Shown piece after piece: positions 1-64,000 of a stretch of 64,000 nt of DNA; positions within the stretch are counted from its first letter, which is position 1; each line of letters opens with the position of its first letter. Below the pieces are notes generated by a model. The model had not been told where the DNA came from. It worked only from the letters and a program-made list of their open reading frames with translations, and did no database searches. Position numbers and translations under genes: made by a program. The stretch is from sequence record PP942979.1, one strand, 5' to 3'.

Positions 1-408
1 GCCCTGACTATGGGCCAGCTGGTTATCATCGACACCAAGAGCGCCGAAGAGTATCTGCGTAACAGCAAGATCGCTCAGACCGAGATGCGTAATCTGAATA
101 AGATGAACGCGTCTATCGCTGCTGACCTGGGCGAAGAAACTGGCGAACTGGCTGCAATCGATCTGGGCGGCGGTAGCAAGAAGAAAGAGATCCTGTTCGA
201 AGACGGTGATCAGTATTCTTCTAACCAGTTCGTTAACGCATTCATCATGCGAGCGCAAGAAGACAGCGGCGAGTCCGACGACAATCTGGAACGTGAATTC
301 CTGTCTCGCGGTCTCGGCCTGCCTGTGTCTGAGCTGAACATTCTGCGCGAGCATATCACTCGTCCGGCAATCGTTGAGCTGATCGTTCAGGCGCTTGACG
401 ACGCGTAA
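1..408 (+). CDS. Hypothetical protein, probably 5'-truncated by the window edge
   Basis: Frame open from base 1, first ATG at 10; phage-like codon usage; followed by a terminator. Confidence 0.7.
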   Translation, partial: ALTMGQLVIIDTKSAEEYLRNSKIAQTEMRNLNKMNASIAADLGEETGELAAIDLGGGSKKKEILFEDGDQYSSNQFVNAFIMRAQEDSGESDDNLEREFLSRGLGLPVSELNILREHITRPAIVELIVQALDDA

Positions 409-427
409 TCCAAAGCTACAAACAAAA

Positions 428-463
428 AAAAATGGGAGGCCCCGAAAGGAGTCTCCCATTTTT
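428..463. terminator. Bidirectional intrinsic terminator
   Basis: A-tract, ATGGGAGGCCCC-GAAA-GGAGTCTCCCAT (one mismatch), T-tract; lies between convergent genes. Confidence 0.85.
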
Positions 464-464
464 A

Positions 465-635
465 TTACTGCTGCTGTTCTCTCATGCGATCAAGAAACGC
501 TTTACCTGCGCCTGGCACAAGCACTCGCGGCTCGAAAGGAATCTTATTGATTCTGCGCTGCATGTTACGGCGAAAGCGTTCACGTAGTGCCTGAACGGTG
601 TGTTGCTTAAACTGTGATCTGAATTTCAAAGCCAT
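465..635 (-). CDS. Small basic protein, 56 aa (MALKFRSQFKQH...REQQQ), not in the ORF track
   Basis: ATG 1 nt after the primase stop; AGGA upstream; double TAA stop directly before the terminator. Confidence 0.65.
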   Translation of the reverse strand: MALKFRSQFKQHTVQALRERFRRNMQRRINKIPFEPRVLVPGAGKAFLDRMREQQQ

Positions 636-636
636 T

Positions 637-1695
637 CTACTTTCCTTTCTTCTCTATTGCCTTTGGTCTATTCCACCCAAGTTCTTTCGCAGGCATGATG
701 CACTTCTTACCGTGAATATCACGCAGCGTCATACGAACTTCTTTGATCAACTTGAATGGTGCGTTGTCGGGGTCGAGCTTAATCAGCTTGCCGTCTTCAT
801 CAAACTCACGAGGTAGTTTAAAGTGCTTGACCGGTACTGGTGAGTTACGTTCAAATTCATCTTTGATCTTTGTGCGCAACAACTTCCCACCACCATCGTT
901 ATCTGTCATCGTATAGACAACACTCACGCCAAGCATTTCAATCGTTCTGCGTTTCGTTTCACCAAACTGCTCTGCACCGAGAACAGCCAGCGCTGGTATT
1001 CCGTATGACAGGAGAGCCAGAGCATCTCGCGGACCTTCGACAAGAACGATGTAGCGCAACTTGTACTTCTTCAAACACTCTTTGACCAGAGGCAGTGGGA
1101 ACAGGCCTTTGTCTTTTGCCCAATCGCCTTGCGAGTTCACATAGCTGGTGCCGTTCATTTGCTTACGCAGATAAGCTGCAATCCCACCTATGTATTTCGT
1201 TCCATGCTTACACGGAAAGAAACAAACGTTTGTGCCTGTATGCTGCGCATTAAGCAGACCACCAGCAGCACGAACAAGCGCACCCGGATATCCACGCCAC
1301 TCAACATCAAGCGGCCACTCCATGTATGACTTACGTCCGAGTGCTTTCATCAATAGACCGACAGACGGATAGGTACCAATCTTCGAGCCAATCTGATCAT
1401 ACGTTTTAAGCAAGGCACTGAGCGAGTTCGTTCCTGCGTCTTTTAACGCCCAGCCTTTGATCTCTTGCAGTCGAGCGTGAGCCGCTAATTTATTCCAGCC
1501 GCCTTTCTCGCCACAGCCGAAGCAGTGAAAGAATCCGAGTGGTATCTCCATGCCTACAGAAGTGTAAATACCACAACTAGGAGTCTTATCACTGTGGAAC
1601 GGACAGCACACCATAACAGTGTCGCCGTTATATTTCTTCTCGCCCGGCAGTTTACCTATTTCGTCAAGAATTATCTGATGAACGTCTTCTGCCAT
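637..1695 (-). CDS. dnaG: DNA primase (CHC2 zinc finger + TOPRIM)
   Basis: CPFHSDKTPSC...FHCFGCG zinc finger; VLVEGPRDAL and TDNDGGG TOPRIM motifs; GAGG RBS. Confidence 0.9.
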   Translation of the reverse strand: MAEDVHQIILDEIGKLPGEKKYNGDTVMVCCPFHSDKTPSCGIYTSVGMEIPLGFFHCFGCGEKGGWNKLAAHARLQEIKGWALKDAGTNSLSALLKTYDQIGSKIGTYPSVGLLMKALGRKSYMEWPLDVEWRGYPGALVRAAGGLLNAQHTGTNVCFFPCKHGTKYIGGIAAYLRKQMNGTSYVNSQGDWAKDKGLFPLPLVKECLKKYKLRYIVLVEGPRDALALLSYGIPALAVLGAEQFGETKRRTIEMLGVSVVYTMTDNDGGGKLLRTKIKDEFERNSPVPVKHFKLPREFDEDGKLIKLDPDNAPFKLIKEVRMTLRDIHGKKCIMPAKELGWNRPKAIEKKGK

Positions 1696-1734
1696 ACCAT
1701 CCTCTGTCTATTTCGTAATTTACGCATATAAGCA

Positions 1735-1743
1735 TATTTACAG
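1735..1743 (-). promoter_or_regulatory. CTGTAAATA single-box motif upstream of primase
   Basis: TATTTACAG on + strand, intergenic, 40 nt upstream of the primase ATG; recurrent motif. Confidence 0.55.
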
Positions 1744-1760
1744 ATATAGGGATAACTAGA

Positions 1761-2096
1761 ATGGGTAACCAGCATCGTTATGTAGCTTCGGTAGAACGTC
1801 GCTTTTATGGACCTCAATGGTTGGCGCTATGCGACCTGATTAAGGTAGAGCCTCAGACGTGTGGTGCGTTCGCAAAGAACGGCCATATGATGGGACTGAC
1901 TCTGCCTAAAGAGTTTGATGTTGAAGCTGCAACAAAGAGCCTGCGCCTTGTCTACGCAGTCAAGGAAGAAGACGTGGCCGTGCGCTGTTACCTGTTCGGT
2001 ACTCGCTACTACAAGTTCGTTTTCTTTGAACAAACAATTGCCGTAAGCGAGGATGATTATGAGAACGTTCGCAAACGTACCAGCGCGAGTCAATGA
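1761..2096 (+). CDS. Hypothetical protein
   Basis: 111-aa ORF divergent from primase. Confidence 0.75.
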   Translation: MGNQHRYVASVERRFYGPQWLALCDLIKVEPQTCGAFAKNGHMMGLTLPKEFDVEAATKSLRLVYAVKEEDVAVRCYLFGTRYYKFVFFEQTIAVSEDDYENVRKRTSASQ

Positions 2097-3144
2097 TACC
2101 CGCGCTCTGTCTCGCATAGGCAAGATGATCGATGCGGCACTCGACGTAAAAAATCAAGAGAAGCGCTGGCCAAAGAAACGCGTCAGCCCTTCAATGTTTC
2201 CTATCTGCGCGATTCAAGAAACTGCCAAACTGATTTACCAGAAGCACAACAAGTGCATGACAGGTGAGTCTGGTACGTTGCTGAACATCTTTGCGAAAGC
2301 AGGGACAGGGATGCACGAATCGTTACAGAACGCACTGGGTCATAGTGGTCAGATGGTTGGCCACTGGAAATGTACGAACGAAAAATGCCCTGAATACCCA
2401 AAGACCAAAGGTAAAATGGTTGACGGTAAATATAAGAAGGGCAAGTACACGCGAACTCGAAGCACGAACAATCGCTGTCCGACGTGTGATAAACCCATGG
2501 CTTATGCAGAACTAAAAGTCCTGTATAAGTCACTCAAGGGTTACGTCGATGGACTGATCGATAATCTTGATGGCACGTATAGCCTGATCGATTTGAAATC
2601 GACTATGGTGACCAAAGCTGCTGACGGATCTTTCTTCGTTAAGTATCACCGCTTCCAGATCGCAACATACGCATACCTGCTGAAAAAACGTTACGGTTAC
2701 AACATCGTGGACTATACCCTGGTTTACGTGCCACGCGACAACCCGAAGAAGTTTGTCGAAAAGACCTTTGTGTTTGACGAGGCAGAGTCGAAACGTGCCA
2801 AAGACTTTATGATGGAACAAATACGCGCATGGGATGCTGCGGTAAAATCGGCGCGCACTGGTGATCTGCTGCCAGCTATTAAACGAAAGCCGTGCAAGAG
2901 CGCTGAGTATTATTGGGACGAGTTCCACGGATATGACACATGCCCTTTTGTTGACTATTGCTTTATTCAATCACACATGATTGACTTCATGAAGAAGTTA
3001 GAGCAGCGAATCATGGCCAACCCCGACCTAACTTATATGGAAATTGTAAGCACTGGTCGGAAAACTCAACAACAAGGTCTGCTGCCGGACAAGCCGAAGA
3101 AGTCGCAACGTCCGAAGCATATCGTAAAAACATTTGAGCTATGA
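2059..3144 (+). CDS. Cas4/RecB-like PD-(D/E)XK exonuclease with Cys clusters
   Basis: SPSMFPIC...GTGMH, GYVDGL..IDLKS, FQIATYA, C-terminal PC...CPFVDYC; start uncertain (2053/2059/2125). Confidence 0.75.
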   Translation: MRTFANVPARVNDTRALSRIGKMIDAALDVKNQEKRWPKKRVSPSMFPICAIQETAKLIYQKHNKCMTGESGTLLNIFAKAGTGMHESLQNALGHSGQMVGHWKCTNEKCPEYPKTKGKMVDGKYKKGKYTRTRSTNNRCPTCDKPMAYAELKVLYKSLKGYVDGLIDNLDGTYSLIDLKSTMVTKAADGSFFVKYHRFQIATYAYLLKKRYGYNIVDYTLVYVPRDNPKKFVEKTFVFDEAESKRAKDFMMEQIRAWDAAVKSARTGDLLPAIKRKPCKSAEYYWDEFHGYDTCPFVDYCFIQSHMIDFMKKLEQRIMANPDLTYMEIVSTGRKTQQQGLLPDKPKKSQRPKHIVKTFEL

Positions 3145-3551
3145 GCATACAAAAAGATTATGAACGATCACTGCGCCGACTTAAGGAGTCTGTCTATCGC
3201 ACTGAACAGTTAGGTTATGTTGTGCCTCGCTGTGTTGATATTGTTCTCTCAAAGTTGAAGCCGCCTGAGACTGTATCGTCTAGGAAGTATCTGGTCATGC
3301 TGCTGTTGTTTAGCCAGACCTGTGACAACCTACGATCTGCTTTGACAATGAGAGAGCAACTGGTAGTCAAGATGGCCATACTCAGTCGCAAACACCCAAC
3401 GCCAGAGATTCAACGTCGCATCAGACGTCTTGAAGAACTGGTCAATAATCAGGATAGGAATATCGAAAGTCAGAGGCTGCTGCTTGATTACAGAGCAAAC
3501 GTCCTGCTGGATATCCTTGACGGGAAAGAACCCAACTCACGATACACTTGA
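3141..3551 (+). CDS. Hypothetical helical protein
   Basis: 136-aa ORF, ATGA overlap with the upstream stop. Confidence 0.75.
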   Translation: MSIQKDYERSLRRLKESVYRTEQLGYVVPRCVDIVLSKLKPPETVSSRKYLVMLLLFSQTCDNLRSALTMREQLVVKMAILSRKHPTPEIQRRIRRLEELVNNQDRNIESQRLLLDYRANVLLDILDGKEPNSRYT

Positions 3552-3558
3552 GGTACTC

Positions 3559-4035
3559 ATGGAAATTTATGTAAGCCTGAGTCAGGACTCTACAGACAAG
3601 AACCGCAACAAGGTATCGAGTCCGGAGTCCAACACCGGCCGCGTTGACGTGTCTGAATATGCGTCACTGGAAAAGAAACTGCGTCTGCGTGAAGAAGCTG
3701 TCGATAAAGAGAAACTCGCTCAGAAGGCTGGTGGCGGGGATTCTGTAAAGGGTAAGAAAGGCGCCAAGAAGAAAGGCGATGACAAACCCGAAGAAGACGA
3801 TACTGACATTGATACCGACACTGATACAGATGGAGGCGATGATGATACAGATGACTCTTCCGATGACAGTGGAGACGACTCCGATGGAGACGCTAAAGCT
3901 AAGAAAGGTGGAAAGAAATCTAACAAGTCTGGAGATGCGGACGACGAAGACGCAGAAGACCCTGACGCAGACGAACCCGAAAGTGATGACGGGGATGCAG
4001 ATGCTGAAAGCATTGATGACGAGGACCTCGAATAG
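3559..4035 (+). CDS. MEIYVSLS-family protein 1, D/K-rich low complexity, 158 aa
   Basis: GAGGT RBS then ATG at 3559; N-terminus shared with 8343 and 17572. Confidence 0.8.
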   Translation: MEIYVSLSQDSTDKNRNKVSSPESNTGRVDVSEYASLEKKLRLREEAVDKEKLAQKAGGGDSVKGKKGAKKKGDDKPEEDDTDIDTDTDTDGGDDDTDDSSDDSGDDSDGDAKAKKGGKKSNKSGDADDEDAEDPDADEPESDDGDADAESIDDEDLE

Positions 4036-4531
4036 CGATCCCGTCGATGTGCCGAAGACGCATGATGCGATGATCGAAGTTCTGATCGCTATTCGCTACA
4101 TGTGCACCAAGCGGATGATCTATCCTGTAGTTGCTGCTACCATAGAACAGCGTAACGACTTTCTGGTGATGAACAAGCTGACTTTCCAGATGAAGCCGAG
4201 CATGTTCTACAGCGCTATTCAGGATAGCAACTGCAAAGTGAATGTGTGTTGGCTTATGCGAGCCTTCACACGCACTGCACTGCATTTTGGTCTGATGCCA
4301 ATCATCGCGGACAGAAGCGGTGACTTCCAGCCTCTGGTGAGTCGCTTCTTCACTCAGGACGATCCTGATTTTGCGTATCGACGTTTCTATGACGTGCGTA
4401 AGATGCCGTCAGTAACAGACATTCGCAAGCCCCGCCTGTATACGCTTAACGGAGTTAACTATGGCGTACAAGTCACAAGCCAAGAAACCGAAGAAGTCAA
4501 AAGCTGCGAAAGAAGCAGATACTCGGAATAA
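4016..4531 (+). CDS. Hypothetical protein (start uncertain, 4016 or 4070)
   Basis: 3' part of track ORF 3779..4531; the upstream part is a shadow of the preceding gene. Confidence 0.65.
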   Translation: MTRTSNSDPVDVPKTHDAMIEVLIAIRYMCTKRMIYPVVAATIEQRNDFLVMNKLTFQMKPSMFYSAIQDSNCKVNVCWLMRAFTRTALHFGLMPIIADRSGDFQPLVSRFFTQDDPDFAYRRFYDVRKMPSVTDIRKPRLYTLNGVNYGVQVTSQETEEVKSCERSRYSE

Positions 4532-5117
4532 GGCACACAAGCAAGCGAAGCGCGGTAAGCTCGCTCAGGCAGTGAAGACTCTCAGTGCTGCATCTGCCAA
4601 ATCGCGCCGCATGACTAAAGGTGAGAAACGTGCAATTCAGTTGCAGCCGTTCAAACCTCAGATTGTGCCTCAGCCTCCGAAAACTCCTCTGATGGAAAAA
4701 GGTCTGTCGCTTACTGCGCTTATGCGCTCGACACCTCGCCTGATGAAAGAGAACGCGATGGAGTGTTACGTTAACACTGTGAAACGCGGTAAGACTAACA
4801 AAGGTCTGCCGATGATCATGGCTAACGTTCGACACAAAGATCCACTGCGCCCTAATAAAACAGTGCGCATTCACAAGCCGATGATTATCGGTCTGGATGA
4901 CCCGTACAAGCCTATCTCAAAACAAAAGCGTGTGCTGGTCAGTTGTCCTTGTGAGAACTTTGTTTTCATGTGGGAGTATGCGAACGCCGAACACGGCTGT
5001 GCGCGAATCATTTACGGTAATGGCGAACCGCCGGACTTCACTAACCCCGGTCATGCGCCCGGTCTGTGCAAACATCTGATGGCTTTGGCCGATCAAGTCA
5101 AACGCAATGGAGATTAG
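4461..5117 (+). CDS. SWIM zinc-finger protein with Lys-rich N-terminus
   Basis: VSCPCENF...GLCKHL (CxC...CxH); GGAG RBS. Confidence 0.7.
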   Translation: MAYKSQAKKPKKSKAAKEADTRNKAHKQAKRGKLAQAVKTLSAASAKSRRMTKGEKRAIQLQPFKPQIVPQPPKTPLMEKGLSLTALMRSTPRLMKENAMECYVNTVKRGKTNKGLPMIMANVRHKDPLRPNKTVRIHKPMIIGLDDPYKPISKQKRVLVSCPCENFVFMWEYANAEHGCARIIYGNGEPPDFTNPGHAPGLCKHLMALADQVKRNGD

Positions 5118-5119
5118 TT

Positions 5120-5653
5120 TTGAATATCTTCACATCTGATACGCACTACGGAGCCGAACGCACTCTTCAATTTAGTCGCCGCCCATTTGGCAGTGTTCTT
5201 GAGATGGATAAAACCATGCTCGACCGCTGCAATGAGATAGCTACTGAAAAAGATACACTGTACCACGTAGGTGACTTTGGTTCCTATGAGATGGTGCAGC
5301 ACATCTGTGCGCCTGTCATTTTGATTTGCGGTAACTACGAGATCAATGACATGCACAAACAGTTTGCTTCGGACTTCGATGCTTTCCGTGCGCACCTGAT
5401 GCGTTTGGGTTTTGTTGACGTTGTTCGAGATAGTCTGGAAGTGGATGGAATGTATCTCAACCACTACCCAACTAAGCGCCGCGTTGACCAGTTCAGCCTG
5501 TTCGGTCATATTCACGGATTACAGATGGTCAAACGCAATGCGTTAAACGTTGGCGTTGACTGTCATCATTACGCGCCTGTTGATGCAGAGCGCCTACAGT
5601 TCTTCCGTAATGCAATCGAAAATCATTACGACGAAGACGTGTTTGGTTCATAA
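5120..5653 (+). CDS. Calcineurin-like metallophosphoesterase
   Basis: SDTHYG, HVGDFG, GNYE, NHYP, GHIHG, NVGVD motifs; TTG start after GGAG. Confidence 0.85.
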   Translation: MNIFTSDTHYGAERTLQFSRRPFGSVLEMDKTMLDRCNEIATEKDTLYHVGDFGSYEMVQHICAPVILICGNYEINDMHKQFASDFDAFRAHLMRLGFVDVVRDSLEVDGMYLNHYPTKRRVDQFSLFGHIHGLQMVKRNALNVGVDCHHYAPVDAERLQFFRNAIENHYDEDVFGS

Positions 5654-5662
5654 GGAGATTGC

Positions 5663-5938
5663 ATGTTCTTTAAAAATCCTGCCATGGGCGTTGTGCCCAA
5701 TCAGCCGATCATTCACTCTATTACGGAGATGCACCGTCGTGTTGCAGAACTGAACGGTGAGCTGATTGCTGCTGGCTGTACTGTGGTCGAGAACTGCGGT
5801 GAGATGTTGATTGAAGTACCTGCCGGAGCATCCGCCACTGTTGACGGAATTATGCAGCGTCACATCGACATGTTCAAAGGCCCGATTATCAGCCGCCCTG
5901 CGCGTTTGCAAATCGGAGGTGAAGATGCAGAAGCGTAA
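5663..5938 (+). CDS. Hypothetical protein
   Basis: AAGGAG RBS, 91 aa. Confidence 0.75.
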   Translation: MFFKNPAMGVVPNQPIIHSITEMHRRVAELNGELIAAGCTVVENCGEMLIEVPAGASATVDGIMQRHIDMFKGPIISRPARLQIGGEDAEA

Positions 5939-6359
5939 GTTCGATCCGAACGAACCCTACTCAGTATCTCTGTCGTTTGGTCCGCATATCGTTCACGGCC
6001 ATGCGCAAGACAGCGCGTTTGGTCAGGTGATGCAGAACATGTTGCTGCGCGAGATCAACAAATCATGCGAAGCGATGTTCAAGACTCTGGCTGATGTTCC
6101 TGTCGCTGCTGCTCCTACGTTTGATTGTGCCGAAGTAGAGGCAAGCAACATTCTTGCGGCTGTTCAACGTTGGCACGAAATGATTGCCAATGAGCCACCA
6201 GTGAAAGAGTTCGAACCGTGCTTTGTACCCGACTGGATGCGTCCAGGTCTTCGTGCTAAAGGCATGACTGATGAACAGATTGATAAGATCGTTATCACTG
6301 GCATCGAGCCTTCGTTTGAAGATCGCCCCGGCATCGTTCTGAGAACGGTGGGAGCCTAA
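5925..6359 (+). CDS. Hypothetical protein
   Basis: GGAGGT RBS before ATG 5925 (MQKRKFDP). Confidence 0.75.
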   Translation: MQKRKFDPNEPYSVSLSFGPHIVHGHAQDSAFGQVMQNMLLREINKSCEAMFKTLADVPVAAAPTFDCAEVEASNILAAVQRWHEMIANEPPVKEFEPCFVPDWMRPGLRAKGMTDEQIDKIVITGIEPSFEDRPGIVLRTVGA

Positions 6360-6574
6360 TGGTCTGCGCCGGTTGTGGTCGTCGTAGCTCTCGCATTAGC
6401 TATCACGGCGCCTCTGCTCCTCAAGTTGAAATCGAAGAGGACGATACGTTAAGCGCTGCGCGTTTAACTCCAATGGGTTGGGTACGCACCTGCGTTAAAT
6501 GCGGGAAAGTATCTGAGCCTTCACCCTTTGCAGAAAACATCAATAAGCCATGTGACTGCACTTTAGACGAGTGA
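6359..6574 (+). CDS. Small Cys-rich putative zinc-binding protein
   Basis: CAGC...CVKC...CDC; TAATG coupling. Confidence 0.65.
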   Translation: MVCAGCGRRSSRISYHGASAPQVEIEEDDTLSAARLTPMGWVRTCVKCGKVSEPSPFAENINKPCDCTLDE

Positions 6575-6576
6575 TC

Positions 6577-7305
6577 ATGATGAACAATCTCGTTGGAACA
6601 GCGTGTGCCTTAGACTCCTGCCGCTTCTATGCAGAGAATATGGTGCACATACAATTCGGCAGTTCTCTTTGTCCTGTGTCGCCTCAACCGCCATACAATC
6701 AACCTGTCAATAATCGCAATCTGCATTCGTGGATTGAAAGTATTGAACTGGCGTTTGACAATGCAATCAGTCGTACCGATCTGCAATTCCCGTACGCAGG
6801 CATTCTCTATCGTTTCCGTTCTATCTACGGGAACTATGTGGCCCAATACCGCGATGACATTTCGGCTGGTCGTCAGTATCGTGCGAAAGTAGGAACTCCG
6901 TTGGATGCGGTGCCGGAGCGGATTGAGGGCGAACATGCGAAAGAGTTTGCTTCTCGCTTCTTCAACTACACGGCAGGCCAAGTGACCGCGTTCTTATACA
7001 TGGTCTGTCTCGATCAGTATGCTCGTGAACAAACAGACTGCTATCTACCTGACCCACCACGAGCATTCGATTTGCCTCAGAACATCTTCAACGAAAGCCC
7101 TACCGCTTTCACGAAGACACACGACGTTCTGGTTAATCATCTGATGGAAGCGATGTTGCAGACGCATAGCGATACGCTGGACATTCATGTGTCGTTGCGT
7201 GATTACGGTCTGTCTGTTATCTTCCCGCTGGTGGCTGAGTGTCGCAATGCGATTTACGCCACCTGGCCAATCCCTAATGCCAAAGGACAAAAAGCAAATG
7301 TCTGA
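6577..7305 (+). CDS. Hypothetical protein
   Basis: Long ORF in operon; start 6571/6577/6580. Confidence 0.75.
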   Translation: MMNNLVGTACALDSCRFYAENMVHIQFGSSLCPVSPQPPYNQPVNNRNLHSWIESIELAFDNAISRTDLQFPYAGILYRFRSIYGNYVAQYRDDISAGRQYRAKVGTPLDAVPERIEGEHAKEFASRFFNYTAGQVTAFLYMVCLDQYAREQTDCYLPDPPRAFDLPQNIFNESPTAFTKTHDVLVNHLMEAMLQTHSDTLDIHVSLRDYGLSVIFPLVAECRNAIYATWPIPNAKGQKANV

Positions 7306-7831
7306 TGTTATTCTGTTTGACAATCAGAAAGACTGGGAAGACTTCGGTAGCGCGGTCTACGAAGAATTTCGTCTGAACGTGATGACAGGCAGTAGCAGCG
7401 CCAGTCAGATTCCTACAGTCGCACCGTTCGAAGACGTGAAACACCAACTCAGTTATTCGAACATTCTGCCTGAGGGTGAGCAATCGCCTATCGTTGTGCT
7501 GGACATCCTGATCATGGAAGTTGAACTGGCCGAAGGTGAATCGCGCAACTATAATGCAGACAGTCTGGACGAAGCTGTGCGCAAAGTTGTATCACTGTAT
7601 CAGGCTCGCGCTCGTGATCTAGACTGCCACCTGACTGGTAACTTCATTACTGCCGATCATAAAGTTAATGGTGCGCTGTTGCGTATCTACCGTAATCAGG
7701 ACTTCGTGTGCAAAGGCCATCCTGAACTTCTGCACGGACGTCCTCTGGGCATGTTCCATTGTGACAAGTGCGGTGAGATGCAAATGGCCGGAGCATTCCA
7801 CTTGCCTAAAGAGGAAACTCAAAATGGTTAA
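7298..7831 (+). CDS. Hypothetical protein with C-terminal CxxH...CxxC
   Basis: MSDVILFD start overlaps upstream stop; VCKGHP...FHCDKCG. Confidence 0.75.
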   Translation: MSDVILFDNQKDWEDFGSAVYEEFRLNVMTGSSSASQIPTVAPFEDVKHQLSYSNILPEGEQSPIVVLDILIMEVELAEGESRNYNADSLDEAVRKVVSLYQARARDLDCHLTGNFITADHKVNGALLRIYRNQDFVCKGHPELLHGRPLGMFHCDKCGEMQMAGAFHLPKEETQNG

Positions 7832-8291
7832 AGGCGGACTGTGGCGCGTCTTCCCTGATTACGACTCAGAGGAGATGCTGCTCAAACTCGGTGCTGCTAT
7901 CGGTATCGACCGTGACAGTGATGACGTGCCTGATGAATTGCACGTTACTCTGGCTTACGATGAATCGAACCCTGACGTTGAAGCAGAGCAAAACGATGCG
8001 GGCCAGTTCTTTGGCACCGTTGCCTCTGCTGAATTGTTCGGCGAAGGTCAAGATAAGATTCTGGTGCTCGTACTCGAATCGCCTGACCTGCAACAGGAAC
8101 ACGCTCGTATTCATGCGTGTGGTGCTGCCAAGTTTGCGCACACTCCATACCGCCCGCATGTGACGTTACTCAAACATGCAAAAGACAGCCAAGCTGAATA
8201 TCTCAACCAGATCATTCAGCATCCGGGCCGTCCTCCAATCACTCTGCGCTTCATCGAAGAAGATCGCAAGGTGCTGGAGAAGCGTAGCTAA
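7824..8291 (+). CDS. 2H phosphoesterase, Acb1 (T4 gp57B)-like
   Basis: Two HxT motifs (LHVTLAY, YRPHVTL); LVLVLESPDLQQEH resembles Acb1 LVLVLDSEYLRCRH; similar size. Confidence 0.75.
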   Translation: MVKGGLWRVFPDYDSEEMLLKLGAAIGIDRDSDDVPDELHVTLAYDESNPDVEAEQNDAGQFFGTVASAELFGEGQDKILVLVLESPDLQQEHARIHACGAAKFAHTPYRPHVTLLKHAKDSQAEYLNQIIQHPGRPPITLRFIEEDRKVLEKRS

Positions 8292-8296
8292 AACCT

Positions 8297-8323
8297 AGCG
8301 GTGGCCTTGGGCTGCCGCTTTTG
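8297..8323 (+). terminator. Intrinsic terminator
   Basis: AGCGGTGGCC-TTG-GGCTGCCGCT then TTT. Confidence 0.65.
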
Positions 8324-8342
8324 TCATTCTGGAGAAATTTCT

Positions 8343-8660
8343 ATGGAAATCTATGTAAGCCTTTCCCATGAGATTCGCGTTGGTCGTCAAGACTCTGATC
8401 AAGCTGTTGCGCCTGAAACCACTGACGGCCAGAGACGTGCTGTTGAGCAACAAGAGAAAGAGCGTATTGTTGAAGAATACGGCATCGACACTCCCCAAGA
8501 GGAAATTGACGAAAAAGAGAAGGAACGCATTGAGCGCGAAGAGGAAAAGCGCGACGAAAACAAGACCAAAGCACCGGAAGATTTGGGTCAGCGTAAGCCG
8601 GAATCTGAACTCACTGGTTCTGAGATTCAAGACCAGCATGATAACCTGACAAAGATCTAG
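8343..8660 (+). CDS. MEIYVSLS-family protein 2, E/K-rich, 105 aa
   Basis: GGAG at 8331, ATG 8343. Confidence 0.8.
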   Translation: MEIYVSLSHEIRVGRQDSDQAVAPETTDGQRRAVEQQEKERIVEEYGIDTPQEEIDEKEKERIEREEEKRDENKTKAPEDLGQRKPESELTGSEIQDQHDNLTKI

Positions 8661-8664
8661 GAAT

Positions 8665-8673
8665 CTGTAAATA
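8665..8673 (+). promoter_or_regulatory. CTGTAAATA motif upstream of the sigma-like gene
   Basis: Intergenic, about 33 nt before ATG 8706. Confidence 0.55.
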
Positions 8674-8705
8674 AGAGTCAAAGCAACTAACAGGTGTATT
8701 TGACC

Positions 8706-9743
8706 ATGAACAATAAGTCGAATCTCACAGGCGGTCAGATAGAAAGCGTCATGGACACAATGCTTCATGACTGCCTGCGTGAGATTGTTGAGAACACGGA
8801 CATATTCGATGTTCAACTGACCTATCTGTTGAACATGATTACGTCGAATAAAAAGCGAAAGCCGTACAACGCCGAGACGCGTGACCGTGCTATCAGCCTT
8901 CTGATTAAGGCGCTGTCTGTGCCTCGCGATCAGAAAATGATTTATATCCAGGAGCTTAAAATGGAGCGTAACTTCATTTACGTCTTCCTGGAAAATGTAA
9001 TTAAGCGATACTACACAACGTATGTAGATCTCTATCGGGGTTTCATTTCGACGCAAGATGCTGTTAAGCGCGAAGCGTATTCGAAACGCCTGAATGCCTA
9101 CGTGAAGATGTTTGGGGCAGAGTCTCGCTCCAAACTCTTTATCGCGTTGTGTCGTTTGAACGATCTTCTGCCGCAGTTCATGGAATACTTCCACTCGGTA
9201 GTTGCTGACTTCTATAGACTATGCAGCAAGCAAACAAAATTTTATGTTGATACGAACCGCGGTAAGCTGTATGACAGCAAAGACGTGCGCCAGAACTTCC
9301 TGCGCAACGTTATCGTGGCTATCAACAAGTATGACTCCTCTCGCGGTGCGATTGTGAGTTATACGAAGTGGTGGATCTTGAACGCCCAAACCTGTAGTAG
9401 CAGCGAGCATGAATACGGCATCGCTTATACTATTCCCCAGACTCAACGTAAGAAACTGGCGACAGGTGAAGATACCACTTCTCTGAATTTCTCGGTAAGT
9501 CTCGATACTCCTGCGAACGAATCTGATGAAGGTGCGGACGCGTCCCTACATCAAAAAGTGAGTGACCATCATCACTTAGAAGATCACGTAGATAGTGAAA
9601 GACGTACTGAAAAACTGAGGCTGCTTATTAAGCGCGTAGACCCACTCGGCGTTGCACGATTGACGATGGATGTGGGTGAGGAGTTCGATAAGTTCGAACT
9701 TGATATGATGCGCAAACATATGCAGGCTCAAGGGCTAGCCTAA
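8706..9743 (+). CDS. Phage sigma70-family RNA polymerase sigma factor (regions 2-3; no evident 4.2 HTH)
   Basis: DVRQNFLRNVIVAINKYDSSRGAIVSYTKWWILNA aligns by eye with RpoD [36 protein letters not shown]; later YTIP and VSLDTP. Confidence 0.75.
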   Translation: MNNKSNLTGGQIESVMDTMLHDCLREIVENTDIFDVQLTYLLNMITSNKKRKPYNAETRDRAISLLIKALSVPRDQKMIYIQELKMERNFIYVFLENVIKRYYTTYVDLYRGFISTQDAVKREAYSKRLNAYVKMFGAESRSKLFIALCRLNDLLPQFMEYFHSVVADFYRLCSKQTKFYVDTNRGKLYDSKDVRQNFLRNVIVAINKYDSSRGAIVSYTKWWILNAQTCSSSEHEYGIAYTIPQTQRKKLATGEDTTSLNFSVSLDTPANESDEGADASLHQKVSDHHHLEDHVDSERRTEKLRLLIKRVDPLGVARLTMDVGEEFDKFELDMMRKHMQAQGLA

Positions 9744-9745
9744 AA

Positions 9746-9754
9746 CTGTAAACA
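9746..9754 (+). promoter_or_regulatory. CTGTAAACA motif upstream of SSB
   Basis: Intergenic, about 39 nt before ATG 9793. Confidence 0.5.
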
Positions 9755-9792
9755 GTGATCACATAAGCACAACTCAATATTGAGGAACAACA

Positions 9793-11055
9793 ATGGCACG
9801 TGGATTTGGTGACATTCAAGATAACAGCAAACGCGATAGTTTGCGTGAATCAGAAATCTTTGAAATCTTCCCGCTGGCGAAGAAAGCAAACGGCAACTGG
9901 GTTTCAATTCGTCTGTTAGATCTCGACCTGCTTCCGATTAAGAAGCACTGGATCAAGATCATGGGCGGGAAAGACAAAGACAAAGAGATCAAAATCCCGC
10001 GCATGTGCGTTAGCTTCGACCCGGACAATCAGAACAAACCTCTGAACGGTATGAAGTGTCCGTACTGCGGCATCGCTCACGGCAACGACGAATCTGGTGC
10101 ACCGGCGCAGTACGACTATAAGTGGTACGCACAGGCAATCATTCGTGACGAGCAGGCTGCTGCGCCGCGTAAAATGCCGAAGATGACCAAGAAAGAAGAG
10201 AAGTCAGGCAAGAAAGAAATGGGCAGCGAGTCCTGGACTCCTGTGCAGTGTATTCCTCTGTCTAACTCTCTGGCTGGTAAAATCCGCGAGCTGGGTGAAC
10301 GTAATATTCACACGGTCAAAGACAAAAAGTCTGGCAAGAAGTCTAAGCAGGCGTTTCAGGTTAACCATCCGAAGTATGGCTGCGATATTGAAATCAAATA
10401 CAACGCCAAAAAATCTCCGGCAGAGCGTTACACCATCGAACGTGGCGATCATACTCCACTGACGAAAGAAGAACAGGCGTACCTGACCTGGGACTTCGAC
10501 AACTGGAACGAAATCTACGACATGCTGGGCCGTCTGAACGAAGAAGCTGCTATGGCTGACTTCAAGAAGATGGACGTTATCGGCGTTAACACCAACGATT
10601 CTGACGATGGTGATGACGATGACGATGACGACGATGCTATGGCGCTGGGCCGCAAAAAGAAAGGCGGCAAAGCGGACAAGAAAAAACGTCGCAGCGATGA
10701 TGACGATGACGACGAAGATGACGACGATGATGAAGATGATCGTCCTTCCAAGAAGTCTAAAAAGGCGACCAAGTCTCGTAAGATGTTAGACGATGACGAG
10801 GACGATGACGACGAAGACGACGAAGATGATCGTCCGTCGAAGAAAAAGAAATCTTCGAAAGACAAAAAGTCCTCGAAGGTTAAGTCTAAGAAGTCTAAGA
10901 AGTCAGATGATGACGACGAAGACGACGAAGACGAAAAGCCTAAGAAGAAGAAAAAGTCTTCTGACAAGGTGAAGTCTTCCGTTAAGAAGAAAAAGAAATC
11001 TTCTGACGACGATGACGACGACGCGCCGAAGAAAAAGAAGAAAAAGAAAAAGTAA
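9793..11055 (+). CDS. gp32-like single-stranded DNA-binding protein with long D/K block tail
   Basis: IRLL...HW...C...CPYC...Y....I and GCDIEI...Y pattern of gp32-like SSBs; adjacent to recA. Confidence 0.6.
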   Translation: MARGFGDIQDNSKRDSLRESEIFEIFPLAKKANGNWVSIRLLDLDLLPIKKHWIKIMGGKDKDKEIKIPRMCVSFDPDNQNKPLNGMKCPYCGIAHGNDESGAPAQYDYKWYAQAIIRDEQAAAPRKMPKMTKKEEKSGKKEMGSESWTPVQCIPLSNSLAGKIRELGERNIHTVKDKKSGKKSKQAFQVNHPKYGCDIEIKYNAKKSPAERYTIERGDHTPLTKEEQAYLTWDFDNWNEIYDMLGRLNEEAAMADFKKMDVIGVNTNDSDDGDDDDDDDDAMALGRKKKGGKADKKKRRSDDDDDDEDDDDDEDDRPSKKSKKATKSRKMLDDDEDDDDEDDEDDRPSKKKKSSKDKKSSKVKSKKSKKSDDDDEDDEDEKPKKKKKSSDKVKSSVKKKKKSSDDDDDDAPKKKKKKKK

Positions 11056-11063
11056 TGTGAAAC

Positions 11064-11090
11064 AGGGTGGCTAACGCCGCCCTTTCTTTT
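11064..11090 (+). terminator. Intrinsic terminator
   Basis: AGGGTGGC-TAAC-GCCGCCCT then TTCTTTT. Confidence 0.7.
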
Positions 11091-11112
11091 CTCTAATCTG
11101 GACCACCCAACA

Positions 11113-13641
11113 ATGGCGAAAACGAACAACAAGGCTGAGAAGAAAGCTGAGAAGAAAGCTAAAGTCAAAGCCGGTAAGACAAAAGGCAAAGCAGTCGCCT
11201 CTGATGATATTGGCGGCGTAGAAGTAGCAGGCTTTGACCTTGGTAGTCTGATGGACGATGTGCTCGACGGCATCGAGAAGAAAACGAAAGTAAGCTCACA
11301 GGACGCAGCGCGACACGCACCTCGTATCTCTACTGGTGTGCTTGCGCTTGATATGTACCTTGACGGCGGCATCGTACCTGGCGGCTGGTATACTTTCAGC
11401 GGCGGTGAGCAGTCCTGTAAGTCAACAATGACCATGAGTATCATGGCGAGCCTGATTCGTCTGAAATACTCTGGCATTAGCGTAGTGTTCGACTACGAAG
11501 GTTCTACTGATGCTGACTACGTTGCTGGCCAGCTCAAAACGTTTGGCGTTACTGTTGACGCGAAGACCATCTTTGGTGTGCGTGACGGTGACGACGGCAA
11601 CTGGATTATCAAACCGCGTATTCGCTACTACGCGCCGGACAACGGTGAACGCTTCTTCGATTATATGTCGATGCTGCGTCGTCGTCTGCCTGATAAGATC
11701 GTCGATAAAGACGGTAGCTCGTACTACATCTTTGAGAACAACAAAGAGAACGCCAAGAAGGTTGCTGGCAAGTACGATAAGAAGTGGTTCAGCCGTAACA
11801 ACCAGTTCAAAGTTCCTGCGTCTGACGGTCACATGCAGGCTATGGTTATCGTTGACTCCTATCCTGCGATGATGCCGGATCAGGTCGATGATGACGATGG
11901 CTCAAAAGCAATGGCACTGCAAGCGCGTATGTTCTCTGACGGCATCAAACGTTTCCGTGGTGGTATGCGTCGTAAGATGATGACCATCGTTGGCGTTAAC
12001 CAGTTGCGTCAGAAACCTGCTGTGATGTTCGGTAGCCCTGAGTATGAGCCTGGAGGTGATGCGTTGAAGTTCTATTGCTTCGACCGTGACACTCTGATTC
12101 GTACCGACCACGGTGTGATGACTGCACCTGAGATCGCGCAACTGCTGAAAGATGGCGTTAAAGTTTGCGTTGAATCGTTCGATGGTTATCAGCAAATCAA
12201 TGGCGCGTGGAAAGTTGAAGACGCTCCGTTCCCAATCGAACTGTCTGCTGGAGGCCATAGCTACATCGGTAGCGCAGAGCACCGTCAGTTTGTTCTGGTA
12301 CCTGGCGTAACTGCTGATGGTACGAATGTGTTCTATCCTGAGTGGCGTACTCTGAACGAGATGGCTACCGGTGGGCACGAAGGTGTATACGCTGGTCTGC
12401 GTGTACCGCCTGTCAAAGAACTGAAACAGAACGTACCTGATGCGTTCGATGAAGCAAGCCAGCTTGTAAGCAGTCTGCTTGCTAACTGTGATCCGGTAAG
12501 CGTTCAACTGCCTCTGGCCACGCATGGTGATACTACCTATGCAGCGAACGTGCTGACCATTGACGTAGTTGGTGAGAGCACTGATTCCTCCGACTTCTCG
12601 TTCTGGGCTAAGAAGCTGCTGGACATTGGCGTATTCGCTTACGCTGATGAACGTGGTATTCACATGCCTGGTCTGAACAAGCATGAGCTGGAAGAAGCTG
12701 TTGCGCAGGATGCTGACAGTGCGTTCCGTGGTCTGTCTTATGCCGCCACCTGTCGTCAACGTCAAACGCAGATGCTGATTGCTATTGCTGATCGCTTCCC
12801 GGAACTGACTCGCTATGTTCTGGACTATCAGTTGCAGGTAGGCGAAGCTAAAATCTATCTGGCTCCAGAGAACGACTTTGCCGAAGCGCTTGACCTGATT
12901 CTGCATCGTGAGATTGACGGGTACGATGACCTGTACGATCTGCTGATGCAGCAACTGGCTTACGTTGAAGACTGGTACAACTTCGATAGCTCTATCTTGC
13001 CTGTGCCGTTCTCGCTGAAAGTGCTGAACAAAGAAGTTGAGTTCTGGGATGTTAACGTTGCCGAGACTTCTGTGGTTATCACCAACGGCTTCGTATCGCA
13101 TAATAGTGATGTGCGCGTTCGTCTGGCTTCTCGTGCAGTACCTGATGCAGGCTGGACAAAACTCAAAGACGCACCTGGTGTTGTCGGTGAGAAGTCTGTC
13201 ACTATTGAGGGCGGTACTGACCGCTATCGTTTCATTGCTGCTAAGACCATCAAGAACAAGATGGGTGGCATCCCGAACCAGCAGACTTGGTTGCGTCTGT
13301 GGGAAGCTGACGGTAATGGTGAAGCGCGCGGCTTCGACCCTGTGTTCGATACGTGGCACTATCTGAAAGTTCTCGGCCTGATCAACGGCACACGTAAGAG
13401 CTTTAAGATCAAAGCGCCTTGCCCTCTGGCTTCCGAAGTCAAGATGGACTGGGATGACTTCCGCACTCTTATCAACGGCACCAAGACACAAGTTGTCGAT
13501 GTGTGTAAGAAGCTGAAAGTCAAACCTGCCGGCCTGCGTCTGTGGTGCTTCAAGTTCGTGCAATCTGCGAAAGGCAAAGAAATGTTGAAAGCGTCTATCA
13601 GTAAGTCTGCGAAGACTTCTGGTGATGAAGACGACGAGTAA
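11113..13641 (+). CDS. recA: RecA/UvsX-like recombinase precursor containing an intein (842 aa; 499 aa after splicing)
   Basis: RISTGVLALD..L.GGI..G, Walker A GGEQSCKST, VIVDSY, QARMFS, VNQLR, VMFGSPE..PGGDALKFY, KNK. Confidence 0.9.
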   Translation: MAKTNNKAEKKAEKKAKVKAGKTKGKAVASDDIGGVEVAGFDLGSLMDDVLDGIEKKTKVSSQDAARHAPRISTGVLALDMYLDGGIVPGGWYTFSGGEQSCKSTMTMSIMASLIRLKYSGISVVFDYEGSTDADYVAGQLKTFGVTVDAKTIFGVRDGDDGNWIIKPRIRYYAPDNGERFFDYMSMLRRRLPDKIVDKDGSSYYIFENNKENAKKVAGKYDKKWFSRNNQFKVPASDGHMQAMVIVDSYPAMMPDQVDDDDGSKAMALQARMFSDGIKRFRGGMRRKMMTIVGVNQLRQKPAVMFGSPEYEPGGDALKFYCFDRDTLIRTDHGVMTAPEIAQLLKDGVKVCVESFDGYQQINGAWKVEDAPFPIELSAGGHSYIGSAEHRQFVLVPGVTADGTNVFYPEWRTLNEMATGGHEGVYAGLRVPPVKELKQNVPDAFDEASQLVSSLLANCDPVSVQLPLATHGDTTYAANVLTIDVVGESTDSSDFSFWAKKLLDIGVFAYADERGIHMPGLNKHELEEAVAQDADSAFRGLSYAATCRQRQTQMLIAIADRFPELTRYVLDYQLQVGEAKIYLAPENDFAEALDLILHREIDGYDDLYDLLMQQLAYVEDWYNFDSSILPVPFSLKVLNKEVEFWDVNVAETSVVITNGFVSHNSDVRVRLASRAVPDAGWTKLKDAPGVVGEKSVTIEGGTDRYRFIAAKTIKNKMGGIPNQQTWLRLWEADGNGEARGFDPVFDTWHYLKVLGLINGTRKSFKIKAPCPLASEVKMDWDDFRTLINGTKTQVVDVCKKLKVKPAGLRLWCFKFVQSAKGKEMLKASISKSAKTSGDEDDE
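12076..13104 (+). mobile_element. Intein, 343 aa, in RecA (ALKFY|CFDRDT...GFVSHN|SDVR)
   Basis: N-terminal Cys, block B SAEH, block F FWDVNV, terminal HN followed by Ser; removal restores the RecA motif. Confidence 0.9.
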
Positions 13642-13648
13642 TAAACGC

Positions 13649-13674
13649 GGGAGGGCTTCGGCTCTCCCTTTATT
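13649..13674 (+). terminator. Intrinsic terminator
   Basis: GGGAGGGC-TTCG-GCTCTCCC then TTTATT. Confidence 0.75.
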
Positions 13675-13690
13675 CGTGTAAGGAGAACCA

Positions 13691-14113
13691 ATGCGTACTC
13701 AAATCTTTACCGCTGATATTGTTAATCTGCAAACAACCGCAACTAACGAAGAAACAGGCGAAGAGATTGTCACACAAACAATCGTGCCTAACGTCGAAGG
13801 TGAACTGACAATCAGTGTTGGTGAACTGTCTCGTCTGTCTGAAAGCCTGAGCGAGCCTACCGACTCTGACTGCCGCCTGATTGTTATCGTGTCTCCGGAT
13901 GCAACGCCGGTCTTCTATGACGAAGCGCTGTCCAGTTACTTCGACCCAATCGAGCGTATTGCTGATATTCAGGCCGGCAACATCGGTACCATCAACGGTC
14001 TGCAAGTCATTCGCGGCCTGCAAGGCGATCACCCTTACGTTGCAGTTGTCGAAGTACGTGACGCTGATACCGTAGAGATCGTTCGCTACAACGCGTCTGT
14101 AGTAAAACTGTAA
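13691..14113 (+). CDS. Hypothetical protein
   Basis: AAGGAG RBS, 140 aa. Confidence 0.8.
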   Translation: MRTQIFTADIVNLQTTATNEETGEEIVTQTIVPNVEGELTISVGELSRLSESLSEPTDSDCRLIVIVSPDATPVFYDEALSSYFDPIERIADIQAGNIGTINGLQVIRGLQGDHPYVAVVEVRDADTVEIVRYNASVVKL

Positions 14114-14151
14114 ATACTAAGTGGGAGTCATACTCCCACGTTCTCTGGCTT

Positions 14152-14203
14152 GATAGGCAATGCGCCACAAGCAAAACAAACTAACTCGATAGGCAATGCG
14201 CCA
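14152..14203 (+). repeat. Perfect 16-nt direct repeat GATAGGCAATGCGCCA x2 (period 36)
   Basis: Copies at 14152-14167 and 14188-14203, intergenic, abutting the RBS. Confidence 0.9.
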
Positions 14204-14213
14204 GGAGTGATTT

Positions 14214-14915
14214 ATGAAAAAGATTCAGACTAACATTTTACCCACCGAAGCCCTGCACGGACTAATCCACGGGTACGCGCGTCACGCCAAACAGCCTGAC
14301 GCTGCGAACAAGACGTTGTTCTATGTTGACGTCACTGAACGCAGTGCTAACGATGCACTGTACTCTATTCTTCGCCGCGATATTCCTTCAAACATCATCG
14401 GTACTGCCTACGATTGTCTTGTTGGTTTCCGTGGACATACAGCTCCTGCTCAACTTCCCATCGTGCTGTCGGAGAGTTTATATCACATAGGTTTGGATAG
14501 ACTCGCTAGTTCCCTGGCTGGAATTTTTGACGCTCTCGGCCGTACCGTGCATACTAACGACACGCAGATCACTATTTACGGTGAACCTGCAATTGAGAAA
14601 CTTCTGTCTATTGTTCGAGATACGCAGTTTAAGAGTTTCTTGGAAGTGTGCAACCCTGAACTTGCTTGTGGTGACTTCGACCTACAGTCCAATATCACTG
14701 TAGACAACTTTGTGTCTATGGCAATCGACCCGGACTTTGAAAAGCGTATTCCTGATAGCCCCGGGACCACCTATACATTTGGTCGTGACTTCATGTTTAT
14801 GCACTATGAAGACCTGCATAAAGTTATTCAGATGCTGCGTAAATATAAAAAGAATTGCACCCTGCATCCTGATTTGATGCGCTACTATTTCATGAACGTA
14901 ATCTGTAAATACTGA
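14214..14915 (+). CDS. Hypothetical protein
   Basis: AGGAG RBS, 233 aa. Confidence 0.8.
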   Translation: MKKIQTNILPTEALHGLIHGYARHAKQPDAANKTLFYVDVTERSANDALYSILRRDIPSNIIGTAYDCLVGFRGHTAPAQLPIVLSESLYHIGLDRLASSLAGIFDALGRTVHTNDTQITIYGEPAIEKLLSIVRDTQFKSFLEVCNPELACGDFDLQSNITVDNFVSMAIDPDFEKRIPDSPGTTYTFGRDFMFMHYEDLHKVIQMLRKYKKNCTLHPDLMRYYFMNVICKY

Positions 14916-14963
14916 TCAACAACCGAACACAATTGCTGTGTGTAGTCTCGCCCGACTTGGGCA

Positions 14964-14997
14964 GGGGAGAGCCGGATGGCCTCCCCATTTTTTTTTT
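14964..14997 (+). terminator. Intrinsic terminator
   Basis: GGGGAG(A)GCC-GGAT-GGCCTCCCC then A and a long T run. Confidence 0.7.
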
Positions 14998-15011
14998 GGC
15001 TGAGGGTTTTT

Positions 15012-16025
15012 ATGGCAACATTCATCGAAGTACATGAGGCCTACTTGCAGGAGTCTGCCTCTCGCGGTGCAGCACGATCTAAAATAACCGACCAGTTTAC
15101 TGCTTATCTTAAAAAGAGAAACGGTAAACTCCCGCCACTAGGAATCCCTATGGACGAGTTTGTCCGTTGGTCTAACATGATTCCGACAGAGATCAACCCT
15201 GACATATCTCGTCAGCTAATGTTTATTTCGTCAGCGACCTACACTCATTACGTTTGGTCTTTTACGAAAGCATCCTTTGTGATTGAGAAAGAATTGTGGC
15301 CACATCTGATTGAGGGTGATGCGCCTAAAGTGCTTCCCACTTCCACACTGCGCCAGCTGCCTCACTGGTCGCAGTGGATTAATTGTGTGTTCACGCTTGA
15401 TTACAAACACGCAGCGACAGGTAACAAATATACAATTGACCTAGAAGGATTCTGGGCAACATACACCAACTATCTGGAAGCAACACATCTCAATCTATCC
15501 TGCTTGGGTGTATACAATGATGGTACGGGAGATCAGATCATGTCTCTCTACATCATATTCGACATTACTAAAGACATGGAGTTGTCTGATGGATTCGATT
15601 GGTTCATTCATCTGGTAGGCGCTAGAGGCGCAACTGCTGTGGATATTAATTCTGATAACGGCGCTGAGGTTAATGAAGCTATCATGGCGCTCATGAAGCC
15701 TGTCGTTAACGTGCTACTATTTGTTGCATCGCAGGTAGATAACATCTATAAAGGAGGAATCAAATCACTCAAACCTAGACGTAGCGGTAACAGCTACAAA
15801 ATCATTCCTGTTCGTGATGTTCGTGAGTGGAATGTTGGCACTGAGTTGCTTAATGAAATTCGTACTTACGAAAGCGAAGTGAGATCTCATGAATCAAATG
15901 GTCGTCGTGCTCACATACGTCGAGCGCACCACCATAACTATTGGTACGGCCCTCTCAAGGGCGAGCGTGAGCTAAAATCGCGCTGGGTACCGCCATGCGT
16001 TGTTCGCGGCACTGTCGTAGAATAA
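15012..16025 (+). CDS. Hypothetical protein with C-terminal HIRRAHHH.YWYG...WVPP motif
   Basis: GAGG RBS before MATFIEV; long ORF. Confidence 0.8.
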   Translation: MATFIEVHEAYLQESASRGAARSKITDQFTAYLKKRNGKLPPLGIPMDEFVRWSNMIPTEINPDISRQLMFISSATYTHYVWSFTKASFVIEKELWPHLIEGDAPKVLPTSTLRQLPHWSQWINCVFTLDYKHAATGNKYTIDLEGFWATYTNYLEATHLNLSCLGVYNDGTGDQIMSLYIIFDITKDMELSDGFDWFIHLVGARGATAVDINSDNGAEVNEAIMALMKPVVNVLLFVASQVDNIYKGGIKSLKPRRSGNSYKIIPVRDVREWNVGTELLNEIRTYESEVRSHESNGRRAHIRRAHHHNYWYGPLKGERELKSRWVPPCVVRGTVVE

Positions 16026-16069
16026 CTCTCAAACAACTCCACGTATGGGCGTTATGCCCGGAGGTCAAT

Positions 16070-16828
16070 ATGTCTCGTGTACAAACTCTATGGATTCCTG
16101 ATATGGAATCGTATGAATCTTACATCCGTTCTCTGTGTCATATGGCGCGATCGCTGGAAAACAATGGACTGAACTACGGCAAGATGAAACGTGTCGTGTT
16201 CATCGGCCTGTCAAAGCGTAGTGTTGAATCCTACGTTAAACAGCTTCTCAATTCAAACACGTTGCCGAATACTCTCGTTTGCTTCGGCATCGACGAGCCA
16301 CCTGTTAGTCACCGTGAGTTCTCCTTCATCGGTTCGCATGTTGTGTTGATGCACGACCTGACATATGCAGGAGACAACGCGATGGGCCGCGTGTCGCAGC
16401 GTGTTCTCGAAATCATCCTGAGCCTGAAACAAAAGCCTGAGGATCGTGAACTTAAAAATGGTGCGCTGTCTCTTGTCTACCAAAACCCGATGCTGTGGTC
16501 TTACATCAGGGACAATGGTGCGAGTATGTACATGAACGCCGTACACATTCAATACGCAGAAGGTCTTGTGTCGTCTATCGGTGTTGATCAACTCATGTCC
16601 TGCAAAGACAACGAAGACTATCACAAACTTCATGCGCCTGTGATTACGATCGGCCTTGAGTTCTTCTACGTTAAGCCTGATGAACTGCTGTCCAAACTCT
16701 GCAACCTGATGTGGTCTCTCGGATCAACCACCTGCGAGTTTAAGGACAACTATAAAATCGTACTGCATGACGACTTCCGCCTCGCTTTCTTCGAAGAATT
16801 CCTTCTCAGAGAGTTTAAGGGGTTTTAA
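16070..16828 (+). CDS. Hypothetical protein
   Basis: GGAGGT RBS before MSRVQTL. Confidence 0.8.
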   Translation: MSRVQTLWIPDMESYESYIRSLCHMARSLENNGLNYGKMKRVVFIGLSKRSVESYVKQLLNSNTLPNTLVCFGIDEPPVSHREFSFIGSHVVLMHDLTYAGDNAMGRVSQRVLEIILSLKQKPEDRELKNGALSLVYQNPMLWSYIRDNGASMYMNAVHIQYAEGLVSSIGVDQLMSCKDNEDYHKLHAPVITIGLEFFYVKPDELLSKLCNLMWSLGSTTCEFKDNYKIVLHDDFRLAFFEEFLLREFKGF

Positions 16829-16904
16829 GATTATTCTGAGTTTCGTCATTAATTTCTCCAAGTTAGCAAGAAGTGCTGACTAAATAGTTATTTGGAGAAA
16901 TAAC

Positions 16905-17165
16905 ATGTGCGAACGTAGCCTCGTACGGTTGAAGTACATCGCACGGTCATCGAACTGGTGCAATAATAAAGTAAACGCTTGTAGTGAGCGGAAGGCGACG
17001 AACGTACAATGCGAAGATTTTTTAGCAGTAACAAAAGATTGTCGCAGTGTGCAGGACTCGTCCAATGTTGTTTCCTTCTTCAAAGATCAAGAGCTGGTAG
17101 GTCAAGCTATTTGGGAAGAGAAAGAGGGAGACCACATACTTCAATTCCGACTACTACTCGCATAA
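16905..17165 (+). CDS. Hypothetical protein
   Basis: GGAG RBS, 86 aa. Confidence 0.6.
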   Translation: MCERSLVRLKYIARSSNWCNNKVNACSERKATNVQCEDFLAVTKDCRSVQDSSNVVSFFKDQELVGQAIWEEKEGDHILQFRLLLA

Positions 17166-17224
17166 CTTTCCTAATAGGGCTATCAGAGCAATCTGGTGGC
17201 CCTTCTTCATTTCTAGGAGCTGTC

Positions 17225-17491
17225 ATGCCGTACCACCTGCAACTGCAAGAGAAACACTTTAGAGCTATTCAAGATCACGCGGACCAAATCATCGGTCTGT
17301 CCGCTTTAGTATCGAAGTTAGCTGAGGACGATATTGTCGTTGTCAATGTGTCCGTGTCGCGTCCACAAGACGCGGGTGTTCCCATTACCGTTGTTCGTGA
17401 CGGCTGTGAGCGATACTTGGAGGTGCAGAGAGCGCCTTGGCCCATCTCACCTGATTCACCATCTATAGAAATAGCAATCGTTCAATACTGA
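17225..17491 (+). CDS. Hypothetical protein
   Basis: AGGAG RBS before MPYHLQ. Confidence 0.65.
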   Translation: MPYHLQLQEKHFRAIQDHADQIIGLSALVSKLAEDDIVVVNVSVSRPQDAGVPITVVRDGCERYLEVQRAPWPISPDSPSIEIAIVQY

Positions 17492-17496
17492 CGCTT

Positions 17497-17522
17497 AGGC
17501 TGCCCTCGTTGGCGGCCTTTTC
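17497..17522 (+). terminator. Intrinsic terminator
   Basis: AGGCTGCC-CTCGTT-GGCGGCCT then TTT. Confidence 0.65.
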
Positions 17523-17571
17523 TATTTCTATGCTAATTTCATCTTGCATTCACTCGCACTGGAGAGACACT

Positions 17572-18222
17572 ATGGAAATCTACGTTTCACTATCGAAGCA
17601 GGAAGAACCACCGATAGTAACAGAGATCGACCAAAAGGCGCCTCGCATTAACGACAACAGCAAAGTGGGCCAAGTATTCGACGTTCACGTTCTACAGCAA
17701 ATGAGTTACCTCGACATGAAGAACATTCGTGGTGACGCAGGAGCGAAGTACGCCAAAGCTATTGCTGATTGGCTCAACAGTCAAAGGTCGATCGACAATA
17801 AGTTTCGCGTATCAAACAGAAGTAAAATCTCGATTGCTGTAAAGAACACACAACAGATGGCAGCGCGTTATCGCAACATCTACCTGTTAAGTCCTGAAAG
17901 CAATAAAGATCGCTGCTGGTTGCTGGTGGGTGAAGGCCCACATGACAACAAGCAGACTGTGGAGATTGGTCGGAGTCTTCAAATGGATGTGCTGTATGCT
18001 TCCGTTCGTACTATGCTTGCATCACACTTACCGACCGACGAGTGGCCAGGCGATAACACATACGAACATGTTCAATTGGAGTTGGACAAACGGGGCAAAC
18101 ATGGTGGTCGCGTGGCTAAGCGTCATTACACGTTTGCAAAAGAAAATGAAAATACACTGATCACGATGATGCAGGACGGGTTGTCCATTGCAGAAATCAC
18201 CGATTGGGTTCTGAAACAGTAA
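17572..18222 (+). CDS. MEIYVSLS-family protein 3, 216 aa
   Basis: GGAG RBS, ATG 17572. Confidence 0.8.
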   Translation: MEIYVSLSKQEEPPIVTEIDQKAPRINDNSKVGQVFDVHVLQQMSYLDMKNIRGDAGAKYAKAIADWLNSQRSIDNKFRVSNRSKISIAVKNTQQMAARYRNIYLLSPESNKDRCWLLVGEGPHDNKQTVEIGRSLQMDVLYASVRTMLASHLPTDEWPGDNTYEHVQLELDKRGKHGGRVAKRHYTFAKENENTLITMMQDGLSIAEITDWVLKQ

Positions 18223-18231
18223 GAGGAATCT

Positions 18232-19926
18232 ATGTCCCTGATTAAACTCGAAGGCATCGCATCAACGTCTGCTCCGACCAAGGCGCAGAAAGATGCTGCC
18301 GTTTATTTGTTTGGCTCCAAAGGTCATTCAATCGTTGCCGTGCTCGACAAATTCAGTCGCGCCAAAGAACTGCGCACAGCTCACCTTGACGGTCTGCTCA
18401 AGCTGATGAAAGAAGGCGAAGATGACGAGATCATCAAGTTCGCTGCGTCGGCCCCGGGCAAGAAAACAATCGCTAACGCCAAAGCATTTGCTGTGGCGAA
18501 GACTCTGACCGCTGCAATCAAAGCGCTGAAACTAATCCGCGTTCCTGTTAAGTGGGTTGAGGGGCATTCTGATGCGGCTGCTGCTCGTGTTCAGGAGACC
18601 AAAGAGATTCGCGCACGTAAGACTGCGGGCAACAAGCCTGAGAAGCCAATTAAGCTCGATAACCCAGGCGCGCCGGAGTCTGTGGAAGTTGAACAGACCA
18701 AACCGAACGCCAAAGTAAGCAAAATCTGGTTGGCAAAAAACTTCTCTGCTACTAACAGCGCTACGTGGTCTGCCTTGCAGAAAGCATTCAACGACGAATG
18801 CAAAGACCTTGGTTTCTCTGCTAAGTTCATTAAGAGCGAGGGTGGTCTGCGCATTACTGTTCCGGGCGCGGGCTATCAGCAATTGCGTAACATGCACATC
18901 GGTCTGGATGACTCAGGCAAAAGACCTGGCTGGCATTTATATGCAGTCTCACCGACAGACAAACACGGCGCAGATATTGATGGGCGCTCCATCGGTCCGC
19001 GTCTGACCGTTGCTTCCGTGATTGCTGCTATTCGTGACTTCATCGCCAATGGTGATAAGATCAAGCAGTCTCTGAATGCACGTATCGCAGGCGCTCAGGT
19101 GTTTGACAAAGATCTCACACCAAGCAGTGGTATCTTTGACGAGTATGAAGCTAACGAACGCAAAGCACGACGTGATCCAGAAGCGCCGGTGACTCTTGCG
19201 AAGCTGAATAAAAACAGCATCGGTAAGGCAACAAACGGTATGCTTGGCGGCCTCGCTACTGAGATAAACAAAGTAGTGAAAGACACACCTATCTACGCCA
19301 CGAACTTTATGGGCAAAGAGGGTGCGTATGGTCTGAACGGCTATATCATTGATATGCACATCTCTAAACGAGATAAGCCAGGCAACCTCGCAGGCGTTAT
19401 TTTGATCCCGCCGCAGGCCGGAACTGCTATCAAAGGTGATACGTGGCGCGCTCGTGGTATCAAGATTGGCCGCGAAGAACTGGGTGCTGAATACAGCATC
19501 GGTGCCAAGCTGACGGCTGCCGGCGTAAACAAAGCCTACGCTAAGATCATCAAAGAACCTATGTTTGCAAAGGCTGCTGTGAAAGAAGCGTATACTCCGT
19601 CTGGTAAAACTGACGTAACGCTGGTGGACGAACTGGCAGAAGTGACTGCACGTAAGATCGCTGCGAAGCCTCTTCAAGCGCGTGAAGAATATTTCAATGC
19701 GCTGCGCAACACTCTGCACTCCAACCTGCGTAACTCTGTGGTCAACACTACCTCTGACGGTGTGACAGTAGCTCAGGGCAACAAGCTCTATACAATCCGT
19801 CTGGCCGACAATACGTGGACCATTCAGACTGGCGCTACCGGTAAGCCGAAGAAGGTCGGCTCAACGTTCGACATTGTTGATCTGCTTGGCATGATCGACA
19901 AGAGCATTCTGCGTCCTAAAGCGTAA
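18232..19926 (+). CDS. Lys/Ala-rich 564-aa protein with internally repeated domain; possible virion protein
   Basis: GAGG RBS; repeated W...SIG.(R/K)LT.A.V motif. Confidence 0.8.
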   Translation: MSLIKLEGIASTSAPTKAQKDAAVYLFGSKGHSIVAVLDKFSRAKELRTAHLDGLLKLMKEGEDDEIIKFAASAPGKKTIANAKAFAVAKTLTAAIKALKLIRVPVKWVEGHSDAAAARVQETKEIRARKTAGNKPEKPIKLDNPGAPESVEVEQTKPNAKVSKIWLAKNFSATNSATWSALQKAFNDECKDLGFSAKFIKSEGGLRITVPGAGYQQLRNMHIGLDDSGKRPGWHLYAVSPTDKHGADIDGRSIGPRLTVASVIAAIRDFIANGDKIKQSLNARIAGAQVFDKDLTPSSGIFDEYEANERKARRDPEAPVTLAKLNKNSIGKATNGMLGGLATEINKVVKDTPIYATNFMGKEGAYGLNGYIIDMHISKRDKPGNLAGVILIPPQAGTAIKGDTWRARGIKIGREELGAEYSIGAKLTAAGVNKAYAKIIKEPMFAKAAVKEAYTPSGKTDVTLVDELAEVTARKIAAKPLQAREEYFNALRNTLHSNLRNSVVNTTSDGVTVAQGNKLYTIRLADNTWTIQTGATGKPKKVGSTFDIVDLLGMIDKSILRPKA

Positions 19927-19932
19927 TCAAAA

Positions 19933-19955
19933 GGGTGGCTTCGGCTGCCCTTTTT
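19933..19955 (+). terminator. Intrinsic terminator
   Basis: GGGTGGC-TTCG-GCTGCCC then TTTTT. Confidence 0.85.
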
Positions 19956-20165
19956 CATTTATTTCTGTGCCATTCGTAAATAACCTATCTGCTTCCCTAG
20001 CCAGTTCTCCTCGACACACAATCTCCTATCCTGTCCTGTATTTCAAAACATCTCTATCTCCACTGGTACTACTCAAAAATGCACCAGCGCCTACAGTCAT
20101 CCTGTTCTCTAATTCAACCTTACAGACTCGGTCGTCTGTGTTGTATTTCTCAAGAGGAAAATGTG

Positions 20166-22010
20166 ATGATTGAAGTAAACTGCTTTGCTGATCTGCGTAC
20201 AACCAAACCTGAGAAAGCTGGCGCTCTGGCTTTACTAGCTCGCTACTACGACAAAGACAGTAAGTTCCGTGGTGGTGGTTGGTTCATCGGTTACCCTCAG
20301 AAAGACGTTCCGGCAGACGATGGTGGTATCATCGCTGTAGGTAAAGACGACAAAGGCAACCCGTTTTTCTGGCAGCGCGTTGTCAATGACCCTGAAGAGA
20401 TCAACATTCTTCACTTCGGTGGTAAGTGTGACGGCAAGACAGATGACAGTGATGCGTATCGCCGCAACTTCATGTGGGTGTTCAATATGAAAGACGGTAG
20501 TGACACGCTGGGTGTTAAGCTGCCGTCAGGTACAACTGTTCTCAATCCGATGGACTTCACTGACTTGGGTGAGATTCCGGTATTCGCCATGTACGGCGAT
20601 ACTCGCTGTCTTAAAGGCTGGCGCCCTCGTGTCAAGGTCATTAGTAATCAGGGCGACAAGCAGGTAATCAAAGTCAAGGCGCGCCGCACCGTAATTCAAG
20701 GCATCAACTGGAACGGTCAGTGCTATCCAAAAGTTGACGGCAAGAAGGTTGACGTGGCGACCATTGCTGGTGCAGTAATGCCTGAGCAACGTAGCAACAA
20801 CCAAATCTTCTTTGAGAACATCTGTGCGATGGGTCAGTACGTAGGTGTTCACTGTTTCCGCGCAGAGAACACTGGCGGCTCTGCACTCAAATTTCAGGAC
20901 ACTATCGACACGTCAATCACTGAGATCTATGGCTCGAAAATCTTCGGTGCTGTGCTTGAAGCCAAGTGGTCTAACACGAAAGAAGCAGGCTGGAACCACT
21001 CTACTGCTGTACGCCTTGAGAACGGTAACTTCCAGTACGGCTACGGTCCTGCTGTACTCGATATGCCACGCATGACTCAAGCGTTCATGAAGAACATCTG
21101 GATTGAGCATACGCGCTTCCCCGGTAATCTGAATGACGGTCAGTGGGTATTCGAAGGCAACTCTATCGAAAGCTCTGACAACCCTCTGAATCTCGCCAAC
21201 ACTCGTTGCGTTATTAACGGCTTCTACTTCCAGGGCAAAGGCACCATGACTCTGGAACGCGCTAAGAGTCCTGATAACTGGCTGTCAGGCTACGAGCGCG
21301 GTAACATCCGAACTGAGACCTACGGCATCATCATGACCGATGCGTGTTTCCGTCCGGGTTACTACACTGGCTATAAAGTAACGAACACAACTGATCAGGA
21401 CAAGTGGTTCTATATCGGTGACTTCTCGTTCCCTAAAGTCGGCCAGATTTGGCAGATCGAGTTCCTGTCTAATCACAACGCTCAGGTACCTAACGTCAAG
21501 CTGCAACAACCAGCAGACATGGAAGGTATGGGCCGTCGTGTTATTACTATGCAACGCTGCACGGTGCCTAATGCGAAGGTCTATGCCGATATGCACTGCA
21601 TGGGCAAAGATGCAATTGTCGATGTTGTGTACCAGCGCCTGTGGGATACTCATGGTAAGGTGTTTATCAAAGTCGCAGCCAAAGCAGGCGATGTGATTTT
21701 CAACCTGACCACTACCGGTCCGACTCGTTTCGAAGAAGGCATCTGTACCCTTTACTCTGATGGTCCTGTTGAGTGCGTTGGTGAGCTACTGACAGAAATG
21801 ACCACCAGCGTTGAAAAGAACCTGAAAGACTATGCTCGCCCTCAATCTCGTTTCAGTCTGCATAACGGACTGGCGGGCATTGGCGCAAACGAGCAAGGCG
21901 TCATCACAATGCAGACCAAAGAAGGCTCTGCTCCTAAAGACCCTACCAAGCCTGCAGGCTATACGACAATCAACATCAACGGTGTTGATCGACTCGTTCC
22001 CTACTATTGA
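20166..22010 (+). CDS. AmsF/WceF-like tailspike-fold (beta-helix) exopolysaccharide-modifying protein
   Basis: GGGWF...ADDGGIIA...WQR...INILHFGGKCDGKTDD pectate-lyase-3-like start; NHSTA...MPRMTQ...WIEH...GQW segments recalled from the AmsF family. Confidence 0.65.
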   Translation: MIEVNCFADLRTTKPEKAGALALLARYYDKDSKFRGGGWFIGYPQKDVPADDGGIIAVGKDDKGNPFFWQRVVNDPEEINILHFGGKCDGKTDDSDAYRRNFMWVFNMKDGSDTLGVKLPSGTTVLNPMDFTDLGEIPVFAMYGDTRCLKGWRPRVKVISNQGDKQVIKVKARRTVIQGINWNGQCYPKVDGKKVDVATIAGAVMPEQRSNNQIFFENICAMGQYVGVHCFRAENTGGSALKFQDTIDTSITEIYGSKIFGAVLEAKWSNTKEAGWNHSTAVRLENGNFQYGYGPAVLDMPRMTQAFMKNIWIEHTRFPGNLNDGQWVFEGNSIESSDNPLNLANTRCVINGFYFQGKGTMTLERAKSPDNWLSGYERGNIRTETYGIIMTDACFRPGYYTGYKVTNTTDQDKWFYIGDFSFPKVGQIWQIEFLSNHNAQVPNVKLQQPADMEGMGRRVITMQRCTVPNAKVYADMHCMGKDAIVDVVYQRLWDTHGKVFIKVAAKAGDVIFNLTTTGPTRFEEGICTLYSDGPVECVGELLTEMTTSVEKNLKDYARPQSRFSLHNGLAGIGANEQGVITMQTKEGSAPKDPTKPAGYTTININGVDRLVPYY

Positions 22011-22016
22011 TCACAC

Positions 22017-22039
22017 GAGGGGCGCAATGCCCCTCTTTT
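22017..22039 (+). terminator. Intrinsic terminator
   Basis: GAGGGGC-GCAAT-GCCCCTC then TTTT. Confidence 0.85.
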
Positions 22040-22087
22040 CATTCTGTGACTTAACTCAAACGCAATGCTCCAGAGATGCAACTATGC

Positions 22088-22138
22088 AAATAATAGGCTG
22101 AAATAGGTCTATATACGCACATGCGCCTGTGATACACT
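22088..22138 (+). promoter_or_regulatory. Box + extended -10 promoter
   Basis: AAATAATAGGCTGAAATA ... TGA-TACACT, same spacing as the other copies. Confidence 0.65.
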
Positions 22139-22191
22139 ATATGCAGACGCTACACGTCGTAGCGCACACAACTCATGCTAAGGGGCATACA

Positions 22192-22890
22192 ATGAAAGCA
22201 GCAAACTTTGATAAAGCATTCAACGCGAAAGACGAAGCAACCTTAAACGCATACGCTGATCGTATTCAGCAAGCACTTAACGCTCTGGGCCGTTATGACC
22301 TGAAGATCAAAATCATCTTCGGTACCGACCCGTTCAGCGAGTTCCCTGATTTTGTGAATGACCCGAACGGTTTTCGTGTCGTCCAGAACAACGAAGAAGT
22401 TTTCGATATATACACGCCGACCGAGAGACATATTGAAGGCGACGCGTCACAAACTTTCGTCTACGCGGCAATCGGCGGCGTAGAAGCCTCCAAGTGGGGA
22501 AAAGAAGTTTCCGATAAAGACGTTGAAGAAATCGCCGCTGACCTGAACGAAGAAATCGAACGTGCGGGCCGTATGTTTTATGAAGAAGATCGCGCAATGC
22601 TGCAAGAAATTGCAGACAAGCTCAACTCTCAGATGCAGCGCGCCGACGCTCGCGTGATCGTTACAAACGGTGCCGAAGACAATCTCATTCTTATGGTTGT
22701 CGGTTATGCTGATGGTGAAGTCAGTGACGAGTACGGTTTCTTCTTAGACCTGCCGTACACTGATGAAGACGCCGCTGATACAAACTACGTCCTGCACTAT
22801 GCAGGTTACCCAGATATGAACGATCACACGTTCACTTCTGAATCGCTCGATGAAATCTCAAAAGAGATCGAAACACTCGACCTGCTGTAA
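22192..22890 (+). CDS. Acidic hypothetical protein with internal duplication
   Basis: AAGGGG RBS before MKAANFDK. Confidence 0.8.
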   Translation: MKAANFDKAFNAKDEATLNAYADRIQQALNALGRYDLKIKIIFGTDPFSEFPDFVNDPNGFRVVQNNEEVFDIYTPTERHIEGDASQTFVYAAIGGVEASKWGKEVSDKDVEEIAADLNEEIERAGRMFYEEDRAMLQEIADKLNSQMQRADARVIVTNGAEDNLILMVVGYADGEVSDEYGFFLDLPYTDEDAADTNYVLHYAGYPDMNDHTFTSESLDEISKEIETLDLL

Positions 22891-22951
22891 TCGCTAACAC
22901 TGACTGCGGGGTTACGGCCCCGCTTACTTACTTCTATATAGAGACACGACC

Positions 22952-23572
22952 ATGACTATGCACATCACTACTTTCTTTGTTAAACGCTCTTACGCTTCTC
23001 TGGCTGCTGGTTCATTCACTATTGCTTCGAAGCAAGTGCAAGAGCTGGTGGAATCTGAGGTCTTTATCGTGTACGCAAACACGGGGTTGGGCAACGCATT
23101 CGCTGTACGCAACATCACCCTGACGCCTGTTGATGAAGCAAACGTGCGTGTTGAGTTCGACCCGCTGACCGACGTTCACGCAATGCCGTCTAGTGTTCTG
23201 CCCAAAGAGAGTCTGACTGAAAGCACACAGCAATATCTCATGGCGCCGGATGACGTGGCCGCTGCCCCTCGCTTCTGCGTATCTAACCACGCATCAGGCA
23301 ACGAGCCTAACATGTTGTGTCTGAACCATGATGTACGTGAGCGCCTGATTCAATATAAGGGCGGCATGATCAGTCTCACTGAGCTGGTGCTGGTGCTTCA
23401 CGACCAAGATATTTCAGTGACCGACATTCATCAACACCGTCGCAACAAAGAGAAGTACGTGGCGCAGATCACAGAGCGCACCTCACACGTTATCGAACTG
23501 TCGAAAGACAACGGCGTTAAGCAGCACGATAGCGACTTCCCATTGCTTGCTCGCCTGAACGTGTATCTCTAA
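22952..23572 (+). CDS. Hypothetical protein
   Basis: 206-aa ORF. Confidence 0.75.
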   Translation: MTMHITTFFVKRSYASLAAGSFTIASKQVQELVESEVFIVYANTGLGNAFAVRNITLTPVDEANVRVEFDPLTDVHAMPSSVLPKESLTESTQQYLMAPDDVAAAPRFCVSNHASGNEPNMLCLNHDVRERLIQYKGGMISLTELVLVLHDQDISVTDIHQHRRNKEKYVAQITERTSHVIELSKDNGVKQHDSDFPLLARLNVYL

Positions 23573-23577
23573 TCAAC

Positions 23578-23628
23578 ATAGCTTTGGACAAAAGCGCCGT
23601 TGTGCTCTAACGCTCAATGGCGTACTAT
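23578..23628 (+). promoter_or_regulatory. Box + -10 promoter
   Basis: TGGACAAAAG at 23585; TTGTGC 17 nt before TACTAT at 23623. Confidence 0.65.
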
Positions 23629-23675
23629 GTAATCTCTAGCGCAATGACGCGCTCAACAATGAAAGAGGCAATATC

Positions 23676-23921
23676 ATGTCAGAGAAACAAATCACACTCG
23701 ATCTTATCGCAGACGTAGCATCGCCAACTGAAATCATCTTTGAAGATGGCGAGTCTTCTAACGACTGGCTCAAGCCGTATGACCTGCGCCTGGCTGTTAC
23801 GCAGACTGTCGGCCCGAACGGCTATCCCGAAGTTGCAATCATCGGCCAAGAAGATGATCTGCGTCGCTTCTTGGCTGAGAAGCTGCCTGACACTGACGGC
23901 GAACTCGAAGACGTGCGTTAA
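23676..23921 (+). CDS. Small acidic hypothetical protein
   Basis: GAGG RBS, 81 aa. Confidence 0.75.
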   Translation: MSEKQITLDLIADVASPTEIIFEDGESSNDWLKPYDLRLAVTQTVGPNGYPEVAIIGQEDDLRRFLAEKLPDTDGELEDVR

Positions 23922-23925
23922 TCTT

Positions 23926-23947
23926 ATGGGGCCTCGTGCCCCATTTC
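23926..23947 (+). terminator. Hairpin, probable terminator
   Basis: ATGGGGC-CTCGT-GCCCCAT then TTCT. Confidence 0.55.
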
Positions 23948-23970
23948 TACTTTCTGCCTGAGATACGACT

Positions 23971-24459
23971 ATGAAAAACCAATATCTGATTCTTCGCATG
24001 AGCCCTGCTGATTTATACGACAATCAATTTCTGATGCGCGGCTTCAATCGCAAACGTATCGAAAACGTCATTGGCGTTATCGTTGTCGTGGACCACTCCG
24101 ACAGCATGTATCACCTGTCGCGTGTTCAAGTTGACCTGTTGCAGTCTGACACACAGCAGAACTGGGCAAGACTGAGTTGGTCTAGCATAGATCGTGAGAG
24201 CATTGACTTAGGCATGCGCAGCCTGCCGCCTGAGCTGGCTATTGCCATTCGCGCTATGCGAAACAATCGCATGTATCATACCGTCGATACAAAAATCCCT
24301 GTGGCGTTTCGTGATCGTCACACTAACTTCGCCTACACGACGAGCGCCGTACGCAAGATTGCTAACAGAGAAACGAAGTCACTCGACGACTTCACTGTAG
24401 AAGAAATCGTAGCGCACCTGAAACAGCGTCTTGGCGTTGAGATTGAAATCAAACTGTAA
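23971..24459 (+). CDS. Hypothetical protein
   Basis: 162-aa ORF. Confidence 0.75.
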   Translation: MKNQYLILRMSPADLYDNQFLMRGFNRKRIENVIGVIVVVDHSDSMYHLSRVQVDLLQSDTQQNWARLSWSSIDRESIDLGMRSLPPELAIAIRAMRNNRMYHTVDTKIPVAFRDRHTNFAYTTSAVRKIANRETKSLDDFTVEEIVAHLKQRLGVEIEIKL

Positions 24460-24506
24460 ACACTTAAGGCTCACACTGTGTGGGCCGTTTCTATTTGGAG
24501 AATGCT

Positions 24507-24767
24507 ATGATTTATGAACGCGAAGAACTTGAGGCGATGCCTCTCGATGTGCTGTATAACCTCGCTGGCGCTAAAGGTCTGTTAGACGATCTGACAGACG
24601 ATGATGACGCGCCTGATCGTGAAGCGCTGACTGAAATGATTCTCGAATCGCAGTCACTCGAACAGCAGGCAGACGAAGACGCTGCCGACAAGCAATGCGC
24701 CGAAGATGATCGCGACCCGCGCATCAATCGTCGTGATGGCCAAGACGGCTCGGATGATTACTGCTAA
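24507..24767 (+). CDS. Small acidic protein with HeH/Rho_N-like module
   Basis: GGAG RBS; ELEAMPLDVLYNLAGAKGL...REALTEMIL. Confidence 0.7.
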   Translation: MIYEREELEAMPLDVLYNLAGAKGLLDDLTDDDDAPDREALTEMILESQSLEQQADEDAADKQCAEDDRDPRINRRDGQDGSDDYC

Positions 24768-24985
24768 TGTCACCTACTGAACTGAACGAATACCTACATC
24801 TGGTGCTGACGCCTGTTGCTATGGCGTGGCGTGAACAGTTTCCCAAAAAGAAACAAGTGATCGCTTCGGTGAAAACGCCGTACTCTTGTCGTATCAAGTT
24901 CGTCGAAGACCAAGAAGTTGAGAAGCAGTGGCAGGCATTCTGCCGCACTCACGGTCTCAAGAACGAAGAAACACTCGAAATCTAA
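24767..24985 (+). CDS. Hypothetical protein
   Basis: TAATG coupling, 72 aa. Confidence 0.7.
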   Translation: MSPTELNEYLHLVLTPVAMAWREQFPKKKQVIASVKTPYSCRIKFVEDQEVEKQWQAFCRTHGLKNEETLEI

Positions 24986-24988
24986 ATC

Positions 24989-25018
24989 AAAGGGCTGCCA
25001 TTGCTGGTGGCCCTTTTT
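24989..25018 (+). terminator. Intrinsic terminator
   Basis: AAAGGGCTGCCA-TTGC-TGGTGGCCCTTT then TT. Confidence 0.85.
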
Positions 25019-25023
25019 CATTT

Positions 25024-25032
25024 CTGTAAATA
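25024..25032 (+). promoter_or_regulatory. CTGTAAATA motif
   Basis: Intergenic, just after a terminator, about 32 nt before ATG 25064. Confidence 0.55.
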
Positions 25033-25063
25033 ACTCGTACAACAATCAACGCGAGTCACTACA

Positions 25064-25429
25064 ATGCGCCGCTTCATTCTCGTTCTCAATGTCACTCAGG
25101 CAGAGCTAGACGCCAGCCACTTCATGCAAATCAAACTCAACATCATAAGCACCCTGCGCCGAGCCGCCTGTGTTCTGCTTGTTGTGCGTGAGACGAAACA
25201 GGTCATGTGTGTTTCTGAACTGACCTTTCAAACTGCGTCAGGCAATCTCAAGCGTGTTGACTTCGACGCACCTCGCGATGTTACTGCGCACGTTATCAAA
25301 TACAACGAACTGATGATGGCTATGGCAAACAACGCCAGAGACCTCAGCGTTCGTCACTTTGGCCGGCAGGTCGAGCTAGATACAGCCGACACCAAACGCC
25401 TGTTCACTCAACTGGAGATTATTGCATGA
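25064..25429 (+). CDS. Hypothetical protein
   Basis: 121-aa ORF. Confidence 0.7.
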   Translation: MRRFILVLNVTQAELDASHFMQIKLNIISTLRRAACVLLVVRETKQVMCVSELTFQTASGNLKRVDFDAPRDVTAHVIKYNELMMAMANNARDLSVRHFGRQVELDTADTKRLFTQLEIIA

Positions 25430-25671
25430 GTCAGTCATTAGGCGCCTCGCTTGGCGCTCGCTTTGCTGTTAGCTCACAAGAGAATATCGAACGCCGTAAG
25501 AAGCGTGACCCGAAAAACAAAACGCTGACCTGCGCTGGCACAACGGCTCAATACAACGCAATCGGAGTGCTGGCTAACAAACTCGATGTAAGCCGTTCGC
25601 GTGTTATCGAAATGGCCATCGAAGAACTGCTGGCTAAACACAATATCAAAGTCGGCGGTGATAATGACTGA
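25426..25671 (+). CDS. Ribbon-helix-helix (CopG-like) DNA-binding protein
   Basis: TLTC....QYNAIGVLANKLDVSRSRVIEMAIEELL fits the RHH pattern. Confidence 0.65.
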   Translation: MSQSLGASLGARFAVSSQENIERRKKRDPKNKTLTCAGTTAQYNAIGVLANKLDVSRSRVIEMAIEELLAKHNIKVGGDND

Positions 25672-26026
25672 CACGCATATCTACTGCCGTCTGTATGGTG
25701 TGCAGCATCGTCTAAAGATTACCGCCTTCAACTTTATGAAGCAGCCAAACATGATCACTGTCGATTCGTCTGATGTTCTCAAGATGATGCCGCTGATTAA
25801 TGTGGGTGCAGCCTATGATACATATACGCCGTACAATGTACTCAAGGCAGGGCAGGCTGACTTCAAGATTCGCCTGATCGAAAGAACTGATGCGCATGTC
25901 TGGCGCTACGTGTTCGAAGACTATCGCGGTCAGATGTTTGAAACGTTCTTGATTCGGAGACACTATGAAACGCCTAGGGATTGTAACGGTGTTGTCATTA
26001 AAGGACAAACAACCCAAATCATGTGA
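25664..26026 (+). CDS. Hypothetical protein
   Basis: MTDTHIYC start overlapping upstream stop. Confidence 0.7.
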   Translation: MTDTHIYCRLYGVQHRLKITAFNFMKQPNMITVDSSDVLKMMPLINVGAAYDTYTPYNVLKAGQADFKIRLIERTDAHVWRYVFEDYRGQMFETFLIRRHYETPRDCNGVVIKGQTTQIM

Positions 26027-26600
26027 TCTCGATATTGTGCCTGTGTCGAAAGACGAAGAATGGGGCTCACTGAGTCCCTTTCATTTAGGGCCGTGTCGAA
26101 CGCCTGACGGTACGATGTTTCTCAACATGGAGAATCTCTGGCAGTACAGCAAAGTGTACGACGACCATGTTATCAATTCGAATGACCTGTTCCTTGGTGA
26201 GATCTCAAGTGACTGGTGGCAGTGGCATTTGAAGGGAAGTAAATCACAACAGGCGCATCGCTATCCTATGGGAAAAGGCCAGAAGGCTTTATTCTCCAAA
26301 TGGGGCGACTTGCGCCTTTCGTACATTTCGGCACGTAAACAAATCTATGTGCCTGAGTATGCGAAGCTGGTTGTGCAGCAGCCGAAGTTCAGGCGCTTGT
26401 TGAAAGAGTATAGGAAAGGTGCGCACATAGTTTTACGAGACTATGACACCTACGATATTCTTCGTGCCTACCCCGATGCGCGTAGCCCGTGGGTATCGGC
26501 AATCGAAAACAACAATGCAAAGTTCGGCCATGCGTTTGTTATCGCACTGTGCCTGTTATTCCACGAAAGACCACTTTGGTATAATCAATGGATAATATAA
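25965..26600 (+). CDS. DUF6939-like protein (possible NADAR-related fold)
   Basis: LSPF..GP...MENLWQYSKVY...YISARKQIY...Y...GHA pattern recalled from giant virus and jumbo phage proteins. Confidence 0.5.
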   Translation: MKRLGIVTVLSLKDKQPKSCDLDIVPVSKDEEWGSLSPFHLGPCRTPDGTMFLNMENLWQYSKVYDDHVINSNDLFLGEISSDWWQWHLKGSKSQQAHRYPMGKGQKALFSKWGDLRLSYISARKQIYVPEYAKLVVQQPKFRRLLKEYRKGAHIVLRDYDTYDILRAYPDARSPWVSAIENNNAKFGHAFVIALCLLFHERPLWYNQWII

Positions 26601-26905
26601 AATACGAAGCCTGCATCGATCTATTCACACGCGCCGGAAACATGAACCTCCCGATTCTGCCTAAGTGTGAACTACAGGCCTCTCTATTCGATCAGTATAC
26701 GAAAAAGCGAATACCAGTTCGCTTCAACGCCACAAACGTAATCAAGATCAATGGCGCTACCTGCGGTAGTCTGCAAATCTTCGACTGTGTTAATCTGATC
26801 ATCTGGTCATCGTTTGATGTTAATCGCTTTACGCTGTATGTCGAGCGAGTACACAAGGCAGACGTGTCAGAGAGCGCCCAGCAGTCTGTCGAACTCTGCA
26901 AATAA
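26588..26905 (+). CDS. Hypothetical protein
   Basis: 105-aa ORF; stop is embedded in the promoter box. Confidence 0.7.
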   Translation: MDNIKYEACIDLFTRAGNMNLPILPKCELQASLFDQYTKKRIPVRFNATNVIKINGATCGSLQIFDCVNLIIWSSFDVNRFTLYVERVHKADVSESAQQSVELCK

Positions 26906-26950
26906 CTGGTCAAAATAGCCGTTCTTTTCAGTACCAGTTTATGTTATACT
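26900..26950 (+). promoter_or_regulatory. Box + extended -10 promoter
   Basis: AAATAACTGGTCAAAATAGCC ... TGT-TATACT. Confidence 0.8.
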
Positions 26951-26996
26951 GAGAGCGAGCGCTATTGCTCATAAAACTCAAGCTGAGGAGCTTAAC

Positions 26997-27314
26997 ATGT
27001 CATCTTCTACTACTCTGACTTTCATCTTCCCTGAAATGACCACTCTGGAAGTTTCTATCGGCAACGGCGTTGTGCCACAATATCTGGGTCTCGCGGAAAA
27101 CCGAGACATAACATTCAGCGACATTAAGGCGTTGCGCCTGATGCAAGACTCAAACGTTATCGGAGTAATGAGTCGCTTCGACCAGTCGATGCTGAATATG
27201 CTGATCGCTCGCCACGAAACGAACGAGCATATCCGCTGCCGTGACGCCATTGAGAATGGCAGCGAGTATTTCCCATCTACTTGTCTCTACCTGAAAGTAG
27301 CGCATCACCGCTAA
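26997..27314 (+). CDS. Hypothetical protein
   Basis: GAGGAG RBS, 105 aa. Confidence 0.75.
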   Translation: MSSSTTLTFIFPEMTTLEVSIGNGVVPQYLGLAENRDITFSDIKALRLMQDSNVIGVMSRFDQSMLNMLIARHETNEHIRCRDAIENGSEYFPSTCLYLKVAHHR

Positions 27315-27377
27315 GATTTGTGAAGGGCATTTGCGAGTGCCCTTTGAAAATCAAACCCACGTTCTGAGGAGAACAAA

Positions 27378-27734
27378 ATGACTTCTACTGAAATGCCACG
27401 CGATGCCCGTGCCTTTGACGACCTCGACAACAACGGCTTCTTGCGTATCACTAACTGCCTGTCGATCATTCTTTCTCGTGGCGACTTAGAACTCGTTACT
27501 GATATTGCAGATCGCACCGTCACAGTTAAGTATCGCACTGGCGCTGTGAACAAACTCGGACACGGACACGTTGTTCTGCGTTTCCCGTCTGAGGTCATTC
27601 AGTCTGATGTTCTTGAAGACTTCGAAGTGACCGTCGATAAAGACATTGTGATTCTTATCGAACGCCAGTACAGTTCGGCTGGAACGTTCCAGCGCATTGC
27701 AGGCGTGATTGAAGGTCTGATGTACAAACTGTGA
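27378..27734 (+). CDS. Hypothetical protein
   Basis: GAGGAG RBS, 118 aa. Confidence 0.75.
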   Translation: MTSTEMPRDARAFDDLDNNGFLRITNCLSIILSRGDLELVTDIADRTVTVKYRTGAVNKLGHGHVVLRFPSEVIQSDVLEDFEVTVDKDIVILIERQYSSAGTFQRIAGVIEGLMYKL

Positions 27735-27798
27735 TTGTTGCTCGCAGGTTCTTACGAGAGCCTGCTGTCAACATAACCCATAAGCTGAGGAGCTTAAC

Positions 27799-28203
27799 AT
27801 GAAACAGTACCCGCAACGTGGCCGTGTGTACACACTGAAAGAAATTGAGAACGACCTTGAACTGCGTGACACTCCGTTCTTGCGCTTCGTACCGCAGAAA
27901 GTACGTTACGTTGGAATGCCTGCTGGTATTCAGGTCATTCAGCAGGCGCACATTGCTGACCTGTCTGAGCTTGAGGGTTGGGCAGACACCAAATGGTCTT
28001 ACGTGCGTGAGACCGAAGAATGGATTCCGCTGTTCCGTGCTGTAGACGATGCTACAATCGAATCGCTCTGTGTTATCGAGCCTGACGTGTCGCAGTTCCG
28101 TTCTGACAACACGTTGTTCATCTACCCGAAAGGCACTGAGTGCAAACAGTATGATGGGTACGATGAAGCAGTTCACGGCGATCTGCTTGAACGCGACGAA
28201 TAA
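27799..28203 (+). CDS. Hypothetical protein
   Basis: GAGGAG RBS within a 20-nt block identical to that of 26997. Confidence 0.75.
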   Translation: MKQYPQRGRVYTLKEIENDLELRDTPFLRFVPQKVRYVGMPAGIQVIQQAHIADLSELEGWADTKWSYVRETEEWIPLFRAVDDATIESLCVIEPDVSQFRSDNTLFIYPKGTECKQYDGYDEAVHGDLLERDE

Positions 28204-28209
28204 CAAACA

Positions 28210-28240
28210 GGGATGCTCACGCTGGTGGGTGTCCCATTTT
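28210..28240 (+). terminator. Intrinsic terminator
   Basis: GGGATGCTCAC-GCTG-GTGGGTGTCCC then ATTTT. Confidence 0.65.
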
Positions 28241-28259
28241 ACGTTCAGGGAGGTTTCCT

Positions 28260-28712
28260 ATGGAAATGTTTGACCGCTCAAATGTGATAAGCGCAATCAT
28301 GCGCAACCTGAAAGACGTGCGTAAGATAAAAGACCTGCGCACGTTCGACGACAAGGTTTACTTTCGGCTTAACGACAAAGACTACTTTGTTTCTGGCAAA
28401 CACCCAGAGTTGAAAGTTGTCTGTCAAGGTCAGTACGACTACGAGATGATGGCACAACTCAACTTTGTGTATCGTCGTAAGATGAAGCCCAACACTGATA
28501 CGCCGATGCGCCTTGCTCGTATCGCTATGGGTGTGACGCTTGTTCAGGTAGCCAAAGAGATCGATGTAGATGCAGGCAACCTGAGCCGTATCGAACGGGG
28601 CATTCAGATCCCGGCGATGGAGGTAGCAGAGCGCATCGCCAAGTATTTCAATAACACAATAACAGCCATTCAAATTTGTCATCCAACTTATAAGGGAAAA
28701 ACTAATGCTTAG
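28260..28712 (+). CDS. XRE/Cro-CI-type HTH protein with extra N-terminal domain
   Basis: MRLARIAMGVTLVQVAKEIDVDAGNLSRIERGIQIPAMEVAERIAKYF. Confidence 0.85.
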   Translation: MEMFDRSNVISAIMRNLKDVRKIKDLRTFDDKVYFRLNDKDYFVSGKHPELKVVCQGQYDYEMMAQLNFVYRRKMKPNTDTPMRLARIAMGVTLVQVAKEIDVDAGNLSRIERGIQIPAMEVAERIAKYFNNTITAIQICHPTYKGKTNA

Positions 28713-29244
28713 CCAAATCACTCATATCATCCAAGTGATGATGACCAGCCTGAAAGATGTTCGTGCTGTCGAAGAAGTTCGTATCATCGGAGACAAAGCT
28801 GTACGTTTCCGTACTAACGGCAAAACGTTTGACGTGCGTGGTCATTACCCGCTGTTCTGTGTGCATGAGATTGAAGGCTCCTGCATGTGTGGATCGAAAG
28901 ATGCCTACGAGATCGAACGTCAACTCAACGGCGGACCTATTGAAAGTCAGGACGAAGAAGCCTTCGCGCATGACTCCCACGAAGAAGCGGTTAACGATCT
29001 GCTATGCAATCACGTTGATAGCATGGAAGAAGATCGTGTACGCGCATACAATGAAGAATGCGGCGGTCCTGACTTGGACCCAATCAACGGTCAACGCGTT
29101 TGGTTGAAAGCACACTTCATCCATATCAGTGCGGAAATCCCAAGCATGTTGGAGACCGTGATGTTCATGGAAGGTAAAGAGCGCTACGAGCAACTGCGTC
29201 GCGCAATCAAAGAGATTTACTCACCTAAACCAAAAGTAGCCTAA
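28705..29244 (+). CDS. Hypothetical protein; N-terminal domain paralogous to 28260
   Basis: Shared LKDVR...DK..FR.N.K.F.V.G..P pattern. Confidence 0.75.
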   Translation: MLSQITHIIQVMMTSLKDVRAVEEVRIIGDKAVRFRTNGKTFDVRGHYPLFCVHEIEGSCMCGSKDAYEIERQLNGGPIESQDEEAFAHDSHEEAVNDLLCNHVDSMEEDRVRAYNEECGGPDLDPINGQRVWLKAHFIHISAEIPSMLETVMFMEGKERYEQLRRAIKEIYSPKPKVA

Positions 29245-29256
29245 GAGGAAGTAGCA

Positions 29257-29694
29257 ATGAGCGAAATAGATATTCTGATCCGAGAGTTTGAGCGGGCGTA
29301 TCTCAAGTCACTGGAATCACCTTGGGGTAACGTTGCGTATCATGTTCACGACCTGCACCCTGAGATGAAGAACATCCAACTGTACTTGCGCTTTCGCACC
29401 CAGTTTCAATGTCTCTGGAATCGACCTGTGCTAGTGTTGTCAACAATCAACGTGACAAATCCGGGACAAGGCGAGTTCTCGAAGTTACTCGCACGTACCA
29501 AAGAGATGTGTCGTCAGCGTGATTGGATTCTGCAAGTCGAAAACGTCCTGACGCCGAAGTTTAGAAAGTTTCTACAGCGTGGTGGATTCAAACCATTCGG
29601 CATTGATAAAGACGTGCCAATCGGTAGCCTCTATTGGTTCCACGACGAAACAATCCCGCAGCAATGTGCGATGTACAGGGAGAGAGGTGTATGA
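29257..29694 (+). CDS. Possible GNAT-fold acetyltransferase
   Basis: INVTNPGQGEFSKLL...VENVLTPKFRKFLQRGGF resembles GNAT motifs A and B. Confidence 0.5.
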   Translation: MSEIDILIREFERAYLKSLESPWGNVAYHVHDLHPEMKNIQLYLRFRTQFQCLWNRPVLVLSTINVTNPGQGEFSKLLARTKEMCRQRDWILQVENVLTPKFRKFLQRGGFKPFGIDKDVPIGSLYWFHDETIPQQCAMYRERGV

Positions 29695-30134
29695 CAATCT
29701 GGTGGCCAACTATTCTAATCTGCTTAACGCCGCTGGCTGCCTGCTATGCCACTATCCCATGGTTCCGCGCTGCTGTTGATAGGCGCCTGCGATTTAAGTC
29801 TATGGACTATGATGCCTTGACTGAAATCTTTGATGATGGCATGCCTGAGCGTATGCGCATCGAATGTCTACAGGCAAAGTACAACGCGCACCAAGCGGAC
29901 CATTCTTATGTGGATATTTATCCGCACAAAGAGGGTGTCGCAACTATTCGCTTTCATGTTGACCCTGAGTTTCCTATCGCACGTATGTTTCATGATGTGC
30001 TGGTGGGCAACTACAATGCTCTGGGAATCAAAACAAAGAAGGCGCCAGTGATAAGCATCAATCAGTCTGTGTATCGTGTGCTTGATTTTGAGTATGACGA
30101 TCAGTACCTGTTGATTTACGTGAAACACAACTAA
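29691..30134 (+). CDS. Hypothetical protein with N-terminal hydrophobic segment
   Basis: GAGGTG RBS; MTIWWPTILICLTPLAACY. Confidence 0.7.
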   Translation: MTIWWPTILICLTPLAACYATIPWFRAAVDRRLRFKSMDYDALTEIFDDGMPERMRIECLQAKYNAHQADHSYVDIYPHKEGVATIRFHVDPEFPIARMFHDVLVGNYNALGIKTKKAPVISINQSVYRVLDFEYDDQYLLIYVKHN

Positions 30135-30143
30135 GGCATTATC

Positions 30144-30443
30144 ATGGTCACCCAACAACAACTCAAAGAGTTTTCTGCATTGCCTTCTCTTGACAGGAAA
30201 GTGTTTCTGCGTAGTAAGCAAGTAGAGATGTTGGGTGCCCTCCCTGATGTCGAAGCGATAGTTCGTGAGATGTTGTATCGCGCTATCGTGGTGGACGTAG
30301 CCCAAGCGGAGATGGCACTCCTAGCAGCACGTCAGATGTGCAAGAACAAGGATGTCAGACAAGCCATAGACGAACTACTTCAATTCGCGGCGAAGATACA
30401 TGATGCCGCAACTGATACCCTTTTCCTTGGAGATATAGCATGA
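30144..30443 (+). CDS. Hypothetical protein
   Basis: 99-aa ORF in operon. Confidence 0.7.
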   Translation: MVTQQQLKEFSALPSLDRKVFLRSKQVEMLGALPDVEAIVREMLYRAIVVDVAQAEMALLAARQMCKNKDVRQAIDELLQFAAKIHDAATDTLFLGDIA

Positions 30444-31498
30444 ATACCATTTCTGGCGCAATGATTGACGAAGACGTTCTCGATTGGCTCGACAACTTCA
30501 ACATGCACAAGCAGAAGAATATCTGCGAAGCAATTAACCAACTGGCGTATGCTAACCGTACCGAGCTGTCTATTCCAAACATGGACTCGGACGAAGATAT
30601 TGCAGCGCTGTCTCACTCTGACCTCTTCAAAATCTTAACGCTGGCCAGCCCGAACGCGAAGTACGATCTTACTCTGTCTAACGTTCAACTGTTGGGTCTG
30701 GCAATGGGTGCAATGGGTGTCATTGAATACTCTATGCCGGAACTTAACAGCCCGGTTATGATCGCTCGCAAGTTTGCAGACATGCGCCGCAAGAACATCA
30801 TCGGCTCTACTGGTGACCGCGATAAGATCATCAGGGCGCTTAATGAGTGGGTGTGTGGCCTGCGTGATATTGATTTGTCGAACGCTGGTGCAGACGAAAC
30901 GCCTGAGCAAGCGGGCATGTATCTGTGCGTAGACGAACACGAACAAGTTCGTTACGGTCGCCTGTACCCGAACAGTAGTGAAGGTTTAACGTTCTGTGAA
31001 TCGTATGCAGACGGTGGATCGACTATGTGGTACAGCGGCAACACTGAGCATACCACCGAAGATGACCTGCCGATAACGTTGCTGACTCATTGGGTACTGG
31101 TATCAGAGTGGCATAGCCCGAACGTTAAAGCCGCGCAGAAAGTTATTCCTATGGAAGTGCGTGACACACATCGCATCTTTATGTTCCTGCGCGGACTCAG
31201 CCCGCATGTGAAAGCAGAGCTGGTGGCACACTTCGACGGCGTACTCGACTATAAAGACCCAACGTCCGTTGACGCTATCGGTCGCCTGACTGAACACGAC
31301 TGGCAGATGGCTGCGATAAGTATTGCAGATGACAACAAACTTCCTGAAGGTGCCTCGGCGTGGAAAGAAGTGACAGCGTGGGTCTGCTTCGTAGCGTCGC
31401 TTGAATCTTTGGGTTTCAATTTTCAAACACGTCAGTTTGACCCGCAGTTCGACTATCAGGCAAACGACGATGACCTGGAGGAAGACGACGAAGAATGA
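30440..31498 (+). CDS. Hypothetical protein with acidic tail
   Basis: GGAG RBS, 352 aa. Confidence 0.8.
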   Translation: MNTISGAMIDEDVLDWLDNFNMHKQKNICEAINQLAYANRTELSIPNMDSDEDIAALSHSDLFKILTLASPNAKYDLTLSNVQLLGLAMGAMGVIEYSMPELNSPVMIARKFADMRRKNIIGSTGDRDKIIRALNEWVCGLRDIDLSNAGADETPEQAGMYLCVDEHEQVRYGRLYPNSSEGLTFCESYADGGSTMWYSGNTEHTTEDDLPITLLTHWVLVSEWHSPNVKAAQKVIPMEVRDTHRIFMFLRGLSPHVKAELVAHFDGVLDYKDPTSVDAIGRLTEHDWQMAAISIADDNKLPEGASAWKEVTAWVCFVASLESLGFNFQTRQFDPQFDYQANDDDLEEDDEE

Positions 31499-31701
31499 AC
31501 AGACGAATGATCGCTTTGCTTGCGCTGGTGATCTTCTGCTTGGTGGGAGCAGTTGCTTCCGCCGAAGCAGCAAACCACTACAACATTATGTTGTGTCTTG
31601 GCCTGACACTTATGTTTCTGGCAGGCTTCTTTATCTGTGTAGAATGTTTCCGTAAGACTTCGTGGGAACAACAAAACAAAAAGGACAAAAAGAATGGCTA
31701 A
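31495..31701 (+). CDS. Small membrane protein (two hydrophobic segments)
   Basis: ALLALVIFCLVGAVA and IMLCLGLTLMFLAGFFICV. Confidence 0.7.
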   Translation: MNRRMIALLALVIFCLVGAVASAEAANHYNIMLCLGLTLMFLAGFFICVECFRKTSWEQQNKKDKKNG

Positions 31702-32227
31702 ATCACTCGGCGTTTACCTGACGTATGTTCTGCGCCACAAGCCTCAGGATATTGGTATCGCTATGGACACGCAGGGCTGGGTGTCGGTCTCTGACCTGTT
31801 AGAGAAAGCGAAGTATGTTAAGCCAGTCACTCTCGATATGTTAGTCGCAGAAGTAGACGCAGACGAGAAGGGTCGCTTTGAGTTCAATCGTGACCAGACA
31901 AAGATTCGCTGTGTTCAGGGGCACTCGGTCGAGCATGTTATCATCAACATGGAAGAATGGACTGAGTTGGCTCCACTGTATCACGGCACGGCAGAAAAGA
32001 ACGTGTCGTCAATCATGCACGAAGGTATTCTGAAACGCAAACGCAAGCACGTCCATATCAGCAACGATATTGAAACGGCGCAGCGTGTTGGTCAACGTCA
32101 CGGAGAACCTGTTGTGTTTGAGATTGACGCTCGGGCCATGATCACTCACGGCTACAAGTTCTACCGAGCAGAAAACGGTGTTATCCTAACTGACCACGTA
32201 CCGTCCCGATATATCAAGTTGGTGTAG
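31694..32227 (+). CDS. kptA: RNA 2'-phosphotransferase (Tpt1/KptA family)
   Basis: YVLRH.P..IGI.MD.QGWV, KGRFE, IRCVQGHS, LYHGT, RKHVHIS, G.RHG, NGV.LT..VP. Confidence 0.92.
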   Translation: MAKSLGVYLTYVLRHKPQDIGIAMDTQGWVSVSDLLEKAKYVKPVTLDMLVAEVDADEKGRFEFNRDQTKIRCVQGHSVEHVIINMEEWTELAPLYHGTAEKNVSSIMHEGILKRKRKHVHISNDIETAQRVGQRHGEPVVFEIDARAMITHGYKFYRAENGVILTDHVPSRYIKLV

Positions 32228-32229
32228 TT

Positions 32230-32631
32230 ATGGAAAAGACGTACATGAGTCATTGGGGATCGCGCTATGTGCGGTCGTCATCGGGACGATGGTTCTCAGT
32301 TCATGGACGTGAAGGAACAATGGTGACCAATCGGTATGGAACGACGTTCTACCGTAGCGGTTCAGAAGTGTGGCGCGACATAACCAAAGGGTGGGAGATA
32401 GCTCTGGAGCGCGAACTGCATAGTCGAACTCGAAAGGACTTTGAGGCGATTAATGAGAAGTTCCTTCACTGGGGTAAGATAATCAGAACGATGATTGAGC
32501 AAGGGATCGCAGAGAACAACCAGCATACTCAAGACTTAGCTGAGATGCTTGAGGCGCAGCGCATCAAATCTTACGGACCCAAAATCGAGCAACTACGCAT
32601 AATACTGGATGAAACAGCCATTAAAAGCTGA
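32230..32631 (+). CDS. Hypothetical protein
   Basis: 133-aa ORF. Confidence 0.7.
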   Translation: MEKTYMSHWGSRYVRSSSGRWFSVHGREGTMVTNRYGTTFYRSGSEVWRDITKGWEIALERELHSRTRKDFEAINEKFLHWGKIIRTMIEQGIAENNQHTQDLAEMLEAQRIKSYGPKIEQLRIILDETAIKS

Positions 32632-32649
32632 GTCTGATTGTGTTATAAT
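32599..32649 (+). promoter_or_regulatory. Box + extended -10 promoter overlapping the end of the upstream CDS
   Basis: ATAATACTGGATGAAACAGCC ... TGT-TATAAT at the conserved spacing. Confidence 0.65.
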
Positions 32650-32698
32650 AGAGATGAACGCTAGACATTCGTTTAGCTACTTACATGAGGATATGTAT

Positions 32699-33034
32699 AT
32701 GAAAAAGTCAAAAGTTAAAGCAGAAGTTGTTGCACCTACTATTGAAGGCCGCCCATTCACTTTGTACAACGCCTCGCCTATTCCTGAGGTATCAGAAACA
32801 CCATTCGCTGATCGTGATACATTTCTTCCTATGCTGCGTAAAGTTCAGGACGCTGCTCAACTGGAACGCATTCGTGGTTTATCCTGCTGTCCGTATTGCC
32901 GTGAGACAATGATGCTTGGTGAATACACCAAAGACAACTGGCTCTGGTCATACTGCTATCAGCACATGATTGAGCACCACAACGTAACGCCGTCCGCAGA
33001 ATTTATTGCTTACGTCGAAGCTGCTTCCAAGTAA
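32699..33034 (+). CDS. Hypothetical protein with CCPYC and H...H residues (possible metal binding)
   Basis: TGAGG RBS before MKKSKV. Confidence 0.7.
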   Translation: MKKSKVKAEVVAPTIEGRPFTLYNASPIPEVSETPFADRDTFLPMLRKVQDAAQLERIRGLSCCPYCRETMMLGEYTKDNWLWSYCYQHMIEHHNVTPSAEFIAYVEAASK

Positions 33035-33060
33035 CCTGAAATTTAGCTGAGGATATGTAC

Positions 33061-34467
33061 ATGAAAAAGATTAAACACACCTTCCGCCTGACTGACTTGG
33101 TTCGTATTGCCGATGAACTTCCTTCGACCAAGAGCGCTTTCACTTCTGGTGAAGATGCAATTGTTGTTGGTCGTGATGAAACAGAAGATAAGTATAAACT
33201 TCACATCAAGCATGAAGGCGAATGTGCTTGGTATCACGCAGAGCACCTGACGCTGATTAAACACAATCAGAGCGAATTGCTCGACAAGTGGGAAGCCGGT
33301 AAGTACGGCAAGAAGAAAAAGAAAGAGCGCAAGATTCCTGACGAACTGCGCAACTTCACCGCTATTCTGCCTGTGACCTGTAACGCTGATTGCTCTTTCT
33401 GTCCTGAGAAAGAGATGGAGAATAAAGCAGATCAGAAAGCGTGGTCAAACAATCTGATTGCTGCGATTAAGGCACATGGCCATCGCGTTGACCACGTATC
33501 AATCTCTGGCGGTGAGCCTACACTTCGCATGAAGTACCTGTTCGAAACGATCGACCGCATTCGTGCTGAAACAGGTATGCGTAAAGTGGGTCTGACTTCT
33601 AACGGTCAGTTCCTTGAGAAGCACAATCAAACAATGACGTTCCTCGATCTTAACACGGACGAGATGCTGGAGAGCAAGCTATCGCATCTGAATATCAGTA
33701 TGCACTCATTCGACCGTGAGAAAGCAAACAAGATCATGGGCGTCAAGTATACGTGGACGATTGAAGACCTGGTTCGCTTCCGCCGTCAGTTAGGGCGCAA
33801 GCTGAGTTTCCACATCAACTTCGTTATCAACAAAGAGAACATCGACAGCATCGAGTGGGAGTTTCGTCAGGCAAACGAGTTCATGAAAGCAAACCCGTGG
33901 ATAGACGTTGTGTTCCGTGTTGACTACGACAATAAGAAACTAAGCAAAGAACTGCGCAAGTATGGTCAAGCTGTACAGGCTGCGCGTGAAGAAAAGCGTC
34001 CGCGTGATAAGAGCATCAAGTATACTCCTAAGAAAGTCAAAGAACCTGAACTGATTAAACTGTTCAACTCTATCTTTGACGGCAGCTATTACGACGAACT
34101 GACGGAAGAAACTCTGCCTGGTTTCGGTGACACGTTTACTACAGGCTGCCCGTCCTGCTTCACGCATCGTAGTACCGATCTCGGTAACAGCTTTGCGTAT
34201 CTGAAAGCGTCTTCATACGAACCGAACGAAGACGAAGAAGAATATACTGAGATGGTATTCCACATGGACGGCAGCCTGTACTTCGACTGGTCGCGCAAAG
34301 AGCCTGTACCAGAAGTGAAAGCGAAGAAGGCTAAACCTCTGCCTCGTTTGAAGAAAGCTAAGAAGGCTGAACCGAAAGGTTATCCTGATAGCTGCGACTT
34401 TGGTTCTTCTCGTTGTGGATTCACTGGCGGTAACGGGCGTTGTGGTTTCGGTAGCGGCATGTGCTAA
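33061..34467 (+). CDS. Radical SAM protein with N-terminal extra domain and Cys/Gly-rich C-terminal tail
   Basis: CNADCSFC (CX3CX2C), ISGGEPTL, TSNG, LNISMHS. Confidence 0.85.
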   Translation: MKKIKHTFRLTDLVRIADELPSTKSAFTSGEDAIVVGRDETEDKYKLHIKHEGECAWYHAEHLTLIKHNQSELLDKWEAGKYGKKKKKERKIPDELRNFTAILPVTCNADCSFCPEKEMENKADQKAWSNNLIAAIKAHGHRVDHVSISGGEPTLRMKYLFETIDRIRAETGMRKVGLTSNGQFLEKHNQTMTFLDLNTDEMLESKLSHLNISMHSFDREKANKIMGVKYTWTIEDLVRFRRQLGRKLSFHINFVINKENIDSIEWEFRQANEFMKANPWIDVVFRVDYDNKKLSKELRKYGQAVQAAREEKRPRDKSIKYTPKKVKEPELIKLFNSIFDGSYYDELTEETLPGFGDTFTTGCPSCFTHRSTDLGNSFAYLKASSYEPNEDEEEYTEMVFHMDGSLYFDWSRKEPVPEVKAKKAKPLPRLKKAKKAEPKGYPDSCDFGSSRCGFTGGNGRCGFGSGMC

Positions 34468-34482
34468 TAGGAAAAACTAAAA

Positions 34483-35088
34483 ATGGCTACTCAATTAGAA
34501 GTGAACAAGTTCCTGACCGAGTTTGAAAAGAAATTCCGTCAATCTATCCCGCTGCTTGGGCAGGAAGAGTTCTTTGCTTGTGTGCTTGAGCAAACCAATC
34601 GTGAAAGCTACATCGTGTGTCTTGAGGACGAATCGCTTCTTGAGATGTTTGAGCAGGAAGAGTCTGGCCCGTTAAGTGGTTTCGAGTTCCTTGAAAACGA
34701 ACTAGATCGGATAGAAGCTGAGTTGGACCAAGACCCTGGCTTCCGCGTTCTGCGTATTGCGTTTGCAAACTGGGCAGGAACAACCAAAGAGCTGGAGAAC
34801 ATTATGCTCTGTGTTATGGACGAGATGGGTTTTGATCTGGATGATCATCCTGAACTTATTATTGAACCTGTGGTTGAAATCAAACTGAATGCAGACGAAT
34901 TGAAAGCACTGTTCTCGGTAGTTCAGGAATATACAGGACCCGAAGTTCATCGTCTGTATGCGATGTATATCGTTCGTAAGCTGGAGCGTGTTGCTACAGG
35001 CCGTCCTCTGCTAGAGAAGTTCGCGTACCTCAATAAGTCTAGCAGTGAACAGGAACTCAAGACCGTTCTTGCTGAGATGGGAGAATAG
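34483..35088 (+). CDS. Acidic hypothetical protein
   Basis: 201-aa ORF. Confidence 0.75.
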   Translation: MATQLEVNKFLTEFEKKFRQSIPLLGQEEFFACVLEQTNRESYIVCLEDESLLEMFEQEESGPLSGFEFLENELDRIEAELDQDPGFRVLRIAFANWAGTTKELENIMLCVMDEMGFDLDDHPELIIEPVVEIKLNADELKALFSVVQEYTGPEVHRLYAMYIVRKLERVATGRPLLEKFAYLNKSSSEQELKTVLAEMGE

Positions 35089-35089
35089 C

Positions 35090-35446
35090 ATGACTCGTAA
35101 CTTTTACTATCACAGTCCGTTCTACTACGGGCTTATCGTATGGCGCAGGCGCCTCGCTATTACAGGCGCTATGCTGATTGCTATTCTGATCATGCACGGC
35201 CGTTCAGCGCCTGCTGTTGAGGACATGTGGTTCTGGACAGGCATCATCTTCGGTCTTGTTGGCGGTGTATGCTACATTCGCATGTGGTCTTATGAGCAAT
35301 ACCTGCTCGCTGCAATGGGCCCGCTTGATAACAACACTATTGTGGGTTCGTTGAACTTCGATAAGATCGAACGTAAACACGCAGTCTGGTACGAGAAGAA
35401 GTTTGGCTGCAAGCCTCCTAAAACTAACACATGGAGTATCGACTGA
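35090..35446 (+). CDS. Membrane protein (two hydrophobic segments)
   Basis: GGAG RBS; LAITGAMLIAILIM and FWTGIIFGLVGGVCY. Confidence 0.7.
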   Translation: MTRNFYYHSPFYYGLIVWRRRLAITGAMLIAILIMHGRSAPAVEDMWFWTGIIFGLVGGVCYIRMWSYEQYLLAAMGPLDNNTIVGSLNFDKIERKHAVWYEKKFGCKPPKTNTWSID

Positions 35447-35913
35447 TGCCTCGCATGTTCACTGATACACACCGTAAGAAATACTTTCGCCGTGCTGATG
35501 ACCCGCAATATCATGGTCACAAGTGCGAGGGCATTTACCGTGAAGCAATGGCGACGCTACAGAATCTGCATTATTACAAGCAAGCCATTGGTGCGATGCG
35601 TATGCGCGAGCGTATGACTGTAGATACGTCTCGAAAGTTTCAAGAGTGGGAACGTCTCGGTACGTTGATTAAAGGCAATCCGAGTTATGAGGAATTGCGT
35701 TCAGCGGTCAACATGTGTGCGTTCAGGCTCAAGCGTCTTCGCATTGAATATACCGAAGAGCATTCACGGCGACACAATCAACCACTGAGTTTTGAAGTGA
35801 GAGATGCGGACAACAATCGCGTTGACGTGTTCGTGACTCACGAAGCAGCGAGATACTGCAAACTGCACTCTGGTCTCGGTGCAAACATCATTCGTTATGA
35901 GGAACAGAAATAA
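35446..35913 (+). CDS. Hypothetical protein
   Basis: TGATG coupling. Confidence 0.7.
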   Translation: MPRMFTDTHRKKYFRRADDPQYHGHKCEGIYREAMATLQNLHYYKQAIGAMRMRERMTVDTSRKFQEWERLGTLIKGNPSYEELRSAVNMCAFRLKRLRIEYTEEHSRRHNQPLSFEVRDADNNRVDVFVTHEAARYCKLHSGLGANIIRYEEQK

Positions 35914-35914
35914 A

Positions 35915-36178
35915 ATGGCTGTAGGCTTTGTGAAAGACGATGGCGTAAACGATACCATCGAAACAAACGTAATGAACGAGATTGACCGCGCTCGTTCTGA
36001 ACTTCAAGGCGTAGGTTCTGATTACTGCGTCAACCCTGACTGCGGTGAAAAGATTCCTGTGATGCGTAAGCTCGCTATGCCGAATGCGCGTTACTGCATT
36101 AACTGTCAGGCAAGTCACGATGGTTCTGCTCATGCTGGCTACAATCGTCGTGGCTCCAAAGACTCTCAATTGAGGTAG
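35915..36178 (+). CDS. TraR/DksA C4 zinc-finger protein, YbiI-like
   Basis: C....CGEKIP..R..AMP.ARYCINCQ; C-terminus GYNRRGSKDSQLR as in E. coli YbiI. Confidence 0.9.
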   Translation: MAVGFVKDDGVNDTIETNVMNEIDRARSELQGVGSDYCVNPDCGEKIPVMRKLAMPNARYCINCQASHDGSAHAGYNRRGSKDSQLR

Positions 36179-36180
36179 TC

Positions 36181-36336
36181 ATGGACATTAAAGCTAGCCC
36201 TGAAGAACGCAAAGAACCGTATTCCCGCTGCACTGACTGCCGTACTCCTCTGGCTGAGGGTGAAGTGTATGGTGAGTGGGATGACCTGTGTGAAAATTGC
36301 TCCGCTGATCGTGAAGACGAAGGCGAATCAACCTGA
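36181..36336 (+). CDS. 51-aa CxxC...CxxC protein, not in the ORF track
   Basis: GAGGT RBS; MDIKASPEERKEPYSRCTDC...LCENC... Confidence 0.65.
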   Translation: MDIKASPEERKEPYSRCTDCRTPLAEGEVYGEWDDLCENCSADREDEGEST

Positions 36337-36350
36337 ATAAGGAGAACACC

Positions 36351-36989
36351 GTGGACAGTATCATTCAATTCCTCATGGACGAGGACGAAGTGCAAGACGC
36401 ACTTACTGCATACCGCACTGACCCGACCGAAGCTAATAAGCGTCGTGTGGTTGAAACGATTCTTGCGGAACGCGAAACGGCAAAACGTATTGAGCCTGAT
36501 TTGCCTGTAGTTAAGCCTAAGCCTATTCATCGGTATGTGCTTATACCGAACGTCACCACTATCTATAAACAAAACGTGACGAGTACAGGGAAGGGCGGCA
36601 CTACAATGTCACGCAACATAGACCCGGAACGTAAGTCGATAGCTGCTCTTGCTAGACGCGCCGCTGATCACATTCATCAGCTTGGAGGTTCTGCTGCCTA
36701 CGTCCGTTTTGAATTTGACGAATGGCAGGCGCTGTTTGAGAACGAAGGCCACGTTGGCACAGTCAACATGTTCAACAACATCCAAGAGTACGACGATTTG
36801 GATAAGATAGCTGACGCGCTGAATACTTTTATTGCGCGACTTGGTAACGTCGATAGCCCTGAGTACGGAGCAAAACTTCTGCGTAAGATGTACGCTGTAG
36901 CACAGGGTAAGATTGATGACACTATCGGCAAGGCGATTATTCGCATGATAGATACGTCTGGCACCAAGAACGTACCCAGCTTACTGTAA
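36351..36989 (+). CDS. Hypothetical protein
   Basis: AAGGAG RBS, GTG start. Confidence 0.75.
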   Translation: MDSIIQFLMDEDEVQDALTAYRTDPTEANKRRVVETILAERETAKRIEPDLPVVKPKPIHRYVLIPNVTTIYKQNVTSTGKGGTTMSRNIDPERKSIAALARRAADHIHQLGGSAAYVRFEFDEWQALFENEGHVGTVNMFNNIQEYDDLDKIADALNTFIARLGNVDSPEYGAKLLRKMYAVAQGKIDDTIGKAIIRMIDTSGTKNVPSLL

Positions 36990-37021
36990 AGAACAGACAG
37001 TCGAATAACGAGGATAATAAA

Positions 37022-37381
37022 ATGATCAGACAAGTTCCTATCAGAATCTCCAGCAAAGAGCCTAACACTTCAATCGAAGAAGTTGCTCTTGTTCGCGGCT
37101 TCAAAAACTACACCGTTGTTGTTCGCGGTCCGTGGCGTCTTATTCGTTGTACCGATACTGTTGACCTCAAAGTCGTGCTTATCGGACCTTACGACGTAAC
37201 GCCAAACATTACAGGCTACGAGATTCTGACCTCTGCTGGTTTCTCGTCAGTCGATGCTGCGTTAGCTCTTGGTGCAAAACACTATGAAGTTAAGACGTGG
37301 CAGAAGCAACAACGCGCTCGCCTGAAAGCAGCAAAAGCACAACCGCGCCTCGGCCGTACTAACGCACTCGACGATCTTTAA
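37022..37381 (+). CDS. Hypothetical protein
   Basis: GAGG RBS, 119 aa. Confidence 0.75.
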   Translation: MIRQVPIRISSKEPNTSIEEVALVRGFKNYTVVVRGPWRLIRCTDTVDLKVVLIGPYDVTPNITGYEILTSAGFSSVDAALALGAKHYEVKTWQKQQRARLKAAKAQPRLGRTNALDDL

Positions 37382-37391
37382 GGAGCAAACA

Positions 37392-38192
37392 ATGAAACAG
37401 TTATTCGTAGGTAGCTACCCGAACACTAAGAAGTTTTCTGACCTCGACGCGCGTGACCGTGTGTGCGAGATTCGTGTCATGATCGCCAACGCGTACACAA
37501 CGTTGCGCGATGCTATTGGCGAAGAAGCCAAGAACGAAACGAATACCTTCCACGGACCGTGGTTAGTGTTTCGCAATCTCATGAACGAACACCCGGCCGC
37601 GTGTCTTGAAGAATATCGTCATGCTGCGGTCTACTTCGACACTGATACCGAAGATCAGATCAGTGAGATCTGCAAGCTGATTGAGCAACACAATGAACTG
37701 GTTCGTCAGGAGTACGAACTGAAAGGTCTGCATCAACATCAGGCTGACGCGATGGTTGGCATTCAGGCAAGCCCTGCCACCCACGAAGTAACTATGCGCG
37801 TAGGTGTAGGCAAAACACGCAGCGAAGGTGCGTTTGACTATCAGTTGTCTGGCAATAACCCGCACCTGACTATGGCCGATAGCGTTCGCAAGTATATCGA
37901 ACTGGCTGCTGAGAAAGAATCCGTATTTGCCTTCTGTGTCATGCTGACCAAGAAGTTGAAGTCAGATTGCTATGACCGTTACGAAGATATGACTCAGGAA
38001 GAAATGATTGAGTGCGTACACGGTCTTATTCTAGCTTCGTCTCAGAGCGTGAAGTGCATCCGCGAACACGTTGAGTCCGCCGCTAACGAACTCTCTATGC
38101 CGTATGCGCAGTTCATTACTGATGCTAACTCTGACTTCGATGCAGAAGATGATCAGGCGGCTGGCGATGAAAACTACGCTCTCCGTGGTTAA
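37392..38192 (+). CDS. Hypothetical protein
   Basis: AAGGAG RBS, 266 aa. Confidence 0.8.
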   Translation: MKQLFVGSYPNTKKFSDLDARDRVCEIRVMIANAYTTLRDAIGEEAKNETNTFHGPWLVFRNLMNEHPAACLEEYRHAAVYFDTDTEDQISEICKLIEQHNELVRQEYELKGLHQHQADAMVGIQASPATHEVTMRVGVGKTRSEGAFDYQLSGNNPHLTMADSVRKYIELAAEKESVFAFCVMLTKKLKSDCYDRYEDMTQEEMIECVHGLILASSQSVKCIREHVESAANELSMPYAQFITDANSDFDAEDDQAAGDENYALRG

Positions 38193-38370
38193 ACGTTACT
38201 GGCGCGAAGCTCTGATACTTGCCGTGCTGCTCGTCATTGCTATCGCGCTTCCTTATTTCGAAGTACGCAGTCCTGCATTAACAATGCTGGTGGCTATTAT
38301 TGTTGCTGCGTACTTCTTTGCTACTTGGGCATGTAAACCGCGTTATGGAGATAACAGTGAAAAAGAATGA
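38167..38370 (+). CDS. Small membrane protein (two hydrophobic segments)
   Basis: ALILAVLLVIAIALPY and ALTMLVAIIVAAYFFA; start uncertain. Confidence 0.6.
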   Translation: MKTTLSVVKRYWREALILAVLLVIAIALPYFEVRSPALTMLVAIIVAAYFFATWACKPRYGDNSEKE

Positions 38371-38908
38371 AGTGGTACTGAGTGCAAGCGAAGTCGCTGA
38401 CGGCGTGGATAAAATCAATCAGGCGCTGCTGGAAGTTGGTCTGCGTTGTAGCATCGGTGATGTTGGGTACGAGCCGACATATACTGATGACCTCGGTGAA
38501 ACACAAGGCGGTTGGTACGCACAGTTTGATAAGAAGTCCCGCGACAAGCTGCGTCAATCAAAGCAGGTATCGTGGCACAACACGGGAATGATTGGCGGTG
38601 ATACACTTGAGGAGATTCTCAAAGTGATCGCCTGTCTTAAATTCCGTAATCACAAGAAAGAGCCGACCTTGGTTCAAGTTGAAAAGGTAATGTACACGAT
38701 GACTAAAGAAGGCGCTACAAAGAAAGCTCTTGAAGTCTACAACTCAGCCGCGCCCTTGTCTGACGAAGACCTCAAGTTGTGTATCGATCACTTCCGCACA
38801 CTGGAAGAGTTAATCAAAGTTGACCCGATGTTGAAGCTGGCGCAGCCTTATGTTGTAAACAACCTCTATCAACTCGAAAACTATCTACACGCTCGTAAGA
38901 GCAAGTAA
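38345..38908 (+). CDS. Hypothetical protein
   Basis: MEITVKKN start inferred; followed by a terminator. Confidence 0.7.
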   Translation: MEITVKKNEVVLSASEVADGVDKINQALLEVGLRCSIGDVGYEPTYTDDLGETQGGWYAQFDKKSRDKLRQSKQVSWHNTGMIGGDTLEEILKVIACLKFRNHKKEPTLVQVEKVMYTMTKEGATKKALEVYNSAAPLSDEDLKLCIDHFRTLEELIKVDPMLKLAQPYVVNNLYQLENYLHARKSK

Positions 38909-38915
38909 TAATCAT

Positions 38916-38943
38916 GGGAGGCCCTTAGCAGGGTTTCCCTTTT
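38916..38943 (+). terminator. Intrinsic terminator
   Basis: GGGAGGCCCT-TAGC-AGGGTTTCCC then TTTT. Confidence 0.8.
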
Positions 38944-38965
38944 GTCATTTCTGGAGCATTTTCGC

Positions 38966-39946
38966 ATGAGATTCGGATTCGCCTGCAAGCTGATTGACGC
39001 AAACGGCAAACAGCCCTACCCAAACAAAAGCATTAGCTACGCCCACTTCTCTAAACTTGACCTCGACGCACAACGTCAACGCCTGCGCGAGATAGTCACG
39101 GTCAACCTGACTTCACTTTACGATATGATCGCACACGTTGCGATGTTGCGTACTGACATGCGCATGTTTCGTATCACAAGCGAACTACTTCCGCTCTACA
39201 CGCACCCGCATGTATCTCACCTGTATGACGAGCACGAACTCGCCTCGTACATTGAACACTGGTTGTGGAAGTGCGGTAGTCTTGCACGTAGTTCTGGCGT
39301 TCGTCTTTCGTTTCACCCAGGTCAGTTCACGGTACTTGCATCTGATCGTCCTGATGTTGTTGTCAACTCGATACGCGAACTTGAGTACCACGCATACTGT
39401 GCCTACCACATGGGATACGGTCGTCGCTTTCAGGACTTCAAGATCAATATTCACCTCAGTGGTAGACTTGGTGCGAAAGGCTTCCGTGCTGCTCACTCAA
39501 AACTTTCTGACCACTGCCGTAAGATGCTCACCGTTGAGAATGACGAGATCACTTCGAGCGTAGAAGATTGCTTGGAGCTGGCAGACCTGTGTCCGATTGT
39601 GCTCGACATTCACCACCACTGGGTAATGACAAACGAATACATTCAACCAGACGATGATCGTGTTCAACGTGTCATTGAGTCTTGGCGCGGCATTACTCCG
39701 GTTGCGCACTACTCAGTTTCAAAGCCAGAGTTCGTGCCGTCTCGTGGTCTCCCTGATCAAAACAAGCTGACTGCTAATCGTATGCAGTTACGCGCTCACG
39801 CAGATTACTATCACAACGAAGACGTGAATGACTGGGCCCTCAGTTTCTCTGAATTTGACCTGATGTGCGAGTCAAAAGCGAAGAATAGAGCGCGAATGAA
39901 ATTGGCATGTTTTACGCTCAACTCAGCAAATAACTGGACAAAATAA
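38966..39946 (+). CDS. uvsE: UV damage endonuclease (UvsE/UvdE)
   Basis: RFGFAC, FRITSELLP..THP, RLSFHPGQFTVLAS, NIH, LTVENDE, VLDIHHH, HYS, HADY, MCESKAK. Confidence 0.92.
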   Translation: MRFGFACKLIDANGKQPYPNKSISYAHFSKLDLDAQRQRLREIVTVNLTSLYDMIAHVAMLRTDMRMFRITSELLPLYTHPHVSHLYDEHELASYIEHWLWKCGSLARSSGVRLSFHPGQFTVLASDRPDVVVNSIRELEYHAYCAYHMGYGRRFQDFKINIHLSGRLGAKGFRAAHSKLSDHCRKMLTVENDEITSSVEDCLELADLCPIVLDIHHHWVMTNEYIQPDDDRVQRVIESWRGITPVAHYSVSKPEFVPSRGLPDQNKLTANRMQLRAHADYYHNEDVNDWALSFSEFDLMCESKAKNRARMKLACFTLNSANNWTK

Positions 39947-39979
39947 GGCTTGTTTTCGAAGGTTGCCCTATGATACACT
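39928..39979 (+). promoter_or_regulatory. Box + extended -10 promoter
   Basis: AAATAACTGGACAAAATAAGG ... TGA-TACACT. Confidence 0.8.
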
Positions 39980-40035
39980 GTTTATGAGCGCTATCGCTCG
40001 TTTTTCTCATATAAGAAGACAGAGGAAATAAGACA

Positions 40036-40338
40036 ATGTTCAATACGACAACTATCGCAACGAAAGCAAGCATTGCACCGACCGTTAAACACTCTTTTGG
40101 CATCACGGGTCTTGCACCCACTAATCGTATCTCCTGTGTTTGGCCTGGCGCTCTGGAAGTTCCGCTGCACATTAAACGTTGGTGCCGTGCCAACGAAATC
40201 ATGAATGACCTTGACCCGTACATGCGTGTTCGCTTTAAAGGTCGTCGCGCGGATATTCTGAATTTGGTTGCTGTCCATCTGGCACCAAATAACTCTGAGC
40301 TTGCGGTTCGCATTCTCGCAACTATTACTGAGGCCTAA
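40036..40338 (+). CDS. Hypothetical protein
   Basis: GAGG RBS, 100 aa. Confidence 0.7.
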   Translation: MFNTTTIATKASIAPTVKHSFGITGLAPTNRISCVWPGALEVPLHIKRWCRANEIMNDLDPYMRVRFKGRRADILNLVAVHLAPNNSELAVRILATITEA

Positions 40339-40339
40339 A

Positions 40340-40603
40340 ATGAAAGTCCAACCACTGGAAGCTATGTACGGTGCTACGAAGACCAATACTCCGCTAATAG
40401 AAAAGCGCGGCTTCCGTCCTGTCGAATCAAAATATGTCGATGGCACGGAGGTTAGATTACAACGGCTCTCACACGATGTACATGAACGTGTGGTTGTTGG
40501 TTACGATCAATTTGGTCGTGCTGTGTATGGAACACGGACACCGCAATCAACGTTCGAAGTGCGTGACAGCAAGGAAAGCGAACCGAATAAAACGGCGCCC
40601 TAG
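40340..40603 (+). CDS. Hypothetical protein
   Basis: GAGG RBS before MKVQPLE. Confidence 0.65.
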   Translation: MKVQPLEAMYGATKTNTPLIEKRGFRPVESKYVDGTEVRLQRLSHDVHERVVVGYDQFGRAVYGTRTPQSTFEVRDSKESEPNKTAP

Positions 40604-40678
40604 CAAGCTCACAACCAGAAGCCATAGAATAACCCAAACAATAAATTCATGCGCTGACCTATCGTGGGGTGTCTTAAA

Positions 40679-41056
40679 ATGATCGTTATTTGTAATAGTT
40701 CAAAACAGTTTTGTGCGGATCGCCTAGCACACGGGGATGCTTTTGTTTTTGGGAAGACACGCATGTTACTACGCGCTGACTTCATCGTCCTGACCGACAA
40801 GAACAATAGCTTCTATGTAGTACGCAAATCTGATGTTGTTTGGTCGCCTGAGCTTACAGGTGCTACGCATGTGATTAAAATCCGGGCGTATGCCCAGATT
40901 AAGCCGTTCGAACTCAACGCAGCATGTCCACAATTCAATAGCCGCGTATTCGGAACAATCGCGTTCCGTAATCCGCACTTTGAGCATAGACTCTCGGGTC
41001 TTAAATATGTAGAGACAAACTTCGGAGGTTTACATGGCACGGTATCATGTGTTTAG
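40679..41056 (+). CDS. Hypothetical protein
   Basis: GGGGTG RBS before MIVICNS. Confidence 0.65.
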   Translation: MIVICNSSKQFCADRLAHGDAFVFGKTRMLLRADFIVLTDKNNSFYVVRKSDVVWSPELTGATHVIKIRAYAQIKPFELNAACPQFNSRVFGTIAFRNPHFEHRLSGLKYVETNFGGLHGTVSCV

Positions 41057-41285
41057 TGCGACCCATAAGTATTACGGCGAAGCATACGAAGGTACGTGGC
41101 TGAAAGAGATCGCTCTCAACGGCCAGCAAGTTACCATCGCTGAGTTTCCAAACTTCAACGCTGCCAAAGAGTGCGCTGACAAGCTGCATGAGGTTTGCGA
41201 TATAGGGTGGATCGTCTACAACGCTTTTTCCGAAAGAGCGATGTACGATACCCGTACAGAGCAAGGCGAGTCTGTAAATACATAG
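41034..41285 (+). CDS. Hypothetical protein
   Basis: GGAGG RBS, 83 aa. Confidence 0.7.
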   Translation: MARYHVFSATHKYYGEAYEGTWLKEIALNGQQVTIAEFPNFNAAKECADKLHEVCDIGWIVYNAFSERAMYDTRTEQGESVNT

Positions 41286-41357
41286 CAGCCTCGCCTGCAC
41301 CTTTTCTTACCGTGAGGCTTACGGGCTTCACATAAATTCATATCAATGAGGTTCAAA

Positions 41358-41870
41358 ATGAAATTCACTTCAATCGCTATCGCACTGGTTCTGGCTGCTT
41401 CTTCCGCTAACGCTGCAAACTACAAAGCACCAGCTCCGGCCGCAGGTATGCAGTCGTCTGGCATGACTATTTCTGATCAGCTGGACGATAGCTGCATGAG
41501 CAAGCTCGCTGCCGCCAGTGACCTGCGCGAAGCTGTTGTTGACTTCGCTGTGTCGCGTGATGCTATCGACACTGTTGCACTTTGGCCTCTGGTCTGTTCG
41601 CCGACTGTTGAAGCCAAGTCTATCGACGTTGAGCGTATGGGCTCCGACATGACAATCACTTACGTCAACAAAGACGCGTCTGTGCCAAAACTCACTCTGG
41701 TTCTGCAACGCGTCCGCTCTGAGAACGAAGACGATGCTCCTGCGTATCAGATCGTTCAGGTTGGTGATATGAATGCTATGGGCTACGAAGAACAGTCTGC
41801 TGTTAAAGACTGGCTGCTCGAATGCTACGCTCTCACCGTTCAAGATAGTATGGCGGTGGTGCTGAACTGA
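41358..41870 (+). CDS. Exported protein with Sec signal peptide
   Basis: MKFTSIAIALVLAASSANA followed by a soluble domain; GAGGT RBS. Confidence 0.75.
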   Translation: MKFTSIAIALVLAASSANAANYKAPAPAAGMQSSGMTISDQLDDSCMSKLAAASDLREAVVDFAVSRDAIDTVALWPLVCSPTVEAKSIDVERMGSDMTITYVNKDASVPKLTLVLQRVRSENEDDAPAYQIVQVGDMNAMGYEEQSAVKDWLLECYALTVQDSMAVVLN

Positions 41871-42175
41871 TGAAAGGAAAGAAGTTAGACATATTCCTGC
41901 AACAACGCACGGCAATAAACAAGGTTGCTTCCAGTCCACAAGACTGGGAGACCTATAAAGAAATGCTGCTGAACATACGGCTTGCCGTTGCTGTTGACCC
42001 ACGCCCTGATGCTGCTGTACGCCACTTGGCTCGTACATGGCATGCAGAAAAGAAATATGCGCTCCCTGTCTGTCAGGCTACGCTTCTGAAACTTATGACT
42101 TTGAAGAAAGCGAACCAAACGCTTGAAGAGATGATCGCGTTGTACATTGACCTTGAGGAAGGAACTCAGAAATGA
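41870..42175 (+). CDS. Hypothetical protein
   Basis: TGATG coupling. Confidence 0.7.
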   Translation: MKGKKLDIFLQQRTAINKVASSPQDWETYKEMLLNIRLAVAVDPRPDAAVRHLARTWHAEKKYALPVCQATLLKLMTLKKANQTLEEMIALYIDLEEGTQK

Positions 42176-43356
42176 TCGAAAAGAATGAACAACTGGCCGA
42201 TGCAGTTCGTCGTATGTTTAACTCAGGCAGCGTTGAAGTGCGTGATGCGTTACGCGCAGTAGCAAACACTGTGCTGGCTAAAGATGTTGCTCTGCCTTAT
42301 GAAGGTGACGAGCCGTCTGTAGAGACAACGTATCGTCTGCTGGAAGGTATTCAGTTCTCCGGTGACGGTAAAACGCTTCTGCCGTCCGATGAAATCTATG
42401 CGCTGGATAAACTGCTGTCGAAGAAGTGGCGTAACACCTTCTTCTCCGCCGTGTCGAACATGGCTCTGACTATGCACTGCACTGACCCGCGTACCGCAGG
42501 CAAAGGCTACTGGCCACCGAATAACAGTTCTTGCTGTGAGCTGGTTACTCGCGCATTCATCTGGTGTGTAGCGCAATACGGGCTGGACAATCTTCTCGAA
42601 AAAGACACGTCGGTTGTCAGTCACACGCGTCTGCCTCAGTTTATCATCGCGTTGCAGACCGAAGGCAAAGACGAAGGCTATGCGCGTCACTTTAGTCTGT
42701 ATCATCCTCACAACGATACAGGCAATATCGACACGACCAACTACTGGCCGGACGAGTACAAAGCCCAGCAGGAAGAAAAACGCATCGCAAGTCGCCCTGC
42801 TGAATACGACTCCGTCCGTCATATGGGATTCGACGAGCTGGCCGCTCTGTGTACTCGTCTGAATCTTATTGGACCAAACTCCAAAGTTCGCTGTGATTGC
42901 GATGAAGACGAAGAGGAGATTGATTGCGATTGCCAGCCTATGATGGTGGAAGACTTCGATCAGGACCTCGACGAACTGCAACAAGTCTTCTATGAAAAGT
43001 ACGGTGACCCTGACGACGACATTGAAGAAGATGAAAGCGACTGGATTACTGGCGTGTCTGTTATGGAAGTCACTGTCGATCTTCCTGTTGTGCGCCTGCC
43101 TGAGCCTGCACAAAACAATCGCTCGTATCTGCCTCGTCGTGGTCAGAAGAAAGCAATGCCAAAGTCGGTATCACGCAAAGTCACATTGACTCACGATCAG
43201 CAAATCTGGCATGAGCTAGACAGCAAACAAGAGTTCGGTGATCGCCGCTTCGCTATCACTCTCGTATCTCGCCACACGTGCGGTGTTGATCGTGCTATCG
43301 CTACTAACCGCGAAGCGCTGGCAGTCGCGTATACTCTTATCAACATCGACAAATAA
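42172..43356 (+). CDS. Hypothetical protein with acidic segment
   Basis: 394-aa ORF; ATGA coupling. Confidence 0.8.
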   Translation: MIEKNEQLADAVRRMFNSGSVEVRDALRAVANTVLAKDVALPYEGDEPSVETTYRLLEGIQFSGDGKTLLPSDEIYALDKLLSKKWRNTFFSAVSNMALTMHCTDPRTAGKGYWPPNNSSCCELVTRAFIWCVAQYGLDNLLEKDTSVVSHTRLPQFIIALQTEGKDEGYARHFSLYHPHNDTGNIDTTNYWPDEYKAQQEEKRIASRPAEYDSVRHMGFDELAALCTRLNLIGPNSKVRCDCDEDEEEIDCDCQPMMVEDFDQDLDELQQVFYEKYGDPDDDIEEDESDWITGVSVMEVTVDLPVVRLPEPAQNNRSYLPRRGQKKAMPKSVSRKVTLTHDQQIWHELDSKQEFGDRRFAITLVSRHTCGVDRAIATNREALAVAYTLINIDK

Positions 43357-43401
43357 CTGGTCAAAATAGCGCTTCTTCGTGAGGCGCTTTTCTGCTATAA
43401 T
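43351..43401 (+). promoter_or_regulatory. Box + extended -10 promoter, with a terminator-like hairpin in the spacer
   Basis: AAATAACTGGTCAAAATAGCG ... TGC-TATAAT; AGCGCTTC/GAGGCGCT-TTT at 43368-43391. Confidence 0.8.
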
Positions 43402-43468
43402 AGCAGCTAGAGCAACATCGCTCTCAACGTCACTTTTAACTATACGTTTATAACGGGAATTGTCATTT

Positions 43469-43771
43469 ATGTCACGCACTATTTCACGCAAGAAAGCAGT
43501 AAGCCTCATGTCCACAACTTACAACGCAAAACATCCTGAGTATCTTCCGCGCCTGTTGGCCGAAGATATGGACTCGACTCACCTGTTCGAGTTTCGTGAG
43601 ATGGTTGTTGCTAAGATTCAGGCAGGCGAAGACCCAACTAAAGTTGTCGATGATATGATCGACACGGCGATTCGCGTTACTCAGGTTCGTCGTCGCACCA
43701 GCAACGATTACAACCCGAAGATCGCCGACGTGCTTACTGATGAACTGCGTGATATGCTCCGTAAACTCTAA
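43469..43771 (+). CDS. Hypothetical protein
   Basis: MSRTISRK; start uncertain. Confidence 0.7.
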   Translation: MSRTISRKKAVSLMSTTYNAKHPEYLPRLLAEDMDSTHLFEFREMVVAKIQAGEDPTKVVDDMIDTAIRVTQVRRRTSNDYNPKIADVLTDELRDMLRKL

Positions 43772-43779
43772 GGATAAAA

Positions 43780-44334
43780 ATGAAAAGCTACGGTTACTTT
43801 TATATTCTGAATCACATCGCTATGGCCGTAGATGCACCCAACAAGGAAGTTGGGTTTAAAGCTCTGGTAGAACTGGACATGTTCAATCGCGCATCTACTC
43901 TTACTCGCCCGGACGCTGACCCGCGCGCTGCAAAGATTGTGCGTGATTTGACTGAGGCGCTTTACCCATCTGCATCTGATGTTCATCCGACTATCGCGCA
44001 ACGCATGATGCTGGTGCAGGCGCTGCATGACCAAGAACTCGAATCTATCGTCGGCAGTATTCGTTTCTTCGTGCCGTTCGCGTACACGAAAGAGCAACTG
44101 ACTGACCAATTCGGTTTCTTTGATAACGGTGACGGCTTGAACGTGCCGTACTTCTTGCGTCATCTGTTTATGGAAGATCAAGCAGTCTTCCTTGACGGCA
44201 AGCTGACCAGCTTCGCTAATTCGTGTATTCACGGAGAAGTGTCGCAAACTGCTCGGCAGTATGGTCTGCTCCCTGCTCAGGCTTACGGTAAGAACGATAT
44301 TCCTGAGCGCTTCAAACATCTGCCTCTGTTTTAG
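43780..44334 (+). CDS. Hypothetical protein
   Basis: AAGGA RBS, 184 aa. Confidence 0.75.
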   Translation: MKSYGYFYILNHIAMAVDAPNKEVGFKALVELDMFNRASTLTRPDADPRAAKIVRDLTEALYPSASDVHPTIAQRMMLVQALHDQELESIVGSIRFFVPFAYTKEQLTDQFGFFDNGDGLNVPYFLRHLFMEDQAVFLDGKLTSFANSCIHGEVSQTARQYGLLPAQAYGKNDIPERFKHLPLF

Positions 44335-44343
44335 GAGACACTC

Positions 44344-44802
44344 ATGGGAGTTGTTAAAGGCATAACCGCCACCACGTTCCCTTCTCGGGGACGTGACGAG
44401 GGCCAGAAGATTGCTCTCAAGTGTCGTTGGGGAATCTACCCAGCAACTGTTGTCCGTCAAGACAACGATCAGCCGTATAACGAAATCTGGAAGATCGATG
44501 CAAAGAATCTTCCACATCGTTACTTCTCCACGACTGACGACCTGTTCGTGTCTCGGCACTTCATTGATAACTTCGCAAAGCATTCGCCTATCTGTCCGAA
44601 AGGTGAGTATGAAGATCAATTCGTCGATGTTGTGTTTGACCGCGACACGGAGAATAAATGCGAAGGCGTTGTTATGACGCATCGTGATTTGCTTGTAGTG
44701 ATTCTGATTACTACAGGCCCTCATGCAGGCCGCTACGTCACTGACAAAGAGTGTCAGTACGCGCCGAAGCCTCGCAAAGTAAAAGAACTAATCGACAATT
44801 AA
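44344..44802 (+). CDS. Hypothetical protein
   Basis: AGGAG RBS, 152 aa. Confidence 0.75.
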   Translation: MGVVKGITATTFPSRGRDEGQKIALKCRWGIYPATVVRQDNDQPYNEIWKIDAKNLPHRYFSTTDDLFVSRHFIDNFAKHSPICPKGEYEDQFVDVVFDRDTENKCEGVVMTHRDLLVVILITTGPHAGRYVTDKECQYAPKPRKVKELIDN

Positions 44803-44811
44803 GGATGTAGA

Positions 44812-45348
44812 ATGCAATTCAAAGTAATGCCTGACCTCAATCGTTTCCCTGAATTTAAAATGCCAGCTCGCGCCTCTGGGCAGGCTGCCGGTGTTGACCT
44901 GTTCGCTCAGGAAGACATGATCATTACTGAACAGACAACTCTGTTTGAGCTGGGCTTCAAAGCTGCCGTGCCTGAGGGCTACGTAGGCATCATCTTCCCT
45001 CGCAGCGGTCTGGGCGCTAAATTCAACTGTGAACTGTCTAACACTCTGGGCGTCATTGATAGCGACTATCGCGGTCAGTGGATGGCTGCTCTGCATCTCG
45101 GCGGTAAAGGTACGAAAGGCAACGCACTCGAAGACGTGCGCACTATTCTGCGCGGTGTTGCGCCGGCCGTTGCTTCTCTCGTTGAAGGCCCCGATACACA
45201 ACTCGGTCTGCATATCAAACGCGGTGAAGCGTATGCTCAGGTGTTGTTCTTTGAAGTGCCTCTGATGGAAATCACGCAGGTAGATTCACTGGACGACACT
45301 GAACGTGGTGAGGGTGGCTTCGGTTCAACCACACCTGCTCGTGGCTAA
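44812..45348 (+). CDS. dut: Trimeric dUTPase with insertion between motifs III and IV
   Basis: AAGVDL, FPRSGLG, GVIDSDYRG, GEAYAQ, RGEGGFGST. Confidence 0.95.
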   Translation: MQFKVMPDLNRFPEFKMPARASGQAAGVDLFAQEDMIITEQTTLFELGFKAAVPEGYVGIIFPRSGLGAKFNCELSNTLGVIDSDYRGQWMAALHLGGKGTKGNALEDVRTILRGVAPAVASLVEGPDTQLGLHIKRGEAYAQVLFFEVPLMEITQVDSLDDTERGEGGFGSTTPARG

Positions 45349-45556
45349 TCTGCTGTATGTGCTAATCGCCTACTATCTGGTGGGCGTTATTCAGTTCTTT
45401 CGTGAGCTACGCTCCATCCCAAACGACGATCCCGCAGTAACTCAGTTCAATCGCAGTATGGATAACGAATCCAACCTGCAGGTACTTTGGATAGGGATCA
45501 AACTCGCTGTTACTGTGATATTCATTCACATTCCGTGCTGGATATTTCGTATATAG
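45341..45556 (+). CDS. Small membrane protein
   Basis: Two hydrophobic segments; GTG start inferred. Confidence 0.6.
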   Translation: MANLLYVLIAYYLVGVIQFFRELRSIPNDDPAVTQFNRSMDNESNLQVLWIGIKLAVTVIFIHIPCWIFRI

Positions 45557-45571
45557 TGATGCTACTCACAC

Positions 45572-45594
45572 GAGGAGCCTTACGTGGGCTCCTC
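45572..45594 (+). terminator. Hairpin, possible terminator (weak U-tract)
   Basis: GAGGAGCCT-TACGT-GGGCTCCTC. Confidence 0.45.
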
Positions 45595-45614
45595 ATTATC
45601 GTAATATAAACACT

Positions 45615-45929
45615 ATGGCAAAGAAAACTTATCTGCTACCTCGTGAGCGACCAAGCCCGCTGCCTAACTTACGAGCCTATCTCGCGTTCCTCGCTAGGAA
45701 GCCTAATGCTAATCGCGCAGTATTAGAATCGTATTGCAAAGCAAGTCTGGCACAAATGGCTCGCAGCCGTTTCTTTGTAGGTAAGCTCTTTGGCTACAAA
45801 GTGTATACGAAATCGAACAAGCTCGCATACACGGTTGTATGGATTGACCCATACAACTATGACTGTCTTGTTCTGAATCATCAAAGGAGAGAAGTAGAGT
45901 TCAAAAACCTTTACGGCCTGCTTTTATAG
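45615..45929 (+). CDS. Basic hypothetical protein
   Basis: 104-aa ORF. Confidence 0.7.
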   Translation: MAKKTYLLPRERPSPLPNLRAYLAFLARKPNANRAVLESYCKASLAQMARSRFFVGKLFGYKVYTKSNKLAYTVVWIDPYNYDCLVLNHQRREVEFKNLYGLLL

Positions 45930-45966
45930 TTAGGTCCTAGCGCCTTCACACTAGGGGAAACTTCCG

Positions 45967-46644
45967 ATGATAGCTGTTCTTAACAATCGTACCGACGAGG
46001 TAATTAAACGCCTGAACGTAGCAGTATGGTCTTGTGTAGCCGTTATGTTTGCTGTGTATATCGCAGTAACGAGCAACGCAAACGCCAGTATGTCTACAGG
46101 CCCTGACAACGCCATTGATATATCTTCCGCCGTGTCACTTGATCCCTCCAATCGAGTGGCTACTAAATACAAGGAGATAGAAAAGGCAGTAGCAGTAAAA
46201 GACGAACGAAGGCCCAAACGTTATGTAACGAGAGAGCGCCTCCGGCAACTCTATGCTCACTTGCCTCACCCGTCTGATTTAGGCAAGCAGATTGATTTGG
46301 CCGCAGAGAAGTACAACGTAGATGCAAAACTGCTTCTATCAATCTGCGTGTCCGAGTCGCATCTCCGTGCAAAGATCAGGAACAAATCCGGAGCTACAGG
46401 CCTGTGTCAAATCATGCCTGACATGCACGGACGTTCTGCGCGGGAACTCATGGACTACCGAATCAATGTTGATCAGGCAGCCCAGATTGTTGCGTTACTA
46501 AACAAGCAGTGTAAAGGCAGACGCGCCTGCGTCATTCAAAGCTACAACACTGGTTGGGGAGCATATTTGAGAGGGGTACGTGCCCCACAATATTTAGCGA
46601 AAGTCCAGACTGAGTATCGCCGCAAGCATACTCCTTCTTCCTAA
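45967..46644 (+). CDS. Lytic transglycosylase (SLT domain) with N-terminal membrane or signal segment
   Basis: AAEKYNVD..LL.SI...ES, GATGLCQIMP, INV..A, SYNTG. Confidence 0.88.
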   Translation: MIAVLNNRTDEVIKRLNVAVWSCVAVMFAVYIAVTSNANASMSTGPDNAIDISSAVSLDPSNRVATKYKEIEKAVAVKDERRPKRYVTRERLRQLYAHLPHPSDLGKQIDLAAEKYNVDAKLLLSICVSESHLRAKIRNKSGATGLCQIMPDMHGRSARELMDYRINVDQAAQIVALLNKQCKGRRACVIQSYNTGWGAYLRGVRAPQYLAKVQTEYRRKHTPSS

Positions 46645-46658
46645 TAGAGGATATAATA

Positions 46659-47345
46659 ATGAACATCAATATCACCGCGCTGTACAAAATGCAATTCCAG
46701 TTGCTGAAACCTTTATCGCCTCGTCAGGAGTATGCGCTCGTTGTCCTGCTCTGCGAGAACATCAATGAAGGTGATGTGGCTGCACTGGCAGAAGTAATCG
46801 TTCGTGACTATCCGCATGTAGCGCGTCTGTATGATGCGTTTGCTGCCGCCAACCAGTACGACAATGCTGTACCGTTTATCGTTCCTGTGTTGAACTCGGA
46901 AGAAGTCACCGAAGAGATCTTCTGCATTCGTGATCACGCACTCGTCGTTGCACCAGATCTGCGTGAATCTCTGTGTCAGGCTCTGACTCGCGTTGTGCTG
47001 ATGCGCGAAACGCCTGATGAATTGCTTATGCGCGAAGGCGCCGAAGTGATTCTGGTGACAGATGCTATACCGTATCTGCTTGGCCAGTTCATGGATTGTA
47101 TGCTCGATGCGTACAATTGCGGTGTGCTGCCTATGGTTGTTCGTCCTACGAAAGGCCAGCAGGCCATGCGTGATGATCGTCTGTTGTCGTTTGAGATGTT
47201 GCGCGACAACAATATGTTCTCTGGAAGTCTGGACTTCACTAAAGCTCTACAGCCGAGCGAGAAAGCCAAAGCGATTGCTGCCCAGCTTATCTCTCGTCTG
47301 CGCACTGTCAAGCCTGCACGTGGCTTCGATGCGGTAACACAATAA
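46659..47345 (+). CDS. Hypothetical protein
   Basis: GAGG RBS, 228 aa. Confidence 0.8.
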   Translation: MNINITALYKMQFQLLKPLSPRQEYALVVLLCENINEGDVAALAEVIVRDYPHVARLYDAFAAANQYDNAVPFIVPVLNSEEVTEEIFCIRDHALVVAPDLRESLCQALTRVVLMRETPDELLMREGAEVILVTDAIPYLLGQFMDCMLDAYNCGVLPMVVRPTKGQQAMRDDRLLSFEMLRDNNMFSGSLDFTKALQPSEKAKAIAAQLISRLRTVKPARGFDAVTQ

Positions 47346-47349
47346 ACCC

Positions 47350-47380
47350 AACGGGAGACCTTAACTGGTTTCCCGTTTTT
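47350..47380 (+). terminator. Intrinsic terminator
   Basis: AACGGGAGACC-TTAACT-GGTTTCCCGTT then TTT. Confidence 0.85.
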
Positions 47381-47404
47381 CATTTCTGCGCAAATTTTGA
47401 GACT

Positions 47405-48379
47405 ATGACAATGAACGAACAATTCGAATCAATCCCTGCTGATAAAACCCTTCTGCCCTTCTATTCTTCGGTTGCAGTTAACACCTACTTCGATTACCAC
47501 ATTAAGCGTCTTGGTCTGACTAGCGTGTGGGAATACGTCGAACGCAACAACCGTCCTGCTTTCGGTGACGATCAGATACTGGAAGCTCTGCATTACCATT
47601 CGACGATACACATGAAGCATGTAACTGCGCTCGCTCTTTGGCTGCTCGACTGCGAAGCCGTTCACGATTGGCAGTACCGCAACGGCGCAGTACCGTTAGC
47701 TATCGCCTGTATGTTCCACGACATGAATCACTCACTCGGACAGAAAGATGATGCGTACAACGTTCAGCAAGCCATCGCTGCTCTGGAGAAAGCTGCGCAC
47801 CACGAACTGGCCGATGCCATGCTGATCGACAACTGCGATATTGCCTCAGACCTGATTCGTGTTACGCAATTCCCGTACTCAGATGATCGTGTGCCGAAGA
47901 ATATGATTGAGCGTTGCATTCGTGACGCGGACATTCTTTACGGCATGCAGCCTTTCGTTATCGACTACGTTATGTATGGTCTGCGTGACGAAGTGAACAG
48001 CAACCCTGAAATGCCCTACCCGTTCACTCGTCAAGACTGGGCCTCGGGTCGTGTTGACTTCTTGCATGGCGTTGAGATGTTTACGCAGACAGGTAAAGAC
48101 GCGATGGATTGGTTGCTTGATGAAGAAAACGATCACAACCATCAGTCGAAGATTGAAAACTGGATGACCGACAACATTGAGTTCGTCCTCACCAGTGCGC
48201 GTCATATCAAAGCGAACGACGTTCTGTTTATCGACGTACCAGAAGACACGTTGAAAGCTCGTCGTTTGGTTGAGCGTGTGGAAGATTGTTATCCCGATAT
48301 CAATCTGTATTTCATGGGTGGCACTTCTTGCTCGCTACGCAACGGCGAGCACTGCATTCGCGTCGAAAGAAACAAATAA
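47405..48379 (+). CDS. HD-domain phosphohydrolase
   Basis: YHSTIH...ACMFHDMNHS...IRDADI (H...HD...D). Confidence 0.8.
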   Translation: MTMNEQFESIPADKTLLPFYSSVAVNTYFDYHIKRLGLTSVWEYVERNNRPAFGDDQILEALHYHSTIHMKHVTALALWLLDCEAVHDWQYRNGAVPLAIACMFHDMNHSLGQKDDAYNVQQAIAALEKAAHHELADAMLIDNCDIASDLIRVTQFPYSDDRVPKNMIERCIRDADILYGMQPFVIDYVMYGLRDEVNSNPEMPYPFTRQDWASGRVDFLHGVEMFTQTGKDAMDWLLDEENDHNHQSKIENWMTDNIEFVLTSARHIKANDVLFIDVPEDTLKARRLVERVEDCYPDINLYFMGGTSCSLRNGEHCIRVERNK

Positions 48380-48424
48380 TCGGCTGAAATAACCATGCTG
48401 TCTAAAGTGCGTCTATGCTACAAT
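48374..48424 (+). promoter_or_regulatory. Box + extended -10 promoter
   Basis: AAATAATCGGCTGAAATAACC ... TGC-TACAAT. Confidence 0.7.
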
Positions 48425-48456
48425 ATGCGTAGACGCACTAACAAAGAGAAAACGAT

Positions 48457-49161
48457 ATGAAGCCATTAAAACGAATCCCCCTGAGTTCCGATACAAACCT
48501 GTTTGCTATTAACGCCATAGTTCATATGACCGCATTTCTATATCTGGACGTTACTGTGCATTCCGAACATTTCGGAGACAAAGAAATAATGCTACCAGTG
48601 AGGGTCAATCACAATGTGTCGCCCCATGAACGTCTGGCTGGTGTACAGTATGTCGCTTATATACCTGTGTTGGCGTGTCATCCGATATCCGACATCGAGT
48701 TCCATACAGAGCTTGGTTACACGGAAGTGAATGTCAAACACTTATCCATGGACTATACCAAATGCAGTCATTGGGTATACATCGGCCTTCTGCCTGACGT
48801 GGCTGAGTCTGATATGCGCGACAAGCGTTATGTCGCGCCTCTGCGTGTGTATACAGTTCCACATGAAATGGGTATGCCTGATATATACAAACGGCATATT
48901 GCTCGCGGTGCAGCGATACGTCCTGCCTATCTGCGCACTTCGGCTCTGGACAATATTGACAATGAAACCTGGGAACAACTGCGGGCTCGTCCAGATCGCG
49001 GTACCTCGTGGTCGGACTTCTTAGACGCAATCACTAACGGACGTCTGACACCTAAAGACAATCTATCCGAATGTCTTGAAAGCATAGATCAGGAGTTCAT
49101 GCCTGAGAGTGTAGTTAAACGTCTGCGTCAGGCTCAGGTTCAAAGACGCATGAGAGGTTAA
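48457..49161 (+). CDS. Hypothetical protein
   Basis: 234-aa ORF after the promoter. Confidence 0.75.
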   Translation: MKPLKRIPLSSDTNLFAINAIVHMTAFLYLDVTVHSEHFGDKEIMLPVRVNHNVSPHERLAGVQYVAYIPVLACHPISDIEFHTELGYTEVNVKHLSMDYTKCSHWVYIGLLPDVAESDMRDKRYVAPLRVYTVPHEMGMPDIYKRHIARGAAIRPAYLRTSALDNIDNETWEQLRARPDRGTSWSDFLDAITNGRLTPKDNLSECLESIDQEFMPESVVKRLRQAQVQRRMRG

Positions 49162-49163
49162 TC

Positions 49164-49394
49164 ATGATGCACGATATATACAAGGTGAGTGCTGTCCTGT
49201 TCTACCTGCTTGGCGCTATGGCTTTCCTTGCACATATCGTTGGCTTCGTGAAGAACTGGATGAAGATAAAAGAGATGCGGCAGAAAGCGCAGGCAAAGAT
49301 TGCCAAAGTGAAAACGCCGCACGAACTCATTAAACGCCGTCTGCGCAAAGCAGAAGAACGCGCACGGTACCGCCCACGTAAACTGAGAGACTGA
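49164..49394 (+). CDS. Single-pass membrane protein with basic tail
   Basis: VSAVLFYLLGAMAFLAHIVGFV then K/R-rich tail. Confidence 0.7.
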   Translation: MMHDIYKVSAVLFYLLGAMAFLAHIVGFVKNWMKIKEMRQKAQAKIAKVKTPHELIKRRLRKAEERARYRPRKLRD

Positions 49395-49396
49395 CA

Positions 49397-49705
49397 ATGC
49401 CTACTATTACTCGTAACGACACACTGGAAAAGAAAGTACAACGCGCACTGGAAATCTGCTGGAACGAAACAGTAAAGAACAATTCAGGGCCGACGACTTA
49501 TGCTTTTCTCGCTTCTTCATTTGCTGCTGATGGTCGCAGCCTGTTCGAAAATGAATTGAAGATGATCGGCGTCATGCTGCGTGACGGTCTTAACATCAAC
49601 CTGTATGGTCGCTATGCAGCAACTACCTACACAAGCAACAAGGGAATCATGATCGCATTTCAGCCTGTTGCTGACCTCGAAGATATTGTGGAGATGACTC
49701 TATAA
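49397..49705 (+). CDS. Hypothetical protein
   Basis: 102-aa ORF. Confidence 0.7.
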   Translation: MPTITRNDTLEKKVQRALEICWNETVKNNSGPTTYAFLASSFAADGRSLFENELKMIGVMLRDGLNINLYGRYAATTYTSNKGIMIAFQPVADLEDIVEMTL

Positions 49706-50253
49706 TGGAACAGATTGATTTGTTTGCTTGGCCTGATTGTGGGCGCACGATGTATGAGGCACACACGCTGCTGGAGCCAGCAGTTCGAACGCCTGATTTT
49801 GCAGTACGCCAGATGCGTTATACTCATGCGGCCTTCGGCAATAGCGGGGCAATTGGCGGGGCACTCTTTCCGCAGAAGCTGAACAAGAAGATTGTCAGCC
49901 TGCACGAATTTATCATCGGCCCAAGCCCTGCGTTTCAGCGTGAGATAACTGCTGGCTCTGGTGATGTAGCAAACATGATGGACCCGCAGTATCTGTACAA
50001 CCTGTATCTGCATACAGAGACCGTTGCAATTCGTGTGTCTGAGTTCCATAACTTCACTGAACGGGGTCCGTTGTCTGCGCTGCACCTATTCACTGTGGCG
50101 ACTATTTATGAGATGCGCCTGATCGTTTACTTTGCAGATGACGGCATCGAAACTGATCGTGACCGTGAAGATTGGTTGCAGAGCATTCGTGGTTACTTCT
50201 CGAACCGCAGCAAGTTCCGTATCAAAGCAGAAAAAACTTTATTCACTAAATAA
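49705..50253 (+). CDS. Hypothetical protein
   Basis: TAATG coupling, 182 aa. Confidence 0.75.
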   Translation: MEQIDLFAWPDCGRTMYEAHTLLEPAVRTPDFAVRQMRYTHAAFGNSGAIGGALFPQKLNKKIVSLHEFIIGPSPAFQREITAGSGDVANMMDPQYLYNLYLHTETVAIRVSEFHNFTERGPLSALHLFTVATIYEMRLIVYFADDGIETDRDREDWLQSIRGYFSNRSKFRIKAEKTLFTK

Positions 50254-50289
50254 CCGCAGCGCTTACGGGCGTCGCACAGGAGAAACATT

Positions 50290-51546
50290 ATGTCATTCGA
50301 TATGCGCCAGAACGTACTCATGGTTCGCTCTTTGATTAACGGCCAACCGTTCTATTATTTCTACAACGCAGAAGGCCTGGAGTTCAGCCTGTCTGGTTAC
50401 CAGCTTAAAGAGATTTATGATCGTCACTTTGATGGTCGTATGTCTGCTGTCACTACTTACTGGGGCTTCACAAACAAGCCGAACTATGAGTCTTTCGAGT
50501 TTGCGGATAACGGTGACTTGTTGTGGCATGTTTCTCTGAATGCTGTGTGTCACACGTATCTGCCTCTTGAGATGGTTATCGGTCATGAAGGCTTCAACGT
50601 GATTAACGGATTCATGATCGAAGATCACAAACGCATGGTGATGAAGATTCATCAAAAGGCAGTGGGTCGTAGCGTTGAAAAACTTACATGGTTCCATGAT
50701 ATGTCCGAAGAGCGTATGCGTGAAATGCTGAATGCTCTTGGTCACGGTCCGCTGCGTATTGAACGTGCTGATCGTGAAGAACTGATTAAGATTCATCGGG
50801 ACTGGCAGCGTAAGCACGACGAAGAATTTAAATACACGCACAACGCCTGTGGTATTGATCCGGAAGACAAACTCCCTGCTGACCTGTACGACGATCACGG
50901 CAAGTGGTTGCGCCAGCGGCACATGGCAAAAGGCAAAACGCTTGAGATGATGGCCAGCGAACTTGCGAACATCGTCCGCATCTTTGACCTGTACATCGGC
51001 GATGATGACTTTGACCACATGAATCCGGATTGGGACGAAGGTCTGCGTCGTGTTGCTCAAGCATTCATCTACGGGCCTAACGCCAAAGAGCGTTTCGATG
51101 AAGTGAAGTATAATCCTCAATTCGTTGTCAATGGTATCTATGCGTTGGCGAAAGACTTGAACTGGATTCATGTTAACGAAGAATCTCAGGACTATAAAGA
51201 GTCGTTGATTCGTCGCCTGATGCAAGAACTGAAAAACGAAGTAGAACGGCCGGACGGGGTGTTCGTTCTTGAAGACGGTGTAGTAATGTTGAAAGCTGCC
51301 TTGGCAGTAGCGAACGCAGAAGAGGAAGAAGAAGAAGAGGACGATGATTCTTCCGCTCGCGCAGAAGTGCGTACCTACCTCGAAGGTCTCAGTGAAGAAA
51401 AGCTGCGTACAGTAGCAATTGATCACAAGCTGGCCAAGAAAATGAAGATTGCCAAGATGGCCAAGAGCGAGCTGGTGGACTTGTGTGCTGACTATTTCGG
51501 CTCAGACTTTCCTGAGGACGAAGAAGAGGAAGAAGAACACGAATAG
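50290..51546 (+). CDS. Hypothetical protein with C-terminal HeH/Rho_N-like module between acidic runs
   Basis: AGGAG RBS; YLEGLSEEKLRTVAIDHKL...KMAKSELVDL. Confidence 0.8.
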   Translation: MSFDMRQNVLMVRSLINGQPFYYFYNAEGLEFSLSGYQLKEIYDRHFDGRMSAVTTYWGFTNKPNYESFEFADNGDLLWHVSLNAVCHTYLPLEMVIGHEGFNVINGFMIEDHKRMVMKIHQKAVGRSVEKLTWFHDMSEERMREMLNALGHGPLRIERADREELIKIHRDWQRKHDEEFKYTHNACGIDPEDKLPADLYDDHGKWLRQRHMAKGKTLEMMASELANIVRIFDLYIGDDDFDHMNPDWDEGLRRVAQAFIYGPNAKERFDEVKYNPQFVVNGIYALAKDLNWIHVNEESQDYKESLIRRLMQELKNEVERPDGVFVLEDGVVMLKAALAVANAEEEEEEEDDDSSARAEVRTYLEGLSEEKLRTVAIDHKLAKKMKIAKMAKSELVDLCADYFGSDFPEDEEEEEEHE

Positions 51547-51615
51547 CCTGAAAGAACTAATTAAACACGCAACACTTTAATCTTCCAATCATACCTAACA
51601 TTGTAGGGAACAAAA

Positions 51616-52038
51616 ATGAAATTCGAACAAAACATTCTGGTAGTAAATCGCATCGCTCTTATCATGAACGACGAACTGGTGCAGAAGTGGGGTGATGCAG
51701 CAAACGCTGATCGTAATGCTACAGCGTATGCAACTGCAATCATTCTCGCCAAACTTCAACAGCGCGTGTCCGTCGCTCTGCATACCGAGAATCCTGAGGC
51801 GTGTGCTCGTCCTGAATTGCTCTGGACAGACTACGGTTCTATTTCGGTAAGCGGCCTGTTTATCATCGCCTCTACTTCGGATAAAGAGGTGCTCAATCAC
51901 TACGAAGACCATGACTATCTTAATCATCTGCACACAATCAAACGTGTAGCGGAAGAGAACGGATTTAAGTTAACGGTCGTTCCTGTGAAAGCGAACTTCC
52001 CGTTCTCTAATACTGAAATCCCTGCCAGTATGAAGTGA
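51616..52038 (+). CDS. Hypothetical protein
   Basis: 140-aa ORF. Confidence 0.75.
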   Translation: MKFEQNILVVNRIALIMNDELVQKWGDAANADRNATAYATAIILAKLQQRVSVALHTENPEACARPELLWTDYGSISVSGLFIIASTSDKEVLNHYEDHDYLNHLHTIKRVAEENGFKLTVVPVKANFPFSNTEIPASMK

Positions 52039-52046
52039 GGTGATCT

Positions 52047-52346
52047 ATGAAGCGTGAACACATTCCGATGATCGATGCCGCTATCGTTTTAACGATGGAA
52101 GAAAGTCGTAGCTTTATGGGTCAACGCCCTGATGGCTTTGTCTATCTGCCGAGCAAGGAAGCACTGGAGAAGTTCGAAGCGCATATTCAGAAGCACCGAA
52201 GCTATGACAGCTACAGCACTATCCTGCACCGCGAGCTTCACGCTATCAGCGCTGAGGGCGTCGATGCGCTTACTGCTGATATTGAGCGCGATTCAAGCAA
52301 GCCCTGGATGTGGTCAGACGTAGACTACCGTATCAAGCTGTGGTAA
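52047..52346 (+). CDS. Hypothetical protein
   Basis: GAGGTG RBS, 99 aa. Confidence 0.75.
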   Translation: MKREHIPMIDAAIVLTMEESRSFMGQRPDGFVYLPSKEALEKFEAHIQKHRSYDSYSTILHRELHAISAEGVDALTADIERDSSKPWMWSDVDYRIKLW

Positions 52347-52348
52347 GC

Positions 52349-52399
52349 AAATAACTGGTCAAAATGACGGTAGTATCTGAAACCGCATTATGATATACT
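52349..52399 (+). promoter_or_regulatory. Box + extended -10 promoter
   Basis: AAATAACTGGTCAAAATGACG ... TGA-TATACT. Confidence 0.8.
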
Positions 52400-52452
52400 A
52401 GAAGCGTAGCGACTGCTGCGCTTTTTTAACTTATGTCTGAGGAGACAACAAA

Positions 52453-52917
52453 ATGCTGCAAGAAACTCAAGCCACCCTGTCCGATATCGAACTGCAAGAC
52501 CGCATGGTAGATGCTGCCGCCCAGAAACTTATCGAACTGAAACCTGAGTGGGTTGACGTTTGCGCTGCGGCACTTCGTTTATATCTGACCGTGTGCGAAC
52601 AACTCGGCGGTGAAATTCCTGAACTGCGTTTTGTTCACAACTGCCGTCCGACTCGTTTGCAGTTCCGTCTGGCGGAAAGTGTTGAGGGTGAGGAGTTCGT
52701 TGCCAACGAACTCAACAAAGAACACCAGATGGCTATGGCCGAAGCAATTCTCGATGTTGCCGAAGCAAACGAAGATGGCCACTCGCTGATGGATTTAGCT
52801 ATCTCCTCTGGTCGTCTGTTCATGATTGGTTACGACGGGCTTGCAGGTACGCTTGATAAGATTTGCTTCCGTAGTCATAAAAAGAACTACACCATGAATC
52901 TGGTTAAAGAGGCTTAA
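52453..52917 (+). CDS. Hypothetical protein
   Basis: GAGGAG RBS, 154 aa. Confidence 0.8.
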   Translation: MLQETQATLSDIELQDRMVDAAAQKLIELKPEWVDVCAAALRLYLTVCEQLGGEIPELRFVHNCRPTRLQFRLAESVEGEEFVANELNKEHQMAMAEAILDVAEANEDGHSLMDLAISSGRLFMIGYDGLAGTLDKICFRSHKKNYTMNLVKEA

Positions 52918-52918
52918 C

Positions 52919-53575
52919 ATGAAACAGGAATACACTCTGCTTAAACGAAGCAAAGTTGATGTTAATCGTTTTGCTTTCGTGTGTGATGGCGAGGTGGTAG
53001 CCAACTTTACTGCTGGCCAGTTGTTCGTGACAATGCAAAAACTCAAACACGCCGACGCTATTAAAAACGTCGATGTGCTCTGGCGTGACGGTACGCGCAC
53101 AGTTGAAGAACTGCGTGTGGTTGAGCAACGACGATTTATTCAATTCGATATGCTCGAATATGAGCATTCGATTTGCTTGCTGATGCGAGCACAGGGGCTG
53201 CCTGTTGAGTTGTCCGTTCCTGTTGACGTGCGCAAGCTGTTTGATAAGCATGGACCGTTTATCACAGAAATTCGTGTGCCGTCAGAACTCGTTGCTGATC
53301 TGCATCCTGCTTTAGAGCGCTTCACTCCAGACGAAGACGACGATATGGATGAAGACTTTGATGAAGACGACGAAGCGGAGGATATGGATGACACTGACTT
53401 TGGCTTCCGTCCAGAAGACATTCGCCAGCAGTTAGGTGATTTTAACTATCGCTCACCGGATTGGGTTGTTACTATGACTGATGTTCAGGTGGATGAAGTA
53501 AATCATCTTGAAGTCGGCATCGACCCTGACATTGAACTTCCTCGTGCGGCTGACGCGAAGGACGAATTTTTCTAA
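52919..53575 (+). CDS. Acidic hypothetical protein
   Basis: GAGG RBS, 218 aa. Confidence 0.8.
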   Translation: MKQEYTLLKRSKVDVNRFAFVCDGEVVANFTAGQLFVTMQKLKHADAIKNVDVLWRDGTRTVEELRVVEQRRFIQFDMLEYEHSICLLMRAQGLPVELSVPVDVRKLFDKHGPFITEIRVPSELVADLHPALERFTPDEDDDMDEDFDEDDEAEDMDDTDFGFRPEDIRQQLGDFNYRSPDWVVTMTDVQVDEVNHLEVGIDPDIELPRAADAKDEFF

Positions 53576-53766
53576 TGAAAAGTACAAACGATTTGGTCAA
53601 AGAGTTACGCAGACACGGCCAGCTTACTATTGACGAGCGCGAGAAGCACTTGCTGCCAGATTTGACGTTCACGCTTGATTGCCTGTGTATCACATACAAG
53701 AAGCGGGAAGTAGAGACTACCAAGCGTGGTCGTGTCATAACAATAAAATTGACCACCGTTCATTAA
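53575..53766 (+). CDS. Hypothetical protein
   Basis: TAATG coupling, 63 aa. Confidence 0.65.
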   Translation: MKSTNDLVKELRRHGQLTIDEREKHLLPDLTFTLDCLCITYKKREVETTKRGRVITIKLTTVH

Positions 53767-53780
53767 CAATCCAGAGTTTG

Positions 53781-53891
53781 GCTCGCCCGTCCAGAAATGC
53801 TCAATTCCCCAAGTGAGGTGCTTCGCGCAGAAGCATGACGGTGCGGGTCCTTTTTGAAGCGTACTAATCGAGTGTGTTTCACAAAGAACCC
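53781..53891 (+). ncRNA. Candidate structured cis-regulatory RNA
   Basis: Intergenic; 53781-53791 can pair with 53837-53848, enclosing two hairpins; a competing long hairpin spans 53845-53891. Confidence 0.35.
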
Positions 53892-53911
53892 AAAACAAAC
53901 AGGAGGCTGTT

Positions 53912-54304
53912 ATGAAGTTTAACGATGTGAGTAAAGATGCTCAGGTCATTCTTATGGGCGCTGCACTTGCTGGCGTGATCGAAACGTTCGGACGTGACGC
54001 CGAAGATGAAGGCAAGCAGTTGATTGAAACTGCGTTGCGCCAAGTCGGTTTGACGTTCGACGAGTTCCGCGTCCTGATGACCGAAATCGCACCTGAAGTT
54101 GAAGCGGAAGTTGCGTCTGTCCAGACAGTAGTTGCTGATCCGGACGATGACTTCGAGGACGAACAACTGGACACAATGGAAGAACGTCCAGGCAATCTGA
54201 ACGATGATGGGCGCACTGATGAAAATGGCTGGCAAGATCTTGACGAAGATACTGTGTGCCAGATGTGCGGCAAAGAACACTGCGAATGCAATCGCATAGG
54301 GTGA
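53912..54304 (+). CDS. Acidic protein with C-terminal CxxC...CxC
   Basis: AGGAGG RBS; CQMCGKEHCEC. Confidence 0.75.
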   Translation: MKFNDVSKDAQVILMGAALAGVIETFGRDAEDEGKQLIETALRQVGLTFDEFRVLMTEIAPEVEAEVASVQTVVADPDDDFEDEQLDTMEERPGNLNDDGRTDENGWQDLDEDTVCQMCGKEHCECNRIG

Positions 54305-54308
54305 TCAA

Positions 54309-54521
54309 ATGAGCCGACGCCCAACGCAAGATGAAGTGAACGGCCAGATAGCTGCCTCAGAAGAACAACGCTATAGCGAGCGTGAGGCTCAATATGCTGA
54401 TTGGTCAGATGACGATTTACGCAATGCGCTGTTAGAGAACGGTCTAGTCTTTGATGACGACGACTTGGACGACTACAGCCGACAAGACTGTCTCAGACTG
54501 CTTATGGGCAGTGGCTACTAA
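54309..54521 (+). CDS. Small acidic protein with HeH/Rho_N-like module
   Basis: YADWSDDDLRNALLENGL...YSRQDCLRLL. Confidence 0.7.
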   Translation: MSRRPTQDEVNGQIAASEEQRYSEREAQYADWSDDDLRNALLENGLVFDDDDLDDYSRQDCLRLLMGSGY

Positions 54522-54523
54522 GC

Positions 54524-54574
54524 AAAAATCTGGACAAAATGACGGTTGTCTCAAAACAGCGTCCGTGTTAGAAT
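54524..54574 (+). promoter_or_regulatory. Box + extended -10 promoter (first of a tandem pair)
   Basis: AAAAATCTGGACAAAATGACG, TTGTCT 17 nt before TAGAAT, TG extension. Confidence 0.8.
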
Positions 54575-54580
54575 ATAGAT

Positions 54581-54740
54581 GTAGGGCGCATATCGTGAGG
54601 AGTGCGCTCTATATGCGAATGACGCGATTCGCAGTACGAGAGAAGTTCTTGACCGTGTGTTTTCGTTTTTCCCGGACACACGGTCCTTTTTCAAGTGCCT
54701 TCGAAGTTTGAGGGTGCTTGCGAAAGGGTAGATACTCTTT
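54581..54740 (+). ncRNA. Candidate small structured RNA (alternatively a 32-aa leader peptide, 54613-54711)
   Basis: Own promoter; five consecutive hairpins, including a perfect 10-bp stem followed by CTTTTT. Confidence 0.45.
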
Positions 54741-54769
54741 GAACACTGCCAGCTATCTGGGAAGTATGC

Positions 54770-54821
54770 AGAAAACTGGACAAAATCGTGGTTGTTATCT
54801 GACGGCCACCTGAGCTATACT
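54770..54821 (+). promoter_or_regulatory. Box + -10 promoter (second of the pair)
   Basis: AGAAAACTGGACAAAATCGTG, TTGTTA, TATACT. Confidence 0.75.
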
Positions 54822-54880
54822 ATATGCAGACGCATTGAGCGTCGCAAACAACATATCACTTATACTGAGGAGTATTAAAC

Positions 54881-56488
<1,608 letters not shown>

Positions 56489-56576
56489 GTTCGACCTGTA
56501 ATACAAAACACTGATGATAGATGCGGTTCAGACAGAGCCGCATCTCTGACAACTAAGCTGATTGAGGAATCACACT

Positions 56577-57842
56577 ATGTCAAACGCAAACAAAATCCTG
56601 TTAAACGCTCGTGTTCGTCGTCTGGACGGTACTGTAACTTTCATCAACAAAGTAAACGCGAACGGATATAGCACCGACGCGAAGGGACCTCAGATCCCGG
56701 TCAAGCGTCTCGTAGTCGCAGGCAAAACTCTGAAAGAGATTGAGTCGCCGTTCTCGAAAGAGGAGCACGTAATCGTGCAGGGCGTATCAGTCAAACTGAA
56801 TAAGCGCCAGCAGCGTGAACTTGCTGATGGCTCGCTCGATGTTAAGTCTTTGAACCCTGACTTTGGTAAGCTGGTCTTCATCGACCCTGAAACAGGCAAA
56901 GCGACTGACGGGAAAGCCGTGAAGTCGAAAGCGAAAGCGAAAGATAAAGACGGTGTGAAAGCGGGTGTGAAAGCTACTCGCCAGCGCAACAAAGATACGC
57001 GCACTAAGAAAGAACGTAAGGCAGAAGTCGCTGCGTCAAATGACGAGCTGGACATGTTGCCGTCTGATAAGATTGATCGTAAAGCAGAGCTGGCCGGTAT
57101 CATCGACGCGACTGTGGCTGATGCGACAACCAAAGAACGTCGCAAGCTGTTGTCCGAAGCGTTCGATATGGACTGGAAAGATGTGAAGAAGCATGGCGGT
57201 AAAGGCGTCATCAAACATCTGGGCCGCAAAGCCGCGCAGTCTGCTGTGAATAAACTGAATGCTACCGTAACGCAGGATGCTTTCATTAAGCAGATGCCTG
57301 TTGCGTTGAAGCGTCTGATTCAGGACGGTACGTTGACGCTTAACAGAGCGCAGATTGAGCGCGTACTGAGTGCGCTTGACCTCGACGTGAAGTTCTACAA
57401 CATTGCTATGCAGACACTGTTGGGCAATCTCAAGCTGTCACTCGACCAGTCTGTCGCTGAGCCGAAAGCTGGTAAGAAAGTGAAGAAGGTGAAGAAAGCA
57501 AAAGCTACTTACGCCTCAGAGAAAGAGCAAAAGCGCCGTGTTAAGAAAATGAAACACTCGCTGATTGCTCCGCCGAAGAAAATGCTGAAAGAAGCGAAGG
57601 CCCATATGAAAGCTGCCAAAGCGGCTATCGCACAAAAGCTGGGTATCTCTTCGAAAGAAGTTCAGCGGGGTCTGCTGGTGTATCGTGCGAACGGCGATGA
57701 ACTGATGTTTGTTGCCTGTGATATGACGGGCCCTGTGTTCATCGGCAACGACGGTGAAGTGGCAGTGATTGCCTACGCAAACGTAGAGACTGCCTTCGAC
57801 TTCACTCTGAGCAAAACCTCTGAACTGGACGCCACTGTATGA
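56577..57842 (+). CDS. 421-aa Lys-rich protein paralogous to 54881
   Basis: GAGG RBS before MSNANK; shares the LDGT.T.I...A.GY...EIE N-terminal domain. Confidence 0.85.
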   Translation: MSNANKILLNARVRRLDGTVTFINKVNANGYSTDAKGPQIPVKRLVVAGKTLKEIESPFSKEEHVIVQGVSVKLNKRQQRELADGSLDVKSLNPDFGKLVFIDPETGKATDGKAVKSKAKAKDKDGVKAGVKATRQRNKDTRTKKERKAEVAASNDELDMLPSDKIDRKAELAGIIDATVADATTKERRKLLSEAFDMDWKDVKKHGGKGVIKHLGRKAAQSAVNKLNATVTQDAFIKQMPVALKRLIQDGTLTLNRAQIERVLSALDLDVKFYNIAMQTLLGNLKLSLDQSVAEPKAGKKVKKVKKAKATYASEKEQKRRVKKMKHSLIAPPKKMLKEAKAHMKAAKAAIAQKLGISSKEVQRGLLVYRANGDELMFVACDMTGPVFIGNDGEVAVIAYANVETAFDFTLSKTSELDATV

Positions 57843-58222
57843 CAAACAATGAAATTCTTTTGTCAGGTATGTTTGCTCAACTGTATGCGCGGCTGATGAC
57901 GGCCGCTGTATTGAAAACCCACGTGTACTACTCTGACTTGGCGCCGATTGTGTTCGGCGTCCAACTGTCGGTGATTAGCAGTGCGCAGTACGATGCTCTG
58001 TGGTCGCTTGTAAAAGAAACCATGAGCGTCGATATAGCTCACGGCAGGCCACCGCTTGCTGCGTTGTATGTATCAAGGGCATCTGATAGCAAGCTGCCTG
58101 CTAAGAAGTTCTTTCGTGAGTACCACAAGCTCACGGGCAAGAATTTGTCAGAAGCTGAATGGCAAGCACTCGTCGAAAATGTGTGGGAACACTATCAACC
58201 AAATCTTCGGGGTCTTGTATGA
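57839..58222 (+). CDS. Possible winged-helix DNA-binding protein
   Basis: VYYSDLA...GRPPLAALYVS...LP...FF pattern. Confidence 0.5.
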   Translation: MTNNEILLSGMFAQLYARLMTAAVLKTHVYYSDLAPIVFGVQLSVISSAQYDALWSLVKETMSVDIAHGRPPLAALYVSRASDSKLPAKKFFREYHKLTGKNLSEAEWQALVENVWEHYQPNLRGLV

Positions 58223-58680
58223 AAAAGTCAAAGGTCACAATCAGTCGGGGAGGCTACAAACCCTCCTCGCAAGAAGAGGCACAAAAGCTGGTGGCCGAGT
58301 TCATTCTTGGTACCATCGGTATCAACCCTACTGTTATCAGTCAGCAAATGCTGTTGAACGTTGCGAACTATAACTACCTGACTTCTATCGCCGACACTGG
58401 AAAAGCTAATCAAGCGAACCAGAGCGCATTGCATAAAACTGTAAAAGAACTTAATGCGTTCTGTAGATTGCACAAGATCTCGCTGGGATTACTAATTATG
58501 CCGCATACGTCTGCCAGCGATTATGCTGGTGACGAGGTTGTAGCGATTCCGTGGGAGCATGTGCAGAAAAACGCATTGAGCCAGTCGGCCATCACATCTC
58601 TGTTTGAAACAGTTGAAGCTGATGGTTATCCGCAGTTTGTGACTGATGCGAAAACAGTAGAGGGATACAATGTTCTATGA
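58219..58680 (+). CDS. Hypothetical protein
   Basis: ATGA coupling, MKKSKVT. Confidence 0.75.
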   Translation: MKKSKVTISRGGYKPSSQEEAQKLVAEFILGTIGINPTVISQQMLLNVANYNYLTSIADTGKANQANQSALHKTVKELNAFCRLHKISLGLLIMPHTSASDYAGDEVVAIPWEHVQKNALSQSAITSLFETVEADGYPQFVTDAKTVEGYNVL

Positions 58681-59950
58681 TCACGTATTCAACCACGACG
58701 AAAAGCAATTGCTTCTGTCGGTGGCTGAGTCTAAGTATCTGGTGCGGCTAGACTGCCCAGATTATTTGAAGAAGTCGAAACACGCAATTGAAGTTCGTCA
58801 TACCGTAACCAACCGCGGCGAGCAACGCCGTAGCGGAACAATAACAACTGCGTTTGTGCCTCGTATTCATTCAGCAACCGTACAGCGTTTGGTGCGTGAA
58901 GTGCGTGACACTCAAAGCAAAAGCGCGTCGTCCAGTCTCGCTGCACTATTCGAGCTTGGACTTGGTGTACCGAAGCAGCACGATATTGCGGTATACCTGA
59001 AAGACTACTGCCAGGAAAATGATAAGAAGGGTGTGGGTATCAAGTATATCCGCAAACTGATTAACGAGTACCATCGCAAGCACCGCCATAGTTTTGCAGG
59101 TAGTCGCTGGCTGATGCCTGCTGCGTATACAGCGAACATGCTGAACATGCAGTCCTTCATTCATCTGAAAGAAGGTGGTTACTCGAAGAAAGTGAAGGTA
59201 CCTGACGGCATTCCCGTTGTGTTCATCTATCAGAACACGAACCACGAGAAAGCAACCTTTACTTTGTGTGACGCATTCACGATAAGCCCGCTCGGCTATC
59301 CGATGCCGTTCGCGCAAATAGCTTTACGACCTGAGTTCAAAGCTGCACCGAAAGAGTTCAAGTCGAAAGCACTTCGTGGCAGAAGCATGTACGCGATGGT
59401 TATGGGCGTTGTCTACTGGGGAGAAGGTGATGCGCTTGATAACTTCCGCGAGCTACAGGAAATTGACGATGACCCGTATCTGACGTTGCTGACTAACGAC
59501 AAGTACGCTGATCGCCGTAGCCCTGAGTATCAGGAGCTGCTGGACCAGCGCATTGCGTTAAACGAACAGGCGCCAAAGTGGAACGAGATTATTGCGAAGT
59601 ATGGCAATACAACTCGCGTACTCAAGCCTGAGCAGGCAGAAAAGCTGGAGCAAGCAAACGAGTTCTTCCAGCAGCGTAAAGAGTTCATGGACGCTTTCGA
59701 CAAGTTCGAAAAGAAAGAGAACCATCACGCTGCGAAGCAATTTGCTGCGGCCAAAGCGCTGTTTGCTGCCGTTGATTGTGGCACTATCATGGACCGCACA
59801 ACGTACATGTCAGTGTCGTCCGGTCTTGACGATGTGAACAACATTCTCACCAAGTGGGGATTCACTACAGTCAACACTGTTAATAGTAGTTTGAAGAAGT
59901 CTATCCTTACTTACGACCGTAAAGGCGCAAGTCGCGTCTGGTCCCTGTAG
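58670..59950 (+). CDS. Hypothetical protein
   Basis: GAGGG RBS, 426 aa. Confidence 0.8.
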   Translation: MFYDHVFNHDEKQLLLSVAESKYLVRLDCPDYLKKSKHAIEVRHTVTNRGEQRRSGTITTAFVPRIHSATVQRLVREVRDTQSKSASSSLAALFELGLGVPKQHDIAVYLKDYCQENDKKGVGIKYIRKLINEYHRKHRHSFAGSRWLMPAAYTANMLNMQSFIHLKEGGYSKKVKVPDGIPVVFIYQNTNHEKATFTLCDAFTISPLGYPMPFAQIALRPEFKAAPKEFKSKALRGRSMYAMVMGVVYWGEGDALDNFRELQEIDDDPYLTLLTNDKYADRRSPEYQELLDQRIALNEQAPKWNEIIAKYGNTTRVLKPEQAEKLEQANEFFQQRKEFMDAFDKFEKKENHHAAKQFAAAKALFAAVDCGTIMDRTTYMSVSSGLDDVNNILTKWGFTTVNTVNSSLKKSILTYDRKGASRVWSL

Positions 59951-59977
59951 ACAACATATCTGAGGAGATAGTACAAC

Positions 59978-62900
59978 ATGTCTAATAATAACCTGGGCGC
60001 TGCTGCATCATTTGGTACCGAGACGCAAAAGCAAATCGCTAACGAACAGCGCCGCGCTAATTCGTCTGAGAGCGGTCATGTGAACAAATGCACCATCGTT
60101 GTTCTGACTGCGTTGAACGCGCATAACCGTTTCTCGTATCTGAGCGCGGACGAACAACTCTGTGAAAAGCCGATTGAAGGCAAAGTAATGGATCGTCTGC
60201 CCAACCTGATCGAACGCGCATCTGGCGCGTCGACCGACCAGAACAGCGCGTACTACATTCTGCATCCGAACAACGGCGTACCGACTCGCATCGACGAGCG
60301 TATCAAAGTGGGTGAAGGTGACGCGGTCATTATTTCGTATACTGTAAATAAAGCAGTGTCAGAGATGCACGGCAGTTTGTCTCTCGCATTGTTCAGTGCG
60401 GGCGAAAGCGACCTTGCAGACCTGGCCGCCGAGTTTGGTATTCACGCCATCTCGATTGTTGAAGAAAGCAAAGCTGGTGGTTATATTCAAGCGCTCGCCG
60501 CACAGGTAGAAGCTCTGAATATTGTAAATATCACAAGCATTGATGAAACTGACGGCGCTCTCGATAAAGCAGTAATCGACTACAGCGCGTTGCCGGCCAA
60601 TCCTGTTACTGTGCTGTCCGGCGCTGTGCGTACTTTCATCATGCAAACTATTAGCAGCGAAATCGTTGCTGCAATTCCAAATAACGGAGAACTGAACGTG
60701 AAACAACCTACCAACTCAACGCCTGTCGATCTGAACGAAGACTTCGACGCAGAAGACGAAGTTGTTGATCAGCAGGACGGCGGTGAAGACGAAGCTGCGG
60801 TCGGCACGGACCTGTTTGGCTACAAGGCTGAAACGCTGAGTGTCGAGCAAATGTCCGAAGCGCTCGAAGCTATCGACTACGATCTGTCTGCTATGGATGA
60901 AGACGGCATCCGCGAATCGTTCGAAACTGAGCAGGCCATCTGGCTGGCAAAATCTGATGACGCCGCTGCCGACGACGCGGACGACGCCGAAGATGAAGAA
61001 GAGGAAGAAGAGGACGACGAAGACGAAGAAGGCTTCGACGCTGTTCAGTTCCTCGCTTCTCTGCTGATGGCCGAAGACTTCGACCGCGATGCGCTGAAAG
61101 TTCTGGTCCGTACTCAAGACCTGAAAGTAATGAAGTCGGACACTGTTGAAACTCTGTCTGCTAAACTGCTGGAGCTGGTCGAAGGCGCAACCGAAGAAGA
61201 GATGTTTGAACTGATCAACACCTTCGTCGGCGCGCTGCAAGAGCGTGAAATCGAATGCCCGAACATGCTGGCAACTATCGCTGAGGAAGAAGACAGCGAA
61301 GAAGAAGATGCCGATGAAGAAGACGGCGAAGACGAAGAGGAAGATTCTGAGGAGGAGGAAGATGAAGACTCCGAAGAAGAAACCGAAGAAGAAGACGGTG
61401 ACGAACTGCAAGACCAGATCGAAGCTGTTACCGACCCGCTCGACTACTTCCAGTTCCCGGGCGGCGCTCTGTCTGCTGAACAACGCATGGCTGCTGTTGA
61501 AGCTATGGGCGAAAACGTTGAAGGTCTGACTATCGTGCAGGTAATGAAAGCGTTCACTCGCATTCAGGGCCAGACCAACGAAATCGCGGTAGAAGAAGAC
61601 GCCGAGCTGTCTAACGTTGAACAACTGACTGCGCTGCTGGGCCAGTACGACGAAGCGACCGTGCAGCACGTTGCTGAAAGCCTGGGCATCCTCGTTGACG
61701 AATGCGAAACCGTTGACGAAATGATCGAAGCGATTGCAAACGGCGGTAACGAAGATGACTTCGCTGCTGTTGAAGAAATCGCAACCAACTACGGTGTTGA
61801 CCTGTCCGAAGTTGCTGACGGCGAGGAGCTGGACTTTGTTGACGCTCTGCTGGCAGTGCTGCCGTCGTTCCTGAACGATGATGAAGTTGGCGAGCAGGAC
61901 GAAGAAGAAGACAGCGAAGATGAAGAAGACGCTGACGACGAAGATGAAGATGAAGTCGAAGCTGCTGGTGATGCCACTGCTGAGAACGATCATCTGAAAT
62001 TCGTTAAGTCCGTTGATACCTCCAATCGCGTCGGCCCGATGCTGACTGTCGATATGGACCAAACGCTGATCATCAACTTCACTCTGACCGACGGTGATAC
62101 TTACGCACCGATTGAAAGCGAACTGTCTGACATTAACGGCTTCAACTACCGCTACCCGTTCAACCTGGGCAAAGCTGGTAAAGCACCGGGCGCGATGCAC
62201 CTGCCGGCGCAGTCTCTGCTGGATATCATTGAGCGCACCAGCACCACGCGCTTCATGGCTAACCCGGCAACGTTCGATGTTGCAGCCTGGGCGGAAAGCC
62301 TTGAAGCAACTCTGGAAGATGAAATCGCATCCTCTCTGTATGCCGGTCGCATCGAAGAAGGTCTGGACCCTACCGAAGCCGGTCTGATTGTCGGTGACTT
62401 CATCGACGACGAAGAAATGCAGCAGGCAAGCGAACTCGGTTACATCGACGCTGACCAGTTCGACGAGCTGCAAGGTGATCATCTGCCGATTGCTGGTCTG
62501 TACAGTGCTAAGTCTCGCGTTCGTCCGGTGCAGGTTGATACTGCTCACGTCGCGCTGCACACCACTGTGATGAACGTCGCTGTTCCTGGCTTCTGGGGCG
62601 ACTCTGATGTTTCTCTGCTGGTGCAGGCTGCTGTTAACCGCGTTATCGCTCTGGCCGGTACTGTTGAAAACATCCGTGTGTACGCTGGCTTCACGTTCGA
62701 ATCTGCCGCACTGCTGAACAACGACCGCCTGTTTGCTGCGCTGACCGCTCTGCGCACCATGGAAGGCGTACAGTCTTACTCTGCTGCTGACGCTGCAAAC
62801 TTCGACGACGCCGAAGACGTAATCGAAGTAGCAAGTGCGCTGGACACCCGCGACCTGCCGCTGTCTATTCTGTCTGGTGGTCTGGCTGCTGCAACGTTCG

Positions 62901-62986
62901 ATAACGGCGGTGACCTGACTGTGCTGGTACAGTGTTCTCCGGAAGACGAAGAGTCCGAAGAAGAAGACGAAGGCGACGACGAGTAA
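59978..62986 (+). CDS. 1002-aa extremely acidic protein with repeated short helical modules
   Basis: GAGGAG RBS; D/E runs alternate with helical modules; terminator follows. Confidence 0.85.
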   Translation: MSNNNLGAAASFGTETQKQIANEQRRANSSESGHVNKCTIVVLTALNAHNRFSYLSADEQLCEKPIEGKVMDRLPNLIERASGASTDQNSAYYILHPNNGVPTRIDERIKVGEGDAVIISYTVNKAVSEMHGSLSLALFSAGESDLADLAAEFGIHAISIVEESKAGGYIQALAAQVEALNIVNITSIDETDGALDKAVIDYSALPANPVTVLSGAVRTFIMQTISSEIVAAIPNNGELNVKQPTNSTPVDLNEDFDAEDEVVDQQDGGEDEAAVGTDLFGYKAETLSVEQMSEALEAIDYDLSAMDEDGIRESFETEQAIWLAKSDDAAADDADDAEDEEEEEEDDEDEEGFDAVQFLASLLMAEDFDRDALKVLVRTQDLKVMKSDTVETLSAKLLELVEGATEEEMFELINTFVGALQEREIECPNMLATIAEEEDSEEEDADEEDGEDEEEDSEEEEDEDSEEETEEEDGDELQDQIEAVTDPLDYFQFPGGALSAEQRMAAVEAMGENVEGLTIVQVMKAFTRIQGQTNEIAVEEDAELSNVEQLTALLGQYDEATVQHVAESLGILVDECETVDEMIEAIANGGNEDDFAAVEEIATNYGVDLSEVADGEELDFVDALLAVLPSFLNDDEVGEQDEEEDSEDEEDADDEDEDEVEAAGDATAENDHLKFVKSVDTSNRVGPMLTVDMDQTLIINFTLTDGDTYAPIESELSDINGFNYRYPFNLGKAGKAPGAMHLPAQSLLDIIERTSTTRFMANPATFDVAAWAESLEATLEDEIASSLYAGRIEEGLDPTEAGLIVGDFIDDEEMQQASELGYIDADQFDELQGDHLPIAGLYSAKSRVRPVQVDTAHVALHTTVMNVAVPGFWGDSDVSLLVQAAVNRVIALAGTVENIRVYAGFTFESAALLNNDRLFAALTALRTMEGVQSYSAADAANFDDAEDVIEVASALDTRDLPLSILSGGLAAATFDNGGDLTVLVQCSPEDEESEEEDEGDDE

Positions 62987-62998
62987 TATCGTCTGATT

Positions 62999-63028
62999 GA
63001 GTGGCTCGAAAGGGCCACTCGCTTTTCT
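62999..63028 (+). terminator. Intrinsic terminator
   Basis: GAGTGGCTC-GAAA-GGGCCACTC then GCTTTTCT. Confidence 0.75.
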
Positions 63029-63043
63029 TGGGGATCTGTAAAC

Positions 63044-63871
63044 ATGACACAAGAAGTAGACCACGGAGCTAACATCGTCCGGATGATTGGTGAGCGTGAC
63101 GAAAAAATCCATACGCTTACTAGCGAGCTTGCAGAAGCCGTAGGTGATAAGAAAGACGTGGAACACGTTTTAGAGGATGAGGTTCACAGCAACACAGTGT
63201 TGCGTGTCGCCCTTCAACGTAAGGTTCGCCAACACGCCACTGAAATCGCTCTGCGTGATGAACGCATTCGTGAAGTTACTGGATTCTGCAACGAGCAGAC
63301 CGAAGAAGTTCGCGCTCTGAAAGCTGAACTCGAATCTGTAAAGAGTAAGCAAGAAGCGGCAAACCCGCTGCCTTTTGCTCTGCATATGATAATGTGTGCT
63401 GGCATCAACCACTACTACACAATCGTTATGCAACTCGCACACGGTACTGTAAATCGTGAAACGAATCGGGTAGCGCGAGACCTTGCCGAGCAGAACAAGT
63501 TGGACACGGTAGGTAAACAGCCTTCGCTGTACCGCTCTGTTGCAATGTATTGCTCTGCTGCTGGCACTGACGTACCAACGGGTGCAACGTTGCGTGAATC
63601 GCTTAAAGCTCACATCGAAGCAAATATTGACCTGTTCTTGAAAGACCCGCAATTCGAAATCTCTCGCTCAATGTTACGCCTTGTGTGGGAAGCGAATAAG
63701 AAAGCGGCTCATATGGGTTTCGGTGCGAATAACATCTGCCGCTCATTCAACTGGATGCCTGCCGCAGAAGTTGGCAGTCTTGAAACGCTGGATGATGAAG
63801 ACGACTACGAAGAATTGTTCTGCGAGTCGCTTCAAACAATTTGTTTCGATTTGATTAATCATAGCTTTTAA
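63044..63871 (+). CDS. Hypothetical protein with N-terminal coiled coil
   Basis: 275-aa ORF; heptad-like N-terminal third. Confidence 0.75.
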   Translation: MTQEVDHGANIVRMIGERDEKIHTLTSELAEAVGDKKDVEHVLEDEVHSNTVLRVALQRKVRQHATEIALRDERIREVTGFCNEQTEEVRALKAELESVKSKQEAANPLPFALHMIMCAGINHYYTIVMQLAHGTVNRETNRVARDLAEQNKLDTVGKQPSLYRSVAMYCSAAGTDVPTGATLRESLKAHIEANIDLFLKDPQFEISRSMLRLVWEANKKAAHMGFGANNICRSFNWMPAAEVGSLETLDDEDDYEELFCESLQTICFDLINHSF

Positions 63872-63875
63872 TAAT

Positions 63876-63953
63876 CTGTAAAAGTTACCTGTAATCGAAA
63901 CTGTAAACACTAATTGAAGTTCGAACCGAGCGACAAGCTCACATTTATAAATA
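63876..63953 (+). promoter_or_regulatory. Cluster of three CTGTAA boxes plus TATAAATA
   Basis: CTGTAA at 63876, 63889 and 63901; TATAAATA at 63946; intergenic. Confidence 0.5.
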
Positions 63954-63966
63954 CCGGAGCATTACA

Positions 63967-64000
63967 ATGGCTAAAGCATCAAAGACCACCTCACTGGCAC
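63967..64000 (+). CDS. 5' end of a gene truncated by the window (MAKASKTTSLA...)
   Basis: GGAG RBS then ATG; frame open to the window end. Confidence 0.6.
   Translation, partial: MAKASKTTSLA

Follow-up and report, generated by a model that had tools for sequence, protein, structure and literature searches.

The window analysed here is a stretch of 64,000 nucleotides from Erwinia phage phB78 (Alexandravirus), a jumbo phage. It carries an intact gene at positions 33061-34467, whose plus-strand reading frame is unbroken on translation. An in-frame ATG at 33055, two codons 5' of the GenBank start at 33061, represents an alternative start. The gene, its parts and two of its neighbours are arranged as follows.

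31694-32227, plus strand: RNA 2'-phosphotransferase (Tpt1/KptA-like), recurring upstream of the enzyme gene solely within the jumbo-phage clade
33061-34467, plus strand: whole gene, 468 amino acids plus stop; GenBank SHZ78_265, 'putative radical SAM superfamily protein', Erwinia phage phB78
33061-33315, plus strand: N-terminal domain of about 85 amino acids, predicted five-stranded beta barrel (AF2), without Pfam match
33352-33930, plus strand: radical SAM partial (beta/alpha)6 barrel, amino acids 98-290 (Pfam PF04055; AF2 pLDDT >90; Foldseek matches to viperin and MoaA)
33379-33402, plus strand: CNADCSFC (amino acids 107-114), the CX3CX2C motif for the SAM-binding [4Fe-4S] cluster with C107, C111 and C114; family-invariant
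33508-33516, plus strand: GGE motif (amino acids 150-152) in the SAM-binding site; family-invariant
33931-34125, plus strand: helical and partly disordered connector, amino acids 291-355 (AF2), differing in length in the alignment of relatives
34126-34296, plus strand: small C-terminal beta domain, amino acids 356-412, ending in the conserved FHxDGxLYxDW(S)R (AF2, alignment)
34147-34158, plus strand: CPSC (C363, C366) at the turn of a predicted beta hairpin; CPxC is invariant family-wide
34297-34392, plus strand: Lys/Pro/Ala-rich disordered tether, amino acids 413-444 (AF2 pLDDT 35-56)
34393-34464, plus strand: terminal Cys peptide CDFGSSRCGFTGGNGRCGFGSGMC, the last 24 amino acids (translation, alignment, dN/dS)
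35915-36178, plus strand: DksA/TraR-type zinc-finger protein

The original prediction described a radical SAM enzyme that has, besides an internal CPSC, a Lys/Pro linker and a Cys-rich end, about 85 extra residues forming an N-terminal domain, and this architecture is confirmed. Pfam recognizes the Radical_SAM domain (PF04055) at residues 105-265 with 54.7 bits against a cut-off of 29.5. The barrel is modelled by AF2 with six beta/alpha units at pLDDT values above 90, and Foldseek assigns it a probability of 1.00 to many radical SAM structures. The three cysteines of CX3CX2C are invariant in two alignments with 51 and 57 relatives. Judged by the Pfam score and the invariant CX3CX2C and GGE motifs, the radical SAM core of SHZ78_265 is certain. 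The N-terminal domain, for which AF2 indeed predicts a five-stranded beta barrel, is restricted in the homolog alignment to the clade of Alexandravirus, Sasquatchvirus and Yersinia phages, and it also occurs free-standing in Yersinia phage fHe-Yen9-02 (42% identity).

Of all regions of the gene, the small C-terminal beta domain is under the strongest constraint (dN/dS 0.04). It contains the CPSC at residues 363-366, and in the family alignments CPxC alone is conserved in this domain, with no third conserved cysteine following it. We regard CPxC as a candidate half-site for an auxiliary metal centre. Comparison of the domain to the PDB by sequence, either as a single sequence or as a 31-member profile, gave no significant match.

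The Lys/Pro linker is present as quoted originally, and it leads to the terminal peptide CDFGSSRCGFTGGNGRCGFGSGMC. This peptide contains two pairs of cysteines, C445/C452 and C461/C468, and its last residue is a cysteine. The predicted four cysteines and three C-x-F units are correct, but the number of glycines is eight instead of the seven stated. When the residues of the whole protein were shuffled, at least three C-x-[FYW] units within 24 residues were obtained in 13 of 20000 trials. A far stronger argument against chance, at the level of sequence comparison, is the recurrence of the tail in nearly every homolog. With a dN/dS of 0.17 among eight close relatives, the tail is under purifying selection in the Alexandravirus clade. 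AlphaFold had been suggested as a check on whether the tail enters the active site. However, in the two models, one of the phB78 protein and one of the compact family member P0113, the tail is disordered and undocked (pLDDT <50), and in neither of them is it placed there. Within the 64,000-nucleotide window, no further free-standing peptide with the tail motif is found inside any real gene.

An all-against-all comparison of the flanks of 33 loci revealed no conserved partner gene family-wide. The recurring neighbours are clade-local only, namely Tpt1, DksA/TraR and a 134-residue ORF located at 27799-28203 in the window. The DksA/TraR-type gene lies directly downstream of the radical SAM gene at two loci (L033 and L034) and closely downstream at a third (L041). 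Since no gene is conserved beside the enzyme throughout the family, the enzyme together with its peptide looks self-contained. An RNA ligase is encoded elsewhere in the window, and one family member is located beside tail-sheath genes.

Comparison with curated families and known folds

Pfam, NCBIfam, PHROGs and PADLOC identify the generic radical SAM core only, and none of the first three offers a curated model for the family beyond it. Assignments to MoaA, HxsC, viperin, NrdG, PflA, YydG, PqqE and the sactisynthases were rejected, as all scores are far below the respective cut-offs. MoaA is the best NCBIfam match, though below cut-off (TIGR02668: 58.2 bits vs 325; NF001199: 56.4 vs 231; TIGR02666: 49.9 vs 284). 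The values for viperin and its prokaryotic counterparts (pVips) are 48.2 bits against 180 (NF038283) and 24.6 against 450 (TIGR04278), and the PADLOC match to pVip covers only positions 9-151 of the 257 profile positions. The glycyl-radical activases score 34.9 bits against 131 (NrdG2), 24.6 against 232 (PFLA) and 21.3 against 126 (NrdG). The E values of 9e-9 for NrdG2 and 1.4e-5 for PflA refer to a coverage limited to the N-terminal cluster region. The JGI pipeline calls two family members 'organic radical activating enzyme'.

Over the whole length, the best structural matches are MoaA (TMq 0.60-0.63 over approximately 280 columns) and the sactisynthase SkfB (0.60). Like these enzymes, the family combines a partial (beta/alpha)6 barrel with a following small domain of beta hairpin plus helix that contains a CxxC. 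In contrast to MoaA and SkfB, it has a tethered Cys tail and two conserved cysteines in the C-terminal domain, which are located at the hairpin turn; furthermore, SkfB possesses an RRE domain that is absent from the family. The C-terminal auxiliary cluster motif of MoaA consists of three cysteines (CX2CX13C), and CPxC without a third conserved cysteine does not match it. The annotation of the family member from phage Y3 as 'GTP 3',8-cyclase' is unjustified, because the MoaA scores are below cut-off, only CPxC is present and there is a tethered Cys tail. Viperin and pVips are the top matches of the SAM-binding core in both sequence and structure. However, this match extends over approximately 150-200 core residues and the nucleotide-binding C-terminal extension of viperin remains unmatched.

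The SPASM motif comprises seven cysteines, CX9-15GX4C-gap-CX2CX5CX3C-gap-C (PMC6231123). This motif is absent from the phB78 protein, in which C363 and C366 are the only cysteines between barrel and tail. Twitch domains consist of a post-barrel beta hairpin followed by a helix, with three to four cysteines before and after the hairpin and after the helix, and bind one auxiliary cluster (PMC6231123). The predicted post-barrel topology of the phB78 protein, a hairpin (359-370), a strand, a helix (388-391) and another strand, would be compatible with this, and the twitch enzymes MoaA and SkfB are the best structural matches of the protein; however, just two cysteines are conserved, and these are located at the hairpin turn.

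Sactipeptide and ranthipeptide maturases (CteB, AlbA, PapB, SkfB) are likewise radical SAM enzymes acting on Cys-rich peptides, and the open auxiliary-cluster site of CteB is ligated by a cysteine of the substrate (PMC6231123; see also PMC10177961). Weak HMM matches exist to GggB, WgkB, CefB and StsB, with tens of bits against cut-offs of 600-650. In contrast to these maturases, the family lacks both the seven-Cys SPASM motif and an RRE match, and its substrate would be tethered and not leader-bound. Neither an RRE nor a peptidase match was detected in the protein or its neighbours, and an exporter was not found nearby either. The suggested tie to this group of maturases could therefore not be upheld, given the missing SPASM motif and recognition element and the low curated scores.

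A phage-borne family with a tethered or adjacent Cys peptide

The tail is not confined to phB78 but defines a large phage-borne family. At a threshold of E <= 1e-10 this family comprises 517 clusters at 50% identity. The following statistics are based on 193 non-redundant members from phage genomes, viral contigs and metagenome contigs. They share a CX3CX2C core, a small beta domain on its C-terminal side with an invariant CPxC, a tether that is charged and disordered, and a terminal Cys peptide. The phB78 gene belongs to this large and as yet unnamed family, in which MoaA/SkfB-like radical SAM enzymes encoded by phages bring their own tethered Cys peptide. Searches of the literature for radical SAM enzymes of phages that have a Cys-rich tail or a fused precursor yielded nothing on this family; in the paper on phage AD1, the gene is merely listed.

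Tail cysteines are present in 179 of the 193 members, and about 7% (14) are tail-less. The number of tail cysteines ranges from 2 to 10, with 2 in 84 members and 4 in 42, and it is even in 138 members and odd in 41. In 159 of 179 members the last cysteine lies 0-2 residues from the C-terminus, and the spacing of the last pair is 4-8 residues. The tether has a minimum length of 21 residues, a median of 54 and extends up to more than 130, and it contains 12.9% lysine and 9.5% glutamate. Being long, charged and predicted to be disordered, it resembles a swinging arm.

The motifs around the cysteines differ between clades, C-x-[YF] being typical of the jumbo-phage clade and [GS]-C-G of the others. 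In the jumbo-phage clade, tyrosine or phenylalanine follows two positions after the cysteine in 125 of approximately 145 motifs, and the middle residue is glycine in just about 40%. Family-wide, the residue after a tail cysteine is glycine 314 times; outside this clade nearly every motif contains C-G, and many tails end with RCGY or RCGF. The tails of the close relatives SNUABM_1, AD1 and Y3 consist solely of C-N-Y, C-S-Y, C-S-F, C-V-Y or C-Q-F motifs, without any C-G. The expectation that the tail would be conserved but variable among homologs is borne out by the alignment, since the cysteines and the position two after each cysteine are kept, while the remaining sequence, the motif number and the tether length vary. 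Even among close relatives the intervening sequence and the number of motifs differ. By analogy, this variability between the conserved positions would be as in core peptides.

Of the 14 tail-less members, we examined the six with flanking DNA. Four of them have an adjoining small ORF downstream, which encodes an N-terminal helix, a basic stretch and a C-terminal C-G...C (101 residues in L013, 65 in L095, 79 in L103 and 78 in L106). In L106 the start of the small ORF overlaps the stop of the enzyme gene, and the arrangement of L013 was found in two independent samples. In a fifth tail-less case, L105, it is the upstream ORF that carries the Cys motif, at its N-terminus. Both layouts, fused and split, thus occur within one enzyme family, with 179 fused members on the one hand and, on the other, a motif on a neighbouring ORF in five of the six tail-less members examined. 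These natural split forms speak for the peptide being a discrete partner rather than a structural site built into the enzyme. What is found corresponds to a RiPP-type arrangement, with a linked short peptide, a variable core, conserved cysteines and +1/+2 positions, and split ORFs beside tail-less enzymes. Since the design is common to hundreds of phage enzymes, a few of which have a separate peptide gene next to them, the comparison indicates that the tail is a real functional partner of the enzyme.

A comparable layout is known from the borosins. Depending on the lineage, their core peptide either forms the C-terminal end of the modifying enzyme or is encoded by a separate adjacent small gene (10.1101/2021.12.24.474128; PMC8429565). 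The likeness to these alpha-N-methyltransferases, fused in the OphMA type and split in the SonM/SonA type, concerns the fused and split layout only. There is no homology, and borosins use SAM for methyl transfer whereas the phage family belongs to the radical SAM enzymes. Moreover, borosins are part of fungal and bacterial natural-product pathways with a downstream protease, in contrast to the phage hosts of the present family and the lack of a linked protease.

Possible roles of the Cys peptide

Two options had been put forward for the tail, a substrate in cis and a new auxiliary metal site. Both still stand, the split forms favouring a discrete partner, whereas the kinship to sactipeptide and ranthipeptide maturases that accompanied them does not. 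The two options may even be two sides of one mechanism, because CPxC supplies two cysteines and the tail nearly always at least two more. The auxiliary clusters of MoaA and CteB have an open site to which the substrate binds, in CteB through a cysteine of the peptide (PMC6231123).

Our tentative preference, which we consider quite possible though short of probable, is that the tail is a tethered peptide substrate that docks its thiolates at the CPxC auxiliary site, in a borosin-like layout. As expected from family membership, the CX3CX2C cluster would cleave SAM and generate the 5'-deoxyadenosyl radical. The small C-terminal beta domain would cover the open side of the barrel and offer its two CPxC cysteines to an auxiliary metal or Fe-S site, and since CPxC alone is conserved in this domain, the count of cysteines would be two plus two. 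The terminal Cys pair could then swing in and bind the incomplete CPxC site with its thiolates, with a neighbouring residue facing the radical. This residue would be glycine in most of the family and glycine, serine or asparagine followed by phenylalanine or tyrosine in the clade of phB78. The most likely product would be a thioether or another cross-link beside the cysteine. With its thiolates docked and a residue placed at the radical, the tail would thus be the enzyme's own tethered substrate.

Several points speak against a tethered substrate. Both AlphaFold models predict an undocked tail with a pLDDT below 50, and pairs of cysteines would be no less suited to binding a metal or to disulfide chemistry than to forming thioethers. 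There is no match to a protease, exporter or recognition element nearby. A 1:1 fusion of enzyme and substrate is costly, and the benefit of a modified tail for the phage is not evident. Among the named relatives, MoaA and viperin are nearest, and their substrates are nucleotides, not peptides. In addition, the predicted position of CPxC at the hairpin turn is off the canonical twitch ligand positions (PMC6231123).

The first alternative is that the tail cysteines are cofactor ligands that, together with CPxC, complete a four-Cys auxiliary Fe-S (or Zn) site. This site would serve to transfer electrons or to position a substrate other than the tail, perhaps a nucleotide, and the tail would undergo no chemistry. 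Its appeal lies in the CPxC cysteines being the sole invariant ones outside the SAM motif, in the near-invariance of at least two tail cysteines, and in the modal number of two, followed by four. Glycine after cysteine is common around metal sites, and the C-G motifs would fit this as well. The closest fold, that of MoaA, has an auxiliary cluster with three cysteines and an open site (PMC6231123). However, structural ligands do not normally reside on a tether that is disordered, drifts in composition and measures from 21 to more than 130 residues, nor do they normally vary from 2 to 10 cysteines or relocate to a separate ORF in several lineages. AlphaFold usually gathers Cys clusters, yet the tail is free in both models. 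On balance we consider this explanation rather unlikely.

The parity of the cysteines and their terminal position bring a redox function to mind. Class I and II ribonucleotide reductases (RNRs) carry a C-terminal Cys pair, with the two cysteines a few residues apart and within 2-3 residues of the end, on a disordered arm. Although the enzyme superfamilies are unrelated, the tail might accordingly be a shuttle arm of this kind, whose dithiol gives two electrons or H atoms to a radical intermediate of a separate substrate and is re-reduced by host thioredoxin or glutaredoxin. The C-x(4-8)-C-x(0-2)-COOH arrangement resembles that of RNR tails, and the family shows, as a pattern only, a Cys pair near the C-terminus, with the last cysteine at most two residues from the end in 159 of 179 members, on an arm that is disordered in both models (pLDDT <50). 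The excess of even over odd cysteine counts (138 vs 41), a last cysteine 0-2 residues from the C-terminus and a tether long enough to reach the active site would suit such an arm. Viperin and MoaA, the named enzymes with the nearest cores, act on nucleotides, which would fit the nucleotide metabolism of phages. However, every curated viperin and MoaA score is far below its cut-off, the conserved glycine or aromatic residue beside each cysteine would have no role, and up to five pairs per tail seem excessive. To our knowledge, RNR tails are not repeated, have no glycine or aromatic signature and are never split off, and split forms with a coiled-coil helix and without a redoxin fold are not known for them. 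A redox shuttle is in our opinion unlikely.

Still less probable is a role of the tail outside catalysis. It would then dock or target the enzyme to the virion, a nucleic acid or another protein, and the basic tether would bind nucleic acid. The Lys/Arg-rich tethers and split peptides, the member located beside tail-sheath genes and the RNA-related genes of the phB78 clade (Tpt1, and the RNA ligase elsewhere in the window) would agree with such a role. However, no partner gene is conserved across the 33 loci. The tail is co-conserved with the invariant CPxC and strictly linked, fused or adjacent, to one enzyme family, which suggests that it acts at the enzyme itself.

A glycyl-type (C-alpha) radical site in the tail, which would make the enzyme its own activase in the manner of a fused mini NrdG/NrdD or PflA/PflB, is very improbable: the RCGY and RCGF ends would echo the R-V-C-G-Y loop (cf. 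RVxGY), C-G is near-universal per motif in the wider family, the cluster region is related to that of NrdG and PflA with weak matches to the NrdG2 and PflA models, and two members bear the JGI name mentioned above, but the scores are far below cut-off and confined to the N-terminal cluster region, a stable glycyl radical needs a buried, structured finger whereas the tail is predicted to be disordered, and above all the glycine is dispensable, since it is not conserved in the phB78 clade, where the motifs of SNUABM_1, AD1 and Y3 lack it after the cysteine.

Returning to the tethered substrate, a wider picture can be drawn, which we hold with somewhat more reserve than the substrate assignment. 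The family could be a phage-wide, self-modifying radical SAM counterpart of the borosins, with the core peptide either tethered or encoded by an adjacent leader-plus-core mini-gene. The core would complete a two-Cys auxiliary Fe-S site with its thiolates and would then be cross-linked, and the modified tail might serve as a built-in cofactor or as a peptide that is released or displayed during infection.

As far as we know, radical SAM enzymes are common in phage genomes, and apart from QueE and NrdG almost none of them has a known job. The gene of phB78 provides a handle on a large family of them, and its Cys peptide gives a concrete hypothesis on substrate or cofactor. Should the tail prove to be the substrate, this would be the first radical SAM system whose core peptide is fused to the enzyme, and a phage-native RiPP-like pathway. 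As a ligand or a redox arm, the tail would represent a new construction, in which a CPxC half-site and a mobile arm together form the auxiliary site. Both outcomes would correct misannotations such as the 'GTP 3',8-cyclase' in phage Y3, and would let thousands of 'radical SAM domain protein' annotations in viromes be sorted.

The radical SAM gene and its tail in cultured phages

The window derives from Erwinia phage phB78 (PP942979.1, genus Alexandravirus, 261.8 kb), and its position 33061 corresponds to position 219061 of the record. The gene under study is part of a long run of genes on the same strand, most of them without annotation:

33061-34467, +, radical SAM gene SHZ78_265, an uninterrupted ORF annotated as 'putative radical SAM superfamily protein'

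Residues 105-265 match the Pfam Radical_SAM domain (54.7 bits, cut-off 29.5). Translation yielded the SAM-cluster motif CX3CX2C as CNADCSFC (aa 107-114), the internal CPSC (aa 363-366) and a Lys/Pro linker identical to that quoted in the original prediction. The last 24 residues, CDFGSSRCGFTGGNGRCGFGSGMC, contain the four cysteines and three C-x-F units described there, but eight glycines instead of seven. At least three C-x-aromatic motifs per 24 residues occurred in 13 of 20,000 shuffles of the protein's own residues, a statistic that is outweighed by far by the comparative data on the tail.

By tblastn, the gene is present in 49 phage records, nearly all of them from Alexandravirus/Sasquatchvirus-group jumbo phages of Erwinia, Dickeya or Yersinia. 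All 11 translated relatives have this type of tail at the C-terminus, but with differing sequence, for instance ...SCNYSSPCSYSRGSSCSFGSGMC in SNUABM_1, ...DCVYYPRSGCSYARTGVGSCQF in Y3 and SCDYGYSRCGY in the Yersinia phage. Alexandra and SNUABM_16 possess a Cys pair RCSFGPAAPHHCSY about 43 residues ahead of a second, terminal pair (VCGYGxSRCGY). C-x-[YF] is the motif of this jumbo-phage clade: 125 of approximately 145 motifs have Tyr or Phe at the second position after Cys. The linker varies freely in length and sequence, and AD1, 2910A and SNUABM_33 share a 30-residue insertion in it.

Regional dN/dS (Nei-Gojobori, eight close relatives)
N-terminal domain: 0.35
Tail: 0.17
Linker: 0.11
Radical SAM core: 0.086
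C-terminal domain: 0.04

The value for the tail indicates that it is translated and constrained. Together with the varied sequences, this agrees with the 'conserved but variable' pattern for which the original prediction had suggested a homolog alignment. Low complexity arising by chance at the protein's end, faulty annotation and an appendage confined to one lineage are all excluded by the data as explanations of the tail.

Predicted structure and resemblance to known enzymes

The AlphaFold2 model of the phB78 protein, calculated from an alignment of 51 sequences (mean pLDDT 83.5), predicts the following domains:

aa 13-67, N-terminal five-stranded beta barrel
between the N-terminal and radical SAM barrels, lysine-rich connector
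aa 98-290, six-unit partial (beta/alpha) barrel
between the radical SAM barrel and the small beta domain, helical, partly disordered connector
aa 356-412, small beta domain whose first hairpin turns at CPSC; it ends with the conserved FHxDGxLYxDWSR (DW) motif

Confidence falls from about residue 420, and pLDDT is below 50 from residue 435 to the C-terminus. The same domain plan is predicted for P0113, a compact relative of 291 aa. The original prediction had looked to AlphaFold for an entry of the tail into the active site; the tail is undocked in both models.

The N-terminal beta-barrel domain (33061-33315, 85 aa) has no Pfam match. Yersinia phage fHe-Yen9-02 encodes a free-standing version of 90 aa (positions 3717-3989 of its locus L012; 42% identity, E 2e-14) in addition to a fused copy, and BFVD structure matches suggest further putative free-standing copies, e.g. 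in Klebsiella phage Miami.

The best named sequence matches (MoaA, HxsC and viperin) all lie several-fold below the curated cut-offs, as do those of ten members of the wider family, and in PHROGs and PADLOC the matches were confined to generic radical SAM models or, weakly, to the pVip core. Against PDB sequences, the family profile matched viperins, YydG, MoaA and SuiB over the core only, and the C-terminal domain alone gave no significant match. In structure comparisons, the phB78 model aligned with viperin across about 200 residues and, at high rmsd, with MoaA across about 330 columns. For the P0113 model MoaA was best (TMq 0.60-0.63, about 280 columns), followed by SuiB, SkfB (0.60), BlsE and viperin-like enzymes. 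The annotation of the Y3 ortholog (L009 1501-2844, KY984068.1) as 'GTP 3',8-cyclase MoaA' looks like an over-annotation, since the family scores about one fifth of the MoaA-model cut-offs, and the JGI label 'organic radical activating enzyme' is unsupported by membership tests. We found no family for this enzyme-plus-tail architecture in the curated profile collections and no paper describing it in our literature search.

In twitch enzymes, including MoaA and SkfB, a hairpin-plus-helix domain after the barrel holds one auxiliary cluster. The open iron of the MoaA cluster binds GTP; the SPASM enzyme CteB has an open iron that is ligated by a substrate-peptide cysteine (PMC6231123). The equivalent domain of the phage family, which may or may not be a twitch domain, has CPxC alone, located at the hairpin turn and not at the canonical ligand positions.

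Tail rules and split forms in the wider family

Among 5.8 billion proteins searched, 61 relatives were found, many on contigs of 190-330 kb and, where a source was named, from phages only. Profile search of 1.84 billion cluster representatives gave 4957 matches at E ≤ 1e-3, 517 at ≤ 1e-10 and 105 at ≤ 1e-30, and in IMG/VR, viral contigs of 9-388 kb were found to carry relatives. We pooled 193 non-redundant members with CX3CX2C, a later C[PATS]xC and a D/E-W motif; the statistics on them are anchored by regular expressions and not by a curated alignment.

After the DW motif, 84 members have two cysteines, 42 have four, 22 have three and 14 have none. In 159 of the 179 members with tail cysteines, no more than two residues follow the last Cys, and the last two cysteines are spaced by 4-8 residues (mode 6). 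Tail cysteines are mainly preceded by Gly, Ser or Arg and were directly followed by Gly 314 times; outside the jumbo-phage clade the motif is [GS]-C-G. The Lys/Glu-rich tether from DW to the penultimate Cys always comprises at least 21 residues (5th percentile 26, median 54). Across three alignments (51, 57 and 22 members), the two cysteines of CPxC are the only invariant ones beyond the SAM motif, and two tail Cys columns are invariant or nearly so. The relatives P0052-P0058 and P0063-P0066 have long tails of up to 10 Cys with runs such as GCGGGCG and SCGGGGCGGG, which resemble the Gly/Cys-rich cores of azole-type peptides like microcin B17; the loci L017 and L018 showed no cyclodehydratase close to the enzyme.

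The 14 tail-less members stop a few residues past the DW motif. For six of them the flanking DNA was read:

L013, next ORF, of 101 aa: a coiled coil and a KKTVKK stretch precede ...SGCTRSTRCG (same arrangement in L014, a second sample)
L095, 65-aa ORF starting three bases past the enzyme's stop: helix, KKTKKEK, then GCGSGGCGHGSPARSCGSGGC
L103, 79-aa ORF two genes downstream: Lys/Arg-rich stretch, then GGCRSGGCYRDLNQGRCGGGGGRC
L106, 78-aa ORF overlapping the enzyme's stop: helix, KKKK stretch, then NCGRGGDGHC
L105, upstream ORF starting with ECGGGYSYGGCGNNSVGCSNYSY
L104 (JGI contig Ga0224513_10003449), no Cys-peptide ORF called: a single stop ends the enzyme ORF, with a short Cys-Gly motif beyond it in the same frame

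The stop in L104 may reflect recent truncation or a sequencing error, or may be read through. These layouts imply that the Cys peptide is a separable module that is still genetically linked to the enzyme.

Genomic neighbourhood and possible role of the tail

Across 33 diverse loci, no gene is conserved beside the enzyme family-wide, and enzyme plus peptide looks like a self-contained unit. Within the window, the tail motif occurs in no other real gene. The following genes were considered:

7824-8291, RNA ligase (annotated)
27799-28203, SHZ78_254, 134-aa hypothetical protein without Pfam match
31694-32227, RNA 2'-phosphotransferase (Tpt1/KptA-like), two to three genes upstream of the radical SAM gene
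35915-36178, DksA/TraR-type C4 zinc-finger gene, 1.4 kb downstream

Within the jumbo-phage clade, Tpt1 is a recurrent upstream neighbour of the radical SAM gene (phB78, Y3, AD1, the Yersinia phage, two IMG/VR jumbo contigs); with the RNA ligase it may represent an RNA-repair or RNA-modification theme. A DksA/TraR gene directly follows the radical SAM gene in two relatives' loci (L033, 6413-6670; L034, 6224-6481) and lies about 330 bases after it in a third (L041, 6471-6728). In two distant jumbo contigs (L015 5404-5733, L016 5577-5999), a homolog of SHZ78_254 (36-42% identity) immediately precedes the radical SAM gene, and it is possible that this protein is a functional partner. Both flanking ORFs (32609-33034 and 34483-35088) weakly resemble Y3_275 (35% identity, about 70 aa), whose gene is located just downstream of the Y3 radical SAM homolog; they may be diverged paralogs. 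Elsewhere in the window, 2059-3144, labelled 'CRISPR/Cas system associated-protein' in GenBank, adjoins a putative primase.

We tentatively favour the reading that the tail is the enzyme's tethered substrate, because it shows RiPP-like fixed positions within a variable background, the number of motifs varies, the split mini-genes consist of helix, spacer and core, the tether length has a lower bound and no other gene is linked to the enzyme. The tail thiolates would dock at an auxiliary site at CPxC, perhaps completing it, and radical chemistry would take place on a residue adjoining a tail Cys. Enzyme-core fusions and split systems are both documented for borosins (10.1101/2021.12.24.474128; PMC8429565), a precedent for the fused and split layouts of the phage family.

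The pairing of the tail cysteines and the kinship of the enzyme with MoaA and viperin speak for two other roles. That the tail acts purely as a ligand is conceivable but less probable than a tethered substrate. A dithiol shuttle like the tail of RNR, serving a separate, perhaps nucleotide, substrate, is rather improbable. A tail for docking or targeting only is unlikely. A glycyl radical in the tail, by analogy with the glycyl-radical loop, is very improbable, as several close relatives lack Gly in the motif.

Our data establish the co-occurrence of an invariant half-site of two cysteines in the enzyme and a mobile Cys-pair peptide anchored at the C-terminus. The radical SAM class itself is already known, and the chance that this family performs new chemistry is sizeable.
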